Origin: an uncultured Clostridia bacterium
GTDB lineage: Bacteria; Bacillota; Clostridia; Saccharofermentanales; Saccharofermentanaceae
Assembly: GCA_946407705.1 (NCBI GenBank)
Contig: CAMJPC010000006.1
Span: forward strand, 43,753-107,752
Length of the DNA stretch: 64,000 bases
Direction: 5' to 3'
The position numbers and the translations under genes are program-made. This document shows positions 1-64,000 of the stretch, piece by piece; the first letter of the stretch is position 1, and the number at the start of each line of letters is the position of its first letter. The notes below the pieces were generated by a model that ran no database searches, was not told the origin of the DNA, and saw only the letters and a list, made by a program, of their open reading frames with translations.

Positions 1-319
1 GGAAATCATCCAAAGTCTTGCGCCACTCTTCTGCCGTCAGCATTCCCTCATCGCCGTAGATACTGCCGTAGCAGTTAGTAGCCATAGGCTTTGATTCGTC
101 AGCCTGAGTCTTATAGAGGATAGGCTGAACCATCTGAGCAGCCTTCTGTTCAAGCGTCAGCGTTCCAACGATCTCTTCCGGAGTCATGGTCGCGTACCAC
201 TGGTACTTGTACTGATATTTTCCCTTGGGGAACTTTTTCGTTCCATTAGGATTTGCTGTGCATGCAGTTGTCGTAAAAAGCATTACTGCAAGCATAATTT
301 TGGCAATAGTTTTCTTCAT
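1..319 (-). CDS. Glycoside hydrolase family 3 (beta-glucosidase-like) lipoprotein, N-terminal part, truncated by window edge
   Basis: Not in the ORF track; hand translation gives MKKTIAKIMLAVMLFTTTAC (signal peptide and lipobox) ... MTPEEIVGTLTLEQKAAQMVQP, matching the typical GH3 N-terminal MTLEEKxGQMxQ motif. AAGGGGG RBS lies upstream. Confidence 0.7.
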   Translation of the reverse strand, partial: MKKTIAKIMLAVMLFTTTACTANPNGTKKFPKGKYQYKYQWYATMTPEEIVGTLTLEQKAAQMVQPILYKTQADESKPMATNCYGSIYGDEGMLTAEEWRKTLDDF

Positions 320-358
320 AAAGGCAGAGTCCCCCTTAGCAAATTGATTTTTCGGGTA

Positions 359-2131
359 TTATTTCCAGGAATTTACGGCTTTTATCGTTTCTTCAGCCGA
401 TTGTTTAGCATAGGCGTCATCAAACGTCCTGCTGTAACTGTTACCATCCAAAATGATCAGTTTTCCGTTTCGCACGGTATTTACTGCTTTTTCTGCAGGT
501 CGTGAGCTTGGAAGAAGCGTGCCCCATATAACCGCGACAGGCACTTTGCAATCCTTCAGGAAATCGTAGGTATAAACTGAGAATTTCGGTTCTTCAGAGA
601 ATGTATATTCCCCGATATCAGGCTCAACCAGGATTACTCCTTTGAGTTCATCCTGTCTGTCAGTTCCTGTATAAGAAGCAACGAATCCTCCGGCCTGATG
701 TCCCCACAGATACAGCATTTCGAGATCTACATCAGGAACATATTTCAATTCATCCATTACGGCATAAAGATCAAGTACATATTCAAATGTAAGATTGCCG
801 TGCTGAATCGGCGAATAATACTCAGTTCCGGATGTATTAGTGTCGAAAAGAACAGCCGCGTAACCATTTTCGTTGAAATAGTTTGCCATCTTCTCATATC
901 CGGCATTCTTCTCATCGCTCTGACCGTCAAGAGCCTTGCATATAACGATAGTCTTGAAAGGACCTTCACCCTTGGGGAGCATTATCTTTCCTTCGATCGG
1001 GAATCCGTTGCGGTTGAAGATTATCTGCTTCTCGGTATCGGTTATCGTAATTATTTCAGGCTTCTTAACCGTGTAATTAAACGGTGCGTCTCTCTGAACA
1101 GAGACATCACCTGTAAGCAGTTCGTCTGCCTTTGAATTAAGACCAAGAGTTGCTGCTACAAACAGGAGCGTAGCTACTATCATTACGCTGGTAAACTTCG
1201 TTCCCTTCTTGTAGCTGATGATATTTTTAACCCTGTGTGTGACTTCGGCTTTGCAGAACCTGCCGTTGCTGAATCCGAGTGGTATTACGAGGTACTTTTT
1301 ATTATTGCTTCTTTTAGCGTAATTAACGATCGAGATCGCATATGCCTGCTTGAGTTCGGTAGTCATTTTAGAGACTGTCGACTCATCGCAGCTCATCTCG
1401 AGATCCTGCTCATAAAGCGCATAAGAAAGCCATACAAAAGGATTGAACCAATGGATCGCAACGATAACTGTGCCAAGAATCTTACCGAGCCAGTCACCAT
1501 GTCTTATATGAGTTCTCTCATGCATGAGGATATATTCTCTCTCAGAATTGTCGAGCACTTCGGGAAGATATATCTTCGGAACGAAAAGACCGAATACGAA
1601 CGGTGAGCTTACTTTCTCTGATTCATATACATTCTTATCGATCTTTACTGCATCCTTTAGCTTAATCTTAAGCAGGACAAAACGCACAGCGGTATACAAA
1701 GCAACAACCGCAAAGCCAATAAACCATAAGGTTGCAAGAATCACTTTAACATTCGGAATTGCTCTTACTTTTTCATTATGAGCTTCAGTTACCATTGCTT
1801 CGCGGCGTTCTTCAGAAGCTTCAAGAGCAGCTATTTCATTATTTGTTTTAATTAACGCGGCATCAGCTTTTTCAACACCGTTATCTTCAAACACCTTTGC
1901 TTCCTGGATCTGCGTGGTAATGGCTTCGGTATGTAAAGGAATGTAATTAAATACGCTGATTACGGATTGTATATTTATCGGGAGAAGGAGCCTTACGGCT
2001 ACTACAGCCCAGAGGATCATGATGAATCTCTTTGACCTTTTGCGCAGGAGAAATCTGAACAGGATAGTAGCAAGGACTACTACGCTGCCCATGATAGACA
2101 TCTCAAGCACTTTAAGGAAAAGATCCGTCAC
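359..2131 (-). CDS. BlaR1/MecR1-type M56 metalloprotease sensor-transducer with a C-terminal degenerate alpha/beta-hydrolase domain
   Basis: N-terminal TM segments, SSPFVFGLFVPKIYLP, zinc motif HERTH, HWFNP and EMSCDE are all M56 features. After a TM helix comes an esterase-like domain (GKIMLPKGEGPF, YLWGHQAGG). Start overlaps the upstream BlaI-family stop. Confidence 0.9.
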   Translation of the reverse strand: MTDLFLKVLEMSIMGSVVVLATILFRFLLRKRSKRFIMILWAVVAVRLLLPINIQSVISVFNYIPLHTEAITTQIQEAKVFEDNGVEKADAALIKTNNEIAALEASEERREAMVTEAHNEKVRAIPNVKVILATLWFIGFAVVALYTAVRFVLLKIKLKDAVKIDKNVYESEKVSSPFVFGLFVPKIYLPEVLDNSEREYILMHERTHIRHGDWLGKILGTVIVAIHWFNPFVWLSYALYEQDLEMSCDESTVSKMTTELKQAYAISIVNYAKRSNNKKYLVIPLGFSNGRFCKAEVTHRVKNIISYKKGTKFTSVMIVATLLFVAATLGLNSKADELLTGDVSVQRDAPFNYTVKKPEIITITDTEKQIIFNRNGFPIEGKIMLPKGEGPFKTIVICKALDGQSDEKNAGYEKMANYFNENGYAAVLFDTNTSGTEYYSPIQHGNLTFEYVLDLYAVMDELKYVPDVDLEMLYLWGHQAGGFVASYTGTDRQDELKGVILVEPDIGEYTFSEEPKFSVYTYDFLKDCKVPVAVIWGTLLPSSRPAEKAVNTVRNGKLIILDGNSYSRTFDDAYAKQSAEETIKAVNSWK

Positions 2132-2511
2132 TTCTTATCGTCCTCCGTATGCGCCTTGATGAGCTTGATCAATGCTTCAGCATCCTCATCACTCAACGAT
2201 TTCTTGTTGCCGAGGAATGACGCGACGAACATAGGAAGAGAACCGGAAAAGCTCTCCTCGACTATCTGATTACTCTCTGAAATGAGAACATCCTCTTTAG
2301 GGATAAGCACACTGACTATCGTATCTTCGTTCTTAACAAAGCCCTTGGCTATCAGTTTTCTAAGAATGGTATATGTGGTCGATTTATTCCAATCGTTTAT
2401 CTCATTAGCCAGTTTAACAAGCTTACCGGATTCAACAGGAGCTTCTTTCCATATGATCTCCATAAGCTTCTTTTCTGCTTCAAACAACGTCAACTCTTGC
2501 ATTAATATCAC
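2128..2511 (-). CDS. BlaI/MecI/CopY family repressor
   Basis: LFEAEKKLMEIIW...WNKSTTYTILRKLIAKGFV...FSGSLPMFVASF...LSDEDAEAL; directly upstream of the M56 gene. Confidence 0.92.
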   Translation of the reverse strand: MILMQELTLFEAEKKLMEIIWKEAPVESGKLVKLANEINDWNKSTTYTILRKLIAKGFVKNEDTIVSVLIPKEDVLISESNQIVEESFSGSLPMFVASFLGNKKSLSDEDAEALIKLIKAHTEDDKK

Positions 2512-2523
2512 CTCAACAAAACG

Positions 2524-2576
2524 GTTTATCAGAATAAACCTATGGTTAGTTTATCTCGATAAACCGCTTATGTCAA
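2524..2576 (-). promoter_or_regulatory. Sigma-A promoter (TTGACA-17-TAAACT) with two GTTTAT-N4-ATAAAC palindromic operators
   Basis: -35 at 2571-2576 and -10 at 2548-2553 on the minus strand. Palindromes at 2524-2539 (GTTTATcagaATAAAC) and 2549-2564 (GTTTATctcgATAAAC). Confidence 0.8.
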
Positions 2577-2589
2577 TATGATTTTCAGC

Positions 2590-3381
2590 TTAATTGATCG
2601 CAGGATTATAGCAGATTACGCTTTTGTCATGCGGGCTGTACTTCTTCCCTTCAACAAGCTTGAACTCATGCTGCTTGGCAACGCCACCGAACCATTCATA
2701 GGGCTTGTCATCAGATGTCTTTCCTTCACTAATCTCAATTGCACCCTGTCGCAGGCATCTGATGAGCGAAATATCATCGAAATCCCTTGCGTGACCATGA
2801 AGAATGAAGTCAGCCTTTTCTTCTAGGAAAATGATCCTGTCCAAAGCTTTAACGTATTCAGCAAGAGGCGGACAACCATCAAGCATCATCCAAAGATGGT
2901 GGTTGATCGAGTCTCCTGTAAACAGGATCCTGTCCTCCTTAAGGAGCAGAACTATTCCACCCTGCGTATGTCCGGGGAGCTCATAAACCTCAAGAGTCTT
3001 ACCGCCCAGATCAATGACATCTCCTTCCTTGATCAGCTTGAACGGAGGCATTGAAAAGCCATACGTCTCACAAGCCTTAACAAAATCCGGGTGCTTAACA
3101 AATGACTCAGCCATCTCAAGATCCTTAGGATGGATATAAGCCTCATCAAAATACACGTTACCGAAAATGTGATCAGGATGACCATGTGTATTGATTACAA
3201 CGATCGGTTTATCAGTGAACTTTCTGATGAAACTCTTGATATCAGTGAAACCGTTCATTGTATCGATCACGGCAACCTTTTCCTCTCCTTCCACCACAAA
3301 ACCAGTGGCGAGATGTCCCTCATCCAAAAGATAGAGATAAGGCTTAAGCTGCTTCGGGAAAAGCTCCAGTTTCTCTTCCAT
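2590..3381 (-). CDS. MBL-fold metallo-hydrolase
   Basis: THGHPDH motif, PGHTQG and FTGD. Start moved to the ATG at 3381, behind a GGGAGGA RBS. Confidence 0.88.
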   Translation of the reverse strand: MEEKLELFPKQLKPYLYLLDEGHLATGFVVEGEEKVAVIDTMNGFTDIKSFIRKFTDKPIVVINTHGHPDHIFGNVYFDEAYIHPKDLEMAESFVKHPDFVKACETYGFSMPPFKLIKEGDVIDLGGKTLEVYELPGHTQGGIVLLLKEDRILFTGDSINHHLWMMLDGCPPLAEYVKALDRIIFLEEKADFILHGHARDFDDISLIRCLRQGAIEISEGKTSDDKPYEWFGGVAKQHEFKLVEGKKYSPHDKSVICYNPAIN

Positions 3382-3472
3382 ATATAGATCCTCCCTTAAA
3401 CAATACAAAGCACGATAATTATATCAATAACCGGTAATGATATGGGGACAATTCAGTACAAGCTAAAAGAAA

Positions 3473-3500
3473 AGCACCTTCCGCAAAAACAGAAGGTGCT
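3473..3500 (-). terminator. Intrinsic terminator downstream of tRNA-Ala
   Basis: AGCACCTTC/GAAGGTGCT inverted repeat followed by a T-run on the minus strand. Confidence 0.7.
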
Positions 3501-3509
3501 ATATTTACT

Positions 3510-3585
3510 TGGTGGAGACGAAGAGGATCGAACTCTCGACCTTACGGATGCGAACCGTACGCTCTCCCAGCTGAGCTACGCCCCC
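3510..3585 (-). tRNA. tRNA-Ala (anticodon CGC)
   Basis: GGGGGCGTAGCTCAGCTGGGAGAGCGTACGGTTCGCATCCGTAAGGTCGAGAGTTCGATCCTCTTCGTCTCCACCA: cloverleaf, GTTCGA T-loop, encoded CCA. Confidence 0.96.
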
Positions 3586-3635
3586 GCGCGTGAGAGATTA
3601 TAACATAACACTACGGTTCGTGCGAGTACGAAGCC

Positions 3636-3902
3636 TTATGCGTACATTCCCCTAAACATGTCGATTACCTGGGCTACAAGGCCTGTAGCAACAAGGATAG
3701 CCATGATGATCACCATGATGACCAGGAAGCAGAAATAAGATCTTGCGAAATTCCTCTTATTAATGTTCTTGGTGCCGCCAAGTGCAAATACGATCAGGAT
3801 GATGGTACCTACTACCGGGATCGAAAAAAGGATCTCCAGACCGAAGTATCCCCACATGGATATCGGACGGTATTTCTCGGGAATGTTATTAATATCAGAC
3901 AT
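3636..3902 (-). CDS. Small two-TM membrane protein
   Basis: 88 aa, two hydrophobic helices, GGAGGGG RBS; ISMWGYFG...SIPVVG motif. Confidence 0.75.
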   Translation of the reverse strand: MSDINNIPEKYRPISMWGYFGLEILFSIPVVGTIILIVFALGGTKNINKRNFARSYFCFLVIMVIIMAILVATGLVAQVIDMFRGMYA

Positions 3903-3972
3903 AATCCCCTCCTAAAAAATGTTTGATTTACAGAGTATAGCACGATTACCCCGTTTGTAGTAGCATTTACAC

Positions 3973-4047
3973 GGAAGCTTAGCTCAGCGGGAGAGCATTC
4001 CCTTCACAGGGGAGGGGCCGCGGGTTCAAACCCCGCAGTTTCCACCA
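3973..4047 (+). tRNA. tRNA-Val (anticodon CAC)
   Basis: GGAAGCTTAGCTCAGCGGGAGAGCATTCCCTTCACAGGGGAGGGGCCGCGGGTTCAAACCCCGCAGTTTCCACCA: cloverleaf with encoded CCA. Confidence 0.95.
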
Positions 4048-4052
4048 AACTG

Positions 4053-4088
4053 AAACTCCCCGTTACCATTGGCGTAACGGGGAGTTTT
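4053..4088. terminator. Bidirectional intrinsic terminator
   Basis: AAACTCCCCGTTAC/GTAACGGGGAGTTT inverted repeat between the convergent tRNA-Val and lipoprotein genes. Confidence 0.8.
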
Positions 4089-4113
4089 ATAGTTCTATAG
4101 CGGGAAAAACAGA

Positions 4114-4806
4114 TCAGGCATAAGCCGTTCCGGTCAGATTGATATATACATTACCTTTTCCGTTTTCGTTAACGTAACCGCCGACACCTAATTCCTTTTT
4201 TTTCTTAAGCTTGAAGATAGCGTATTCGGTCGGCGCTTTATTCGTCTTGAACTGAGGTTTGCCCGCAATTGCTTTAGCCTTGTTAAAGAGAGTTATATAA
4301 TTTGCGTGAACAGAATCCCTGTCACTTCCCGAATCGGAAAAAGCGAGCCAATTGACTTTGTTCTTTGTCTTTTTCCTCTTTCCGAGCGAGATGGTAAGCG
4401 AATTGAGCGGAATACCTTCAACTGAAATGTTGAGATCATAGAAACGGTTTTCGTGTCCGTCAACAATACTGGTTGATGTGCAATCAAGGATCACATCGAA
4501 ATAGTCGCTGAGTTTCTTCTCAGCAGCCTCAATGGTCAGACCTACTGTTGAATTCATCAGTGAATATATGCTCTTAAATGTATAGTCCTGCTGAGGAGCC
4601 GCTGTAGTAGTTGTCGTAGGCTCCGTCGTTGTTTCGGTAGTCGTCTCGGCAGTAGTTGTTGTCGTTGTTGTTTCCTGCTCCGTCGTGGTTGTTGTAGGTT
4701 CAGTCTGCGAAGCGGTAGTCTCAGCAGGTTTTGCCGAGCATGAGCAAAACGTTGCCAGCATCACAAAAACAAGTACTAAAGAAACACTTTTGATCAGTCT
4801 TTTCAT
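4114..4806 (-). CDS. Hypothetical lipoprotein with Thr/Glu-rich linker
   Basis: Signal peptide ending FCSC, poly-Thr linker, then a basic globular domain of about 155 aa. Start set at ATG 4806 behind a GGAGGGT RBS. Confidence 0.75.
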   Translation of the reverse strand: MKRLIKSVSLVLVFVMLATFCSCSAKPAETTASQTEPTTTTTEQETTTTTTTAETTTETTTEPTTTTTAAPQQDYTFKSIYSLMNSTVGLTIEAAEKKLSDYFDVILDCTSTSIVDGHENRFYDLNISVEGIPLNSLTISLGKRKKTKNKVNWLAFSDSGSDRDSVHANYITLFNKAKAIAGKPQFKTNKAPTEYAIFKLKKKKELGVGGYVNENGKGNVYINLTGTAYA

Positions 4807-4835
4807 TCTCACCCTCCTGTAAAAGATTCCATATC

Positions 4836-6719
4836 CTATTTTGTTTCTTCAACTGACTCTACTGTTATTTTCGGGCCCTGATCACCCTTATCGAAATTAC
4901 CCGTTATTCCGTCTCCCGTATTAGGAACGAAAGCCGAATAGATAACGTCAATGATGAAAAACACGAGAAGAACGGCCTCGACCGGGATAAGTATCTTCTG
5001 CTGGGCTTTTCTGATCATATTATCAAGAAGCGGCGCCAGAACATATATGAATGCCATTCCTGCAGCACCGAAAACGAAAAGTCCTTCCGCACAGACCCTG
5101 CCGTCGATATTGAAGAAATACCCTGAATAATCCCACCATTTCTTGTCGAAGATTGTTTCCAGAGCCCATCCACCGAAATACTCGACTACTCCGCACAAGA
5201 TAACGGTCGCAATAAGATGGAGCACAGGCCTGCGCCTTAATACAAACAAGAATATCAATACGATCAGTCCGCCGACGCCGTATATCGGGAGCCACGGTCC
5301 GTGAAGCACGCCGCGGTTGATTATCTTGCCCTGCTGGACATAATAGAAAAACAGTTCCCATACCCAGCCGAACATTGCAAAGATAAAGAACAATGCCGCA
5401 AGCGAAGGCAACGAATAATGGCGCATGTAATGAATATGTGCCAAAGACTTGAGTTTTCGCTGTTCGGGGATCGGAGACAGTCTTGAAGGATAGCTCTCCC
5501 CTTCTGCTTCATTCTTGTAAGCGAGGAGCTTAACACGGCGTTCTTCGTCAGCCTCATATTCCATCTCGTCCTTGGTGTTCCAGAGAACGACACCGAAATG
5601 ATCGGCTATGAACTTGTTCCTGCCTTTAAGACCGTCCAGTGTAGGTTTTTCGGCATCGAGCTCTCCCAACACATCCGCATACGCATCAGTAAGCCTGTTA
5701 TTGTCTGCCTTTGCAAACAGATAGATATCGTTGAGCTGGTCGACTCCCTCAATCTCATTTTGCTTTGCTGCTTCCCTGACCCTTGCATAGAACTCGGAAT
5801 AGATGCAGAGCTTATACGGGTTGGTATACAGGATGCCGAATACGCCGAGAGTGAAAATATTCAGTATGTTCCAGCCCAAAATACTGATAATGGTCTTAAA
5901 CAGAGTCCATTTGTTGCCTCTCATCATCCTCCACGAAAGCTTAAGGGCTTCTATGGTCTTGATGTCCGGATTTTCGGCGATAATGTAAGGCACAAGGAAA
6001 AATCCGAACCTGACTACCGGATAAAGGACGATAGTCAGAGACGACGCAAATTCGATCATCCACAAAAGTCCCATGGTAACAGCCGATCTCGCCCACCTCT
6101 TCATGCGTATGAAGAAAAGGTAGCGTGAAACCGGGATCTTCTTATAGATCCTGCCTTCAAGGAAAATCCTTCTGATTATGGCAACGAAAAGATTACGTAC
6201 AAACAGCCAGTAAGTAAACGAGACAAGCGCCAGTATGGTAACTATGGCAATATTGGCTGCACGCGGGTCTCCCACTATGCCGGATATGGTTGAATACATA
6301 TGCGAAAAGAATGTATCGCCGGCAACAAAATCGATTATCTGATTGAGAACGCCCTTACTCCTTCCGAAAACCTCAGAACCTTCAGGGCTCGTTATCTTAC
6401 GGTTAAATTCCTCCAGCTGCTTTTCAACATTAGTGCGGAAAACGCCGGCATCATTATCCAATGCCTTAACGCCTTCTTTGATCTTTTCTCCGGTCTCGGG
6501 ATCAACGTTCACCTGAATGGATGTATCGGCGAACATATCAAAGAACGTAGAACGCATGTTGATCAGATAGTCAGAGGTGATGAACTCGGCATCCATGAAC
6601 ACAGCAAGAAGACAGGCCACTACAAAGAACAGATAGTGACGCTTCAAGCTTCCACGGGCATCACGCTTGAGCATACGGATGCCGTATTCCATTTTATTTT
6701 TCTTTTTTTCTTTGGACAT
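4836..6719 (-). CDS. Polytopic membrane protein: DUF975-like N-terminal part plus C-terminal CmpB/TMEM229-like (putative ABC permease) domain
   Basis: LVPYIIAENPDIKTIEALKLSWRMMRGNKW (DUF975-like); GWVWE...NRGVLHGPWLPIYG...WWDYS...GRVC (CmpB-like). Confidence 0.75.
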   Translation of the reverse strand: MSKEKKKNKMEYGIRMLKRDARGSLKRHYLFFVVACLLAVFMDAEFITSDYLINMRSTFFDMFADTSIQVNVDPETGEKIKEGVKALDNDAGVFRTNVEKQLEEFNRKITSPEGSEVFGRSKGVLNQIIDFVAGDTFFSHMYSTISGIVGDPRAANIAIVTILALVSFTYWLFVRNLFVAIIRRIFLEGRIYKKIPVSRYLFFIRMKRWARSAVTMGLLWMIEFASSLTIVLYPVVRFGFFLVPYIIAENPDIKTIEALKLSWRMMRGNKWTLFKTIISILGWNILNIFTLGVFGILYTNPYKLCIYSEFYARVREAAKQNEIEGVDQLNDIYLFAKADNNRLTDAYADVLGELDAEKPTLDGLKGRNKFIADHFGVVLWNTKDEMEYEADEERRVKLLAYKNEAEGESYPSRLSPIPEQRKLKSLAHIHYMRHYSLPSLAALFFIFAMFGWVWELFFYYVQQGKIINRGVLHGPWLPIYGVGGLIVLIFLFVLRRRPVLHLIATVILCGVVEYFGGWALETIFDKKWWDYSGYFFNIDGRVCAEGLFVFGAAGMAFIYVLAPLLDNMIRKAQQKILIPVEAVLLVFFIIDVIYSAFVPNTGDGITGNFDKGDQGPKITVESVEETK

Positions 6720-6733
6720 GAGGATATATTAAC

Positions 6734-6763
6734 AAAAAAGGCCTCTCCATTAAAGGAGAGGCC
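6734..6763 (-). terminator. Intrinsic terminator after the SDR gene
   Basis: GGCCTCTCC/GGAGAGGCC stem followed by a T-run on the minus strand. Confidence 0.7.
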
Positions 6764-6785
6764 GTAAAAAGATTTTTATACCGGA

Positions 6786-7559
6786 TTACATTGCAGTGTA
6801 GCCGCCGTCAACAGGAAGGTTGACGCCAGTAACGTATGTTGTAGCGGGAGATGCGAGGAAGCAGACAGCTGTATCGAGCTCGCCTTCGTTTCCGTATCTC
6901 TCGAGAGGGATCATGGTCTTAGCATTAGCCTGGAAGAACTCAGAATCGAGTGTCTCCTTGGTAAGAGGGCTGTAGAAATAGCCGGGGCAGATAGAGTTAA
7001 CTGTGATACCGTACTTACCCCACTCTGCAGCAAGTGCTCTGGTAAGGTTAACAACACCGCCCTTAGCTGCGTGATAAGGAGAAGCAGGTGCAACCTTGTT
7101 GCCTACGAGACCATACATAGAGGAAATGTTGATGACACGTCCGAACTTTGCGGGGATCATTGCCTTCTTTGCAATAGAACGTGCGAGTCTGAAGGTACCG
7201 AAGAGATCGATGTTGATCTCGTTGTAGAACTGCTCGTCTGTAATATCTTCAGCAGGCGCAACAGCACCTGTACCGGCATTGTTTACGAGGATATCGATCC
7301 TTCCCATCTTTGCAAGGATCTCATCAACTGCAGCTTCAACTGCATCTGTATCAGTGATGTCGCACTTAACTGCGAGAGTCTTAACACCATAAGTCTTCTC
7401 GATGTCAGCTGCAACCTCATCGATAAGGTTCTGACGACGGGCGATCGCAACAATATCGCATCCCTGTCCTGCCAGAGCTTTTGCCATCTGAACACCGAGT
7501 CCTGTGGAGCATCCTGTAATTACTGCCACTCTTCCCTTGAAATCGAAAATGTTAGCCAT
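6786..7559 (-). CDS. Classical SDR oxidoreductase (gluconate 5-dehydrogenase-like)
   Basis: TGCSTGLG Rossmann motif, NNAG, YHAAK catalytic motif, PGYF. Confidence 0.9.
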   Translation of the reverse strand: MANIFDFKGRVAVITGCSTGLGVQMAKALAGQGCDIVAIARRQNLIDEVAADIEKTYGVKTLAVKCDITDTDAVEAAVDEILAKMGRIDILVNNAGTGAVAPAEDITDEQFYNEINIDLFGTFRLARSIAKKAMIPAKFGRVINISSMYGLVGNKVAPASPYHAAKGGVVNLTRALAAEWGKYGITVNSICPGYFYSPLTKETLDSEFFQANAKTMIPLERYGNEGELDTAVCFLASPATTYVTGVNLPVDGGYTAM

Positions 7560-7814
7560 ACCCGTACCGCCTTTATAGATTTTTTGTTAGGAGTTTCCTA
7601 ACTCCAATGAGATTATACAAAAGCCCCGTGCTTTCATTAAGTCAAAAAACGTTTCTTTTTAGGGATTTTTGACCGTCCAAGTGATGTTTCCATTAAAAAA
7701 TCATCTCGTTTGTATATTTTGAGGCCATAATGATTTTCAATTCAAACGAAAAAGAGTTACCGCCCGTGAAATGGTATAATAGTTTAACTATCATATAAAT
7801 CAGGAGGACATCCC

Positions 7815-8174
7815 ATGAAGTTTTTTAAAGGTAAGTGCGGAACTGTTGTAACCAAGCTTTTCGAGATGGAATGCGAAGGAGGTCCTCTTGAAGAACTTAT
7901 CCCCAATACCACTGACGCAGCCGGCGAAAAGCACGTACCCGTCATCGCCGTTAACGGTCAGGAAGTAACAGTAACCGTTGGTGAAGTTGCTCATCCCATG
8001 ATGGATGCCCACTACATCACTTTTGTTGCTCTTGAAACAGACAAGGGTTCTGTCATCAGACAGCTTAAACCCGGCAGCGATCCCGTAGCCGTCTTCACTA
8101 TTGCAGCTGATGAGAAGGTCATTGCCGCATACGAATACTGCAACCTCCACGGTTTGTGGATGGCTAAAGCTTAA
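7815..8174 (+). CDS. Superoxide reductase (desulfoferrodoxin family) with degenerate N-terminal iron site
   Basis: EKHVP, HPM...HYI and EYCNLHGLW centre-II ligands; CAGGAGG RBS. Confidence 0.9.
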   Translation: MKFFKGKCGTVVTKLFEMECEGGPLEELIPNTTDAAGEKHVPVIAVNGQEVTVTVGEVAHPMMDAHYITFVALETDKGSVIRQLKPGSDPVAVFTIAADEKVIAAYEYCNLHGLWMAKA

Positions 8175-8196
8175 TACATAAGGCACGCAGCCGTTC

Positions 8197-9753
8197 ATGC
8201 AGAATCCCGGGATCACAGATAAGAGCAAGCTTACAAAGTTTGAATTAGCTTTCCTGATAATTGCTGCGACAGTCACTATAACTGTCGTATCGACATCATC
8301 GCCTCTTTATCCGTTTAATCCCTGGGATGACGCGAATTGTTTCTTTACCGTAGGCAGAGGAATAAAACATGGTCTTGTTCCATACAGGGACCTTTATGAA
8401 CAGAAAGGTCCCCTGCTCTACTTTATCTATGCGTTTGCCGCTCTGATAAGTGAGACGTCCTTTATTGGCGGATGGATAGTGGAATGCATCATGGCTTCCC
8501 TGTTTGCCATATTCTCATGGAAAACGGTAAAGTTATTCGTAGAACCATGCAAATTTGCAATCACCCTAATGCCTGTCATTCTCGGGCTCACTTATACTAC
8601 CAGGCTGTTTAACTTCGGCGGAAATGCCGAAGAGCTCTGTTTTCCGCTCCTTACGATAGCTCTTTATTTCGGATTCAAAGCCATATCTAATGGTGACGGC
8701 CTTCCCACAAACATTGAAGCTGTCCTTTGCGGAGTCTTTACGGCAGCATTGTTCTGGATCAAGTATACGTTCATAGGATTCATGGCCGGCTTCTGCCTTT
8801 ATATTCTTGTCCTTACAATTAAGCGTATGGACTTTAAAAAGCTCTGGTCGCTCGTATGGAGATTCATTTGCGGATTCCTGATGCTGACTGCACCCATCCT
8901 CATCTATTTCCTTTTGAACAAGTCACTTTACTATTTATGGGAAGCATATTTCTATAATAATATTTTCTTATATCATTCAGGACACGTATCTTCAGGTCTC
9001 TCTTCTATACCTGTAATCAAGAACATCTACATCCCGCTTTACTGCACCATCGGAATATCAACAAGATATCCGAAATTCGGAGTGATGCTTCTTCTTTCAC
9101 TCCTTTCCCTGTTATTCATCAACAAAGGAAAGCGCAAAAAGTCATGGTTTCTCTTTGCCGTTACGTTTGCCTTGACCATAGGCGTGGTATTTACGAGAAA
9201 CTCCTTTATCTATTATTACGTATACATCCTTGCATATAGTTTCGGTCTAATCCTGATACCTTTGACCAAGGGCATGAATAATCTCAAAAAGGTATTCAAA
9301 GAAAACCCCAAATTCATGCAGGGCCTTGTTTCAGGCTTTCTCTTGATCTGCTATGTAGTCGTTCTTCTCCTGAACAAAAACACTTATCTGTTCCTTCAGA
9401 AGAAGGATTACCTCGCACAGTTCAGATATGCAGATATAATCAACCAGACACCTAATGCAAAGATACTTACTTATGATGTCATGGATTCCGGTTTCTATAC
9501 TTCCGCAGGACTTCTTCCCCAAAACAGATTCTTCTGTTTCTTAAACATCGAATCCAACTATCCTGCCATCCTTGAAGAACAGAACAGACTGATCGCAGAG
9601 GGATATTTCGATTACATCATCACATCCTATTTCTGTGAAGCCGTCTGGGATAATTACGAGATGATACGTGAAGAGACCGACGATTATGTCGATTACACAG
9701 GTATAAAAGCCAAGGATTGTTACAGGCTGTATAAAAGGATTCAAACAACCTGA
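8197..9753 (+). CDS. Polytopic GT-C-fold (PMT-like) glycosyltransferase
   Basis: DDANCF...PYRDLYEQKGPLLY in the first loop, E(E)L and KYT motifs, about 11 TM helices and a C-terminal external domain. Confidence 0.65.
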   Translation: MQNPGITDKSKLTKFELAFLIIAATVTITVVSTSSPLYPFNPWDDANCFFTVGRGIKHGLVPYRDLYEQKGPLLYFIYAFAALISETSFIGGWIVECIMASLFAIFSWKTVKLFVEPCKFAITLMPVILGLTYTTRLFNFGGNAEELCFPLLTIALYFGFKAISNGDGLPTNIEAVLCGVFTAALFWIKYTFIGFMAGFCLYILVLTIKRMDFKKLWSLVWRFICGFLMLTAPILIYFLLNKSLYYLWEAYFYNNIFLYHSGHVSSGLSSIPVIKNIYIPLYCTIGISTRYPKFGVMLLLSLLSLLFINKGKRKKSWFLFAVTFALTIGVVFTRNSFIYYYVYILAYSFGLILIPLTKGMNNLKKVFKENPKFMQGLVSGFLLICYVVVLLLNKNTYLFLQKKDYLAQFRYADIINQTPNAKILTYDVMDSGFYTSAGLLPQNRFFCFLNIESNYPAILEEQNRLIAEGYFDYIITSYFCEAVWDNYEMIREETDDYVDYTGIKAKDCYRLYKRIQTT

Positions 9754-10967
9754 AAAATGTAGCACTTGAGATATTGGGTCTCAGGTACGCTCATAAGTAC
9801 GGGATGATCCGGTGCCTGCCCTCTTGCTTCGATCAATCTCAAGGAAACTGACGCATCCCTTGCAGCAGAAATCAGCATCTTCTTAAAAAGATCATCAGTC
9901 ATGAAATGTGAGCATGAGCAGGTCGTAAGATAACCGCCTCTGGGAAGAACTTTCATTGCCCTCAGATTGATCTCTTTATATCCCCTGCCTGCAGCCTCGA
10001 TTGTCTGTCTCGACTTGGTAAAAGCAGGCGGATCAAGGATTATATAATCAAAAGAGTGATCCTTGCGTTCAGCCATACCGGTAAGAAGATCAAATACATC
10101 AGCACAAACAAAATCCATTCTCCCGTCAAGACCATTCCGAACAGCATTTTCTTTTGCCATATCTACAGCCTGCTGAGATATATCGACACTTGTTACGTGA
10201 GAAGCACCTGCCAATGCGCAGTTCAATCCGAAAGAACCGGTATGTGTGAAGCAATCGAGTACTTTCCTGCCCGGTGCAAGTTTGGCCGCTGCTGACCTGT
10301 TATATTTCTGATCAAGAAAAAATCCAGTCTTCTGCCCTTCAGCAACATCAACGAGGTACTTTACACCATTCTCACATATCTCAGTAACTGCGGAATCAGG
10401 TATGTTGCCAAAACCTTCATACCATCCTTTTACTACAGGAAGACCTTCCTTTTCTCTTAATGAAAGATCATTCCTTTCATATATTCCTTTAATGTTTACG
10501 CCGTTCTCTTCAAGGCTTTCTTTAAGAGCACGGTAAATATCCTCTTTGATCAGCTCAACGCCTAAACACGCAGTCTGTACAGAAAGAAGATCCTCATACC
10601 TGTCCACAGTAAGTCCGGGGATAAAATCCGATTCACCGTGAACAAGTCTGCAACATCTGAAATCCTGTTCAGGCAGAATATCTTTACGGTAACGAACACT
10701 ATAGCTGATGCGTCTTTTCCAAAAGGCATAATCAAACTTATCGTTTGCATTGCGTGAGACTATTCGTATGCGGATCTTTGATCCCGAATTGTAGAATCCG
10801 GTTCCCTGCCAGCTGTTTCCCTCAAAGCAGTCTATCAAGCAGCCGTCTTCCGGATTACCATCCAAAGATAAGACTTCATCAGCGTAAACCCACGGATGTC
10901 CGTTCTTAAGGCTGAAAGCGGCTTTAGACGTAATTGATGCTCTAGGATAGACTCTTTCCTGCTTCAT
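9741..10967 (-). CDS. rlmI: 23S rRNA m5C1962-type methyltransferase (RlmI family)
   Basis: PUA-like GHPWVY, GQKTGFFLDQ, VLDCFTHTGSFG, ILDPPAF, YLK. Start taken at ATG 10967. Confidence 0.85.
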   Translation of the reverse strand: MKQERVYPRASITSKAAFSLKNGHPWVYADEVLSLDGNPEDGCLIDCFEGNSWQGTGFYNSGSKIRIRIVSRNANDKFDYAFWKRRISYSVRYRKDILPEQDFRCCRLVHGESDFIPGLTVDRYEDLLSVQTACLGVELIKEDIYRALKESLEENGVNIKGIYERNDLSLREKEGLPVVKGWYEGFGNIPDSAVTEICENGVKYLVDVAEGQKTGFFLDQKYNRSAAAKLAPGRKVLDCFTHTGSFGLNCALAGASHVTSVDISQQAVDMAKENAVRNGLDGRMDFVCADVFDLLTGMAERKDHSFDYIILDPPAFTKSRQTIEAAGRGYKEINLRAMKVLPRGGYLTTCSCSHFMTDDLFKKMLISAARDASVSLRLIEARGQAPDHPVLMSVPETQYLKCYIFQVV

Positions 10968-10969
10968 TA

Positions 10970-11458
10970 TTATGCCCACGGATCCATAGTTTTAGGTATT
11001 CTTATGTCAGAAAGGATCATCTCTTCCTCGATGAACCATTCACCGGTCGATGGCTTAAGTCTCATCCTTATCATTCTGGGAGAATCGGCTCCTGAAGATC
11101 TCATGAATACTCTTATTCTTCCGTTATCCTCGGATGCAGCATCCTTTTCGGGAATAACCGTATAAGGCATGGACGGTGTATAGTCATTATCAGGCGAAGT
11201 ACCCGCAAAATAAGATCTGATGACATAATCCTTACCGTCGCTCAATCTGTCCTTGATAAATTGCTTCTCATAAACTGAAACACCGCCGGGCCCCTTAAGA
11301 AACTCAAGCATGGATATCGCAAGATCAGGGTTATCCTTGTAGTTCATCATTGCAGCCACGAAAAGAGCAGCACCGTACTCAGGTTCTTTAAGACTTGCCT
11401 CGGGCATTGTCTTTAGTTCATCCAAGCTCGAAGGAATCCTGTCAAAGCTGATAATCAT
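10970..11458 (-). CDS. Conserved hypothetical protein (DUF6935-like)
   Basis: GGAGGA RBS; RSYFAGTSPDNDY and SSGADSPR motifs. Family name recalled from memory, unverified. Confidence 0.65.
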   Translation of the reverse strand: MIISFDRIPSSLDELKTMPEASLKEPEYGAALFVAAMMNYKDNPDLAISMLEFLKGPGGVSVYEKQFIKDRLSDGKDYVIRSYFAGTSPDNDYTPSMPYTVIPEKDAASEDNGRIRVFMRSSGADSPRMIRMRLKPSTGEWFIEEEMILSDIRIPKTMDPWA

Positions 11459-11548
11459 CTGTTTATCCTCCCGGAACACATTTATGAAATTATAGCACAG
11501 TGACTGAAGCCAAAATACAAACTGTCACCGGGAGTAAAAAAACAGCGA

Positions 11549-14500
11549 TTATTCCCCGAATTTAAGCTGACTTCCCTTAGCAGTCTTAATAACCTTAATC
11601 TGCTGAGATTCAGGAATGCTTTCGATCAGTTCTTCTCTATGGCTGATTACACCGACAAGTTTATTTGCACCCGTCAGGTTCTCAAGAGTCTCGATAGTAC
11701 TATCCATAGACTTCTTATCGAGCGTTCCAAAGCCCTCGTCTACAAACAATGCATCCATCTGAACGCCACCTTTGCTCGACGAGACAGTATCAGAAAGTCC
11801 GAGAGCAAGGCTGAGAGAAGCTTTAAAGCTCTCACCACCGGAAAGGTTACCTACAGGCTTCTTATGGCCTGTGTGATAATCCATAACCTCAAGATCAAGG
11901 AAGTTACTGCTTCTCTTTCCAAGTGAATCCTTGCGGCGAAGTTCAAACTGACCATCACTCATAGGGAGGAGACGCCTGTTAGCAGCAGCAATTATCCCGT
12001 CAAAACCAGCAGCCTGAATATACTGCTCAAGAGTAATCTTTCCATTGCCGGAAGTGCCACGTGCCAAATCATAAAGTCTCTTGCACAGGTTGTACTCCTT
12101 AAGAGATTTTTCAAAACCGGATTTCTGATTGGCTATGTTTGTTCTCTTTTCTTTGTTGATCGAGATTCGGTTATTAATCTTATTACTTAACACACGTATT
12201 TCGTTAACAGCCTTATCCTGTTCGGCACAAAGAGTTTTCAAAGCCTCAAGATCAATAATCTTTCTGTCCTTAGCATCCTCTTTAGCCTGCTGCAACTGAG
12301 TCTTAACAGTAGCCGCTTCCTGTTTATAGTCATTGATCTTCTTTTCAGTTTCAGAGAGTTCTTCTTCAGAGACGACAAATGACTTCATTTCTTCAACCGT
12401 ATCAAACTTCAGCTCGGCAAGTTTCTTTTCGAATGCAGCCTTATATTGATCATCATCAATCTTCTGAGAACTAAGAGTGTCATTCAAAGTCTTAAGTGAA
12501 GCCTCTACAGAAGCATATTCTTTTTCCGCGTTAGTTTTGGCCAGAGCTGCTTCTTCAAGAGTTTTATTGATCTCTGTAATATTCTTATCAATCTTCTTTT
12601 TCTCTTCAGATGCCTTAGCCCAGTTCTCATAGCTGAGTGTGGCAAGAGTATTCAGAACAGCTGATGTTTCAGCCATTGCAGTCTCAGTAGAGTTCTTGCT
12701 TTCAGAAAGCTTCTGCTTTCTGTTATCAAGTTCTCGTTTCTTATCTCCTGAAGCAAGCTCAAGTTCTTTGCGTGCTTTATCATACAGCTCGCATTTTTTT
12801 GCCAGTTCAATTTCAAGAGCCATAATGTTCTTGAGTTTCTCATCAAGACCTTTATCGGCTTCACCAAGCATGATCAAGAGTTCTTCAAGATTCTTGCCTG
12901 CGGAATCCTTCTCAAAGGGACTTCCTGTCAAAACATCAAGAATACTGCCTCTCATCTGCTCCTCATATTCTTCAAGAAGCGTTTTTGCTTTTTCTGCAGC
13001 AAGATTTGCAGATGCTTTCTTTTCCTGAGCAACAGACTCTTTTTCTTTGAATTCTTCTAACTGCTCTTCAGAAATGTCAGTATCAGAAATCACCGCAAGA
13101 TTGGGGTGATGGGTAGAACCGCAGACAGGACATGCCTGGCCTTCCTGCAGATCCTTTGCAAGAATACCCGCTTTATTGCCTTCAAATATCTTCTCAGCCT
13201 GGATACGTTCGGCATTCATCTGCTCATAATCATCAAAAGCTTTCTTAAAGACTTCCTGCTTATTCATAAGAGCTTTCTGACGCTTGCTTCTTTCTTTAAC
13301 GCCGGAATTAAGAATACCCTTTATATCTTCAGATGAACTCTTCAGTTCTTTTCCTTCAGCCCTGACTTTTTCAAGTTCAACGGGCTTATTACCATTGTCC
13401 GCAACAATCTTCTGAAGCTCAGTAATTCTGGCATTAAGCTCTTTCTCTTCAACAGTGATCTCAGCTTCAGTCTCTTTATCTTTTTTTGCAGTTTCCTCAA
13501 GTTTCTTCAAAGAGAGAATAAGTTCATCTCTCTGCTTATACTTGGATTCCTCCTCACCGATCTTATCAGAGAGTTTCTTTAATCTTTCAAGTTCAGGCCG
13601 TTGCTTTTCAGCTTCAGCAAGACTAAGTTTGGATTCTTCAGTCTTCTTTTCTGCTTTACCCTTTTCTTCCAGCTTCTTGCTTATCTGCTTTTCAGTAGAG
13701 GCTACTTCTTCATTCTTCTTTTTCCACGTTACATAAGTTGGATTAACTTCACGGGAAGCCGACTTCTGACGATTCAGAAGCGTTTCTGCATCAAGCATTT
13801 CGGTCTTGCGTTCCAAAAGCTTCTCCTGTTCTTTCTGAAGCTTTTCAACTCTCTCAATAAAGCCGTTATTTGTAGCTGCTGTAGCAAGACTATCATTATT
13901 CTTTTTAAGCGTTTCCTCAGCCTTCTTCAATTCGGCTTCTACATCGGTTTGCCTTGCCATATCTGACTCTACAATCGTGTCAATTGCAGCGATCATCTCG
14001 TCGATATTCCATGCACTTTCGGTGATCCTCGCTTTATTCTGAAGATCAGTAAGCACTTCAATATTCTCATCTTGAGGATCAGCAGTTACATCCAGAAAAT
14101 ACTGTACGATACTCTTCCTTACATCACCCGCTTCAGTCTCATTCTTCTTCATACGGAGCATAAGTCTGCTCTCCATATCCTTATATCCGCTGGTGTTAAA
14201 GATTGTACGCAGTATCTGTGTTCTGCGTTCAGTATTCGCATTGATCAAATCCCAGAATTCACCCTGAGCGATCATGGCGATCTGTTTAAACTGCTTATCA
14301 TCGATCTTAAGCAATTCTTTGATCTTAGTGTTTACATTGGTTATCTTTTCTTCCGGCGCCTTACCTTCCTCATAAAGGATCGCTTTCTCTTTCTCCTTTA
14401 TAAGTCCTTCGCCGCGCTGCTTTTCACGCTCATAGGCAGGCTCTCTGTAAACATGATAATTACGTCCCTGATGGGAGAAATAGAAATCAACATAACTCTT

Positions 14501-14728
14501 CTGACTGGGATCAGCATATTCACTTCTTAAGTGTTCCTTATCTCTGTATGTGCCGCTGGTCTCACCGTATAAAGCAAAGCATATTGCATCGAAGATCATT
14601 GTCTTACCAGCACCGGTGTCACCGGTTATAAGGAAAAGACCCTGTTCCTTGAACTTCTCAAAATTGATCTCCGGCATTAATCCGGCATATGGTCCAAACG
14701 AGCTAATTATCAACTTAATCGGCTTCAT
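11549..14728 (-). CDS. sbcC: SbcC/Rad50 ATPase
   Basis: Walker A GDTGAGKT, Zn-hook CPVCGS, LSGGE signature, FVDEGFG Walker B, long coiled coils. Confidence 0.95.
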   Translation of the reverse strand: MKPIKLIISSFGPYAGLMPEINFEKFKEQGLFLITGDTGAGKTMIFDAICFALYGETSGTYRDKEHLRSEYADPSQKSYVDFYFSHQGRNYHVYREPAYEREKQRGEGLIKEKEKAILYEEGKAPEEKITNVNTKIKELLKIDDKQFKQIAMIAQGEFWDLINANTERRTQILRTIFNTSGYKDMESRLMLRMKKNETEAGDVRKSIVQYFLDVTADPQDENIEVLTDLQNKARITESAWNIDEMIAAIDTIVESDMARQTDVEAELKKAEETLKKNNDSLATAATNNGFIERVEKLQKEQEKLLERKTEMLDAETLLNRQKSASREVNPTYVTWKKKNEEVASTEKQISKKLEEKGKAEKKTEESKLSLAEAEKQRPELERLKKLSDKIGEEESKYKQRDELILSLKKLEETAKKDKETEAEITVEEKELNARITELQKIVADNGNKPVELEKVRAEGKELKSSSEDIKGILNSGVKERSKRQKALMNKQEVFKKAFDDYEQMNAERIQAEKIFEGNKAGILAKDLQEGQACPVCGSTHHPNLAVISDTDISEEQLEEFKEKESVAQEKKASANLAAEKAKTLLEEYEEQMRGSILDVLTGSPFEKDSAGKNLEELLIMLGEADKGLDEKLKNIMALEIELAKKCELYDKARKELELASGDKKRELDNRKQKLSESKNSTETAMAETSAVLNTLATLSYENWAKASEEKKKIDKNITEINKTLEEAALAKTNAEKEYASVEASLKTLNDTLSSQKIDDDQYKAAFEKKLAELKFDTVEEMKSFVVSEEELSETEKKINDYKQEAATVKTQLQQAKEDAKDRKIIDLEALKTLCAEQDKAVNEIRVLSNKINNRISINKEKRTNIANQKSGFEKSLKEYNLCKRLYDLARGTSGNGKITLEQYIQAAGFDGIIAAANRRLLPMSDGQFELRRKDSLGKRSSNFLDLEVMDYHTGHKKPVGNLSGGESFKASLSLALGLSDTVSSSKGGVQMDALFVDEGFGTLDKKSMDSTIETLENLTGANKLVGVISHREELIESIPESQQIKVIKTAKGSQLKFGE

Positions 14729-15872
14729 TTATAACACCTGCCTCTCTAGCGACCTCTCTCATCACAGCCATCTCCTCTTCACTGATATCCGTACCGTAAA
14801 CCTGCTTATAGAAATCGCTTATCAATTCACCAAACGTTCTGTTTTCAGCGATCTGGGAAATGTCGACCTGCTCGACTTCTCTCGTACGTGAGTTATCAAA
14901 ATCGACCTTTACCGTATTCGGATACGTCTGCTGGAAAATGCCTACAGCATCATTAATGATGTCCTCATCAGTCAGAGTCGCGTAGATGAAATCCTCAGGA
15001 GAACTGACATTTTCTTTACTAAGAAGTTCCTTCATTGTTCCTCTGATGTGTCTTACGTCACGAAGCGGTCTTAAGGGAACCAGTTCAATGTTTATGTCAT
15101 CTTTACCGTTAATAGTGATCAACGGCACAGACTTCTCGTCGTTCACATCCTTTAACGAATACTTCAACGGAGTGCCGGAATATCTGCAATTATCTCTTCC
15201 GACTCTCTGGGGAGAATGGATGTGACCCAATGCAACATAATCGAACTTATCAAAACAGTCATATCCGATCTTCTCAACAGTTCCTACATTCAATGTGCCA
15301 ATACTCTCAGAACCGCTTAACGAAGGATCCTCGCCCTTACCTGCGACGAACTGGTGAGAAATGATCACATTACACTTGTTCTCATCGATCCCGGCTTTAT
15401 CGATGATCACCTTTACAGCATCCTCATAGGATTCGATCTTTGAATCCGGGCAGTAATGCTTAACCTGAGACGCTTTTACAAAAGGAAGCATATAGATCTC
15501 AACTTCTGTATCACCAACTTTGAGCGTGTGATGATCAAGCTGTCCTTTATATATGGCGGAAATAAAGATACCCTGTTTCTCAAATGTCCAGCTGCCATAG
15601 TTAAGCCTGTCATCCGAGTCATGGTTACCGCTTATCATGTAAGTCTTAACGTTTCTTGAAGAAAGCTCGCTCAGAAACGAATCCAAGAGATTGACTGCGG
15701 CTTCACTAGGGATGGATTTATCATATATATCTCCTGCGATCATTACGGCATCAACCTTTTCTTTGTCGATAAGCTCAATGATCTGTTTCAGAATAAACTT
15801 CTGATCGTCGATCAGATCGAAATCCCCAAGACTCCTGCCCAGATGAAGGTCTCCCAGATGAATCAGCTTCAT
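14715..15872 (-). CDS. sbcD: SbcD/Mre11 nuclease
   Basis: DLHLG, AGDIYD, GNHD, SHQF and LGHIH metallophosphoesterase motifs; overlaps the sbcC start. Confidence 0.95.
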   Translation of the reverse strand: MKLIHLGDLHLGRSLGDFDLIDDQKFILKQIIELIDKEKVDAVMIAGDIYDKSIPSEAAVNLLDSFLSELSSRNVKTYMISGNHDSDDRLNYGSWTFEKQGIFISAIYKGQLDHHTLKVGDTEVEIYMLPFVKASQVKHYCPDSKIESYEDAVKVIIDKAGIDENKCNVIISHQFVAGKGEDPSLSGSESIGTLNVGTVEKIGYDCFDKFDYVALGHIHSPQRVGRDNCRYSGTPLKYSLKDVNDEKSVPLITINGKDDINIELVPLRPLRDVRHIRGTMKELLSKENVSSPEDFIYATLTDEDIINDAVGIFQQTYPNTVKVDFDNSRTREVEQVDISQIAENRTFGELISDFYKQVYGTDISEEEMAVMREVAREAGVINEAD

Positions 15873-16007
15873 ACAAAACTCCCTTAATATCGAATGCTAG
15901 GCTTTACCTTTGGATATAAACAATATCCCCTTTTACTTGAATTATACATCGTACAAAAAACAGTTAAGTGCTATTATTCGGACTCAAAAAGAATGAATAA
16001 TCTGCTT

Positions 16008-16042
16008 TCCCGGCAAGAAACACGGAGAAAAACTTGCCGGGA
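16008..16042 (-). terminator. Hairpin downstream of the two-gene HTH cassette
   Basis: TCCCGGCAAG/CTTGCCGGGA 10-bp stem. Confidence 0.55.
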
Positions 16043-16063
16043 TTCAGCAGAAAACTCATATGA

Positions 16064-16297
16064 TCAGGCACTCATCTTGTCTGATGCCACGAACGGGATC
16101 CTGGTAGCACTATATCTGTCAAACTCACTGAGGATCGACTTTACACGCTTTGCACCGAGGCCTACGACCGAGCAACACTCACTGACGGTCATTTTATTGG
16201 CACGGCAGTATACAACAACCGCTGCATCAATTATTCCGCGCGTTACTGCTGTCTCAGAAACAGCCTTCCAAAAAGCATCATTAAGCATCTCATTCAT
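16064..16297 (-). CDS. Small hypothetical protein, possible HTH
   Basis: GAGGAGGTGG RBS; MTVSECCSVVGLGAKRVKSIL resembles an HTH. Confidence 0.6.
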   Translation of the reverse strand: MNEMLNDAFWKAVSETAVTRGIIDAAVVVYCRANKMTVSECCSVVGLGAKRVKSILSEFDRYSATRIPFVASDKMSA

Positions 16298-16311
16298 TTA
16301 AAGCCACCTCC

Positions 16312-16662
16312 TCAGCAGTATTCAGCAAGCGATATATCAAATCTTTCAAGATAGTATTTCCTGATACACTCACAGAACTCTCTGATATACCTTCTGACAG
16401 TTCTGTTGTTGTAAAACTCGAGATTAGATATCCTGTCAATCGTGATATTACCCGTAAGATAACGCAGAGCTATCCTGGACTTCTCACTGCCGGTCTTCAT
16501 AGAAGCGCAGTTGAGCGCGTCATTCCAATGGTTAACGATAAGCATGTAATCAGATCTTGATTCAGCATAACCGTTGGCAGCCATAGATGAAGTCAGCATA
16601 TCAATGGCATCACGTTTGAACGCTATATCTTTTACGGTACAGTTAAAAATCCTCATTTTCAC
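16312..16662 (-). CDS. ArpU/RinA-like (sigma region-4-like) HTH protein
   Basis: C-terminal RIALRYLTGNITIDRISNLEFYNNRTVRRYIREF resembles the ArpU/RinA HTH. Start is GTG 16662 or ATG 16656. Confidence 0.55.
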   Translation of the reverse strand: MKMRIFNCTVKDIAFKRDAIDMLTSSMAANGYAESRSDYMLIVNHWNDALNCASMKTGSEKSRIALRYLTGNITIDRISNLEFYNNRTVRRYIREFCECIRKYYLERFDISLAEYC

Positions 16663-17008
16663 TTTCCTTTCTCATCCTGATCAGCAAAGACAGTTTCCGA
16701 AGACTGAAATAGAGGGTTTTAAGCACGCTCTTCGCAGTTAAGACTGCAAAAAGTGAGTATAAGACCCAAGGCATCATCTGCCCCCAATCGACTATATTCA
16801 GTTATTCGGAAGTCATACTGCGATCAGCAGCACGCGCCTCTCAATACCGGAGCTATCCTTGCCGAAGTAAACTGTAACTCTTCAAACTACCTAAAAAATG
16901 ATTTCCCAGAAACGTCAAATAAACTAAAAAACCTACTTAAATACAACCAGACGTTTCCCTTAACCGACAGTTACGTAATGATAAGCTCCTTTCTGAAGTT
17001 TTGAGTTC

Positions 17009-17036
17009 AATATACCACTATGAGTTATAAAATCAA
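17009..17036 (-). promoter_or_regulatory. Candidate sigma-A promoter for the 16064-16662 cassette
   Basis: TTGATT-16-TATATT with a TG extension on the minus strand. Confidence 0.45.
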
Positions 17037-17226
17037 TAGGAATTCGAAAATTTGTTCCTACAATCTGTAGTGATTATGCTAGACTATCTTTCAATCTACA
17101 TCAAGATATAGTGTTTACAGCACTTTCAAGAAATGAGGGTTTCAAAAGGCCTGTTGTATAGGCATTCTTCAAAGAAGAACGCTGAAAAGCCCCCGCAAAT
17201 ATGAGTTTTTTGTTTGGGTTTAGGAA

Positions 17227-17901
17227 CTAGATCCTATCGATCCGGTATCCTCTCCCTCTGACTGTCTGGATCAGTCCGCCCTTTCCTCCAAGCTGCAGCC
17301 TGAGCTTTTGGATCTGGATATCGACGACTCTGATATTGCCCTTATACTTTTCACCCCATACTTTTTTCAGGATGGTTTCTCTGCTGACAGCGTTGGGTTT
17401 GTTTTCGAGAAGCAACCGGAGAATATCCGTCGCTTTATCTGAAAGATAAACCACGTGTCCGTCAAGAGTTGTAAGTCCCGTCAGCTGATTCATTCTCAGA
17501 CCGCAACATTCGAGTGTGGGCATCTGATAATTGTCTTCACCCCTCAGATGTTCTAGTATCTTCTCCCAGATCTCTTCGGGTGATATCGGCTTGATCATGA
17601 ATTCGTATGTGCCAAGCGCATATGCAAATCTCACATCATCAAACTCGTTCATCGAGGTTATGTAGATGATCGGACAGGTGCTGTTCTCCATGATCCTTCT
17701 GCATAGATCTATGTCTGAATCACCTGAAAGATTCTGATCCACAAATATAAGATCATAGACACCTTTTTTGATCTTATCGAGTCCGTCGTTGCAATTGCCA
17801 GCCGTATCAAAAGTAATCAAATCGTTTCCAATTTCAGCAAAATAAGCTTTTACGTTCTCCTTAAAACCGAACGTATCTTCAATCAAAAGTATTCTTTTCA
17901 A
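17227..17901 (-). CDS. OmpR/PhoB-family response regulator
   Basis: Receiver ILLIED...FVD...ITS...KP; winged helix VSRETIL...RVVDIQIQKLR...TVRGRGY. TTG start. Confidence 0.88.
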   Translation of the reverse strand: MKRILLIEDTFGFKENVKAYFAEIGNDLITFDTAGNCNDGLDKIKKGVYDLIFVDQNLSGDSDIDLCRRIMENSTCPIIYITSMNEFDDVRFAYALGTYEFMIKPISPEEIWEKILEHLRGEDNYQMPTLECCGLRMNQLTGLTTLDGHVVYLSDKATDILRLLLENKPNAVSRETILKKVWGEKYKGNIRVVDIQIQKLRLQLGGKGGLIQTVRGRGYRIDRI

Positions 17902-17930
17902 AATAATCGGTCCTCTTTTATAAAAATATA

Positions 17931-17950
17931 GACCCGGGAAAACCCGGGTC
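17931..17950 (-). terminator. Terminator after glnA
   Basis: GACCCGGG/CCCGGGTC stem followed by an AT-run. Confidence 0.6.
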
Positions 17951-17976
17951 CTAATGATTTGGTTTGTTTAAAGGAC

Positions 17977-19404
17977 TCAGAGATCATAATACATCTCATA
18001 CTCCATAGGTGTCGGCATGGCTATATGTCTCTTGAGATCCTTTCGCTTATTATTGATCCAGAGTTCAATGAGTTCCTTCGGGAATACTCCGCCTGCTCTG
18101 AGGAACTCGTTATCTGCCGCAAGAGCCTTGATAGCAGAGCCAAGAGACTTAGGCAATCCCTTGATCTTTGCCTTCTCTTCGTCAGACAGATTGAACAGAT
18201 TGAAATCATACGGACCAAAACCTTCGGCAACCGGATCGATCTTATTCTTGATACCATCAAGACCGGCCATTAGAATTGCCGCATAGCAATAATACGGATT
18301 ACATGTCGCATCAGGATTACGCAGCTCGAATCTCTTCTTATCGGGAGTTTTTGCATAAGCAGGGATCCTGATGACTGAACTGCGGTTAGCTGTTGCAAAA
18401 CCGATAGTAACAGGCGCTTCGAAACCCGGAAGCAATCTCTTATATGAGTTTGTTGAAGGGTTGGAGAAAGCGCATATTGCAGCAACATGCTTAAGTACTC
18501 CGCCAATAAAATAAAGTGCAGTCTGTGACAATCCGGAATATCCGTTCTCGTCATAGAAGACGGGTTTTCCGTCCTTGAACATCAGCATATGGACATGCAT
18601 TCCTGATCCTGCCTCACCATATATCGGTTTGGGCATGAAGGTTGCAGTTCTTCCTTCCCTGACAGCCTCATTCTTTATTATGTATTTAGCAAGCATGGTC
18701 TTATCAGCCATCTCGGTCATTGTTCCGAATTCGACTTCAACTTCCATCTGTCCGGGACCGCCAACCTCATGATGGTGATACTTAACAGCTATGCCCTGCT
18801 CTTCCATGAGCATAGTAACACGGCTTCTGAAGTCATAATGGATATCCTGTGGAGGAGCGATGTGATAACCGCCCTGATGAGGTGTCTGGAATCCGTTGGC
18901 ATCAGAACATCCGCTGTTCCAGAAAGCCTCCTCGGTATCTATAGAGAACCCTGATTCATCAGGACTGTTGGAGAACGAAGCCGAATCGAAAACATAGAAT
19001 TCAAACTCAGGGCCGAGCAGATAAGTATCTGCAACGCCGAGTTCCTTCATGTATTCTTCAGCTCTTTTGCATACGTTCCTGGGTTCCTGATCAAAGGGTT
19101 TATTGTCGTCCTTGCCGATGATACGAACATCACCGATCATGGAAAGCGTTTTGATCTCAGGGAAAGGATCTATCGCAGCACTCGAAAGATCCGGTATAAA
19201 TACCATGTCGCTTTTTTCGACAGGCGCAAAGCCATAGTTGCTCCCGTCAAAACCAATACCGTTCTTCATGGTATCCTCACTGAACCGTTGAGCCGGTATC
19301 GTGAGATGATGCCATCTTCCGTTGATGTCGATCATTCTGAAATCGATCATTTCGATCTCATTGTCAGAAATGAAGTTCAACACATCTTCTGCCGTCTTAA
19401 ACAT
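17977..19404 (-). CDS. glnA: Glutamine synthetase type I
   Basis: FDGS, GPEFEF, HHEV, FMPKP, GSGMHVH, NRS..IRIP and RFELR motifs. Confidence 0.96.
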   Translation of the reverse strand: MFKTAEDVLNFISDNEIEMIDFRMIDINGRWHHLTIPAQRFSEDTMKNGIGFDGSNYGFAPVEKSDMVFIPDLSSAAIDPFPEIKTLSMIGDVRIIGKDDNKPFDQEPRNVCKRAEEYMKELGVADTYLLGPEFEFYVFDSASFSNSPDESGFSIDTEEAFWNSGCSDANGFQTPHQGGYHIAPPQDIHYDFRSRVTMLMEEQGIAVKYHHHEVGGPGQMEVEVEFGTMTEMADKTMLAKYIIKNEAVREGRTATFMPKPIYGEAGSGMHVHMLMFKDGKPVFYDENGYSGLSQTALYFIGGVLKHVAAICAFSNPSTNSYKRLLPGFEAPVTIGFATANRSSVIRIPAYAKTPDKKRFELRNPDATCNPYYCYAAILMAGLDGIKNKIDPVAEGFGPYDFNLFNLSDEEKAKIKGLPKSLGSAIKALAADNEFLRAGGVFPKELIELWINNKRKDLKRHIAMPTPMEYEMYYDL

Positions 19405-19570
19405 AGTCGTTCCTCCGCTTTTTAGGATACAAACGTAAGGTCATTCATTTCAGAATGACTGCAACGGTCCCCGTTTGACCGCTGCGACAGTAACTGCGAT
19501 GAATATTTAGTTGTCTGGATTATTATATCAAAAATTAAATATTCTTAACACTTATCCGCAAAAATGTGTG

Positions 19571-20029
19571 TTAATTACGTTCTGAAAGCGCTTTCCAAAA
19601 ACCGTTTAAACCTATAACGAGATCATTGTAAGTCTCATCAAAATTATCCGTGTACCAAGGATCTGCTATGCTTCTGCTAAGTCCTGCAAATTCAAGCATC
19701 TGATAGATCTTGCCGTCAGGATCGCCGCCTGCGATACGCTTCATATTTGAGACATTGTAGGAGTCCATCCCGATAAGATAATCGTACTTATCGTAATCTT
19801 CACGTGTCATCTGTCTGGCGCGGTGAGGAATGACTGGAATTCCGACCTCTCTAAGCTTCTGAACCGTTCCGTAATGAGGACCGTTTCCGATCTCCTCCCT
19901 GCTGGTGGCAGCGGAATCTATATAAAACTCATCAGCCACCCCCATTTTATTGACCATATCCTGAAGCATACACTGAGCCATAGTGCTTCTGCATATATTG
20001 CCGTGACATACGAATAATACTTTTATCAT
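19571..20029 (-). CDS. Low-molecular-weight protein-tyrosine phosphatase
   Basis: VCHGNICRS P-loop and DPWY. Confidence 0.92.
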   Translation of the reverse strand: MIKVLFVCHGNICRSTMAQCMLQDMVNKMGVADEFYIDSAATSREEIGNGPHYGTVQKLREVGIPVIPHRARQMTREDYDKYDYLIGMDSYNVSNMKRIAGGDPDGKIYQMLEFAGLSRSIADPWYTDNFDETYNDLVIGLNGFWKALSERN

Positions 20030-20640
20030 TGCTTATCCTTTGCTAACAGTTTTACGATTTCCCCGTAATCTCCCATAAAGCGGAATGCATTAAGACCGGC
20101 TTTGCGGGCTCCGGAACAGTTCTCTTCCCTGTCATCGATAAACAGGCATTCTCCGGGATTTAAAGAGTACTTTTCCAGGAAAGCATTATATATCTCGAGA
20201 TCAGGTTTGAGCATAAGGTAATCCGACGAAACGAAAACGCCGTTAAAGAAATCCAACGGCAAAAAGCGCGGAAAATAATCATAGAAAAGATCACTCGCGT
20301 TAGACAAAACATAGATGCCATAGCCGTTTCCCTTTACGTATTCGCAAAACTCTTTCGCGCCGGTTAACGGCTTCATGCAGATATCCCATCTGTCGGCACA
20401 ATCGCTTAACGCCTTGTGATACTGCTCAGGAACACGTACTTTTACCAGATCATATCTGTCCTTGTCCTTAATGTCGCCTCTGTCACCCAATGCCCATTCG
20501 GGGCCGTTAAACAATTCTTTCCGGATTACTTCTTTCTCTCCATCTGACGAACAGAATTCATTCAAAACGAAATCCGGATTAAAATCCAGCAGGACATTTC
20601 CCATGTCGAGCACGATGTTTTTGATCATATTTGCTTTCAC
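20026..20640 (-). CDS. HAD-family phosphatase
   Basis: DMGNV, LSN, KP and FIDD motifs. Confidence 0.88.
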   Translation of the reverse strand: MKANMIKNIVLDMGNVLLDFNPDFVLNEFCSSDGEKEVIRKELFNGPEWALGDRGDIKDKDRYDLVKVRVPEQYHKALSDCADRWDICMKPLTGAKEFCEYVKGNGYGIYVLSNASDLFYDYFPRFLPLDFFNGVFVSSDYLMLKPDLEIYNAFLEKYSLNPGECLFIDDREENCSGARKAGLNAFRFMGDYGEIVKLLAKDKQ

Positions 20641-20641
20641 T

Positions 20642-21052
20642 TTATTTCAGATTTTCGGGTCCGAAGCTCTCGGGCAAGAGTTCTTCAAGCTTCATTTCCC
20701 TATAATCGGATTCGCTTCTGGCCATTACGACTTTCAGATCTTTCGGATCCGAAAACTCTCTTAATACCTGTCTGCAAATGCCGCAAGGAGAAGTATATCC
20801 GCCGTCGTTTCCATTGGAATCCCTGCTTACAATGGCGATAGACCTGATGCGTCTCTCCCCGCATGAAGCTGCTTTTGCAACCGCATTACACTCAGCGCAG
20901 ATTCCTGCAGGATATGAAGCGTTCTCAACATTAACACCGGAATAGATCTTGCCAGAACCGGCAAGAACAGCCGCAGCGACATGAAACCCGGAATAAGGCG
21001 CATAGGAATTACCCAAAACATCAAGAGCACTTCTGATCAGTTCTTCATTCAT
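20642..21052 (-). CDS. cdd: Cytidine deaminase
   Basis: YAPYS, NVENASY, CAE and PCGICRQ zinc motifs. Confidence 0.93.
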   Translation of the reverse strand: MNEELIRSALDVLGNSYAPYSGFHVAAAVLAGSGKIYSGVNVENASYPAGICAECNAVAKAASCGERRIRSIAIVSRDSNGNDGGYTSPCGICRQVLREFSDPKDLKVVMARSESDYREMKLEELLPESFGPENLK

Positions 21053-21155
21053 GGTAAGCGTTGCCTCCTCCTTTGATATTTTAATCGAAGTTACTTCCGC
21101 ATTCTATTAACAAATCGGAAAAATGTGCTAAACTATCTCCGATATCTCAAAGAAA

Positions 21156-21322
21156 GGGCGCACAAAGATGCATTGGATCACACCTAACATACAGCTTATG
21201 AATGGTTTCTATGCAGCTTCTGCTAGGAGAAGTGCGCCCATTTTCAGGTAAAATACCTAGTTTTTCCATACTGATCTAAAGTGCTCTTCTCCTTTGAATC
21301 ATTACTTTCAAAGGAGTTTTTT
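21156..21322 (+). promoter_or_regulatory. Attenuator leader with mutually exclusive helices
   Basis: 21156-63/21232-39 (GGGCGCAC/GTGCGCCC), 21225-32/21286-93 (AGGAGAAG/CTTCTCCT), and 21289-98/21307-16 (CTCCTTTGAA/TTCAAAGGAG) followed by T6. Confidence 0.7.
21168..21251 (+). CDS. Putative 27-aa leader peptide (MHWITPNIQLMNGFYAASARRSAPIFR)
   Basis: AAAGGG SD at 21153-21158, ATG at 21168, TAA at 21249; embedded in complementary segments upstream of the MFS gene. Confidence 0.6.
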   Translation: MHWITPNIQLMNGFYAASARRSAPIFR

Positions 21323-22417
21323 ATGACCGTTTCAAAAATCAAAAACCAGCTCAAAAGGCTGTATTTATCCAACTTCATTTCGAATATCTCCATTGCCGGT
21401 GCCGCATGGGTTCTGCTTCTGGTAAATGACGGATATTCCCTTATACAAGTCGGCCTGGCAGAGACCGTCTTCCATATCGTAAGTCTGACATTCGAGATAC
21501 CTTCAGGCGTATTCGCTGATACTTTAGGCAGAAAAAAGTGCCTGTTGCTCAGCAGTTTTGCCGCTCTCATATCAGCTTTCGTAAGAGGCTTTTTACCGGG
21601 CTTCGGATTCGTCCTGGTCTCAATAGCCTTCTCTGCCCTGTCTTATAATTTCGCTTCAGGATCTGACAGTGCACTTGCTTACGATTCGCTTCTTGAAGAA
21701 AAACGTCAGGATGAGTACGACAGATACATATCGACTCAGACAATCATTTACCGTGTCGCAGGAGGAATAGCAACGCTTGCTGCCGGCCTTGCAGTAACCA
21801 TGGGCACACGAAATGCCCAGATACTTTCAATTGGTTTGGCGCTGATCAACATGGTCGTGTTGTCGGGACTTAAAGAGAATCTTGTCATCACGCGCAAGAA
21901 AGATGTCACCCTTGCGAAAAGGTTCAAAGACACATATAAAGGCGCGTTCAGGTTCCTTAAAGGCAATACGCGTGTGGCAGGGCTCATATTCCGCAACGCA
22001 TTAGTCGGTGCCGTGGATGTCCTTTTGCTGTTCTTCCTTCAGGCTAAACTGCCTATGACAGGCATACCTGATTGGTTATTGGGCCCCCTCCTCTTCTTTA
22101 TGTCTTTAGGAGGCATTCTTGGCGCAAAGATATCTTATAAAGCAGCCAAATACACATTGAAGAAGCTGTTTGTAATCTGTCTCGTCATTGCACTCGCCGG
22201 ACTCGTGACCGAGTTTACCGGCATCTGGCAGCTTATGACCATTGGCGGTTTCCTGACTTCATTCGCAGACGACCTGCTTCAGATAAGATCCGACGTAGAA
22301 CTCAATTCAATGGTTCCGCCCGAACAGAGAGCCACACTGATTTCAGTGAACTCGTTTTGTTTCTCGGTGATAATGATCGTCTTATCACCTTTGGCAGGAT
22401 GGGTGTTTTCGTTGTAA
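21323..22417 (+). CDS. MFS transporter (efflux-type)
   Basis: FEIPSGVFADTLGRKK motif A, many TM helices, QRATLIS. True start is ATG 21323 after the AAAGGAG SD. Confidence 0.88.
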   Translation: MTVSKIKNQLKRLYLSNFISNISIAGAAWVLLLVNDGYSLIQVGLAETVFHIVSLTFEIPSGVFADTLGRKKCLLLSSFAALISAFVRGFLPGFGFVLVSIAFSALSYNFASGSDSALAYDSLLEEKRQDEYDRYISTQTIIYRVAGGIATLAAGLAVTMGTRNAQILSIGLALINMVVLSGLKENLVITRKKDVTLAKRFKDTYKGAFRFLKGNTRVAGLIFRNALVGAVDVLLLFFLQAKLPMTGIPDWLLGPLLFFMSLGGILGAKISYKAAKYTLKKLFVICLVIALAGLVTEFTGIWQLMTIGGFLTSFADDLLQIRSDVELNSMVPPEQRATLISVNSFCFSVIMIVLSPLAGWVFSL

Positions 22418-22421
22418 AAAG

Positions 22422-22456
22422 AAGATACCCGGTAAATCAATTACCGGGTATCTTTT
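22422..22456. terminator. Bidirectional terminator
   Basis: AAGATACCCGGTAA/TTACCGGGTATCTT 14-bp stem between convergent genes. Confidence 0.85.
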
Positions 22457-22470
22457 AATTCTGTTCCGTA

Positions 22471-25400
22471 TCAGCTGTTATCGTCAGGAGCTCTGAACTG
22501 ACCCTGGTCAACGAGTCTGAGGAATGCATCGACTACTTCTTCATCAAGCTGGGTTCCCCTGACCTCTTTAATGATCGACAATACCTTGGAGAAAGGCATT
22601 CTGTTTCTGTAAGGTCGGTTGGAATACATTGCATCGAACGTATCCGCAACCGCGATGATCCGGGCCACCAGCGGAATATCTTTGTGAGCAAGGCCATTAG
22701 GATATCCCTTTCCATCCGGACGTTCGTGATGGGCACCGGCACCGATCGCAAGTTCAGGCATGATGCTGATATCCTTCAGCGTATCGTAACCCAAAGCCGA
22801 GTGAGACTGGATGATCGCATACTCCTCATCGTTAAGCTTACCGGGTTTGTTCAGAACGCCGTCATCAATACCGATCTTGCCGATATCGTGGAGAAGAGCT
22901 ATGTTGTAGTACTTCTCGACAGTATCGTCATCACAGCCCATCTCCCTGGCGAGCATGGCCGTGTAATGGGCAACTCGAATCGAATGGCCCCTGGTATATT
23001 TATCCTTCATATCGATTACTCGTGCGAAGGCTTCAACGACTTCCCTGATGAACTTTTTCTGCTCATTGTTCTTTTCGATGAGTTTCTCTGTTCTTCTGTT
23101 GATGTATTTCTTGAGGAATACGGAAGCTACTGCAATCAAAACAACAAGAACAGCAATGTTAAACCAGAAATACTCATAGAAATGAAGCTGTTTGTCAATG
23201 ACAACATTGAAGTCAAAAGTCTGACCGTTATGCGGATCGACAATATGCATTTTGTAATGATATCTTCCGCCCTTCAGGTTTGTGTAGTCGACAGGCTGCA
23301 GATTGGTTCTGGGAACCGTTATAGATGTCTTGTCAAAACCTTCAAGCAGGTATGTAACCTCAGGATTGATCAGCGAATAATTAAATACAAAGCTGTGGAT
23401 AGTAAGCTTTCTGGTTGACGGACTGATAGTGAAACTGCCGTCCGCATTCGGATATACAAGAACACCATCAGCCTCAACGAAAGGAACTGCTGCTTTTACG
23501 ATGCTTGCAGAATCAGTCGACTTATCGATGTTTACTCTGGTAACACCGCTCGTACAAGCAATGTAAAGGAAACCGTCAGATGTCAGTTCGCTGTAGGAAT
23601 TCGATGTCGCTATTCCGGGAAGACCATTATAGATTCCATAGAAAAGATACTTGAATGTCTTGCCGCTCAAGATGTCTTCGGTCTTTGCAACATAAATGCC
23701 GTTACTGCTCAATACCCACATATCATCTTTAGCATTCTGATAAAGATCGAAATTGTTGAGATACGGGAATGTTCTGACGTTCTTAACCTTGTAATCCGAA
23801 TCAAGGTATTCGATCGAGTTGCTCGTTACGAGCCACATGATATCTCTCTTTTTGTCCTTCTTGACTCTCATTACAACGTCAGAAGTGAGACCGTCATTGA
23901 TGGTAATGGCTTTTACGCCGGAATCGTTTATGACATAAACACCGCCGCCATCAGTTCCGATGACCATATCACCGTTATCCATCTGGGATGCGGTCAGGAT
24001 CTCGGTATTAATAATTCCGTCTTTCTCATTGTAAACCTTGGTAACCTTGCTGTTTTCGACAATCGCAAGACCACCGGTGCAGCAGACCATAAGTGCACCG
24101 TCAGCACGCTCGAAAACAGTCCTGACTCTGTCAGACGGAAGTCCTTCTTCAGATCTGATCTTCCAGATCCTGCCATTCTTCAGACCTATAAGACCGTAAT
24201 CACCGAAAGTCGAGAACCAAATAACGCCTTTGCGGTCTACGTTGATCGACCTGATCTTGCTCGTGGACAAAAGCGTAATGAGATCCTTATCCTCATCACC
24301 ATCCCTGACCATGAGTTCATTCAGGACTTTACCGCCCTTGATTACGATCAGACCGGTATTCTTTGTGCCGATGTAAAGACTGTCATCATAAACGCATGTT
24401 GTATAAACAACGCCCTCAGCAAGACCATATTTACTGAAGATATCAGAGAACTGGTTCGGTACGATCTTCATAACGCCCTGCTGTGAAGATACATACCAAA
24501 GGTTATGGTCGTGATCCGCCATCATGTTTTCAACAGATGTCGTCATGGGCACATCATCTATCGGAGTGAAGTCGTAATCCGTAAAGAAACCTGTACCCTT
24601 ATCAGTACATACCCACATGGAACCGTTGATGATCTCTATGGAATTGATGCTCTGCATACTGCCGGTCAGGAATCTTCTTGAGAGCGAGAACTCACCTGAA
24701 ATAAAGCTTCCGTAGTAGATCGTAGTATCAGAATCGCCGATATAAAGATATCCGGGATTCTCCTCATCAGGCATCAGCGATCTTGCGCCTTCGATATTAA
24801 GTGCTTTAACGTCGTAGAAACCGGTAACCTTAAGGTTTTTCATCGTGAAAACGCAACCATCAACCGTAACGCCGTAAATGGTAGCATTGGCCGAAGATGA
24901 TTTTAATACCCTTACCGATCTGTTAGACAGATTCTCATCTTCAATCGTATGAAGCTTAAGGTCTTTATCTAAATAGCAGATACCGGCGGCGGTTCCGACG
25001 ATTATGTTGCCGGTAACGTCCTCACATATGCTTCTTACTGATAAGGATTTAAGTCCTTCCTCGCGGCCAAAACGCTTGAACTTACCCTTCTCCATTACGG
25101 CTATGCCGCTGTCATTGGTTCCGATCCAAAGCCTGTCTGATGAATCAACGAAAAGACTTACAACGCTGGAAATGCCGGCATCAGTACTGAGATTAACAAA
25201 GGTGTTACCGTCATATCTGATAAGACCGCTGTAGCTTCCTATCCAGATAAAGCCCTCACTTGTCTGGGTAATAGCGTTAGCTTCAGACGTAGGAAGGCCG
25301 TTCCTATTATCGTAAACGACCGCGGAATACCCTTCGTTAGCATGGATCGGGTCTACCCTGACATCAGTTCCGTTCTTGTTATTATTCTCGTCAGCGAGTA

Positions 25401-25509
25401 CTATATGTTCGCCAAAAGCGCTTGAAGCCAAAACCGAAGTTAACAGAAGCAGACAAAGGCTGCACACGCAAAGCTTCAGAAAAGAATTATATAAACGTTT
25501 TCCAACCAT
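22471..25509 (-). CDS. Membrane HD-GYP phosphodiesterase with extracellular two-component-regulator propeller and Y_Y_Y domains
   Basis: Signal peptide, repeated GL.S..V..I..D..G.LWIGT propeller blades, Y_Y_Y domain (YLLEGFD...YTNLKGGRY), TM helix, then YTRGHS, LLHDIGK, HHERPDGKGYP and ADTFDAM. Confidence 0.9.
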   Translation of the reverse strand: MVGKRLYNSFLKLCVCSLCLLLLTSVLASSAFGEHIVLADENNNKNGTDVRVDPIHANEGYSAVVYDNRNGLPTSEANAITQTSEGFIWIGSYSGLIRYDGNTFVNLSTDAGISSVVSLFVDSSDRLWIGTNDSGIAVMEKGKFKRFGREEGLKSLSVRSICEDVTGNIIVGTAAGICYLDKDLKLHTIEDENLSNRSVRVLKSSSANATIYGVTVDGCVFTMKNLKVTGFYDVKALNIEGARSLMPDEENPGYLYIGDSDTTIYYGSFISGEFSLSRRFLTGSMQSINSIEIINGSMWVCTDKGTGFFTDYDFTPIDDVPMTTSVENMMADHDHNLWYVSSQQGVMKIVPNQFSDIFSKYGLAEGVVYTTCVYDDSLYIGTKNTGLIVIKGGKVLNELMVRDGDEDKDLITLLSTSKIRSINVDRKGVIWFSTFGDYGLIGLKNGRIWKIRSEEGLPSDRVRTVFERADGALMVCCTGGLAIVENSKVTKVYNEKDGIINTEILTASQMDNGDMVIGTDGGGVYVINDSGVKAITINDGLTSDVVMRVKKDKKRDIMWLVTSNSIEYLDSDYKVKNVRTFPYLNNFDLYQNAKDDMWVLSSNGIYVAKTEDILSGKTFKYLFYGIYNGLPGIATSNSYSELTSDGFLYIACTSGVTRVNIDKSTDSASIVKAAVPFVEADGVLVYPNADGSFTISPSTRKLTIHSFVFNYSLINPEVTYLLEGFDKTSITVPRTNLQPVDYTNLKGGRYHYKMHIVDPHNGQTFDFNVVIDKQLHFYEYFWFNIAVLVVLIAVASVFLKKYINRRTEKLIEKNNEQKKFIREVVEAFARVIDMKDKYTRGHSIRVAHYTAMLAREMGCDDDTVEKYYNIALLHDIGKIGIDDGVLNKPGKLNDEEYAIIQSHSALGYDTLKDISIMPELAIGAGAHHERPDGKGYPNGLAHKDIPLVARIIAVADTFDAMYSNRPYRNRMPFSKVLSIIKEVRGTQLDEEVVDAFLRLVDQGQFRAPDDNS

Positions 25510-25609
25510 AGTTTTTATTCAAAGCGACCTGTTATTCAGATCAGCAATAAACCAATTCACAACGTGATTATAACACTCGGGACCGCCAAACAATAACAAG
25601 AATTATAAC

Positions 25610-26239
25610 TTAATAAAAACTTTTGATGAATATCTCAATTCCGATGACAATAAGGATGATTCCGCCTATGATTGTAGCCTTGTTCGAGAACCGCCCGCCC
25701 ACTTTCCTGCCGAAAATAAGTCCGATCACGCACAAGCCAAAAGTAACGGCTCCGATTATCGCCGAGGAAAGAAATGCCGCAGAAGCCCTGTATTCAGCAA
25801 TCGTAAAGCCGACCGACAAAGCATCGATGGATGTGGCCAGACCCTGAAGCATCAAAACCGCAAATGTCAGTTTCTTTGGTTCTGTCTCAGCAGTTTTAGC
25901 TGCACTCTCATCTTCAGGCTCCTTTTTCGAGAATCCTTCCACGAGCATTTTACTGCCTATTCCAACAAGAAGAACCAGAGCGATCCAAGGAATAAACGGC
26001 TGAAAAGCCTTAAAACTTTCTGCTATGGAATGGACGCAGAACCAACCGATCAGAGGCATGGCGAACTGGAACAAAGCATATACACCGGCGATCGCAAATA
26101 CCCTTCTTTTGCGCATCATTGGTTCAGCCAGGCCGTTTGCTATCGAAACAGAAAATGCATCCATGGCAAGTCCAACGCCGAGCAGGCACGAATTAATGAT
26201 AAGCGGAATGCCGATTAATATGCCTGCACTTGACTCCAC
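25610..26239 (-). CDS. mntP: Manganese efflux pump MntP family
   Basis: GLAMDAFSVS and ATSIDALSVG repeats; GTG start. Confidence 0.88.
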   Translation of the reverse strand: MESSAGILIGIPLIINSCLLGVGLAMDAFSVSIANGLAEPMMRKRRVFAIAGVYALFQFAMPLIGWFCVHSIAESFKAFQPFIPWIALVLLVGIGSKMLVEGFSKKEPEDESAAKTAETEPKKLTFAVLMLQGLATSIDALSVGFTIAEYRASAAFLSSAIIGAVTFGLCVIGLIFGRKVGGRFSNKATIIGGIILIVIGIEIFIKSFY

Positions 26240-26426
26240 GAAATGATATCTCCCGTTATCTCATAGATATTTGTTTTCGCATTTTACCGCAAACATCTGT
26301 TTTAGTCGATTTGCCATTTAAATCTTTATACTTTTTTTACTTTGAATAATGGAGAGCTGTAGTAAACCTTGCTATAATCCTAATTACCGAATTAAATCAC
26401 TCTACGCCTTGGGGGGCGCTCAGTTT

Positions 26427-27098
26427 ATGAATATCGACGAAGCAATCAAAGAAAGACATATGGTCAGGGTTTATAAGAAGCAGCCGATCCCTGCTGATGT
26501 ATGCAAGCAGCTGAACGAAAGGATCAAAGCTCTCAACGAAGGTCTCGATGTCTTTATGTCACTGGTAACCAATGATTCCAGTGCTCTCAACACTGCCGTT
26601 AAGATCGGCTTTACCAAGAACGTTAACAATTACATCGTCCTTTCAGGAAAGAACGAATCTGATCTCGAAGAGAAACTCGGCTATGGCGGAGCTGACCTGA
26701 TGCTTTTCGCGCAGACGCTCGGCCTTAACACCTGGTGGGTAAGCGAACAGTTTAACAAGGGCAAAGCCAGAGATAACGGCGGCATTCCCGGTTCAAACCT
26801 GATAAAGGGCATCATCGTTATCGGATACGGTGAGAACAACGGCGTGCCTCACAAATCCAAGAGTACTTTTGACGTATCAAAATTCGACGGTGCTACTCCT
26901 CCTTTCTGGTTCATCAGAGGAGTCGGAAGCGCTCTCCTCGCTCCCACCGCCAACAACCGCCAGGCTTTCAAGATCGAAGGTCACGACAACAAAGTAACCA
27001 TCACCTGCTCTAAAGGCAGATACTCGGGACTTGAACTGGGTATCATTAAGTATTTCTTTGAAGTCGGCGCAGGCAGAGAAAACTTCATCTACGAATAA
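26427..27098 (+). CDS. Nitroreductase family protein
   Basis: IKERHMVRVY, LGLNTWW and LAPTANNRQ. Start set to ATG 26427 behind the GGGGGG RBS. Confidence 0.85.
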   Translation: MNIDEAIKERHMVRVYKKQPIPADVCKQLNERIKALNEGLDVFMSLVTNDSSALNTAVKIGFTKNVNNYIVLSGKNESDLEEKLGYGGADLMLFAQTLGLNTWWVSEQFNKGKARDNGGIPGSNLIKGIIVIGYGENNGVPHKSKSTFDVSKFDGATPPFWFIRGVGSALLAPTANNRQAFKIEGHDNKVTITCSKGRYSGLELGIIKYFFEVGAGRENFIYE

Positions 27099-27117
27099 AT
27101 CTGAAAACAGGCAAATT

Positions 27118-27149
27118 AAAAGGACCATACATAACGTATGGTCCTTTTT
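27118..27149. terminator. Bidirectional terminator
   Basis: AAAAGGACCATAC/GTATGGTCCTTTT stem. Confidence 0.8.
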
Positions 27150-27218
27150 GTTTGCTTTGGATAAGTGAATTCCCACGCGGTTGAATTAAAAAATATATTC
27201 AAAAAGTTAGTTTTTGTA

Positions 27219-28796
27219 TTATTTTGCAATGTCTGTCGCGCGAATTTCACGTATTACATTGACCTTTATCTGGCCGGGATAGTCAAGCTCATCTTCGATC
27301 TTCTTGCAGATCTCATGAGCCTTAAGCGCCATCTCATCATCAGAAACCTTGTCGGGAGAAACGATAACTCGGATCTCACGGCCGGCCTGAATCGCAAAGC
27401 TCTTCTCAACACCCTCAAAGCTCGTAGCGATTTCTTCAAGTTTCTCGATTCTCTTAATGTATGTCTCGAGATTCTCTCTTCTCGCTCCAGGACGAGCAGC
27501 TGAAATCGCATCTGCTGCGGCTACGAGCACTGCTTCCGCACATGTCGGCTCTACATCGCCGTGGTGCGCTTCAATGCAGTTGATGACATCAGGATTCTCG
27601 TGGTACTTCTTGGCAATCTCAACACCGAGCTGTACGTGTGTTCCTTCCTGCTCGAAGTCGACTGACTTACCAATATCGTGGAGTAATCCTGCCCTCTTTG
27701 CCAGATTGCTGTCCAGACCCAACTCATCGGCCATCATAGAAGCAATCCAAGATACTTCAATTGAATGCTGAAGTACATTTTGTCCATATGATGTTCTGTA
27801 GTGAAGTCTTCCCAGAAGCTTGATGATCTCCGGATGAAGATTCATGACTCCTGTGTCGAAGGAAGCCTTCTCACCCTCTGCCTTAATCGTCTGATTGAGT
27901 TCTTTCTTGGCCTTGTTAGACATTTCCTCGATCCTTGCGGGATGGATTCTTCCGTCTGCAACCAGCTTCTCAATCGTGAGTCTCGCGATCTCTCTTCTGA
28001 TAGGATCAAACGAGGACAATACGATAGCTTCGGGAGTATCGTCAATAATAAGGTCGACACCTGTTATGGTCTCAATGGCACGGATGTTACGTCCTTCACG
28101 ACCGATGATTCTTCCCTTCATCTCGTCGTTCGGGAGATTTACAACCGATACCGTAACCTCTGAAACGTAGTCGGATGCGTAACGCTGAATCGCGTTGACG
28201 ATGATGTCTTTAGCGACCTTGTCCGCATTCTGCTTCGTTTTCTCTTCCATCTGCTTGAGCATTACTGCCATATCATGCGTATATTCACGCTTTGCTTCTT
28301 CAAGTACGAGGCTCTTTGCTTCGGCTACCGTAAGACCGGAAACATTTTCAAGTTCCACCTTCTTACGTGATTCGTAATCCTTAGCGCGGGCTTCGAGTTC
28401 CGCAACATTCTGCTGCCTCTTCTCGATTTCCTCCTGCTTGCGTTCACAACCCTGCTCCAAGCGGATGATATTTTCTTCTCTCTGCTCAAGTTTGTTGCGT
28501 TCTTTTGCAAGTTCCTGTTTGATGTCCCTGGCCTCACGTTCCAGTTCGGAACGGACCCTGGCGGCTTCTTCCTTTGCCTGCAAAAGCAAATCGCGTTTGT
28601 TATTCTCTGCCTCTTTCCTGGCATTTGCAGTCTGCATATCCAAGTCTTCTTTAGACTTCGCTATATCCTCCGCAAGTTTTTTCTGTTTTCTTGATACACC
28701 GGAAACAAAATATAATGCGGAACTTACAATACCCAGGATGAGACCAACAACGCCCACGATTATCACAACAATTAAACCAAAACCTTGTTGTGGCAC
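27219..28796 (-). CDS. rny: Ribonuclease Y
   Basis: N-terminal TM helix, coiled coil, KH domain ([11 protein letters not shown]) and HD domain (LLHDIGK). True start is GTG 28796 after GGAGGTGA. Confidence 0.95.
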
Positions 28797-28866
28797 GTTG
28801 GTACTCACCTCCAAAATATATTTAGTTGTCAAAGAACGTTTACATGGCTCTGACAAGCCAACAATT

Positions 28867-28908
28867 ATTTTAGGAATAAAATATCCTTGTGTCAACATTT
28901 GTTACAAT
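28867..28908. promoter_or_regulatory. Back-to-back promoters for rny and the RluA-family gene
   Basis: Minus strand: TTGACA (28890-95)-17-TAAAAT (28867-72). Plus strand: extended -10 TGtTACAAT (28900-08), 6 nt before the ATG. Confidence 0.65.
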
Positions 28909-28914
28909 ATAGAT

Positions 28915-29820
28915 ATGAAAATCGACTATTTCATTGAACAACAATACGAAAAGTGCGAAATCCGTTCAATTCTTGCCCGGAAATACAAAATGAGCGGCAC
29001 CATGATAAAGAAGCTCAAGATGTACGGAACGGTCGAACTTAACGGCGTCCATGCACGCGTTGTTGACCTTGTTTCCGCAGGAGAGCGGCTTTATTGTGAG
29101 TATGAAGACAACTCGGGGGCTCTTAACCGGAACCCCAATATACCCATACTTTTCGAAAACGGATCATACGCAGTGGTCGATAAGCCTGCCGGCATGGTCA
29201 CACACCCGGGACACGGCCACCTCGACGACTCTCTCCTCACCCACCTGTCAGACCATCCCCTTCATCCGGTAATGCGTCTTGACCGTGAGACATCCGGACT
29301 GATCATCATTGCCAAAGACGGCTATACTCACAACACTCTTTCTGCCCACGCGGATATAGTTAAAAAATACAAGGCCCTTACCTACGGCAAATGGGCTGAG
29401 GACCACGGAACCATCAACGTTCCAATAGCCAGAAGGCCCGGTTCTGTAATGATAAGAGACTGCGTCACCGATGGAACCGGACGTGATTCGGTTACTCACT
29501 ATTCAGTGCTTGAATACTTCCCTGACAAAGACATTTCACTGGTCGAATACAGACTCGAGACAGGAAGGTGCCATCAGATCAGGGTACACTCACTTTACAT
29601 GGGACATCCTCTGGTCGGAGACGGTTTTTACGGGCCGAATTCCATCGATAATCCTTCAGAGAAGTTTCCTCAGTCTTCAGTGCTGGATAAGGCAGTCGGC
29701 CGTGTCGCGCTTCACGCATACAGCCTGAAGTTTAATGATCCTTTGGAAAACGACGTCATAAGGGAATTCGAAAGTCCCCTTCCTCAAGATATCGCAGGTC
29801 TTACAGGAAAGATTGGATAA
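28915..29820 (+). CDS. RluA/RluD-family pseudouridine synthase
   Basis: VVDKPAGMVTHP, RLDRETSG and LETGRCHQIRVH. True start is ATG 28915 (MKIDYF); the ORF-track extension overlapping rny is spurious. Confidence 0.9.
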   Translation: MKIDYFIEQQYEKCEIRSILARKYKMSGTMIKKLKMYGTVELNGVHARVVDLVSAGERLYCEYEDNSGALNRNPNIPILFENGSYAVVDKPAGMVTHPGHGHLDDSLLTHLSDHPLHPVMRLDRETSGLIIIAKDGYTHNTLSAHADIVKKYKALTYGKWAEDHGTINVPIARRPGSVMIRDCVTDGTGRDSVTHYSVLEYFPDKDISLVEYRLETGRCHQIRVHSLYMGHPLVGDGFYGPNSIDNPSEKFPQSSVLDKAVGRVALHAYSLKFNDPLENDVIREFESPLPQDIAGLTGKIG

Positions 29821-31507
29821 GATCCCTGGCAAGCCTGACCGAAGATTCCCCGTTGCCGCCTGAAAGAAGTCTAGAAACTTCGTTTATGCGGGCTTCATTA
29901 TCGAGGAGAGCACATTCAGTTACCGTATTCCCGGATACAACGCGCTTGGTCAGCATGAAATTGCAGTCGGCAGCTGCCGCTATCTGAGCGGTATGAGTAA
30001 CGCAGAGTACCTGATGTCCTTCGGCAATTGACTTAAGCTTTTTCGCTATCGCGGCAGAAGCCTTGCCTGACACACCCGTATCGATCTCATCGAAGATCAG
30101 GGTCGGCGTGTTATCGCTCCTGCTCAGCACGTTCTTAATGGCGAGCATGATCCTGGAAGCCTCACCGCCTGAGATGATTGCGGACAAAGCTCTCGCCTCC
30201 TGTCCCGGATTGGCACTGAACTTGAATGCTATGTCATCAATTCCCGAAGCCGAGAAGAATCTTGTCTTCTCTCTTCTTGTAAAATCAACCTCAAATACCG
30301 CATTAGGCATCTCAAGGTCACTTAATTCTTTGACTATGGCAGATGAAAGCTTCTTTCCCGCCGCTTTCCTGGCTGCCGACAATTCCTCAGCACAAGCGAG
30401 CAGCTTTTTCTCAACGGCAACTCTCTTCGTCTTGAGTTCAGAAAGCAGATCCTTATTTGCATCAATTTCAGAAAGTTCTGCAGCAGATTTGGCGGCAAAC
30501 TCGTTTATCTCCGCAATGCTCTGACCGTATTTGCCCTTGAGGTCGTATAGAAGTCCGATCCTCTCCTCGGTCTTTCCGCGGAGTTCGGGATCATAGTTCA
30601 TCTCATCGAGTATCCTTGCTATATCCGCCCCGAGTGCTTCAAGATCAAGCGCGATTGCATTGGCACGGGCAGAAAGGCTCGTATATGAAGCGTCGTGGGA
30701 TGCCACCTTGGCAAGTTCCCTTGCTGCAAAAGAAGTATCAGAAGCTGCTCCCTGCGATGAATTGCCTTCACTTCCGTCGCCGCCCTCAAGAACTGAAAGA
30801 ACCTCAGAAAGTACGGAACAAGTGGACTCATTTAACTGGAGTTTCTTTCTTGTCTCGATGAGTTCTTCTTCCTCACCGTCCTTAAAAGCTGCGTCACCGA
30901 TCTCTTTTACAACGAATTCAAGATACTCCCTGCGCCTGTCAAGATAATCAGGAGAAGACGAAATGCCCTTTATTCTGAGAACGATCTGCTTGTATTCATC
31001 AAGAAGCTCGGTGTATTCGTCATGAAGCTTCGTGATCTTGGCACCGCCATAGCTGTCAAGATATCCGGAATGGCTCTTCTCATCAAAGATCTTCTGGGTA
31101 TCATGCTGGCCGTGTATGTCCACAAGAAATGAAGCCACGTCTTTAAGCAGCTGAAGCGTTACGCCGATACCGTTGACTCTTGCCATGCTCTTACCGTTAA
31201 CATAGATCTGGCGTGAGATCATGAGCATGTCTTCTTCACAGGTGATGCCCTGAGCCTCAAGCATCTTGTCCAGTTCTGAACGGTTCTTCAGGTCCGTCAT
31301 GTCAAAGCAGGCTTCAACAAAGCAGGACTGTGAACCTGACCTGACAAGAGTTTTGGAAGCCTTAGCACCAAGGATCAGGCTTATTGCATCAACAATAAGG
31401 CTCTTACCCGCTCCGGTCTCACCGCTGATGCAGTTTAGTCCGTAAGAAGGTTCGAAAACTATATTTGAGATTACGGCGAAATCCCTTATCTCAAGGCGGA
31501 GCAGCAT
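29801..31507 (-). CDS. recN: DNA repair protein RecN
   Basis: GETGAGKS, SGGEASR, IFDEIDTG, CVTH. Confidence 0.95.
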   Translation of the reverse strand: MLLRLEIRDFAVISNIVFEPSYGLNCISGETGAGKSLIVDAISLILGAKASKTLVRSGSQSCFVEACFDMTDLKNRSELDKMLEAQGITCEEDMLMISRQIYVNGKSMARVNGIGVTLQLLKDVASFLVDIHGQHDTQKIFDEKSHSGYLDSYGGAKITKLHDEYTELLDEYKQIVLRIKGISSSPDYLDRRREYLEFVVKEIGDAAFKDGEEEELIETRKKLQLNESTCSVLSEVLSVLEGGDGSEGNSSQGAASDTSFAARELAKVASHDASYTSLSARANAIALDLEALGADIARILDEMNYDPELRGKTEERIGLLYDLKGKYGQSIAEINEFAAKSAAELSEIDANKDLLSELKTKRVAVEKKLLACAEELSAARKAAGKKLSSAIVKELSDLEMPNAVFEVDFTRREKTRFFSASGIDDIAFKFSANPGQEARALSAIISGGEASRIMLAIKNVLSRSDNTPTLIFDEIDTGVSGKASAAIAKKLKSIAEGHQVLCVTHTAQIAAAADCNFMLTKRVVSGNTVTECALLDNEARINEVSRLLSGGNGESSVRLARDLIQSFL

Positions 31508-31510
31508 CTA

Positions 31511-31996
31511 TTACACCGTCCCGTCCGGAGATGTTCCGCGATCCATCATGTCGGAGATCGTCATTACGAGAGCTTTCGCTTCATCAATACCGCTTGCGGC
31601 ACAGAATACCGTATCGTCACCTGCGATGGTGCCGACCACATCCTGCAGATGCATTGAATCAAGTGCCGAAGCAGCTGCCTGCGCCATTCCGGGAAGTGTT
31701 TTGATGACAAGGATGTTCATTGCAGCCTGGACTGAAACAAGGCTGTTGGAGAAAACCGCAAGAAGCCTTCCGGGAGCAACATCGCCTGTCCTGTCGAGGA
31801 CAGCGTACTTAGTGGACTTATTAGGAAGCGTTATCTTTATGATCCCGAGCTCCTTGATATCCCTTGAACATGTTGCCTGGGTAGCCTCAAAACCCGCTTC
31901 GCGCACGAGCTTGGTCAGGTCTTCCTGGGTTGAGATGTCCTTTTCACGTATAAGCTTGAGAATTAACTCTTGTCTTGCATTCTTACCTGTTTTCAT
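31511..31996 (-). CDS. argR: Arginine repressor
   Basis: TQATCSRD, KTLPG and GTIAGDDT. Confidence 0.93.
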   Translation of the reverse strand: MKTGKNARQELILKLIREKDISTQEDLTKLVREAGFEATQATCSRDIKELGIIKITLPNKSTKYAVLDRTGDVAPGRLLAVFSNSLVSVQAAMNILVIKTLPGMAQAAASALDSMHLQDVVGTIAGDDTVFCAASGIDEAKALVMTISDMMDRGTSPDGTV

Positions 31997-32855
31997 AGAA
32001 AGATCCTCTCTGAACGATCTTCTTTCTTACGTCACTGAAGAAGTTGTCGCTCTTGAGCGTCGCAGTCTTCAGCACCTTGGAAAAGCGCTTGATAACGATT
32101 GAATCATACGGTTCGAGATCAACAAAGTTCCTGCCGTCGGGACAGATCATGGGTGCGGACTCGAAATCATCGAGATCAACGCGTATCACGCTGTCTGGAC
32201 CCGTCACATAGGTCAGCCCGTTGAATGTATGAGAGCATATCGGCGTAACGATGATATCCTTCATCTCGGGCATAAGGAGCGGGCCGCCTGCAGCAAGCGA
32301 GTATGCTGAAGAACCGGTAGCCGTTGCTATGATGAGACCATCTCCATAGAACTTCTCTATCTTCTGGCCGTCAATCGTAAGTGTGAGCCTTGTAACGTGC
32401 GGCTTTGCACCTCTGACGATCATTATGTCGTTAAGGCATTCTTCTGAACCCTTGAGAGATCCGTCCTTCGAAAAGACCTGAACCTCAAGCTGTGTTCTTT
32501 CAAGGATCTTATACTCACCTTTAACGAGAGCCGTGATGTCTTTCTCAAGATCATCAACATTGATCTCGGTAAGGAATCCGATGGAGCCCTTGTTAACACC
32601 GATGAACTCGGTATCAAGTTCTCTGTATTTCTCAACCACCGAAAGGAATGTTCCGTCGCCGCCGATCGAAATGATAGTCTTGAGCGGTATCTTGCCGAAG
32701 TTCTCGAAAACAGTTCCTTCGGGAGCATCAAACTCCCCTTCGAACTCCTTGGCAAAAACAGGCGTGCCGCCGCAAGCGAGGATTATCTCCGCTGTCTTAC
32801 GGGCCACTTCATAGCCGGCATCCCTGTTATCATTCGAATGTATTCCGTAATTCAT
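31983..32855 (-). CDS. nadK: NAD(+) kinase
   Basis: GGDGT, GSIGFL, LND, DGLIIAT.TGSSAYSLAAGGP. Confidence 0.93.
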   Translation of the reverse strand: MNYGIHSNDNRDAGYEVARKTAEIILACGGTPVFAKEFEGEFDAPEGTVFENFGKIPLKTIISIGGDGTFLSVVEKYRELDTEFIGVNKGSIGFLTEINVDDLEKDITALVKGEYKILERTQLEVQVFSKDGSLKGSEECLNDIMIVRGAKPHVTRLTLTIDGQKIEKFYGDGLIIATATGSSAYSLAAGGPLLMPEMKDIIVTPICSHTFNGLTYVTGPDSVIRVDLDDFESAPMICPDGRNFVDLEPYDSIVIKRFSKVLKTATLKSDNFFSDVRKKIVQRGSFYENR

Positions 32856-32940
32856 ATCCTTATCCGAATCCTTGAATTAAGATCATCAGTATCTAATAAT
32901 ACTAACACATTCTGATAATTAAACAGCAATTTGAATAAAA

Positions 32941-34830
32941 TTACATTTCGCCCAATACTTTGGATACTCTGGAAGCTACGGAATCAGCGTCAAGGCCCGC
33001 CATTTTAAGCTGTTCCGCAGGCGATGCGGCCCTGATCATGGGATCGGGAACGGCGATATTATAGACATGGCACGGGCAGTTATGCTCAACAAATCCGCTG
33101 GAAACAGCCTCGCCAAAGCCACCGCTCAATATTCCCTCTTCGATCGTAAATACGTTTTTGATACCTGAGATCATGCGGATGATCTCGTCGTAAGGAACCG
33201 GCTTGATCAGCGCGAGGTTGATATGGATTCCGTTGTAACCCTTCTCCTTAAGGATCCCCACTGCCTTATCAGCTTCAGAACATATCCTTCCAACGGAAAT
33301 GATCGCGTAATCCGTTCCCGTTCCGCAGGACAGATGAGGCAGGATGCAGTCTTCAGGATCTTCATAAAGGCAACCGGAAACCTCAAACGGAGAAGATCCG
33401 CGGGGATATCTTACCGCAACAGGACCTGTGCATTTGTTGATCGCATAATCAAGACAGTAACGCAGATCCTTATAGTCTCTTGGAGACAGAACGGTAATGT
33501 TGACCATTGAATTCAAATAAGAAATATCAAGCAAACCGTGATGCGTGTGACCGTCGCTTCCGACGAATCCCGCACGGTCTATTGCGAAAACCACATGGCT
33601 GTTCATGAAGCAGACGTCGGAGATCATTTCATCATAAGCTCGCTGGAGAAATGATGAATAGATGGCAACGACAGGAGTAAATCCGGATACCGCAAGGCCG
33701 CCAGCCATTGTTACGCAGTGTTCCTCTGCGATTCCGCAGTCAAAGAATCTGGTCGGGAACTTCATTGAGAAATTCTCAAGGCCTGTTCCCTGCGTCATAG
33801 CGGCACTGATGGCGACAACGTTACGGTTCTGCGAAGCAATCTCGCAGAGCGCACCTGCAAAAGCAGTCGTATAAGAGCTTTTCGAGCCTCCGACTACGCC
33901 AGTCTGCAGATCGAAAGCGCCTACTCCGTGGTAATTGGAAGGATTGCGTTCCGCATGACCGTAACCCTTTCCCTTCTTGGTAAGCACATGGATGATGACC
34001 GGTGCCTTAATGTCTTTAACCGCATCAAAAGCCTTGATGAGATTCTTAATGTCGTGACCGTCAACGGGCCCATAGTAAACAAGTCCGAGGTCCTCGAATA
34101 TGGAAGGCTTCTTACGGTAAAGAAGGAACCTGAAGAAATCCTTGAGAGCGATGATTATCCTGATGAGTCCCCTTCCGAAGAATCCGAGCTTACGGAGGAA
34201 AGATTCCGTTGTAGCCTTAGCCGAAATGTATCCGCTCGAGATACGGAGTTTTGAAAGATAGTGCGACAGTCCTCCGACATTACGGTCGATGCTCATCTCA
34301 TTATCATTCAGGATGATCAGCATCTTGGTCTTCGAGTGCCCCGCGTCGTTTATGGCTTCATATGCAAGACCGCCAGTGAGCGCGCCGTCACCTATTACCG
34401 AGATAACGTAATTGTCTTCCTTCCTGAGATCTCTTGCACGGGCCATGCCCAAGGCAGCTGATATGGATGTGGAACTGTGTCCGGTATCAAAGCAGTCGTA
34501 TTCTGACTCGCTGATCCTGGGGAATCCCGATATGCCGCCCTTCTGTCTTAATGTATCGAACTCATTGAAACGTCCCGTTAAGATCTTATACGAATAAGAC
34601 TGGTGGCCTACGTCGAAAACGATCTTGTCTTTTGTGTAATCGAAAACAGAAAGCAGCGATACGGTCAGTTCGACCACACCGAGATTACTCGCGAGATGGC
34701 CGCCGTTCACGGAAACCGTGTTAAGTATCTTATCCCTGAGTTCAGCGCAGAGCTGTACACGCTCCGAATCCGTCATGGTCTTCAGAGTTGAAGGTGTAAG
34801 ATCTTTTTTGCCTAATATCTTATATTCCAT
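32941..34830 (-). CDS. dxs: 1-deoxy-D-xylulose-5-phosphate synthase
   Basis: GGHLASNLG, FDVGHQ, GHSSTS, GDGALTGG...NDN, IAEEH and DRAG. Confidence 0.96.
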   Translation of the reverse strand: MEYKILGKKDLTPSTLKTMTDSERVQLCAELRDKILNTVSVNGGHLASNLGVVELTVSLLSVFDYTKDKIVFDVGHQSYSYKILTGRFNEFDTLRQKGGISGFPRISESEYDCFDTGHSSTSISAALGMARARDLRKEDNYVISVIGDGALTGGLAYEAINDAGHSKTKMLIILNDNEMSIDRNVGGLSHYLSKLRISSGYISAKATTESFLRKLGFFGRGLIRIIIALKDFFRFLLYRKKPSIFEDLGLVYYGPVDGHDIKNLIKAFDAVKDIKAPVIIHVLTKKGKGYGHAERNPSNYHGVGAFDLQTGVVGGSKSSYTTAFAGALCEIASQNRNVVAISAAMTQGTGLENFSMKFPTRFFDCGIAEEHCVTMAGGLAVSGFTPVVAIYSSFLQRAYDEMISDVCFMNSHVVFAIDRAGFVGSDGHTHHGLLDISYLNSMVNITVLSPRDYKDLRYCLDYAINKCTGPVAVRYPRGSSPFEVSGCLYEDPEDCILPHLSCGTGTDYAIISVGRICSEADKAVGILKEKGYNGIHINLALIKPVPYDEIIRMISGIKNVFTIEEGILSGGFGEAVSSGFVEHNCPCHVYNIAVPDPMIRAASPAEQLKMAGLDADSVASRVSKVLGEM

Positions 34831-34848
34831 CTACCGCTATTCTCAGAT

Positions 34849-35790
34849 TCAGCTGTCTCTGGTCTCCAGATAATCTATCAGGACAGTGTATTCGTCAGTA
34901 TCATAGCCCTTTTGCTTCAGGTCTGACAAAACAAGTTTTGCCGACTCTATCTCAAGGGAGAGCTTTTTCCCGGCACCGTCTTTGCCAAGGAGAGTTACGA
35001 AAGTCGCCTTGGAGTCTCTTAAGTCCTTACCGGTATTCTTTCCGAGAATGGAAGGATCAGACTCGACATCAAGGATATCGTCCCTGATCTGGAAAGCAAG
35101 TCCGATGTGTTCAGCAAGCTTCTTAAGAAGAACCGCTGTCTCATCTTTTTCAGCCTGTTCTTCGGAAAGACCCTTTATCAGATAGTAAGGCGTTACGACG
35201 GCAGACTCGATAAGAGCACCGGTCTTCTTTCTCTGAAGCTCATAAAGAAGTTCAAGACCTATGGTCTTTCCTTCGGAATCAAGGTCTATGCTCTGGCCGC
35301 CGACCATACCGTCAAGACCCGCATTCCTGCACATGAAATAAGATGCATACAGATATCCGGGATTCTCGATGGCTTTCTTAAAAAGCCTCTCACACGCCGT
35401 ATTAAGCAGAAGATCACCTGCCAGCGTAGCGATGCCTTCACCGTAGACTTTATGGCATGTAGGCTTTCCTCGTCTTAAGTCATCGTTATCCATGGCCGGA
35501 AGGTCATCATGGATAAGCGAATATGTATGGATCATCTCAAGCGTGGCTGCATAATACAAAACGTCGGCCAGCTTTGTATCAGAGCAGCCGATCATACGCG
35601 CGGTAAGTCTCATCATTAACGGACGGAGCCTCTTACCGCCCGCTTTCAGGCTGTACATGGAAGCTTTGACCGTGATGTCATCCTGTTTGTCTTTTGCAAA
35701 TACCGATTCCAGTTCCGGATCAAGCCACTCACCGGTCTCTTTTGCAAACTCACCGATAGTCATTAATATATCTCCCGTCTTTTCAGACAT
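34849..35790 (-). CDS. ispA: Farnesyl/geranyl diphosphate synthase
   Basis: GGKRLRP, HDDLPAMDNDDLRRG, KKTG and FQIRDDILD. Confidence 0.93.
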   Translation of the reverse strand: MSEKTGDILMTIGEFAKETGEWLDPELESVFAKDKQDDITVKASMYSLKAGGKRLRPLMMRLTARMIGCSDTKLADVLYYAATLEMIHTYSLIHDDLPAMDNDDLRRGKPTCHKVYGEGIATLAGDLLLNTACERLFKKAIENPGYLYASYFMCRNAGLDGMVGGQSIDLDSEGKTIGLELLYELQRKKTGALIESAVVTPYYLIKGLSEEQAEKDETAVLLKKLAEHIGLAFQIRDDILDVESDPSILGKNTGKDLRDSKATFVTLLGKDGAGKKLSLEIESAKLVLSDLKQKGYDTDEYTVLIDYLETRDS

Positions 35791-36022
35791 CGCTCTCTTC
35801 GATATTCAGCGGATCTTCACCGCCCGTAGCCTTATTGACCTCAGATATCTTCTGGGTAACCTCGCGGAGTTTCTTATCACAGTATGCCGCAAGCTCGTTT
35901 CCCCTTTTGTAAAGCTGAAGGGATTCATCGAGCGTAACCTTGCCCTCGTTCAGACGGGCAACGATCTGCTTAAGTTCTTCCAGAGCCTCTTCATAGCTCA
36001 TCTTTTCTTTCTTATCAGGCAT
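35783..36022 (-). CDS. xseB: Exodeoxyribonuclease VII small subunit
   Basis: SYEEALEELKQIVARL...LDESL.LY.RG; located between xseA and ispA. Confidence 0.93.
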   Translation of the reverse strand: MPDKKEKMSYEEALEELKQIVARLNEGKVTLDESLQLYKRGNELAAYCDKKLREVTQKISEVNKATGGEDPLNIEESDV

Positions 36023-36024
36023 GG

Positions 36025-37242
36025 TTAAGAAGTCCTCCTGTTATCAAATGAAGTATCGATTATCTCACCGGTTGCCTTGCCGTCGGCAAACACAATTCCT
36101 ATAACGTCGCCCTTCTTAAGTGAAGATGCGGATTCCACGGCCTTTCCGTCAGCGTCACTGACATATGAATAGCCTCTCTTAAGTACGTTTGTCGGATTAA
36201 GCGATTCAAGTCTGCCCTGCAATGTTTTCTGATCTCCGGAAAGCTTGGTAACCTTTGCTTCCATTGCAGTCTTCATCTCAGCCCGGTACTTGTCCACAAC
36301 AAGAAGCTGCTGTTTTGCGAAGAATGCCGGAGTATGAAGCGCCTTATGATTAGCGAGCATATCAAGTATGCTTCGCTTTGAACCGATATAAGAATTGACA
36401 GCGATATCAAGGCTGAGGGCAAGGTTATCGACCATGTTCTTCTGGTCATCGTAGGATGCCATTACCTGCTCGGCCGCAGCAGTCGGAGTAGCGGCCCTGA
36501 GGTCTGCCACATAGTCGATTATCGTATAATCAGGCTCGTGGCCGATGGCCGAGATTACAGGTATCTCTGAAGCGAAAACCGCTCTCGCGATCCTTTCGTC
36601 GTTGAATCCGAATAGATCCTCGTAAGAACCGCCGCCTCTGGCAACTATGATTACATCAACGTTTTTCTTATCATTAAAGTAATTCACGCCTTCAGCTACT
36701 TCAGGCGGACAGTTCTCTCCCTGAACACTTGCAGGATACAAAAGCAGATCGAAGTAAGGGTTCCTCTTCCTTAAAGTATTGACGATGTCGGAGATTACAC
36801 GTCCCGAAGCGGATGTAACCACGCCGATCCTTTTTGGAAGGACAGGCAGAGGCTTCTTGTGTTCGGGCGCAAAGAGACCTTCTTTCGAGAGCCTTTCAAA
36901 AAGCTGCTTATATTGCTCGTGAAGATCGCCCTTCCCCGCTTCCTTGATGGTAAGTACCTGCATCTGAAGTTTGCCGCTTGGAGCATAGAAATCCATGCAT
37001 CCGGTAACGGTTACCTTCATGCCTATTGCCGGGGTGAACGAAGCGTATGCGATGTATCTCGAGAACATGACGCAGCCCATTACGGCTTCTGCGTCCTTGA
37101 TGGTGAAATATGCATGTCCCCTGGAAGAAATAGTATAAGCGGAGATCTCCCCTGTTACGCTGAAATCAGAGAGATACTCGCTGCCCGTAAGGTAGCTCTT
37201 GATATAGTTATCAAGCTGGCTTACAGACTTGAACTCAACCAT
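36025..37242 (-). CDS. xseA: Exodeoxyribonuclease VII large subunit
   Basis: OB fold (GHAYFTIKD), RGGGSYEDL, IGHEPD, ATPTAAAE. Confidence 0.95.
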   Translation of the reverse strand: MVEFKSVSQLDNYIKSYLTGSEYLSDFSVTGEISAYTISSRGHAYFTIKDAEAVMGCVMFSRYIAYASFTPAIGMKVTVTGCMDFYAPSGKLQMQVLTIKEAGKGDLHEQYKQLFERLSKEGLFAPEHKKPLPVLPKRIGVVTSASGRVISDIVNTLRKRNPYFDLLLYPASVQGENCPPEVAEGVNYFNDKKNVDVIIVARGGGSYEDLFGFNDERIARAVFASEIPVISAIGHEPDYTIIDYVADLRAATPTAAAEQVMASYDDQKNMVDNLALSLDIAVNSYIGSKRSILDMLANHKALHTPAFFAKQQLLVVDKYRAEMKTAMEAKVTKLSGDQKTLQGRLESLNPTNVLKRGYSYVSDADGKAVESASSLKKGDVIGIVFADGKATGEIIDTSFDNRRTS

Positions 37243-37245
37243 TCG

Positions 37246-37644
37246 TCAAAGACTCTTTTCGAAAGAACTCAAAACGCCGTTGATGTAAGATGCGGAATTG
37301 TCCGTGCCGTATTTCTTGGCAAGCTTGACAGCCTCGTTGATGGATACCGACGTAGGGATCTCATCAAGCTTAGTAATCTCATATACTGCAATTTCCAGGA
37401 TGATCCTGTCTGTGAGCGGAAGTCTCTCGAGCTTCCACTTCTTAAGGAAAGGCGCGAAAAGATCATCGATCTCATCACGCATATTGATGACACCGTAGAT
37501 CAGATCGATGAAATATGACTCATCACCTGCCAGTTCCGGATTATTCTCTTTAAACAGGTCGATCTGGCCCGCAACGGGATCGTTCCTGAAAAAACTCTGG
37601 AAAAGGAATTCCATTGCGAGTTCTCTTGTCTCAATTCTGCTCAT
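37246..37644 (-). CDS. nusB: Transcription antitermination factor NusB
   Basis: W.LERLP.TDR.IL, INEAVKLAKKY, YINGVL. Confidence 0.94.
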   Translation of the reverse strand: MSRIETRELAMEFLFQSFFRNDPVAGQIDLFKENNPELAGDESYFIDLIYGVINMRDEIDDLFAPFLKKWKLERLPLTDRIILEIAVYEITKLDEIPTSVSINEAVKLAKKYGTDNSASYINGVLSSFEKSL

Positions 37645-37877
37645 CTGACCCTCCCAGGCGGCAGGATACGATCAAGGAATTTCTTGAATTTGCTCGTATC
37701 GCTGAAAAGGAATGATCCGACGAAGAATCCCACCGCGGTAAATAGAATAATAAACAGCGTTTTGAAAAAGCCGAATATGCAAAGGAGAACTCCGGTAACG
37801 AAGAAAAAGAAGGCGAATACCGTACCCGCCTTCGAGTTGCGCATCTTCTCGAACAGCTTGGAGAGGAAACGTTCCAT
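37641..37877 (-). CDS. DUF2273 small membrane protein
   Basis: GFFKTLFIILFTAVGFFVG; conserved position between amaP and nusB. Confidence 0.8.
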   Translation of the reverse strand: MERFLSKLFEKMRNSKAGTVFAFFFFVTGVLLCIFGFFKTLFIILFTAVGFFVGSFLFSDTSKFKKFLDRILPPGRVR

Positions 37878-37880
37878 GTG

Positions 37881-38435
37881 TTACCTGCTCTCGACTTTTG
37901 CAGTGGTGGCCTCAACCTTTGCCACCTTAACGAAAACCGACTCTACAACAACGCCGGTATATCTCTCGATATCCTTTTTAACCTTTTCCTGAACCTTAGC
38001 CATAGAAGCAGGAATCTCAACATTCGAATAGAGCTCAGTGGAAAGGTTGATCTTAATGGCACCGTTCTTTGCAGGTGCAACGTGACATCTTGCGCTCTTG
38101 ATTCCGACCTGTGCAGACTTAGCAGCGTTAAGAGCAATGCTCTCAATGGCGTCAGCTCCGATGTCGACAGAACCGATGTCCGTCTTTCTTAATCTTGTCC
38201 TGTTGAGTCTTCCGTAAGTGACCGAATTCGAAATTGAAACGATCGATGAGATGAAGAACAGCATAAGGACAGCGAAATAGATGTATTTGCTTACGGGACC
38301 GGTAACTACGGAAGAAAGCGGAGAGATGATGTCCGCAAAAATGCCATCGTCAATCAATGCATACAAAAGCACAACCGAAATGATCGCGATAAAGACCGAA
38401 TAGATAAACATCAGGACTCTGATAAAGCCATTCAT
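37881..38435 (-). CDS. amaP: Alkaline shock response membrane anchor AmaP
   Basis: Two TM helices plus an Asp23-like C-terminus (IPASMAKVQEKVK.DIE.YTG); conserved synteny. Confidence 0.8.
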   Translation of the reverse strand: MNGFIRVLMFIYSVFIAIISVVLLYALIDDGIFADIISPLSSVVTGPVSKYIYFAVLMLFFISSIVSISNSVTYGRLNRTRLRKTDIGSVDIGADAIESIALNAAKSAQVGIKSARCHVAPAKNGAIKINLSTELYSNVEIPASMAKVQEKVKKDIERYTGVVVESVFVKVAKVEATTAKVESR

Positions 38436-38803
38436 TATTCTTTCTCCTTTACCCCGCAGACATAAACGTCCACACTTTCAACCGAGAGACCGGTGAAGCG
38501 TTCTACATCGTGCTTCACCTTCTCTTGTACCAGCCAGGCGACCTCGGGAATGATCTTCCCGTAACTGATCACCGGATAAACGGTTATGGATACCGTACTG
38601 TCGTCGGTATCATCGAACACAACCCTGACGCCCTTACCTTCATGTACAACGCCTGCCTTCTCTTTGAGAGCTACGGCAAACGAAGGAACAAGTGACACTA
38701 CGCCGTCGATTTGAAGCGCTGCTTCCGAGGCGTACTGTGCGACAAACCCCTGTGTCATGGAGCGGTCGCCCTTGATCGATTCGGGGCTCAGGTTATCTGG
38801 CAT
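38435..38803 (-). CDS. Asp23/Gls24 family envelope stress protein
   Basis: GKGVRV, YG.IIPEVA..VQEKVK..VE.FTGL.V..VDVYV. Confidence 0.88.
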   Translation of the reverse strand: MPDNLSPESIKGDRSMTQGFVAQYASEAALQIDGVVSLVPSFAVALKEKAGVVHEGKGVRVVFDDTDDSTVSITVYPVISYGKIIPEVAWLVQEKVKHDVERFTGLSVESVDVYVCGVKEKE

Positions 38804-39361
38804 TTATGCTCTCTCTAAATACTCGCCCGTTCTTGTGTCAACGCGGATCTTCTCACCCTGGTTAACGAAGAGAGGAACCTTAACAACTGCGCCTGTCTCA
38901 AGTGTAGCGTACTTGTTGGCGTTGTTGGTCGTATCGCCTCTTACGCCGGGCTCGCACTCTGTGATCTCGAGCTCAACAGTGATGGGAAGTTCAACCTGGA
39001 AGATGTCACCCTTATAGGAAACAACCTTGCAGACCATCTCTTCCTTAAGGAACTTTGTTCCGTCACCGATCTTGTCAGAGTGGATAGGTGTCTGCTCATA
39101 AGTATCGGTATCCATGAAGTAGTAGAGATCGCCGTCAGCATAGATATACTGCATGTCGCGTCTCTCAAGCTGAGCCTGCTCAAACTTCTCGTTAGGGTTG
39201 AAAGATCTTTCAACAACGGAACCTGTCTTGACGTTCTTGTATTTTGTTCTTACAAAAGCTGCGCCCTTACCCGGCTTTACGTGCTGGAACTCAACGACCT
39301 GATAAACCTGGCCGTCCATCTCAAAACACAAACCATTTCTAAAATCTCCTGCGCTGATCAT
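38804..39361 (-). CDS. efp: Elongation factor P
   Basis: [32 protein letters not shown]. Confidence 0.97.
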
Positions 39362-39440
39362 AAAATCGCTCCTTTAAATAATTATATTAATGCTAAACTA
39401 AGTAATTTTACTTGAAAGGCCGATTTCTTGCAAGTATTTG

Positions 39441-39938
39441 TCAGAAGTGTCCAATGAGTCTGACGAGCTTTTCGGGAATACGCTTAAGAGCAACGTACCA
39501 GATCTCCTTGGGATACAGCTTTTCGACGAGAAAAGAGCGTACTCCCGCAAGATTGCCGGCAATAACATCGGTAAACACCTGATCACCCACCATAACTGCA
39601 TCTTCTTTTTGAGCGCCCATCATTTCCAAAGCACGTCTTACTCCGACCGGCTCAGGCTTTCTGGCATAGGTTACGCATGGAATATCAAGAGCCTGGGCAA
39701 TGCCCTTGCTCCTTCCCGATCTGGCATTTGAAACAAGGCAGCATCTGATGCCGGCTTCCTGTATCTCCTTGACGCACTCGATGGAATAATCAGTCGGAGC
39801 GGTCGCGTGATCGGGACCCAGAGTATTGTCAAAATCAAGCAGGGCTACAGTTATGCCCTCACTCTTTAAGCTGACCCACGGGATCATCTTTACTGTGGTG
39901 TATACCCTCTCGGGCTTCATCGCTTTAAAAACGTTCAT
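39441..39938 (-). CDS. yqeG: YqeG-family HAD IIIA phosphatase
   Basis: LDFDNTL, LVSN, ARKP and MVGDQVFTDVIAGN. Confidence 0.88.
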   Translation of the reverse strand: MNVFKAMKPERVYTTVKMIPWVSLKSEGITVALLDFDNTLGPDHATAPTDYSIECVKEIQEAGIRCCLVSNARSGRSKGIAQALDIPCVTYARKPEPVGVRRALEMMGAQKEDAVMVGDQVFTDVIAGNLAGVRSFLVEKLYPKEIWYVALKRIPEKLVRLIGHF

Positions 39939-40060
39939 CAGGTCTCATACCGCCGGTTTGTTCTTGAGAAATAATATATTCTAAAGGCCGAAAAGTAAAC
40001 AATCGGCATTTATGATATTATATTATGGTTGTTTAAAAAGAGTAAGGAGTAAAACCCGTT

Positions 40061-41413
40061 ATGAAGATCACTAAATTCGGCGGCTCATCGCTCGCCAATG
40101 CTTTCCAGATACAGAAAGTCTGCAACATCGTTTTGTCAGATGAAGACCGTAAGGTCATGGTCGTTTCCGCACCGGGCAAGCGCACTAAAGACGATACAAA
40201 AGTAACCGACCTGCTCATTGCGGTAGCCAAAGCCCGCATGGCCGGTGAACCTTTCGAAGATGAACTCAAGAAGGTAATCGAACGCTACGAGGAGATCGCA
40301 GATGAACTCAATGTAAAGGAAGTACTTCCCGACATCGAGAACAGGCTCACATCCGTAGCTTCCGCAGATTACACCAACGACAACAAGTACCTTGATTCCG
40401 TCAAGGCCATGGGTGAAGATTGCTGCGCCAGACTCGTTTCCTTCTACCTCACTTCTACCGGTCACAAGGCAAAGTACTGCAATCCCGCCGAGTGCGGTCT
40501 TTACTTGAAGCACGATGAAGCAGGCAAAGCCGTGATCCTTGATGAGACTTACGATAATCTCGCAAAGCTTAAGGATGAGACAGACTGCCTCCTCGTCTTC
40601 CCCGGATTCTACGGCGTTTCTAAAGAAAACGAGATCATCACGTTCTCCAGAGGCGGATCCGACATCACAGGTTCGATCCTTGCCGCAGCTCTTAATGCTG
40701 AGGTTTACGAGAACTGGACAGACGTTGACAACGTTTTCGCCGTTAACCCGAACCTCGTAAAGAATCCGTTCCCCATCACAGAGATCACATATGACGAAAT
40801 GCGTGAGCTTTCTTATGCAGGATTCAACGTCCTTCACGAGGAAGCTATCTTCCCTGTCTTCAAGAGCGGAATCCCTCTCAACATCAGGAATACCAACAAT
40901 CCTACGGCAAAGGGCACATGGATCGTTTCAAAGAGAACACACTATGATTCACTCGTAACAGGTATCGCAGGTGACAAAGGCTTCTGCACCGTTACGGTAA
41001 GCAAATACATGATGAACCGTCAGGTCGGCTTCCTTGCAACGCTCCTTGAGATATTTGCAGATGAAGCGATCTCCATCGACCACATTCCTTCGGGAATCGA
41101 CACGGTTACCATCGTAATCCGCAAGAAGTACTTCACAGCCGAGAAGGAAGCGATCATCGTAGATCGTATCCAGAAGGAACTCGGCGCCAAGGTAAGCGTT
41201 GACCGCGATCTCGCGATCGTAATGATCGTCGGTGAAGCCATGGCAAATTCAGTAGGTATCATGGCAAGAGCCGCTTCCGCCCTTTCCAACGCAGGCATCA
41301 ACCTGAGGATCGTTAACCAGGGCGCTTCCGAGATCTCCATGATGTTCGGTGTATCCGAGTCTTACTGCTCATATGCCGTAAGAGTACTTTACAAGGAACT
41401 CTTCAGATACTGA
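40061..41413 (+). CDS. Aspartate kinase (YclM/AK-III-like)
   Basis: KFGGSS, VVSAPG, FSRGGSDITG, ENWTDV and C-terminal ACT domains. Confidence 0.93.
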   Translation: MKITKFGGSSLANAFQIQKVCNIVLSDEDRKVMVVSAPGKRTKDDTKVTDLLIAVAKARMAGEPFEDELKKVIERYEEIADELNVKEVLPDIENRLTSVASADYTNDNKYLDSVKAMGEDCCARLVSFYLTSTGHKAKYCNPAECGLYLKHDEAGKAVILDETYDNLAKLKDETDCLLVFPGFYGVSKENEIITFSRGGSDITGSILAAALNAEVYENWTDVDNVFAVNPNLVKNPFPITEITYDEMRELSYAGFNVLHEEAIFPVFKSGIPLNIRNTNNPTAKGTWIVSKRTHYDSLVTGIAGDKGFCTVTVSKYMMNRQVGFLATLLEIFADEAISIDHIPSGIDTVTIVIRKKYFTAEKEAIIVDRIQKELGAKVSVDRDLAIVMIVGEAMANSVGIMARAASALSNAGINLRIVNQGASEISMMFGVSESYCSYAVRVLYKELFRY

Positions 41414-41440
41414 TAACGGAAGATATTTCAAAGCAACAAA

Positions 41441-41466
41441 AAAGCGGCGCCTTATGACGCCGCTTT
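41441..41466. terminator. Bidirectional terminator
   Basis: AAAGCGGCG/CGCCGCTTT stem. Confidence 0.75.
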
Positions 41467-41483
41467 ATTTATTTCGTTATGGA

Positions 41484-43250
41484 TTACTCGTCTGCCTTAG
41501 GCTGCTCGGGAGTTTCAGGCTTAGGAGCTTCAGTTGCCTTTGTGGTCTCAGCAGGTTTAGCTGTTTCCGTAGGCTTTGAAGTCTCAGTAGGCTTAGCTGT
41601 CTCAGTGGGCTTTGACGTTTCTGTAGGCTTAGCAGTCTCCGTCGGAGCCGGAGCCTCAGTCTCGGTAGCTGTCGGCTTAGGTGTGGGAGTAGCGGTTGCC
41701 TTCTTAGGCTTAGGAGTAGGCGTAGGATCATCTTCACCTTCGCCCTCACCTTCAGTTTCTGACTCTGAAGTCTCGGACGTCTCGCTTGTCTCTGCAGCAC
41801 CGGCTTTATCAGTGGTATCAGGAACACTTTCAGAAGGGGTCTCTTCAGGAACCATACCGGCGTTGGGATCCTTCGCTGTAAGCTGAGCCATCATGCAGTA
41901 TCCGACAAGATTGTTGGGAGCCACGATGACCTGAGCGAAGTTCGGATCGTTTGTAGGCTGCATCGTTACGACATCACCCTTATGAAGCGTAGCGATGACG
42001 GTAGAATTCAAAGACGGCTGTGAATATACCTTTGTGCCGTCACCCGTAGCATAGTAAACGGAACCTACGGCTGCGCTGGGCATTGTCTCGGGCGCGTTAG
42101 CCTCCATGAAATCCCTGATGTTGAATACAAGGAACATAACGCCGAATCCGAGAATGAGACAGAGAACGAAGATGATTATCGGCATTACGATCGTAGCGAT
42201 CTTGGTGCCTGTGGAAGTACGTGCTTCCTCTACAGGTGCTTTTTCTTCCTCCTCTTCTTCCTCTTCAACCTTACCGGAATTAAGGCTGCCCGGCTTGAAA
42301 TCGATGGTATCATCAGCATCCTCGTCTTCGTCGACGGGAGGTTCAAACGGCGTGAAATTGTTCTTCTCTGCGGGAGCAACTGCTGCAGCAGGAGCAATTG
42401 CAGCTTCAGTCTTCAGATCACTTCTGATTACAGCGTCTCCGGGAAGCAGGAATGTGGATTCGACCTTAAGGTCAATTATGGTAAGGCCTGACTTAACACC
42501 GTGATTAACTGCGGCATTAATGATCTCTTTAGCCTTTGATTCAGTTGAAATGGGCTTTACGATGATGGAATTACGCATCTGGGCAGGCATTCCTCTGGAA
42601 ATACCAAGTCCCATGAGGATGATCTCATCGTTGTCCTTAAGCTTTAGGTGAACCTTCTTCTCAGGCTTAAGATCACCTTCTTGAGGCATCTTTCCAAGAT
42701 ACTGGGTAAGGTTCATGCTCTCCGGATTATCCTTCTCATCGGCAGCGCTGATGGAACCCATCTGGGCATAACGGTGAGCAACCGTCTGCTCTTCGGTAAG
42801 GACCATGATCTTCTTGTCACGGAAAAGGACTGCCTTTGTAATACCGAGGTGTACAACGCGGAGTATGTCACCCTCGATAACGAGCATAGTCATCGAAGTC
42901 TTGAACTGCTTGCCCTTGTTGATTCCGAAGTTGCAGACTCTTACGTTGAGAGTGTTTACTACGAGGTTCGAAAAAGACTCAAAATCAAGAACAGGCTGAT
43001 TTGCAGTTGAAGCTACGATCTTTTCGAGTTCCGCATTGAGTTCAAGATTGAGTTCTGCAGAAAGATTGTCAGGACCGATCGTAGAGAAAATCGCACAGAT
43101 CTGGATAGGAGATGTTGAACGTGCCGTTCTGAGGAACTCATTGGGGAAATCCTCGATCTTACGCGAAAGCGTCAGAAAGAACACGTTCTCCTGCGGTTTA
43201 TTCTGTTCCTGATTAGTCTCAGCTATACAGGTTGCTACTGTTTTGCTCAT
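41484..43250 (-). CDS. PP2C-fold (degenerate) - TM - SH3b - P/T/E/K-rich tail membrane protein
   Basis: PP2C-like order of elements (TSMT, HLG.TKA, LTEEQTV, LTQYLG, L.D.D.IIL), acidic linker, one TM helix, SH3b (VYSQPSLNSTVIATLHKGDVV...VGY), repeat tail. Confidence 0.8.
   Translation of the reverse strand: MSKTVATCIAETNQEQNKPQENVFFLTLSRKIEDFPNEFLRTARSTSPIQICAIFSTIGPDNLSAELNLELNAELEKIVASTANQPVLDFESFSNLVVNTLNVRVCNFGINKGKQFKTSMTMLVIEGDILRVVHLGITKAVLFRDKKIMVLTEEQTVAHRYAQMGSISAADEKDNPESMNLTQYLGKMPQEGDLKPEKKVHLKLKDNDEIILMGLGISRGMPAQMRNSIIVKPISTESKAKEIINAAVNHGVKSGLTIIDLKVESTFLLPGDAVIRSDLKTEAAIAPAAAVAPAEKNNFTPFEPPVDEDEDADDTIDFKPGSLNSGKVEEEEEEEEKAPVEEARTSTGTKIATIVMPIIIFVLCLILGFGVMFLVFNIRDFMEANAPETMPSAAVGSVYYATGDGTKVYSQPSLNSTVIATLHKGDVVTMQPTNDPNFAQVIVAPNNLVGYCMMAQLTAKDPNAGMVPEETPSESVPDTTDKAGAAETSETSETSESETEGEGEGEDDPTPTPKPKKATATPTPKPTATETEAPAPTETAKPTETSKPTETAKPTETSKPTETAKPAETTKATEAPKPETPEQPKADE
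41538..41645 (-). repeat. Six imperfect 18-bp coding tandem repeats (PTET[A/S]K)
   Basis: Units such as ctttgaagtctcagtagg and cttagctgtctcagtggg, varying mainly at synonymous positions. Confidence 0.85.
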
Positions 43251-43460
43251 ATATCTTCTCCCTAATATTGAACAAGCGCATCTGACAAAGCGTTAAGCCG
43301 TCAGACATCACTACTCATTTTATATATTTAAAGCAACAGTATTATATCACCTCTTCGCGTATTTCCAATTTTTTTGTTAAAGAATGGACAAATTGCCTAA
43401 TTTGACCTGTTTTTGCCTCATTTTTTAGTTATCTCGCAAATAATGCGAAAACATAAGAAA

Positions 43461-43492
43461 ACCGCCCGTTCCCAAAACGGGAACAGGCGGCT
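43461..43492 (-). terminator. Terminator after gdhA
   Basis: CCGCC(C/T)GTTCCC/GGGAAC(A/G)GGCGG stem followed by a T-run on the minus strand. Confidence 0.75.
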
Positions 43493-43516
43493 GTAGTTTT
43501 AATGACTAATCAGCGA

Positions 43517-44938
<1,422 letters not shown>

Positions 44939-45068
44939 TCATTTTCGGGTTTGTTCGGTCTGTATAACAGCACACGGGAAATCCATAACGGGTAAATAAT
45001 AATACAAGCATTTGAGGCATGCAAGAGGAAATTAAAAAATGAAAGTTCGGAAGTCCGAACTTTCATTT

Positions 45069-45545
45069 TCAAGTCTGTGTCTGATTGTTTGCCGTTGTTG
45101 CGGCAGTTGTCGGCGGTATGCTCGGAGCCGTCTCCTCCGCATCTTTCTTATCGGAGAACGGATCGTTCTTTACGAGCTCCGTCCAAGAGCTGAATCCGAA
45201 CATCTGCCTTATCTCATCGTAATTGAATATTGACAGCGTGCGGTCAAGCACGATAAATAACAACAAAAAGAAGATCAGCGCAAGGAGTCCTCTTCTCAGG
45301 ATCATCATCCTGCGTTCCGCGTTATATCTCTCATCCACATATTTCCTCGTGGTGTAGCCGACAACGACATAAACGCGGCTGATATCCTTGCGGGGCGGCC
45401 TGTCGCGGAACTCGCGCCATGACCTTCTGATACGCCCGAATATCCTCGACGGAATACTCTTGATGAGTCTGACCGTAGCGCGCCATGAAGCACCAAAGAA
45501 ATCAGATATAACGTCAGAAGTCTTTCTGTCGCTTGAACCAGCCAA
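45069..45545 (-). CDS. Hypothetical single-TM protein
   Basis: AGAAAGGCGG RBS; Arg-rich N-terminal part and one hydrophobic helix. Confidence 0.65.
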   Translation of the reverse strand: MAGSSDRKTSDVISDFFGASWRATVRLIKSIPSRIFGRIRRSWREFRDRPPRKDISRVYVVVGYTTRKYVDERYNAERRMMILRRGLLALIFFLLLFIVLDRTLSIFNYDEIRQMFGFSSWTELVKNDPFSDKKDAEETAPSIPPTTAATTANNQTQT

Positions 45546-45612
45546 GAAATACGCCGCCTTTCTGCTTTGATTCGCCTATTATATCATTATTGCAAAGATC
45601 AAAGAAGAATCG

Positions 45613-46167
45613 TTATTTATCCCGGATCAGCTTGATATCGTTACGCTCAGCGAACAGTACGGCGAGATCACTCAAAGCCTTGTCTCTCTTCCTGAAGAAC
45701 GTCGACCTCGAAAAATGCATGTCTTTGCAGATCGTTTGCAACGGTACTTTTATATAGTATTTCAAATATAATACCTTAGAGTACGGATTTCTCAATGACA
45801 CAAGGAGCGTAAGAAGCGCAACGGCGTCTCTCTTTTTCCTGATGAGCTCCTTATACTCTGCCCGCATCGCTGCTATGTATTTGTCAAAGCCGGCACAAAA
45901 ATCGATCATCTCGGCAGTCATGTCACACTCACGCTTGGGCATACCGGAAAAATCCGTCACTTTTGCAGGTGCGCACTCTGCAGCATAAAGACTCATCAAG
46001 AGCTTACGCTTCTCTTCTTTTGTCTTCTTGATATCAGCAAGGAAATCCGTAGCTTTATCAGATGAAGTGTTCACGTCGCTGTATAACGATGTAAGTTTCG
46101 CCACTAAAAACTTCTTAAGCGCCTTCACGGTCATGCGCTTTTCAACCTTATATACTAAGTCCTTCAT
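45613..46167 (-). CDS. ArpU/RinA (DUF1492-like) HTH protein
   Basis: Coiled-coil middle region and C-terminal VLYLKYYIKVPLQTICKDMHFSRSTFFRKRDKAL HTH; AGGGGGT RBS. Confidence 0.7.
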   Translation of the reverse strand: MKDLVYKVEKRMTVKALKKFLVAKLTSLYSDVNTSSDKATDFLADIKKTKEEKRKLLMSLYAAECAPAKVTDFSGMPKRECDMTAEMIDFCAGFDKYIAAMRAEYKELIRKKRDAVALLTLLVSLRNPYSKVLYLKYYIKVPLQTICKDMHFSRSTFFRKRDKALSDLAVLFAERNDIKLIRDK

Positions 46168-46190
46168 TTTCTTACCCCCTTTCGCTTATA

Positions 46191-46250
46191 CAAACAATTG
46201 TTTGACATGCCATACATTAATGTTAAAATGGCATTAAAGAAAATATGTTT
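46191..46250 (+). promoter_or_regulatory. lexA promoter with two SOS-box-like sites
   Basis: TTGACA (46202-07)-16-TAAAAT (46224-29) with a TG extension. CAAACAATTGTTTG palindrome at 46191-46204; GAAAATATGTTT at 46239-46250. Confidence 0.7.
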
Positions 46251-46261
46251 GGAGGCGCAAA

Positions 46262-46903
46262 ATGGCCCGATTCAGCGACAATAAATCAATCGAACGAGTT
46301 TATGACTACATCTGCGACTACATCAGAGTCAACCAGATTTCACCTTCCGTCCGCGACATCTGTGCCGGAGTTGGTCTTAAGTCCACTTCCTCCGTCCATA
46401 CTTATCTTAAGGAACTGGACAACGAAGGAAGGATCGAATACAGACCGGGACTTCGAAGAGCCATTATCATCAAGCAGTATGACGATGAGCCCGCCCCCAA
46501 GGTTACTTCATTAAGTGATTGCAGACCTGTTTACTGCGTCGGTAAGATTACCGCCGGTGTTCCGATACTTGCCACCGAAGATTACAGCGACCGTTTCTTC
46601 ATCAGCAAATCAGTGATCGGCGATGCCGAGTGCTTCATGCTGAAGGTCAAGGGCAACAGTATGATCAATGCTCATATCCTGGATGGTGATTATATCTTGG
46701 TCCGCAAGCAGAACTTCTGCGATGAGGGAGATATAATCGCTGCCCTGATCGATGACGAAGCGACTGTTAAGAGATTCGGCAAAAAGGACGGTAACCCGTA
46801 TCTGTTCCCCGAGAATGACAACTACTCACCAATTCCTTTCAACAAGGAGGGATGCAAGATTCTCGGCAAAGTAGTTGGTCTGCACCGATATAATATTAAT
46901 TAG
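46262..46903 (+). CDS. lexA: SOS repressor LexA
   Basis: PSVRDIC..VGLKSTSSV HTH, Ala-Gly cleavage site (ITAGVP), Ser (KGNSM) and Lys (TVKR) catalytic dyad. Confidence 0.95.
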   Translation: MARFSDNKSIERVYDYICDYIRVNQISPSVRDICAGVGLKSTSSVHTYLKELDNEGRIEYRPGLRRAIIIKQYDDEPAPKVTSLSDCRPVYCVGKITAGVPILATEDYSDRFFISKSVIGDAECFMLKVKGNSMINAHILDGDYILVRKQNFCDEGDIIAALIDDEATVKRFGKKDGNPYLFPENDNYSPIPFNKEGCKILGKVVGLHRYNIN

Positions 46904-47046
46904 TTCTGCCCTCCTTTCTCACCTTGAACAGTTGAAAATTGGTGATACTCCTAATTTAGCAGGCACTGGTGAGACTTTTCAAGGAAACTGGAGTTTTGTA
47001 TCAAAAGTTGAGACTATTTCGGGCAGTCTTTGATAATGTAAAACGA

Positions 47047-48006
47047 TTAACCTATCCGGCAGCTGTTAAGTACATACTCAGCTGCCGTTTCTTTTATATC
47101 TGAAGGAATGAATTCAATGCCTTCTCCCATGTGTCTGAACCATGTAAGCTGACGCTTTGCGTAATGACGTGAACCGAGCTTTATCTTATATACTGTCTCA
47201 GATATGTCTTCATCTCCTGAGAAATACTTTTCGAATTCCTTATAACCTATCGCCTGGAAGCATGTCGTCCCCTTTGCTTTCTCATTCTGATAGAGCATTC
47301 TGGCTTCTTTTTCCAGACCCAGATCCATCATGATATCAACCCTGCGGTTTATTCTGTCATACAATATGCTTCTGTCGATATCAGGCATGAATGCCCTGAA
47401 CTTGAAAGCAGGACCTTCATTCTTGGATTTCCTGTTCTTCTCGGAGAATCTCACGCCTGTAGATCTTTTTACGGCGAGGGCACGTACGACCCTTCTGACG
47501 TTGTTCGGATGAATGAGCTTGGCGGCTTCGGGGTCTTCTTCAACAAGCAAAGAATAAAGCTGATCCCTGCCCTCTTTCTCGCAGATACCGTAATAGTAGT
47601 CTTCCGCTTCACTTACTTCGGCATCGTCCTCTTCACCGTAATTGATGCCGTAAAGAAGTGCCGAAATATACTGGCCCGTGCCGCCGCAAACCACAGGAAG
47701 ATTGCCTCTTTCCAGGATGCCGTTAATCGCTTCTTTAGCCATGTTTATGTAATCGAAAACCGAAAAGCTTTCACCCGGATCCACAATGTCCGTCATGTGA
47801 TGAGGGATCTCAGCCAATTCTTCTTCCGAATCCTTGGCTGTACCTATGTCAAGACCGCGGTATATCTGCATGGAATCCGCAGATACCAGTTCGCCTCCCG
47901 TCAGACGGCAGATATCCAGCGCAATGGCACTCTTGCCGCTGGCCGTAGGACCCGTGACTATGGGAATATATTCGTACTTTCCAAGATACGGACCGGGATT
48001 GATCAT
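47047..48006 (-). CDS. miaA: tRNA dimethylallyltransferase
   Basis: GPTASGKS, SADSMQIYRGLDIGTAK, CGGTG.Y, YAKRQLTWF. Confidence 0.96.
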   Translation of the reverse strand: MINPGPYLGKYEYIPIVTGPTASGKSAIALDICRLTGGELVSADSMQIYRGLDIGTAKDSEEELAEIPHHMTDIVDPGESFSVFDYINMAKEAINGILERGNLPVVCGGTGQYISALLYGINYGEEDDAEVSEAEDYYYGICEKEGRDQLYSLLVEEDPEAAKLIHPNNVRRVVRALAVKRSTGVRFSEKNRKSKNEGPAFKFRAFMPDIDRSILYDRINRRVDIMMDLGLEKEARMLYQNEKAKGTTCFQAIGYKEFEKYFSGDEDISETVYKIKLGSRHYAKRQLTWFRHMGEGIEFIPSDIKETAAEYVLNSCRIG

Positions 48007-48014
48007 GGTTCTTC

Positions 48015-49949
48015 TCAGACGATCCTCTTAAAGTTCTTCTCGAAATCGGTACGTGAAACGCTGAAGAATGTTGGCCTTCCGTGCGCACAGTGGTAAGGAT
48101 CCTCAAGTCTGGTCATCTTATCAATCAGCGAAAGAGCCTGTTCCTCCGTGATAACGTCTCCCGCCTTGATCGCGGCCTTGCAGGCAGTCGTCTGGATCAA
48201 GTGGTACCAGATGTCAGTCTTTGCAGGGATCTCTCGCTTAAGATCGGAGAGGATTCCGGCAAATACCTCAGGTGCTTTATCCGCACTTCCCATTGGCACA
48301 GCCCTTAAAGCTATCTCCCTGTCGCCGAGCATCTCGATCTCAAATCCGTTATCGGTAAACCTTTCCAATGCGCCTTCAATGAAGGAATAATCTGATGCAG
48401 ATACCTTCATCACCGAAGGAACGAGCATGTGTTCCGTTACGGAGACGCTTTTTGAAGGATCTTTCTTAGCCATGAACTCTTCGTAGAGGACTCGCTCATG
48501 CGCAGCGTGCTGATCAACGAAATAACATGTATCCGTTGTCTGCATTACTATGTATGTATTGAAAAGGATTCCCGTAAACCTTGCGCCTGCAAGCTTTTCG
48601 ATATCGGTGAGTTCCTTCTCTTCTTCTTTTGTGACCGGTTGAACCGCAAGGATCTCAGGTTCCTTAATTGCCTCAGTTACGGGAGCCTCCGAAGCAACCT
48701 CGTTCTCTTTCTGTCCGCTTATTGCCGAAGCATCAGGCTTAAAACCCGAAAGGATCTTAAGAAGCTCATTTGCAGACGCGGCGTCACCTGCGGCAGGAAC
48801 GGGTTCAGGCTTGGACTTCAGTTTGTGTGAGCCGGAGAGTTTTCCGCCGGCGCTTATGTCATAACGAAGCTGCTTGTCTTCATATGAGACTTGCTTTTCG
48901 GCGGGAGCCTGTTCTATTTCAAGATCACCGGAAGATATTCCTTTAAAGGTGCTTCCTGTCGATCCCGTTGAAGTGATGGCTTCTCTGATTCCGTGAAGCA
49001 CTAGTCTGAACACGTCATTATCGGACGCGAACTTAACTTCCGCCTTCTGCGGATGAACATTTACATCGACTGTTCCGGGAGCGCAGTAGATCATGAGGAA
49101 GCATACCGGGAACTTGTTCTTCATTACTGCATTTTTATATGCTTCATCGATGGCTGCTGATATGGTCTTGCTCCTTATAAGCCTGTCATTGACATATACG
49201 CACTGAAGACCTCTGTTGCCCCTGACAAAGCGGGGTATTCCCGTGAATCCCTCGATCCTCATGTCTCCCTGCTGATAGTTAACCGGAACGAGATTTGTCG
49301 CGGTGTCTTTGCCGTAAACCGCATATACAGCATCCTGTACCAGGCCTGATCCCGGAGTTGTAAACTGTACTGCTCCGTCCTTTATCAGCTTTATCGATAT
49401 CTGCGGATTAATAATGCTAAGCTTCTCGACAAGACCCGTGATATACATTCCTTCTGTTGAATCCTTCTTCAGGAACTTATATCTGGCCGGGAAATTCTTG
49501 AACAGGTTTCTGACTTCCACGGTGGTTCCCTGGGGGCAGCTTGCGTCCGAGATGTCAGTAAGACTTCCGTCCTCATAAGTGACTCTCGTTCCCTTGTCGT
49601 CACCCTGGGATGTGGTGAGCGTCACGTCAGCGCACGAAGCGATCGATGCAAGAGCTTCGCCTCTGAATCCCATTGTTGAAAGATCGTATATGTCTTCGAT
49701 CGTCTTAAGCTTTGAAGTTGCATGAATGAGGAAAGCCTTCTCAGCATCTTCCCTGTCCATTCCGCAGCCGTTATCCGTAACTCTGATGAGCGAGATGCCG
49801 CCGCCTGCGAATTCTATCCTTATCCTGTTGGCTCCGGAGTCGACTGCGTTATCAAGGAGTTCCTTAACAACTGAGACGGGACGCTCAATGACTTCACCCG
49901 CCTTGATCGCATTCGCGGTACGGCTGTCAAGGACGTTAATTCTGCCCAT
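48015..49949 (-). CDS. mutL: DNA mismatch repair endonuclease MutL
   Basis: GEVIERP, DNGCG, MGFRGEAL, DVNVHPQK, DQHAAHER, ACK and CAHGRP. Confidence 0.96.
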   Translation of the reverse strand: MGRINVLDSRTANAIKAGEVIERPVSVVKELLDNAVDSGANRIRIEFAGGGISLIRVTDNGCGMDREDAEKAFLIHATSKLKTIEDIYDLSTMGFRGEALASIASCADVTLTTSQGDDKGTRVTYEDGSLTDISDASCPQGTTVEVRNLFKNFPARYKFLKKDSTEGMYITGLVEKLSIINPQISIKLIKDGAVQFTTPGSGLVQDAVYAVYGKDTATNLVPVNYQQGDMRIEGFTGIPRFVRGNRGLQCVYVNDRLIRSKTISAAIDEAYKNAVMKNKFPVCFLMIYCAPGTVDVNVHPQKAEVKFASDNDVFRLVLHGIREAITSTGSTGSTFKGISSGDLEIEQAPAEKQVSYEDKQLRYDISAGGKLSGSHKLKSKPEPVPAAGDAASANELLKILSGFKPDASAISGQKENEVASEAPVTEAIKEPEILAVQPVTKEEEKELTDIEKLAGARFTGILFNTYIVMQTTDTCYFVDQHAAHERVLYEEFMAKKDPSKSVSVTEHMLVPSVMKVSASDYSFIEGALERFTDNGFEIEMLGDREIALRAVPMGSADKAPEVFAGILSDLKREIPAKTDIWYHLIQTTACKAAIKAGDVITEEQALSLIDKMTRLEDPYHCAHGRPTFFSVSRTDFEKNFKRIV

Positions 49950-52629
49950 TCTCTTCTCCCTTCACCATCGTATTGAGTTCATAAAGGATATTCATGGCTT
50001 CGATCGGAGTAAGTCTTGATACATCAAGGTTCTTGATCATTGCCCTGATCTTGTCCTCCTTCTGATAAAGGACATTTTCTGGATTGAAGAAGGATTCCTG
50101 TCCGGGTATCGCGGCTGAAGACAGTTGTGTTCCGCCTCCGGGCGCACCTTCGGTATTGCCCATTACCTTAAACTTTCCGATACGTTCAAGTTCAGAAAGG
50201 ATCGATTTCGAGCGCTTAAGGACATCCTCGGGAAGACCTGCAAGACGTGCAACCTCGATACCGTAACTGTCAGACGTTCCGCCTGCGGAGATCTTATGGA
50301 GGAATCTGACGCTGCCGTCATTCTCGCTTACTTCAACGTGACAGTTAAACACGCCGCGGTTCAGTCTCTCCATCTGGTTTAATTCGTGATAATGTGTCGC
50401 GAAAACAGTTCTCGCGTAAAGAACGCCCGGATCGACTATGTACTCGATCGATGCCCACGCGATGGAAAGTCCGTCATAGGTACTCGTTCCACGCCCAACC
50501 TCATCCAGGAGCAGAAGGCTTCGTCTTGTGGCGTTCTTAAGGATGTAAGACATCTCTTTCATCTCGACCATGAACGTAGACTGTCCCGTTGAGATATCAT
50601 CAGACGCACCGATCCTCGTGAAGATGTGATCGACAAGACCTATCCTTGCTGATGTTGCCGGAACGAATGAACCTATCTGTGCCATGAGCACGATAAGTGC
50701 CGCCTGTCTCATGTATGTTGACTTACCGGCCATGTTGGGACCCGTAAGTACCATAAGCCTCTTCTCGCTGTCCAGAAGAATATCGTTCGGAACGAAAGAT
50801 TCCCCCTCCGAAGCCATCATCTTCTCTACAACGGGATGTCTTCCCGCCTTGATATCGATGTCTTCAGACATGTCAACTTCAGGCCTTACATAGTTCTCGC
50901 TCTCCGCAAGTTCTGCCAAAGCCGTTATGCAGTCCGTCATTGCGACAGCGGAAGCAGTTCCGAACAGTCTCTTTGACTCTCCCAAAACGCGGTCCCTTAT
51001 CTGTGTGAAGAGTTCGTATTCGAGCGCGACTCTTCTTCCCGAAGCGGATACTATCTTCTGCTCGAGTTCCTTGATCTGAGGTGTGATGTATCTTTCGTTG
51101 TTTACCAGAGTCTGCTTGCGCTCATATTCCGGCGGAACCTTGTCTGACTGGCTCTTCGGAATATCGATGTAGTAACCGAATACCTTGTTGTAGCTGATCT
51201 TAAGAGTCTTTATTCCGGTCCTCTCGCGCTCACCTGCTTCAAGCTTCAATATGTACTCTCTAGCATTAGTAGCTATGTCATTAAGTTCGTCGCACTCGGC
51301 GTTGTAACCGCGTTTGATTATGCCGCCCTCCTTAACCGGGATCGGCGGATCTTCGGCAATGCTCTTTTCGAGCAGTTCATGTATGTCTTCCATCGGATCA
51401 AGAAGTTCCTTGATATCCGCAAAAATGCCTTTTGAGAAAGTGGATACCCTTTCCTTTACGAAAGGAAGTTTTGCAAGGGAATTCCTGAGCGAAAGCAGGT
51501 CTCTTGCATTGCAGGTACCGAGCGATACCTTGCCCGCGAGACGCTCGATGTCATAAAGACCGGTAAGGCTCTCGATGATCTCCTGTCTTGCAATGTACTT
51601 GTCCAGGGCTTCCTCAACGGCATCGAGACGCTTGTTTATCGAAGCTACGGAAATGAGTGGCTCTTCAACCCATTTGCGGAGAAGTCTTCCGCCCATTGCA
51701 GTCTTTGTTCTGTCGATCGCCCAGAGAAGCGATCCTCTCTTCGTCTTTCCCCTTATCGTCTGTGTAAGCTCAAGATTGGTCCTCGTCGCATGATCAAGTT
51801 CCATGGAATCGGAGATCTTATAGCAGTGAATGTCCTTCAGGTGCTTTACCTTCTCGGTCTGCGTCTCTGCAGCATAGAGGATCAGGGCTCCGCAGGCTGA
51901 GATCAGGAGCGACGGATCGCTGTAAAGCTTGAGGTTATCGGGACGGATGTCCGTCTTTTCGATGCTGTCACGCGAGAAATCCCTGTCGTTTCTGAATGTC
52001 AGAACGATATTAGTGCCCGTCTTAATTGTCTGGCAGCAAATAGTATCTTCAAACGCACGGTTGCAGATTATCTCAGAAGGCTGGTACTTGCTTACCAGGT
52101 TGATTAGATGCTCGCTGTTATCGGGAAGCGTGAGCTGGGTGGCTTCAAACTCGCCTGTTGAAATGTCCGCGCAGGCAACACCGAACTGCGTTCCGATGCA
52201 GCAGATGCTCATGAGATAATTGTTCTTACGGTCGTCTAATGCGTCGGTTACCGTTCCCGGAGTAAGTATCCTTATAAGTCCGCGCTTTACGAGGCCCTTG
52301 GCAAGCGACGGATCTTCGAGTTGTTCGCAGATCGCTACCTTCCTGCCCTCACTTACGAGCCTGTCGGCATATGTCTGATATGCATGGAACGGTATTCCGC
52401 ACATCGGGGCTCTTAAACCGTTTCCGCAGTCCTTTCTCGTGAGGACGAGCTCAAGTATCCTGGCACCTTCGATGGCGTCATCAAAAAACATTTCGTAGAA
52501 GTCTCCGAGTCTGTAGAACAGGAACGCGTCTCCAACCTGTTTCTTCATCTCGGCATAGTGCTGCATCATGGGAGACAGTTCTTCTGTCTTCATGTCAGCA
52601 AGTCTTAAAAGCCCGTCATTATTCTCCAT
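49936..52629 (-). CDS. mutS: DNA mismatch repair protein MutS
   Basis: FYRLGDFYEMF, TGPNMAGKSTYMRQ, DEVGRGTST, SYGIEVA. Confidence 0.97.
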   Translation of the reverse strand: MENNDGLLRLADMKTEELSPMMQHYAEMKKQVGDAFLFYRLGDFYEMFFDDAIEGARILELVLTRKDCGNGLRAPMCGIPFHAYQTYADRLVSEGRKVAICEQLEDPSLAKGLVKRGLIRILTPGTVTDALDDRKNNYLMSICCIGTQFGVACADISTGEFEATQLTLPDNSEHLINLVSKYQPSEIICNRAFEDTICCQTIKTGTNIVLTFRNDRDFSRDSIEKTDIRPDNLKLYSDPSLLISACGALILYAAETQTEKVKHLKDIHCYKISDSMELDHATRTNLELTQTIRGKTKRGSLLWAIDRTKTAMGGRLLRKWVEEPLISVASINKRLDAVEEALDKYIARQEIIESLTGLYDIERLAGKVSLGTCNARDLLSLRNSLAKLPFVKERVSTFSKGIFADIKELLDPMEDIHELLEKSIAEDPPIPVKEGGIIKRGYNAECDELNDIATNAREYILKLEAGERERTGIKTLKISYNKVFGYYIDIPKSQSDKVPPEYERKQTLVNNERYITPQIKELEQKIVSASGRRVALEYELFTQIRDRVLGESKRLFGTASAVAMTDCITALAELAESENYVRPEVDMSEDIDIKAGRHPVVEKMMASEGESFVPNDILLDSEKRLMVLTGPNMAGKSTYMRQAALIVLMAQIGSFVPATSARIGLVDHIFTRIGASDDISTGQSTFMVEMKEMSYILKNATRRSLLLLDEVGRGTSTYDGLSIAWASIEYIVDPGVLYARTVFATHYHELNQMERLNRGVFNCHVEVSENDGSVRFLHKISAGGTSDSYGIEVARLAGLPEDVLKRSKSILSELERIGKFKVMGNTEGAPGGGTQLSSAAIPGQESFFNPENVLYQKEDKIRAMIKNLDVSRLTPIEAMNILYELNTMVKGEENGQN

Positions 52630-54100
52630 CAGTAAAACGCTCCATCACGCCGTCGACCGAATAAGGTCTGGAATACTGGATATCAACATTGCAAAGGCGT
52701 CCTTCGAGGGAATCCTCGCAGAAACCTTCCTGATTCCTTATCTCATCGGGGATAGTGAAATTGACCAGATGATTGGTAATGGTCCTCCCCGTATAGACTC
52801 CGTTGCCTGCCTTGCTGATGCCTTCGATAAGGACCTCTTTGGTCTGGCCGACAAGTCTCTTGCAGGATTCTTCAGAAAGAGCATTCGTAAGTTCGGTAAG
52901 CCTTCCGAATCTCTCCGTGACCACGTCAGACGGTATCTGATCCGGGAATTCGGCAGCCTTTGTACCCGGCCTGATCGAATACTGGAATGTAAAGCATGCG
53001 TCAAAAGCAGCCCTCTTGCATATCTCCAGCGTCTTTACGAAGTCTTCTTCGGTCTCGCCCGGGAATCCTACGATGATGTCCGTGGTAAGGGATCCGCCCT
53101 TGACCATATTCCTGAAATTATCAGCAATCCTCATGTACCCTTCAGCGGTATAAGGCCTGTTCATGCGCTTAAGTACGGCATCCGAACCTGACTGAAGCGC
53201 AAGATGCAGGTGTTTTTCCACATTCGGACGTTCGGCCATTATCTTGATGACCCTGTCTGACAGGTCCTTCGGATGCGATGACATGAATCTTATCCTCGAG
53301 AACTCAGTGATCTTTGAAGCCTCATCAAGGATGTCCGCAAAGGTCTTTCCGTCCTCATTGCCCTTACCGTATGAATTGACGTTCTGGCCAAGGAGCATGA
53401 CCTCCCTGTAACCCTGGGACGCAATATCCTCAAGTTCCTTCATTATCTCACTGAAGCTTCTGGACCTCTCTCTTCCTCTTGCATAAGGTACGATGCAGTA
53501 AGTGCAAAAGTTATTGCATCCGTACATTATGGGAACGAGCGCCCTGAAGCGTCTCTGTCTTTCGATGGGGAAATAGCTGTCTTCCGCGATGTAGTCCTCA
53601 CCGCAGATACTGACCGAAAGCTTCTGCTTTCTTACTGCATCTCTTAAGAGGATCGGGAATCTGTGCAGCTGCTGAGGATCGAAAACAAGATTAACGTAAG
53701 GATAGGAACTCTTTATCTTGTTGACGTTCTCCGGAACCTTCATCATGCAGCCGCAAACCGCTATAACCGATGTGTCACCGTTCTTGCAGAAGCTCTTAAA
53801 CACGCCCAGATTGCCGAAAAGGTGCTTATCGGCGTTCTCTCTTACCGAGCATGTGTTCATCACAACGACATCCGCAGGAGCAAGTTCCCCGCTTTGGCTG
53901 CTCTTTTCGAGCCCCATGTCAGAGAGCATTCCCGCAAGTTTCTCACTGTCAGACTCGTTTAGCTGACAGCCGTAAGTTAAAAGGTTATATGTTAAGGGTC
54001 GTCCCTTTTCCTTTGACAGTTCGGAGAAAAACCCTTTAAGCTCCTCGAGAGCCGTCTCAAACCCTGCTCTTTCGGAATTGTCTACCCTGATTACACTCAT
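52619..54100 (-). CDS. miaB: tRNA-i6A37 methylthiotransferase
   Basis: TYGCQLN, NTCSVRENA, radical SAM CNNFCTYC and C-terminal TRAM domain. Confidence 0.93.
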   Translation of the reverse strand: MSVIRVDNSERAGFETALEELKGFFSELSKEKGRPLTYNLLTYGCQLNESDSEKLAGMLSDMGLEKSSQSGELAPADVVVMNTCSVRENADKHLFGNLGVFKSFCKNGDTSVIAVCGCMMKVPENVNKIKSSYPYVNLVFDPQQLHRFPILLRDAVRKQKLSVSICGEDYIAEDSYFPIERQRRFRALVPIMYGCNNFCTYCIVPYARGRERSRSFSEIMKELEDIASQGYREVMLLGQNVNSYGKGNEDGKTFADILDEASKITEFSRIRFMSSHPKDLSDRVIKIMAERPNVEKHLHLALQSGSDAVLKRMNRPYTAEGYMRIADNFRNMVKGGSLTTDIIVGFPGETEEDFVKTLEICKRAAFDACFTFQYSIRPGTKAAEFPDQIPSDVVTERFGRLTELTNALSEESCKRLVGQTKEVLIEGISKAGNGVYTGRTITNHLVNFTIPDEIRNQEGFCEDSLEGRLCNVDIQYSRPYSVDGVMERFTDGE

Positions 54101-54218
54101 CTGTGTTCCTCTTTCTTTTTTACCTTGCTAATTATACAAGAAAAACCCGTAAGAAGAATAAATTTGTATTTTAAGATTAAAGTTATAAAATATAGAGTTG
54201 AAACTTAAAGGGGAACAT

Positions 54219-55649
54219 ATGTCAGGAATGATCAAAAACACAATAAAAATGCTTACCTCCGCCATTTTGGCCGGAGTTATCATGCTTGCTGTTTTTCCGG
54301 TTGACGTCCATGGTGACGATCTCATCCCGGATAACCCCGACGACGGAATCATCACGGTAAACGAACAGCAGACGGATCTTTTAAACGAAAAACACGACAA
54401 CTGGCCCTCCATTAACGCGGCCGCTTATATCCTTTACGATGCCACCAGCGGTTCGATCCTTCTCGGCAAGGACTACGAGACCCAGAAAGAGCCTGCTTCC
54501 ATGACCAAGATCATGACGATCCTTCTGGCTCTCGAGCGTCTCAGCATGAGCGAGACGGTTACGATCAACGCTGCAATGGCCAAAGAGATCAAGAACCTCG
54601 AGAAGGACTATGTCCGTCTCGGTCTTCAGGAAGGAGAAGAGATCACCGTCAAGGATCTCGTCTACGCTTCAGTCCTCAAATCGGCTAACGACTGCTGCAT
54701 TGCACTCGGCATGCACATGGCAGGAACCGAGGCAGAATTCTGCAAGATAATGAACGAGAAGGCCGAAGAGCTTGGATGCAGAAATACCCACTTCACTTCC
54801 TGTTTCGGCTATGCCAAGCCCGATAACCTCACCACGGCTTACGATCTCAGCCTTATTCTCAACGAAGCCGTAACAAACACCGAGTATTCGAAGATCGCCA
54901 AGACTTATACATATAAGATCAGTGCAACCAACAAATACAGCAGCACAAGAGAGCTTACGAACGCAAACAGGTTCATAAGTACCGCTGACTTCAAGTACGA
55001 CCACTATGCGGGCGGCAAAACCGGTTACACGGATTCCGCAGGATACACGCTCTGCGCCGCTGCCAAAAAAGATAACCGCGTCCTTATCGGCGTTCTTTTC
55101 AACTCCGGCAGCTCCGTAATCAGATACAGAGACATGATCAAGCTTTTCGACTACGGTTATACGGCCTTCACTACCGTTCCGATCACCGAAGCCGAATTCA
55201 CTCCACTCATAAACGACACCAGAAACCAGATGGTCAGACTGATGTCAGAGACCAACCTCTACATCTCCGAGATGAAGACTGCCCTGACTTCCCACGTTAC
55301 GACCACTTCAAGCAGAGCGCAGCTCGGAAGCTCGAACAAGATCGACCTTTCCAAGACCACGATCGATTCGCAGGCCGAGGAACAGACGCTCGAGATACCG
55401 CTGTGCAAGGTGTATTCCGACAAGACGTACGTGGTCGGAAAACTCGTGGTCAAGATAGAGCAAAAAGCCGGCGTCATTGAGATCAATCCTAAAAAGAAGA
55501 CTCATCTGACGGACGTGCGGCGTGTCCTGATCACCTTTGCGATACTATCGGGAATGATACTGCTGATAATAGTGATAATGCTCATCTTCCGTGCCAACAT
55601 AATTAAGCGGCGAAGGAACGAATCAACAAGAAGAGCGAATATGCTTTAA
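54219..55649 (+). CDS. D-alanyl-D-alanine carboxypeptidase (peptidase S11) with C-terminal TM anchor
   Basis: SxxK (PASMTK), SxN (KSAND) and KTG motifs. Start taken at ATG 54219. Confidence 0.92.
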   Translation: MSGMIKNTIKMLTSAILAGVIMLAVFPVDVHGDDLIPDNPDDGIITVNEQQTDLLNEKHDNWPSINAAAYILYDATSGSILLGKDYETQKEPASMTKIMTILLALERLSMSETVTINAAMAKEIKNLEKDYVRLGLQEGEEITVKDLVYASVLKSANDCCIALGMHMAGTEAEFCKIMNEKAEELGCRNTHFTSCFGYAKPDNLTTAYDLSLILNEAVTNTEYSKIAKTYTYKISATNKYSSTRELTNANRFISTADFKYDHYAGGKTGYTDSAGYTLCAAAKKDNRVLIGVLFNSGSSVIRYRDMIKLFDYGYTAFTTVPITEAEFTPLINDTRNQMVRLMSETNLYISEMKTALTSHVTTTSSRAQLGSSNKIDLSKTTIDSQAEEQTLEIPLCKVYSDKTYVVGKLVVKIEQKAGVIEINPKKKTHLTDVRRVLITFAILSGMILLIIVIMLIFRANIIKRRRNESTRRANML

Positions 55650-55659
55650 ACAAAAAAAG

Positions 55660-55683
55660 AAGGCTCCGACCGGAGCCTTTTTT
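55660..55683. terminator. Bidirectional terminator
   Basis: AAGGCTCCG/CGGAGCCTT stem flanked by A and T runs. Confidence 0.75.
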
Positions 55684-56512
55684 ACTGCCTTATTGCACCG
55701 ACGACACAGAACAGACCGAACATCACGGCGTCACAGGCAACTATCGTTGCTCCCGTCGGAGTACCCGCTATGATCGATATTATGATTCCCGCGAGCGCGC
55801 AGAATACAGAGAAAACAGCCGATGAGACCGTAACAGCCTTGAAGCTCTTGAATACCCTCATCGATGCCATTGCCGGGAAAATAACGAGCGCCGATATGAG
55901 GAGCGAACCTACGAGGTTCATAGCAAGAACAATAATGACCGCGATGATAACAGCAATCAGGAGATTGTACATTCCGGTACGTACGCCCGTAGCCTTTGCG
56001 AAAGTCTCATCAAAAGTGACGGCAAAGATCTTGTTATAGAAAAGAATGAATACGACTACTACAAATATCGAAAGAATGAAGCACAGCAGTACCGATTCCT
56101 TGGACAAGGTCAGGATCGAGGTCGATCCGAACAGTGTACTGCATACGTCTCCCGCAAGATTCGAAGCTGTCGAGAATTTGTTCATCAGAAGATAGCCGAA
56201 CGCAAGAGATCCTACCGAAAGCATCGCTATTGCCGCATCGCCCTTTATCGCAGCATTCTTGCCGAAAGCAAGGAGCAATATCGCTGCAAGCACAGTAACC
56301 GGCAGTATGATAAGCGTGTTATTCGTAATCTTAAGTACAGAAGCAATGGCCAGAGCGCCGAATGCCACGTGAGACAATCCGTCACCTATATAAGACATTC
56401 TCTTGAGAACGAGAGTCACGCCCAGAAGAGATGAGCAGAACGCAATAAGAACGCCGACTATAATGGCGTATCTTACGAAGGGATATGACAGATATTCAAT
56501 TAACAATTCCAT
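55682..56512 (-). CDS. Metal (Zn/Mn) ABC transporter permease, ZnuB-like
   Basis: GDGLSHVAFG, LFGS, GSLLISALVIFPA, PTGATIV. Start moved to ATG 56512. Confidence 0.9.
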   Translation of the reverse strand: MELLIEYLSYPFVRYAIIVGVLIAFCSSLLGVTLVLKRMSYIGDGLSHVAFGALAIASVLKITNNTLIILPVTVLAAILLLAFGKNAAIKGDAAIAMLSVGSLAFGYLLMNKFSTASNLAGDVCSTLFGSTSILTLSKESVLLCFILSIFVVVVFILFYNKIFAVTFDETFAKATGVRTGMYNLLIAVIIAVIIVLAMNLVGSLLISALVIFPAMASMRVFKSFKAVTVSSAVFSVFCALAGIIISIIAGTPTGATIVACDAVMFGLFCVVGAIRQ

Positions 56513-56513
56513 G

Positions 56514-57221
56514 TCAGCCCTCCCCGTTTTCCGCAAGGATGGAGAATTCATTGCCCTCTCCGCTCGCGAAATACTCATTCTTCTCAACAAAGCGGGGATC
56601 GTTCTTGATATGGAGAATGTGCGAAGCATATTTCTTCGCAGCCGCTATGTCATGGGAGATCATAATGATGGTCATCCCTTCCCTGTTAAGCTTTTCGACA
56701 AGGCCGTAAAACTCCTCGGTAACAAACGGATCGAGACCTGCAACGGGCTCATCCATCAGAAGAACCTTGGTCGCAGCGCATAAAGTTCTCGCAAGAAGGA
56801 CTCTCTGCTGCTGTCCGCCTGATAAGTCCCTGTAACATCTCGAAGCAAGATCATCCACACCGAATCTCTTCATGGCTTCAAGCGCGGTCTTCTTCTGTTT
56901 GCCCGTGTAAAAAGGCTTAAAGCCCAAACGGCCGACAAAACCGGAAAGCACTATCTCTTTTACCGATGCCGGAAAATCGCGCTGAACGACCGTCTGCTGC
57001 GGAAGATAACCTATCTCCGAAAGCTTTAATCCGTCAGTCACCACTTCTCCGTTAAGAGGCTTTCTGAGACCCAGGAGCGTACGCATGAGCGTAGTCTTTC
57101 CCGTACCGTTCTCGCCGATCACGAAAACATAATCGCCCTCGTTTATATCGAACGAAAGATCGCGGTATAAGACCAGGTCGCTATAACCGATAGTAAGATC
57201 TTTAGCTGAAATTAGCGCCAT
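56514..57221 (-). CDS. Metal ABC transporter ATPase, ZnuC-like
   Basis: GENGTGKT, LSGGQQQR and LMDEP. Start ATG 57221 overlaps the Fur-family stop. Confidence 0.92.
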   Translation of the reverse strand: MALISAKDLTIGYSDLVLYRDLSFDINEGDYVFVIGENGTGKTTLMRTLLGLRKPLNGEVVTDGLKLSEIGYLPQQTVVQRDFPASVKEIVLSGFVGRLGFKPFYTGKQKKTALEAMKRFGVDDLASRCYRDLSGGQQQRVLLARTLCAATKVLLMDEPVAGLDPFVTEEFYGLVEKLNREGMTIIMISHDIAAAKKYASHILHIKNDPRFVEKNEYFASGEGNEFSILAENGEG

Positions 57222-57655
57222 CAAGTACCAGCTTTCGCGGAGGCGCACTTATCGCAATGGCCGTAGAATACAGTACGCTTAGGATCCAGAACAAATCCGT
57301 GTTCCATCCTCACATGCGCGAAAAAGCCGTTGATCTCATCACAGCTCAAATGGAACAGTTTGCCGCAGTCCTCGCATTTCATGTGGTAGCAGGTACCGCT
57401 GCAGCAGTTATCAACGCCTATGAATTCATAGCAGGCAGGCGACTTATCGTCGATCAGGTACTTGTTTACCAGACCGTCGCTCGTAAGACGGTCAAGGCGT
57501 CTATAAATGGTCGCGGCACCGATATTGATGCCCTGAGATCTGAAGTGATCTTCTATATCCTGTGCAGTCAGATGCTTTCCGCCATTGTCCTGCATGAACT
57601 TCAGTATCTCGGCGGACTGCTTGGTGTTATATGTGCCTTTGTTGTTGCCTGCCAT
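57221..57655 (-). CDS. Fur/Zur-family metalloregulator
   Basis: HLTAQDI, ATIYRRL, H..CEDCG and GHCDKC. Confidence 0.92.
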   Translation of the reverse strand: MAGNNKGTYNTKQSAEILKFMQDNGGKHLTAQDIEDHFRSQGINIGAATIYRRLDRLTSDGLVNKYLIDDKSPACYEFIGVDNCCSGTCYHMKCEDCGKLFHLSCDEINGFFAHVRMEHGFVLDPKRTVFYGHCDKCASAKAGT

Positions 57656-57676
57656 CAGCTTATCTCCATGAAATGA

Positions 57677-57730
57677 TTCAAATGAATTTGAAAATCAATA
57701 TCATTTTACTTGGATATGCTTCAAAGTCAA
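57677..57730 (-). promoter_or_regulatory. Promoter with Fur-box-like site
   Basis: TTGACT-16-TAAAAT; 7-1-7 box TGAAAAT-C-AATATCA (57689-57703) and palindrome TTCAAAT-GA-ATTTGAA (57677-57692). Confidence 0.6.
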
Positions 57731-57745
57731 GGCATTATTCAACTG

Positions 57746-58063
57746 TTATCTGATATGTATTCCCTGAACGGTATAACGGCCGTCATAAATGCATATTCCA
57801 AAGAAAAAGATCTGCTTTCCCTTCACCGTATGCCCGTTCATCCTGCCCGATGCACTTTTCCCGTTTTGGGGAATACCTTCCTTCGTGTGAGGTTCGATAC
57901 TGATCTTGTTCCAATCAACAACTTGGACTATCGAAAAAAAAGAGCTATAACCCCGGGTTCCGCCGTCAGCCGCCTTGGCAACGCTTAAGGGATTCGGCAC
58001 TAAGCAAGGAATCAAGAACAAGATAACAACTGCGATTATGACAGCTTTGGTTTTAGTCTTCAT
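57746..58063 (-). CDS. Small membrane-anchored hypothetical protein (DGGT motif)
   Basis: GGAGGA RBS before MKTKTKAVII; N-terminal hydrophobic helix. Confidence 0.65.
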   Translation of the reverse strand: MKTKTKAVIIAVVILFLIPCLVPNPLSVAKAADGGTRGYSSFFSIVQVVDWNKISIEPHTKEGIPQNGKSASGRMNGHTVKGKQIFFFGICIYDGRYTVQGIHIR

Positions 58064-58086
58064 ACGTATCCTCCTATCTGCGTCCT

Positions 58087-58728
58087 TCAGTGATACAGAA
58101 ATATACCGAAGCCGAAATAAACAACTCCCATCACGACAATATCCACAACGCACAAGAGCACATACCATTGTTTCTTTACCAACAGACGAGTAAAAAAGAA
58201 TCCTGCCACGGCAAAGCAAAGACCGAAGGCAATCACGGGAGTGAAGTCCTTCCAAAAGACGCTGCGTCCCATCAACTTGGTCGCTTTTTCAGCTTCAATA
58301 ATGGTCTGCTCGAGCTGCTTTTGTTCGGCAAAGCAGTCAAAGCCGGCTTCCAGTGACATTACTCCCATTTCCTTCGCTCTGCTTGACTTATCCGGATCGT
58401 TCAGCCTTTTGAATCTTTCGAAGTTCTCTTTATTTTCCGAATAATAGAAATTAACACCATACGTGCTTGTGTTATCAACACGATGGATAAGGATCATACT
58501 AATGCTGTAAGGTATGACTGCTGTTCCTTCAGACAGATGCACCATGTCATTTTCATAAACACAGTCCGTGTCTTTGATGACCGTAAGGAGCATCCCTTCA
58601 GGTATCTGAGGGAATCTTACATAATGTCTTGCGTCGTTTGCGGCGACTTCATATCCGCTAATGAAAAAGACCGCGATTTCGATCAGAAGAAGAATATATG
58701 CTGCTATGGTCTTGCCGTTGATATTCAT
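58087..58728 (-). CDS. Three-TM hypothetical protein (cassette type B, copy 2)
   Basis: Paralog of 59201-59830 (FP.IPEGM, YSENKE.FERF.RLN, FDCFAEQ.QLE); ATGA overlap with the upstream gene. Confidence 0.8.
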   Translation of the reverse strand: MNINGKTIAAYILLLIEIAVFFISGYEVAANDARHYVRFPQIPEGMLLTVIKDTDCVYENDMVHLSEGTAVIPYSISMILIHRVDNTSTYGVNFYYSENKENFERFKRLNDPDKSSRAKEMGVMSLEAGFDCFAEQKQLEQTIIEAEKATKLMGRSVFWKDFTPVIAFGLCFAVAGFFFTRLLVKKQWYVLLCVVDIVVMGVVYFGFGIFLYH

Positions 58729-59159
58729 TTTGAGGCCTCCGTGATACCCAAAGCGCGGTTTATCTCTTCATTGATGCTTTCTATTTCTTCAGGGCTGCGG
58801 CTGTGATCTACTATCAAGGGCTCAGTATGAGTATGATGGTTGTAACTATACATCGACACCCCCAAAAAGACCGGTAATTCAAGAACAGATACGATGAGAC
58901 AGAAAAGACAGCCTTTGAAGTTTCTTTGAAGATATCTTGCTTCAGTTAATCCCAAGCCTGAAAAGAAAGCTGCTGCCATCGGACCGGTAAACATCAGTAA
59001 CATAAGCAGTTTATCCATCGGTTCAATAATAGATCTAAGGACGCTGGGCAAATATTCGCCGGCAAAATACAGACCGTAAATAGCGAGCGGGATAAGCGTC
59101 GCGATCAGTGCCGGTAGGAAAAACGGATTCTTTTCTCTTGGATTATTCATATCATTCAT
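58725..59159 (-). CDS. Small three-TM hypothetical protein (cassette type A, copy 2; DUF4190-like)
   Basis: Paralog of 59827-60240 (NPFFLP.LI...P; C-terminal E.ESI.E..N..L). Confidence 0.75.
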   Translation of the reverse strand: MNDMNNPREKNPFFLPALIATLIPLAIYGLYFAGEYLPSVLRSIIEPMDKLLMLLMFTGPMAAAFFSGLGLTEARYLQRNFKGCLFCLIVSVLELPVFLGVSMYSYNHHTHTEPLIVDHSRSPEEIESINEEINRALGITEASK

Positions 59160-59200
59160 GTTCTCACCCGCTGCCTGAGCCCTTCAGATTAAAGACAGAT

Positions 59201-59830
59201 TTAGCTGATAAAACCAAATAAGATGACAAAAAAACCGATTATATCCACGACGTATAAGAATGAGTGCCATTTCAACATCGAAAACGCATATGTAAGGAAT
59301 AAACCTATCACAAGCAAGCACACACCTTTGATGATCACAGGCTCAAACTCTTCTTTGAAAGCGCTCTCATGCATTGCTTTGGTCTTTTCTTCTGCCGCAT
59401 TATATATTGCTTCAAGCTGCTCTTGCTCGGCAAAGCAGTCAAAGGCTGCATCAAACATAACGACTCCCATATCACTTGCGTTCATTAACTTATCCGCAGT
59501 GTTCAGTCTTTCGAATCTCTCGAAAACCTCTTTGTTTTCTGAATAAAAGAAATAAACACCGCGGTTATGGATTCCGTAGGGTTTGACGACCGTTCCGGAA
59601 GAAAAGTGTACCGTATCGCGGCCATATTCTTTTAAGTCCATATCTTTAATGAAAGTGATATGCATCCCTTCAGGAATCTCAGGAAACTGTATGGGGCCGT
59701 GACTTGCAGAACTGGCAGCAGCACTATGTCCGCAAAGAAAAAATACCGCTACATCGATGATGAACAGAATAAAAGCTAATATCGTCTTGCCGGATGTTCC
59801 GTTTTCGCTATAGCCGGCAGTCATATTCAA
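59201..59830 (-). CDS. Three-TM hypothetical protein (cassette type B, copy 1)
   Basis: Paralog of 58087-58728; start overlaps the upstream stop. Confidence 0.8.
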   Translation of the reverse strand: MNMTAGYSENGTSGKTILAFILFIIDVAVFFLCGHSAAASSASHGPIQFPEIPEGMHITFIKDMDLKEYGRDTVHFSSGTVVKPYGIHNRGVYFFYSENKEVFERFERLNTADKLMNASDMGVVMFDAAFDCFAEQEQLEAIYNAAEEKTKAMHESAFKEEFEPVIIKGVCLLVIGLFLTYAFSMLKWHSFLYVVDIIGFFVILFGFIS

Positions 59831-60240
59831 GTTTCCCCTTCCGGTTTGTCTTTCAAGGTGTGGTTTACTATTTCTTTAATGCTTTCTCTCTCAGCAATCT
59901 GTTCCGAGCTGAGAGTGTGAGGCGCTATCGAGCCACAATGATCATGACTGCCTGTCGGTCTTGAAAAATAGACCGACAAACTTACAACCAACAATACGTC
60001 AATAAGAGATAAGACGAGACAGAAAGAACATCCTGTGCCCGGCGCATCCGTTTTTCTTGCAATGACTAATCCCACGATCGAGAAAACAAGTGCTGCCAAC
60101 GAAGTGATCACTATCAAAGGGTACACTTCAAAAAATCCAACGAATCCTCCGTACAGAAAACCGACCGGTAAAAAAGCCGCCAGGATCAAAGATGGTAAGA
60201 AAAACGGATTTATCTCTTTTTCATAATCCATTAGTTCCAC
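59827..60240 (-). CDS. Small three-TM hypothetical protein (cassette type A, copy 1; DUF4190-like)
   Basis: AGGAGGTGG RBS; paralog of 58725-59159. Confidence 0.75.
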   Translation of the reverse strand: MELMDYEKEINPFFLPSLILAAFLPVGFLYGGFVGFFEVYPLIVITSLAALVFSIVGLVIARKTDAPGTGCSFCLVLSLIDVLLVVSLSVYFSRPTGSHDHCGSIAPHTLSSEQIAERESIKEIVNHTLKDKPEGET

Positions 60241-60249
60241 CTCCTTATC

Positions 60250-61389
60250 TCACGCCACCGGTTCCAGGCAAAACTTGCCTTTCTTATATTCTTCTCCGCC
60301 CCACTCTACTACCGTTAATCCTTTTCGCACGGCCGGATTTATGCATCCAAGCTCCTGCGGTCTGATATTTACCTTCTCTTTTGAAGGATACCAAAGCATG
60401 TTGACTCTGATAACGGTATCAGGTTCAGGCGATACCTTCATTGATGCGGCATTCTCATATGCCGTGGTCTGGAATGTTATGACGTTATACTTATTGCCTT
60501 CCAATTGAGGGAGCCAGTATCCGATAAAGTCAGCGGACTCGATATCAGACAGGCCGAGCTGCTTTAATGCCGTCTCCAAAAAAGTTTTTGTGTCTTCCCC
60601 CTTAACACAGAAGCCACGGCTCAGATCGGGCTTTATCACCAGATCGGCTTCCCAATAAAGGAAGGGATATTTGTTGCCGTTTTTGTCTGTAAGAGTGCCG
60701 TCAGGTGAAGCCGTAACGGTCCAGCCGTTCTTCCGGTTAAACAAAGGATAAGTCTTGGTCAATCTGCCGTTCAGAGCCAGACTGACACTGACTTCTGTCT
60801 CCGTTTTCGGATAAAGGTAAATAACAGGAGCCCTCGCTTTTGAAATATAAGTAGCAAAAAAAGAACCAATGCCCCAGAATAACAAAAGCGTGACCACAAA
60901 AGTTACGATGTTGCCCACCATGCCGAATTCACTGTCAATCAACCAATAAACGAACAAGCCGATCAGGAAACATATTCCTCCTGCTATGGCGCTTTTTATA
61001 AAGCCCTTCCTTACATCCTGAAGTCTCATTTGCTTCACAGCCTCATGCAATTCCAAGCTGTTGGCGGCATCGTTAATGTAGTATTTGTGGCTAATAAAAA
61101 TCCCCGTATCAGGATCAGTAAAAGATACTTCGCCTCTGGACATGATCATATTCACTTGAAACCTCTTGCCTGCGGGAAATGTTGTATCCTCGTCTGAGAT
61201 TTCATGGTCAAACCAGATCTCCCCATTGTATCTATATAGCCAGTCGCTGTCACAACTTGCGGACTGACTGCTGACATAAAGAACCGTAATACAGATGACA
61301 AGCGCATCTAATATGGCAAACAGCATAATGGTGGTTCTGGAAAGCTTTGTTGCCTTGTTCATGCCAATCGTACCATCCTCTCCGGTCAT
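60250..61389 (-). CDS. Membrane protein with B-like N-terminal module and C-terminal PVIYLYP...EWGG domain
   Basis: APVIYLYPKTETEVSV, W.VTASPDG, YPFLYWE, FIGYWLP and VVEWGG. Start uncertain; may be the MNKATK ATG. Confidence 0.8.
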   Translation of the reverse strand: MTGEDGTIGMNKATKLSRTTIMLFAILDALVICITVLYVSSQSASCDSDWLYRYNGEIWFDHEISDEDTTFPAGKRFQVNMIMSRGEVSFTDPDTGIFISHKYYINDAANSLELHEAVKQMRLQDVRKGFIKSAIAGGICFLIGLFVYWLIDSEFGMVGNIVTFVVTLLLFWGIGSFFATYISKARAPVIYLYPKTETEVSVSLALNGRLTKTYPLFNRKNGWTVTASPDGTLTDKNGNKYPFLYWEADLVIKPDLSRGFCVKGEDTKTFLETALKQLGLSDIESADFIGYWLPQLEGNKYNVITFQTTAYENAASMKVSPEPDTVIRVNMLWYPSKEKVNIRPQELGCINPAVRKGLTVVEWGGEEYKKGKFCLEPVA

Positions 61390-61419
61390 GGTATCCGCGA
61401 ATCCCCGCCGAAAACACTT

Positions 61420-62313
61420 TCAGGATACGGAAACGGTCCTTTTACGTGTTCCGATAGCGATCACGATCCCGTAGAAAACGCAGAGCGCTTCGTTGAGCGG
61501 CATCGCGAAAAGCATCATCTCAGGTATTACGAACGCTTCCTTGTACGCTCCGCCGAATATCAGGTACGCGATCATGTTGACTGCCAGAAGGACCGCGGCC
61601 GTCAGCACATACATGAACAGGCTGACCATCCTGCCGGAGATAAGGAATCTGTATACGTAGTATGCGAGAAGGAATGAAAGTCCCGCGCAGATCATGGAGC
61701 AGAGGGCAAACATAATCCCGTATCCTGAGTTTAAGGGCTTGGTGACCGGTTCTGCCGCGATGCGGCTCTCAAAGCCGAGAAGTACGAGGATGAGGTTTGC
61801 AAGGCCCCTGTAGATAAAGAAAACGACTCCCAGGACTCCTGTTTTCGATATCGGGAGTTCATTGTGGATCGTCTTGATCATGGAGGAGATCAAGGTGATG
61901 GAGATGAACGCGCTGACAAAGATGTCTATTATCGAAAGGAACGGGAAATACCAGTGATCTATGGTAAACAGTTCTTCAACAAAGCAGTCCCTGAGCCACC
62001 AGCAGGATAAGAACCATGAGCCGAGGCTTATAGCGACACAAAGAGCTATCACCATAGTCTCGATCTTGCCGGCAAGCCTTCCGTATGATTTGGCCCTCTG
62101 CTCGATCTTCATCGATTCATCGTCAGCCATCAGGGTGTCTACTGTCGTATCCAGAACGTCAGCCAGGTTCTTGGCAGTGACGAGATCGGGGTAGCGTGAA
62201 CCGCCCTCCCATCTTGATACAGTCTGTCTTGTTACGAAAAGAAGGTCAGCCAGATTCTGCTGGGTCATCCCCTTCGCTTCTCTCAGCTCTTTTATCTTTT
62301 CACCGAAATCCAT
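61420..62313 (-). CDS. XRE-family HTH regulator fused to a multi-TM domain
   Basis: FGEKIKELR...TQQNLA...VTRQTVSRWE.G.RYPD followed by about 6 TM helices; GGAGGGTGA RBS. Confidence 0.88.
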   Translation of the reverse strand: MDFGEKIKELREAKGMTQQNLADLLFVTRQTVSRWEGGSRYPDLVTAKNLADVLDTTVDTLMADDESMKIEQRAKSYGRLAGKIETMVIALCVAISLGSWFLSCWWLRDCFVEELFTIDHWYFPFLSIIDIFVSAFISITLISSMIKTIHNELPISKTGVLGVVFFIYRGLANLILVLLGFESRIAAEPVTKPLNSGYGIMFALCSMICAGLSFLLAYYVYRFLISGRMVSLFMYVLTAAVLLAVNMIAYLIFGGAYKEAFVIPEMMLFAMPLNEALCVFYGIVIAIGTRKRTVSVS

Positions 62314-62469
62314 TACCGTCACCCTCCGCGTCTGCTTGATGCCTTCAGTGTGTCATTGTCCGCACAAAATTGAAAGCACCACACCGGTTTTTGTGCGCAC
62401 CGTTTTGGTAACACCTTTATTTTCAAGGGTTTCCGGCACATTCCTTTTGAATCCCATATGATCTCCCGC

Positions 62470-62853
62470 TTAATAACAATTAAGAATGAACAAACCAAGT
62501 TTGAATGTCTTATTTAAGAATTCAGAGCCGAACACAGCGCCAATGCTACCCAAAAATGCCATCAGTCCCGATAAAACAATGGAGATCAAGATAACCCACC
62601 AGCGCCACTCCTTAACGGTCTTATATCCTATGACAAGATAAACGACAGTCAGGATAAGATACAGAACCATTCCCCCCAAAATGATCATGCCTTCCAGAGT
62701 CTCATCACTGTTGTGGTAAAAATCAAAACTGGCATTCTTCAACACTAAATACCACACAACCACAGATACGATAAATGACCAAAGGATCTGGATAAAAAAA
62801 TAAACTGATTTTTTCATTATCTTCCCCTGCCTGTTTTTCTTAAGCCCTTTCAT
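62470..62853 (-). CDS. Small multi-TM hypothetical protein
   Basis: Three or four hydrophobic helices; likely start MKKSVYFF. Confidence 0.6.
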   Translation of the reverse strand: MKGLKKNRQGKIMKKSVYFFIQILWSFIVSVVVWYLVLKNASFDFYHNSDETLEGMIILGGMVLYLILTVVYLVIGYKTVKEWRWWVILISIVLSGLMAFLGSIGAVFGSEFLNKTFKLGLFILNCY

Positions 62854-62885
62854 TATACCAAGTATTGCCGTATGTCAAAAATAAA

Positions 62886-62918
62886 TGAGACTGCCTCAAG
62901 ATAACCGAGACAGTCTCA
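62886..62918 (-). terminator. Terminator after the lipoprotein gene
   Basis: TGAGACTG/CAGTCTCA stem followed by a T-rich run on the minus strand. Confidence 0.6.
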
Positions 62919-62945
62919 AATCTTCCGTCAGCCGGAAAACAATTC

Positions 62946-63734
62946 TTATCCGAATATTTCATGCTCCATAGTCGTCATGTTAAAACATCTCATGCTGTCC
63001 GAACCGCTAAACTGCGAATCTGCCGAATAGCAGATGGGACATAAAACACCGGGTGTTCCGTCAGGCATAACGAACGGCGTGATCTTATCGTATTTTACCG
63101 ATGCGAGTGTCTTATCAAGATCATAACTTGAAGGATTTTTCTCACAGTATTTTTTCAGGATTTCGGTTGTCTTTGCGAAAAAAGCTTCGTCGGTCATGCC
63201 AAGACGCTTAGTGACCTCACTGTCTTCAAGGGTCTTCAGTGTATCGAGATCGTAGTTAAACACATCACGGGTAAAATAATCAGTAAATGTCTCACTTGCA
63301 CAGATTATGATGGACAGAGTGTTGTCTTTAACGCCCCAGAAGATTTTGGTAGACATGCCGTTAGCATGATCTTCATTCACTTCAAGCTTGTAGTTCTCCT
63401 TGATGTATTTGCTGAGTGATTCATTGATCTCAGTTGCTTCCTTACCGTCTACGGTGATCTTCGGAACAACCATTGTATACTCGCTCTCGCCTTCAAGAGA
63501 TTTCACCAAAGTGATCAGCTCAACTTTGACCTTGTGGGAACCGGTAGCGGCCTCACTTGATTTGACATCACCGGTTGTTGCCTCTGAAGGCGCTGTTGTA
63601 TCCGTCGTTGCTTCTGTCGTCACTTCCGTTGTTGTTGCCTGATTCTCAGTTGCAGGTGTCTTTTTGCTGCTGACACAGCCCGTAGCCATGAGCGACAGGC
63701 AAAGTGCCGTTGATATTAAAGCTGTTTTCTTCAT
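62946..63734 (-). CDS. Hypothetical lipoprotein with Thr-rich linker (possibly RsiV/DUF3298-like fold)
   Basis: Lipobox ATGC, TTEA-rich linker, LSIII...FNYDLDT.KTL segment; AGGAG RBS. Confidence 0.7.
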   Translation of the reverse strand: MKKTALISTALCLSLMATGCVSSKKTPATENQATTTEVTTEATTDTTAPSEATTGDVKSSEAATGSHKVKVELITLVKSLEGESEYTMVVPKITVDGKEATEINESLSKYIKENYKLEVNEDHANGMSTKIFWGVKDNTLSIIICASETFTDYFTRDVFNYDLDTLKTLEDSEVTKRLGMTDEAFFAKTTEILKKYCEKNPSSYDLDKTLASVKYDKITPFVMPDGTPGVLCPICYSADSQFSGSDSMRCFNMTTMEHEIFG

Positions 63735-63855
63735 TTTATGTCACTCCTAAAGATTTGTTTTATTCAGGTTTACAGGCTTCATATTATATCAGTGGCCGAA
63801 AAGGCAATATCCGTAATTCTGCAGTATTTTTCCGGTAAATACTCTTATGCCTTTG

Positions 63856-63999
63856 TTATTTGCGTATGTATTGCCACCCGCAGTAGCGGTCTATGATCTC
63901 AGATAAAGTACATGTCTCATCAAGCGGGTTATATAGAAGAATGTACGCTATATCGTGGGTAACATCATTTTGCATGACTATCAGATAGCTTTTACGGGT
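63856..63999 (-). CDS. C-terminal fragment of a hypothetical protein entering from beyond the window
   Basis: Open frame TRKSYLIVMQND...CGWQYIRK-stop to the window edge. Confidence 0.4.
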   Translation of the reverse strand, partial: TRKSYLIVMQNDVTHDIAYILLYNPLDETCTLSEIIDRYCGWQYIRK

Positions 64000-64000
64000 C

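Follow-up and report, generated by a model that had tools for sequence, protein, structure and literature searches.

We favour, at a probability of about 40%, an envelope-defence regulon under a BcrR-like transmembrane regulator, with the A/B cassettes described below as its diversifying membrane components; this function is read from the genomic context. The locus lies in the window, i.e. the whole stretch of 64,000 nucleotides analysed here, from a group that corresponds to one genus of rumen Clostridia. It would be the home operon of a transmembrane one-component regulator, in which the regulator gene is followed by the gene of a PVIYLYP protein carried on a multi-pass anchor (of type T1, T2 or T3), and then by variable A and B genes. 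A belongs to the T3-anchor family, with a short acidic outer tail where the domain would be, and B comprises homologs of the T2 anchor with an outer domain of ~120 aa. The entire gene string would form one transcript, issued from a conserved promoter.

Gene order, regulator and promoter element

All genes of the locus are on the minus strand, in the order regulator, lead gene, A1-B1, A2-B2 and small (Table 1). Apart from the HTH domain of the regulator, the operon proteins match no described family, and lead, A and B give no match above the cut-offs in Pfam, NCBIfam, PADLOC or PHROG. A preliminary description had presented the array as two pairs of paralogs, which is borne out by BLASTP: A1 and A2 are 32% identical (E 7e-14), B1 and B2 48.5% identical over 206 aa (E 2e-61). 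The 18-nt block it reported in both B genes is indeed exact; this block codes for part of the conserved FDCFAEQ motif and sits in a 149-nt repeat, D1, which is overall 76% identical. Direct DNA repeats occur within the array at a spacing of 1072–1105 nt, which confirms a tandem unit of about 1.09 kb. As for the overlapping stop and start codons proposed for each pair, they hold for A2/B2, where direct reading of the sequence gives ATGA, but not for A1/B1: an overlap exists there solely if B1 starts with TTG, whereas in all homologs B1 starts at an ATG two bases past the A1 stop (TGAatATG). Because of this two-base distance A1 and B1 are coupled tightly, without overlap. Translational coupling of the A-B pairs is shown.

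Table 1. Coordinates of the locus features in the window
Feature	Position	Strand	Basis or remark
Promoter/leader element of the regulator operon	62314..62426	(-)	alignment of 11 loci
XRE regulator with membrane helices	61420-62313	(-)	homologs begin MDFGEK
Lead gene, 379 aa	60250-61389	(-)	
N-terminal “T2” anchor of lead (= B0)	60838..61389	(-)	AlphaFold, HHalign
C-terminal PVIYLYP domain of lead, about 195 aa	60250..60837	(-)	homolog search, AlphaFold
A1	59827-60231	(-)	ATG start behind an AAGGAGG ribosome-binding site
B1	59201-59824	(-)	first B; allele replaced relative to sister strain L042
A2, paralog of A1	58725-59159	(-)	BLASTP
B2, paralog of B1	58087-58728	(-)	BLASTP; ATGA overlap with A2
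18-nt block, same in B1 and B2	59427..59444 and 58325-58342	(-)	exact identity
small, 105 aa	57746-58063	(-)	strong ribosome-binding site TAGGAGGA

The presence of an XRE-type membrane regulator just upstream, also noted in the preliminary description, is verified. Its N-terminus (residues 5–63) matches Pfam HTH_3 (E 1.1e-12) and HTH_31 (E 5e-11), and hydropathy reveals about six hydrophobic segments between residues 83 and 291, followed by a basic C-terminus. No further Pfam or NCBIfam domain and no phosphotransfer domain was detected in this protein, its NCBIfam matches being generic HTH. A DNA-binding domain at the N-terminus and membrane helices in the same polypeptide are two hallmarks of membrane-bound one-component regulators; judging from its sequence, the protein would be a transmembrane transcription regulator that combines an XRE/HTH_3 domain with about six helices in a BcrR-like build. 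The reading frame can be extended upstream to a GTG at 62322. The membrane domain defines a family of 51 clusters, at least 71% identical except for two short fragments that match under a third of the domain, and no relatives of this family were found outside rumen Clostridia. The dN/dS of the regulator is 0.04–0.11. Its membrane domain is present in 6 of the 37 genomes of the genus, each time adjoining a PVIYLYP gene; this pairing is kept with the three anchor types T1, T2 and T3.

BcrR of Enterococcus faecalis and BreG are membrane-bound regulators of bacitracin resistance and of bacteriocin synthesis, respectively (PMC10269533). The likeness to BcrR resides in an N-terminal DNA-binding domain joined directly to several membrane helices, with neither kinase nor receiver domain, and also in the targets, since BcrR controls bcrABD and the promoter box described below precedes an ABC transporter operon. 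The DNA-binding domain of BcrR is likewise of the XRE type, but BcrR has four helices as compared with about six in the present regulator, whose membrane domain moreover stands apart as a narrow family (51 clusters). Besides, the genes directly downstream are those of the PVIYLYP protein and of the A/B array, not of a transporter: neither a bcrABD-type ABC transporter nor an undecaprenol kinase/phosphatase target adjoins the regulator at the locus.

About 110 nt ahead of the regulator are conserved among the 11 aligned loci, while the flanks farther upstream are unrelated. This promoter element, which accompanies the regulator gene and carries TGTTACCAAWAYGGTGCG, comprises the box TGTTACCAAAACGGTGCG (62396-62413), a second GGTGC repeat, a -10-like hexamer, a leader block CACACTGAAG and a ribosome-binding site. 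The genome to which the window belongs contains six boxes, versus none for the reversed control, and exact boxes occur in all six regulator-bearing genomes of the genus versus none of the 31 others. The link between box and regulator is partly trivial, since every regulator gene has its own upstream box, and two regulator-bearing genomes have no extra box at all. In three genomes the box also heads an operon encoding an ABC-2 permease, an ABC ATPase and an ABC-2::Rce1-like/CAAX protein, which sits elsewhere in the genome and not at the array; dispersed A-like, B-like and 128-aa genes are likewise preceded by the box. One extra copy keeps a remnant of the 5’ end of the regulator, and the extra boxes could be by-products of cassette duplication. 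We infer that the binding site of the regulator is the box TGTTACCAAWAYGGTGCG, immediately ahead of the -35 region, and that the regulator would thereby drive both its own operon and dispersed targets, namely the ABC-2 exporter operon with its fused CAAX/Abi-type protease, and more A-like and B-like genes.

The lead protein and the A and B families

The T2 anchor of the lead protein is modelled by AlphaFold (pLDDT 86.6) as a first transmembrane segment (TM1), a small beta ectodomain, a long helix and a TM2-TM3 hairpin, and gives weak SH3-like matches by Foldseek. This anchor varies with the species, the three types T1, T2 and T3 being unrelated and each found directly behind the same regulator. 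The PVIYLYP domain has 3318 homologs, 60–72% identical across differing anchors, with many invariant aromatic and acidic residues and a dN/dS of 0.08. Modelled by itself the domain reaches a pLDDT of 91.8 and a pTM of 0.87; neither its fold (Foldseek) nor its sequence has a match in the PDB, and no carbohydrate-binding or enzyme fold was recognised in it. One homolog, P0012, consists of a signal peptide and two dockerin-PVIYLYP units. This fusion to dockerins behind a signal peptide shows the domain to be extracellular; P0012, together with the pattern of hydropathy and charge, places the outer parts of A and B outside the cell as well. PVIYLYP genes stand mostly without the regulator, beside housekeeping genes (19 genomes of the genus versus 6), so that the role of the domain may be unrelated to defence. 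The genome of the window has a single PVIYLYP copy and the array contains no PVIYLYP fragments; relatives possess tandem PVIYLYP genes, some of them broken by stop codons.

B1 is built of TM1, an ectodomain of ~120 aa and a TM hairpin. The preliminary description regarded the N-terminal half of lead, B0, as a homolog of B1 and B2. BLAST gives no significant similarity (31% over 61 aa, E about 0.3), though the homology is well founded when profiles are compared: HHalign gives 97.4% (E 1e-11, 166 columns) between the B family (76 sequences) and the lead-type anchor family, against at most 2.6% for the controls, i.e. the two other anchor types, the A family and a reversed profile. The aligned columns span TM1, the small beta domain, the helix and the TM hairpin, and the two groups share P-x-G-T in the beta domain and EQ-x-LE in the helix. 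On the other hand, the idea that B modules are swappable N-termini for the PVIYLYP domain is not borne out: B and B0 are only about 14% identical, and a search of 1.84 billion representative proteins with the B profile yielded 69 clusters, stand-alone proteins of 45–215 aa with one exception at 293 aa, none of which is a B::PVIYLYP fusion of about 380 aa. The initial interpretation is supported in part, by the homology of B0 with B, the variability of the array and the faster evolution of A and B. The stand-alone B superfamily extends to genomes having no PVIYLYP gene (e.g. G005), and distant B-like genes adjoin BlaI/BlaR1 and a GH25 lysozyme, an ECF sigma factor, or an S41 protease.

A1 is a protein of three transmembrane segments with an acidic C-terminal ecto-tail. 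Alignment of the A family shows an N-terminal NPFFLPALI, three helices and a GCxxCL in TM3. The A family matches the T3 anchor at 99.9% by HHalign (E 1e-31), and T3 anchors nest within the A tree. The family close to a lead-gene anchor (T3) is A, not B. Some A’ proteins, encoded by an extra gene of the array in relatives, retain YLSKAK, the junction motif that stands ahead of the domain in full-length PVIYLYP proteins. Each family has its own invariant motifs: NPFFLPALI, GCxxCL and ESIxE in A, FYYSE and FDCFAEQ in B. A and B might assemble into 1:1 membrane complexes.

Variation, recombination and selection in the array

Invariance of the array among strains would have spoken against a variable system; comparison of the relatives shows that cassette number and alleles do vary. 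One A-B pair is found at locus L043, two in the window and at L005, L027 and L042, three at L007, and the extra A’ gene is present at L042, L005, L027 and L007 while missing from the window and from L043. The distribution of the locus itself is patchy, as for an accessory locus. In the comparison with the sister strain L042 the flanks are ~98% identical; in the window A’ is deleted, the tail of A1 is chimeric and the first B differs. The identity of B1 with the first B of L042 is only 58%, as against 88% with the B of L005; sliding-window identity and the tree agree on this. The body of A1 has 98–100% DNA identity to L042, whereas its tail (59900-59810) shares 93–97% with the A’ tails of L007 and L027 and only 82–90% with L042; these identities make A1 a chimera, with the body of an A and a tail of the A’ type. 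A2 and B2 are 99% and 95% identical to their L042 copies. Relative to L005, A1 and B1 have a dS of 0.25; this is below the 0.55 of the regulator and points to a more recent exchange of A1/B1 with L005. On the evidence of these alignments, it is shown that cassettes are gained, lost, fused and replaced via homologous recombination, both within the array and between lineages.

All A and B reading frames are intact, with dN/dS of 0.2–0.54 for B and 0.4–0.86 for A: dN/dS is higher in the cassettes (0.2–0.86) than in the more slowly evolving regulator and PVIYLYP domain (0.04–0.11). Between B2 and L007 the outer domain is 60% identical with a dN/dS of 0.38, as compared with 81–85% and 0.19–0.25 for the membrane segments. 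The raised dN/dS of A, up to 0.86, could reflect relaxed constraint rather than diversifying selection.

Possible functions of the locus

We propose that the locus belongs to an inducible defence of the cell envelope, directed at agents that act on membrane or wall, for instance bacteriocins, peptide antibiotics or phage. In this defence the A/B cassettes would supply a diversifying set of membrane proteins with a protective, immunity-like role, and the PVIYLYP protein would be its conserved extracellular part. An immunity role is plausible, and the box shared with the ABC-2/CAAX-protease operon speaks indirectly for it. In Staphylococcus aureus, paralogs of the DUF443 protein TsaI are encoded in tandem behind tspA, and CAAX/Abi proteases and ABC-2 transporters occur in clusters for bacteriocin immunity. 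The present array resembles them by its diverged polytopic paralogs in tandem, whose copy number and alleles vary with the strain, and by the promoter box that ties it to an ABC-2 and Rce1-like/CAAX operon. It differs in that no toxin or bacteriocin gene was found at or near the locus, nor any match to DUF443 or another immunity family; in that its unit couples two proteins that are unrelated to each other; and in that A and B are both homologous to anchors of the upstream gene family. The array of L043 is flanked by a Bce-like FtsX/ABC transporter and a response regulator.

The PVIYLYP protein, A and B could alternatively be membrane cofactors of the regulator, as ToxS is for ToxR and TcpH for TcpP, or like the sensor domains of RsgI anti-sigma factors. 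The outer domains of these proteins would bind extracellular ligands, such as polysaccharides of plant or bacterial walls, and set the activity of the regulator, the cassettes being alternative inputs. We consider this rather unlikely, though several observations suit it. The regulator strictly adjoins a PVIYLYP gene, and many transmembrane regulators are encoded together with a membrane partner (PMC10269533). The dockerin fusions indicate a cellulosome-type extracellular setting, and the very strong conservation of the PVIYLYP domain, with its invariant aromatic and acidic residues, fits a specific ligand site. As in the ToxR/ToxS, TcpP/TcpH and PsaE/PsaF couples, a regulator gene is followed by that of a membrane protein with an extracytoplasmic domain, the pairing being strict here. 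However, ToxR, TcpP and PsaE are OmpR-type winged-helix proteins with a single membrane helix and no sequence relation to the present regulator, and their partners are single genes with no recombining paralog array behind them. RsgI-SigI systems are polysaccharide sensors of cellulolytic Clostridia; they share with the locus a membrane-spanning regulation and outer-domain families also met in cellulosome-type proteins, but here the regulator is a one-component XRE protein instead of an anti-sigma/sigma pair, and the outer domain is on a separate protein and of no recognised carbohydrate-binding fold. Against a co-sensing role also stand the majority of PVIYLYP genes, which are devoid of regulator, the lack of any detected carbohydrate-binding or enzyme fold, and the allele replacement, since sensor inputs are as a rule not swapped between near-identical strains; besides, the box-linked ABC-2/CAAX operon has the look of an output rather than of an input.

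That the variable outer domains of A and B are phage receptors, decoys or exclusion proteins, diversified by phage pressure, seems distinctly improbable to us. Replacement of alleles and change of copy number between near-identical strains, the faster evolution of the B outer domain relative to its membrane segments, and the patchy distribution would all agree with it; but neither PADLOC nor PHROG gave a match, no B relatives were found on viral contigs, no prophage genes flank the array and the overall dN/dS is below 1. Still less probable is that A and B are functionless leftovers, kept by chance, of PVIYLYP paralogs that lost their domain. Their homology to the PVIYLYP anchors, the YLSKAK motif retained in some A’ proteins, the high dN/dS of A and the stop codons in some tandem PVIYLYP genes of relatives recall such a decay, to which one can oppose frames intact at every locus examined, retained ribosome-binding sites and stop/start coupling, family-specific invariant motifs, and a B superfamily standing alone even where PVIYLYP is absent. 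Finally, a full-length gene followed by diverged membrane paralogs evokes tspA/tsaI and other immunity arrays, but a lead protein acting as a delivered polymorphic toxin, with A and B as cognate and orphan immunity proteins, is hardly credible: its most conserved part is the C-terminal domain (dN/dS 0.08) and its variable N-termini are three unrelated multi-pass anchors instead of secretion or trafficking domains, the reverse of polymorphic toxins, while no orphan toxin tips or secretion-system genes were found near the locus, the genes that follow are homologous to the N-terminal anchors, and PVIYLYP genes commonly occur alone, with neither A nor B.

The gene small, at the end of the string, is a real conserved gene, with family members 44–58% identical, a ribosome-binding site and a signal-like N-terminus by hydropathy; its product is probably a secreted or anchored protein, co-transcribed with the array. 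Its homologs are present in genomes with neither regulator nor array, which indicates that small is not specific to the array and represents an independent family of its own.

A conserved module: regulator, ectodomain protein and anchor-only paralogs

The locus is a conserved module, in which a promoter element and a transmembrane XRE regulator precede the gene of a PVIYLYP ectodomain protein, with a recombining array of anchor-only paralogs behind. In the window, seven closely spaced minus-strand genes occupy 57.7-62.4 kb, and the G+C content of the array region (0.42-0.44) is below that of its flanks (0.48-0.50). The lead protein joins an N-terminal anchor to a C-terminal PVIYLYP domain, and the A and B genes behind it encode small membrane proteins. 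From the regulator to "small", the intergenic gaps are 30, 18, 2, 41, -4 and 23 nt. Neither a promoter nor a terminator could be placed convincingly between these genes, and the whole string would be a single transcript.

Features of the locus, its promoter element and the extra copies of the box in the same genome
Feature	Position	Strand	Product or content
XRE regulator with membrane helices	61420-62313	minus	297 aa
Lead	60250-61389	minus	379 aa
A1	59827-60231	minus	134 aa
B1	59201-59824	minus	207 aa
A2	58725-59159	minus	144 aa
B2	58087-58728	minus	213 aa
Small	57746-58063	minus	105 aa
Genes upstream of the regulator	62470-63734	minus	127-aa 3-TM protein; 262-aa lipoprotein with threonine-rich linker
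Inverted repeat around the second GGTGC	62340-62395	minus	perfect 9-nt repeat, CGCACAAAA ... TTTTGTGCG
Extra box (L066/L075)	contig 1, ~175.5 kb		precedes ABC-2 permease (426 aa), ABC ATPase (245 aa), 788-aa ABC-2::Rce1-like (CAAX/Abi) fusion
Extra box (L067/L074)	contig 1, ~339.7 kb		precedes 232-aa A-like membrane protein
Extra box			precedes 189-aa protein with A-type tail
Extra box			precedes 128-aa protein
Extra box			precedes B-like 232-aa protein

A preliminary description had taken A1/A2 and B1/B2 for paralog pairs, which is borne out by 32% identity (E 7e-14) for the former and 48.5% over 206 aa (E 2e-61) for the latter; the 18-nt block reported as common to B1 and B2 is indeed an exact match, and direct DNA repeats spaced 1072-1105 nt give a tandem unit of ~1.09 kb. 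The stop/start overlap claimed for both A-B pairs exists for A2/B2 (ATGA) only: the start codon of B1 is most likely the ATG that lies two bases past the A1 stop, as in all homologs, so that A1 and B1 are tightly coupled with no overlap.

The membrane domain of the regulator is a narrow family of 51 clusters, all at least 71% identical except two fragments matching under one third of the domain. It was found in 6 of the 37 genomes of the genus, always directly upstream of a PVIYLYP gene, and the module is flanked by unrelated genes in different species. What follows the lead gene varies among the loci of relatives: A-B-A-B in the window, A-A'-B-A-B in L042 (A' being an extra A-type gene), the same in L005 and L027 with a distant 243-aa B-like gene added, A-A'-B-A-B-A-B in L007, A-B in L043, A-A in L025, a single A in L053, and none in L023 and L024. 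The L043 array is adjoined by a Bce-like FtsX/ABC transporter and a response regulator. A distant homolog (24% identical) of the lipoprotein encoded upstream of the regulator lies just past the A genes of genome G017 (L025), for which reason this lipoprotein may be loosely linked to the module.

"Small", which had been counted as the end of the array, belongs to a family of conserved short secreted or anchored proteins with the pattern AKAADGGT..Y...VIDWN...GKQ..FG..VYDGRYTVEGIH. We dropped it as a part of the cassette system, since the family occurs in genus genomes devoid of the regulator, two of which (G002 and G004) also have no PVIYLYP gene at all. It weakly resembles the box-linked 128-aa protein (E 3e-5, N-terminal part only).

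The PVIYLYP domain, its anchors and the A and B families

Searching 5.8 billion proteins with the lead gave 3318 relatives, whose shared part is the C-terminal ~195-aa PVIYLYP domain, 60-72% identical with dozens of invariant residues. One relative, P0012, carries two dockerin-PVIYLYP units behind a signal peptide, so that the domain works outside the cell. The AlphaFold model is confident, with pLDDT 86.6 for the full-length lead and pLDDT 91.8 and pTM 0.87 for the domain alone. Foldseek found no PDB match at E <=0.001 for either model: the full-length one gave weak SH3-like matches to the small beta domain only, and the best TM-score of the domain-only one was 0.18. Single-sequence and profile searches of PDB sequences found nothing, Pfam gave sub-threshold noise only (IglE_N, DUF2750, DUF7878) for all 62 members of the PVIYLYP alignment, and the nine proteins, when scanned with Pfam, NCBIfam, PADLOC and PHROG, had no match except the HTH domain; a literature search found no mention of the motif. 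The sole structural match of the fold is BFVD A0A3G4ZNZ8 (E 8e-14, TM 0.71, 20% identity), an uncharacterised 406-aa protein of Terrestrivirus, a giant virus assembled from a metagenome, and it carries no functional information. Gut and rumen Clostridia encode thousands of PVIYLYP relatives; with a confident model, no solved-structure match and no annotated function, the domain lends itself to structural and functional study.

Its distribution is patchy: 19 of 37 genus genomes carry it, in 1-5 copies each; in a sample of 401 genomes from across the phylum, 8 have it, and none of 24 genomes from other families of the order does. It is also encoded on two IMG/VR contigs (L051 and L052; 47-49% identical). 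RecJ, RelA, a methyltransferase and an ABC ATPase, encoded beside other PVIYLYP genes, have no common theme, so that genomic context is uninformative about the domain. PVIYLYP genes stand in tandem in some relatives, namely L036 (genome G016, contig 4, ~271.8-273.5 kb) and other genus genomes; one or two stop codons break several of the frames there, suggesting that the gene family is turning over.

Three unrelated N-terminal types occur among the best 120 of the 3318 relatives: T1, multi-pass and ~130 aa long (63 proteins); T2, the type of the window, in which TM1 and a small beta domain are followed by a helix and a TM hairpin (46 proteins); and T3, with 3 TM (7 proteins). The pairing of the regulator with a PVIYLYP gene holds across all three: T2 follows it in the window and L042, T1 in L005, L007, L027 and L043 (and, judged by length and adjacency, in L023-L025), and T3 in L053 and L056.

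Both families of the array are related to these anchors. A and T3 match by HHalign at 99.9% (E 1e-31) and the T3 anchors sit within the A family in a tree; A proteins have the three helices of T3 with a ~40-aa acidic tail instead of the domain, and some A' proteins retain the junction motif YLSKAK. For B and T2, HHalign gave 83.6% with a narrow B profile and 97.4% (E 1e-11, 166 columns) with a 76-sequence profile, the four controls staying at or below 2.6%; the T2 anchor of the lead, formerly described as weakly similar to B, is thus a true homolog of it, though a remote one (~14% identity). The proposed swapping of B modules onto the PVIYLYP domain is unsupported. The B superfamily is small, all its 69 clusters among 1.84 billion representative proteins are stand-alone, with no B::PVIYLYP fusion among them, and its kinship with T2 is only remote. 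The anchor type at this locus does vary from species to species. Hydropathy, charge and the dockerin argument together predict that the A tails and the ~120-aa middle of B face outward.

Distant single-copy B-like genes, 29-38% identical, occur in relatives of the genus (L046, L045, L048/L049). One neighbourhood contains a BlaI/BlaR1 (M56) pair and a GH25 lysozyme; another B-like gene immediately precedes an ECF sigma factor gene, itself followed by a 311-aa gene with no family match, which we would guess to be an anti-sigma; a further one lies beside a membrane S41 peptidase and a C1 peptidase. A related S41 peptidase is directly upstream of the regulator in L007.

Recombination and selection in the array

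The metagenome contig L042 comes from a near-identical strain with the same flanks: identity to the window is 98.7% for the regulator, 97.9% for the lead, 99.3% for A2, 95.3% for B2 and 99% for "small", and the first cassette differs. When DNA identity was computed in sliding windows, the best match was L042 at 61460-59930 (94-100%, mostly 98-100%), then the A' tails of L007 and L027 at 59900-59810, i.e. the A1 tail and the B1 start (91-97%; L042 only 82-90%), then L005 at 59780-59240 in B1 (86-98%; L042 poor or absent), and L042 again at 59210-57800 (94-100%, falling to 86-92% at 58730-58670). On this evidence, A1 of the window is a chimera of an A body and an A' tail, the crossover lying in the shared PHTLSSEQIAERESI-coding tail and the A' gene having been deleted. 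B1 is of a different allelic lineage, since window and L005 cluster apart from L042 and L043 in a tree. The A' of L042 and the A in third position of L007 share 92% identity, so that cassettes also shift position within the array. The dS to L005 is 0.25 for A1 and B1 and 0.55 for the regulator, which indicates a more recent exchange of A1/B1 between lineages. The array suspected to be variable does therefore vary among strains, in cassette number, order and first-cassette alleles, even relative to the near-identical L042. The regulator has dN/dS 0.04-0.11 and the PVIYLYP domain 0.08, against 0.2-0.54 in B and 0.4-0.86 in A; every reading frame is intact.

The promoter box and the possible function of the module

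The ~110 nt ahead of the regulator start codon are kept in 11 of 11 loci, with unrelated flanks beyond. This element comprises TGTTACCAA[AT]A[CT]GGTGCG, a second GGTGC ~21 nt further on, a -10-like hexamer and CACACTGAAG. Its conserved box occurs once in the window and six times in the genome, the reversed-pattern control giving 0 there. Exact boxes are found in 6/6 regulator-bearing genomes of the genus versus 0/31 others; as to single-mismatch boxes in regulator-free genomes, the rest of the element was absent in both cases inspected. Behind the copy at ~339.7 kb stands ATGGATTTTGGTGTAAAAATA, left over from the first codons of the regulator (MDFG...), which suggests that promoter and regulator 5' end were duplicated and then re-used ahead of the A-like gene. 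In part, the association of box and regulator is built in, and it may stem from duplication history rather than regulation. The conserved ABC-2 operon has the same box and -10 region ahead of it in the regulator-bearing genomes G009 (contig 27) and G031 (contig 12); an extra box precedes an A-family gene in G031, and another, in G017, the 128-aa gene, behind which lies a T2-like gene. The combination of ABC-2 with an Rce1-like/CAAX protease is typical of bacteriocin-immunity loci.

Our preferred reading, to which we give a probability of about 0.4, is that the module is an inducible envelope-defence circuit with A and B as its strain-variable protective membrane components. The regulator would control its own gene and a small regulon defined by the box, and A and B would form heteromers, as their translational coupling suggests. 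We liken this circuit to BcrR (for BcrR and BreG, see PMC10269533) and to bacteriocin-immunity loci combining ABC-2 transporters with CAAX proteases. If the regulon model is right, the locus offers a tractable membrane-bound one-component regulator with a defined operator and target set in a rumen genus dominated by uncultured members; as a strain-variable envelope-defence locus of a new type, it would also bear on competition in the rumen community.

That A/B and the PVIYLYP protein are co-sensor modules for the regulator is rather unlikely. Doubtful also is an undescribed surface-variation or immunity system, in which the XRE regulator controls an ectodomain without solved-structure relatives on interchangeable anchors and the recombining A-B repertoire assembles or competes with the full-length protein in the membrane; by exchanging cassettes, the cell would re-tune recognition or resistance at its surface. 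A function at the interface with phages appears improbable, and no relatives of B were found on viral contigs. We give still less credit to decaying gene remnants; all A and B reading frames are intact. The lead as a toxin was dropped because the conservation pattern is reversed, and a toxin-immunity locus is scarcely credible. Apart from the envelope-defence reading, gene order, the homology of anchors and cassettes, the common promoter box and recombination between near-identical strains tie together at this locus four uncharacterised families: the regulator membrane domain, the PVIYLYP domain, A and B.

Around the second GGTGC, where the window has its inverted repeat, the other loci have different arms that by eye are again partly complementary, e.g. 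GCGCGAAAA / TTTTCCGC; these arms may form a covarying hairpin or a dyad operator.
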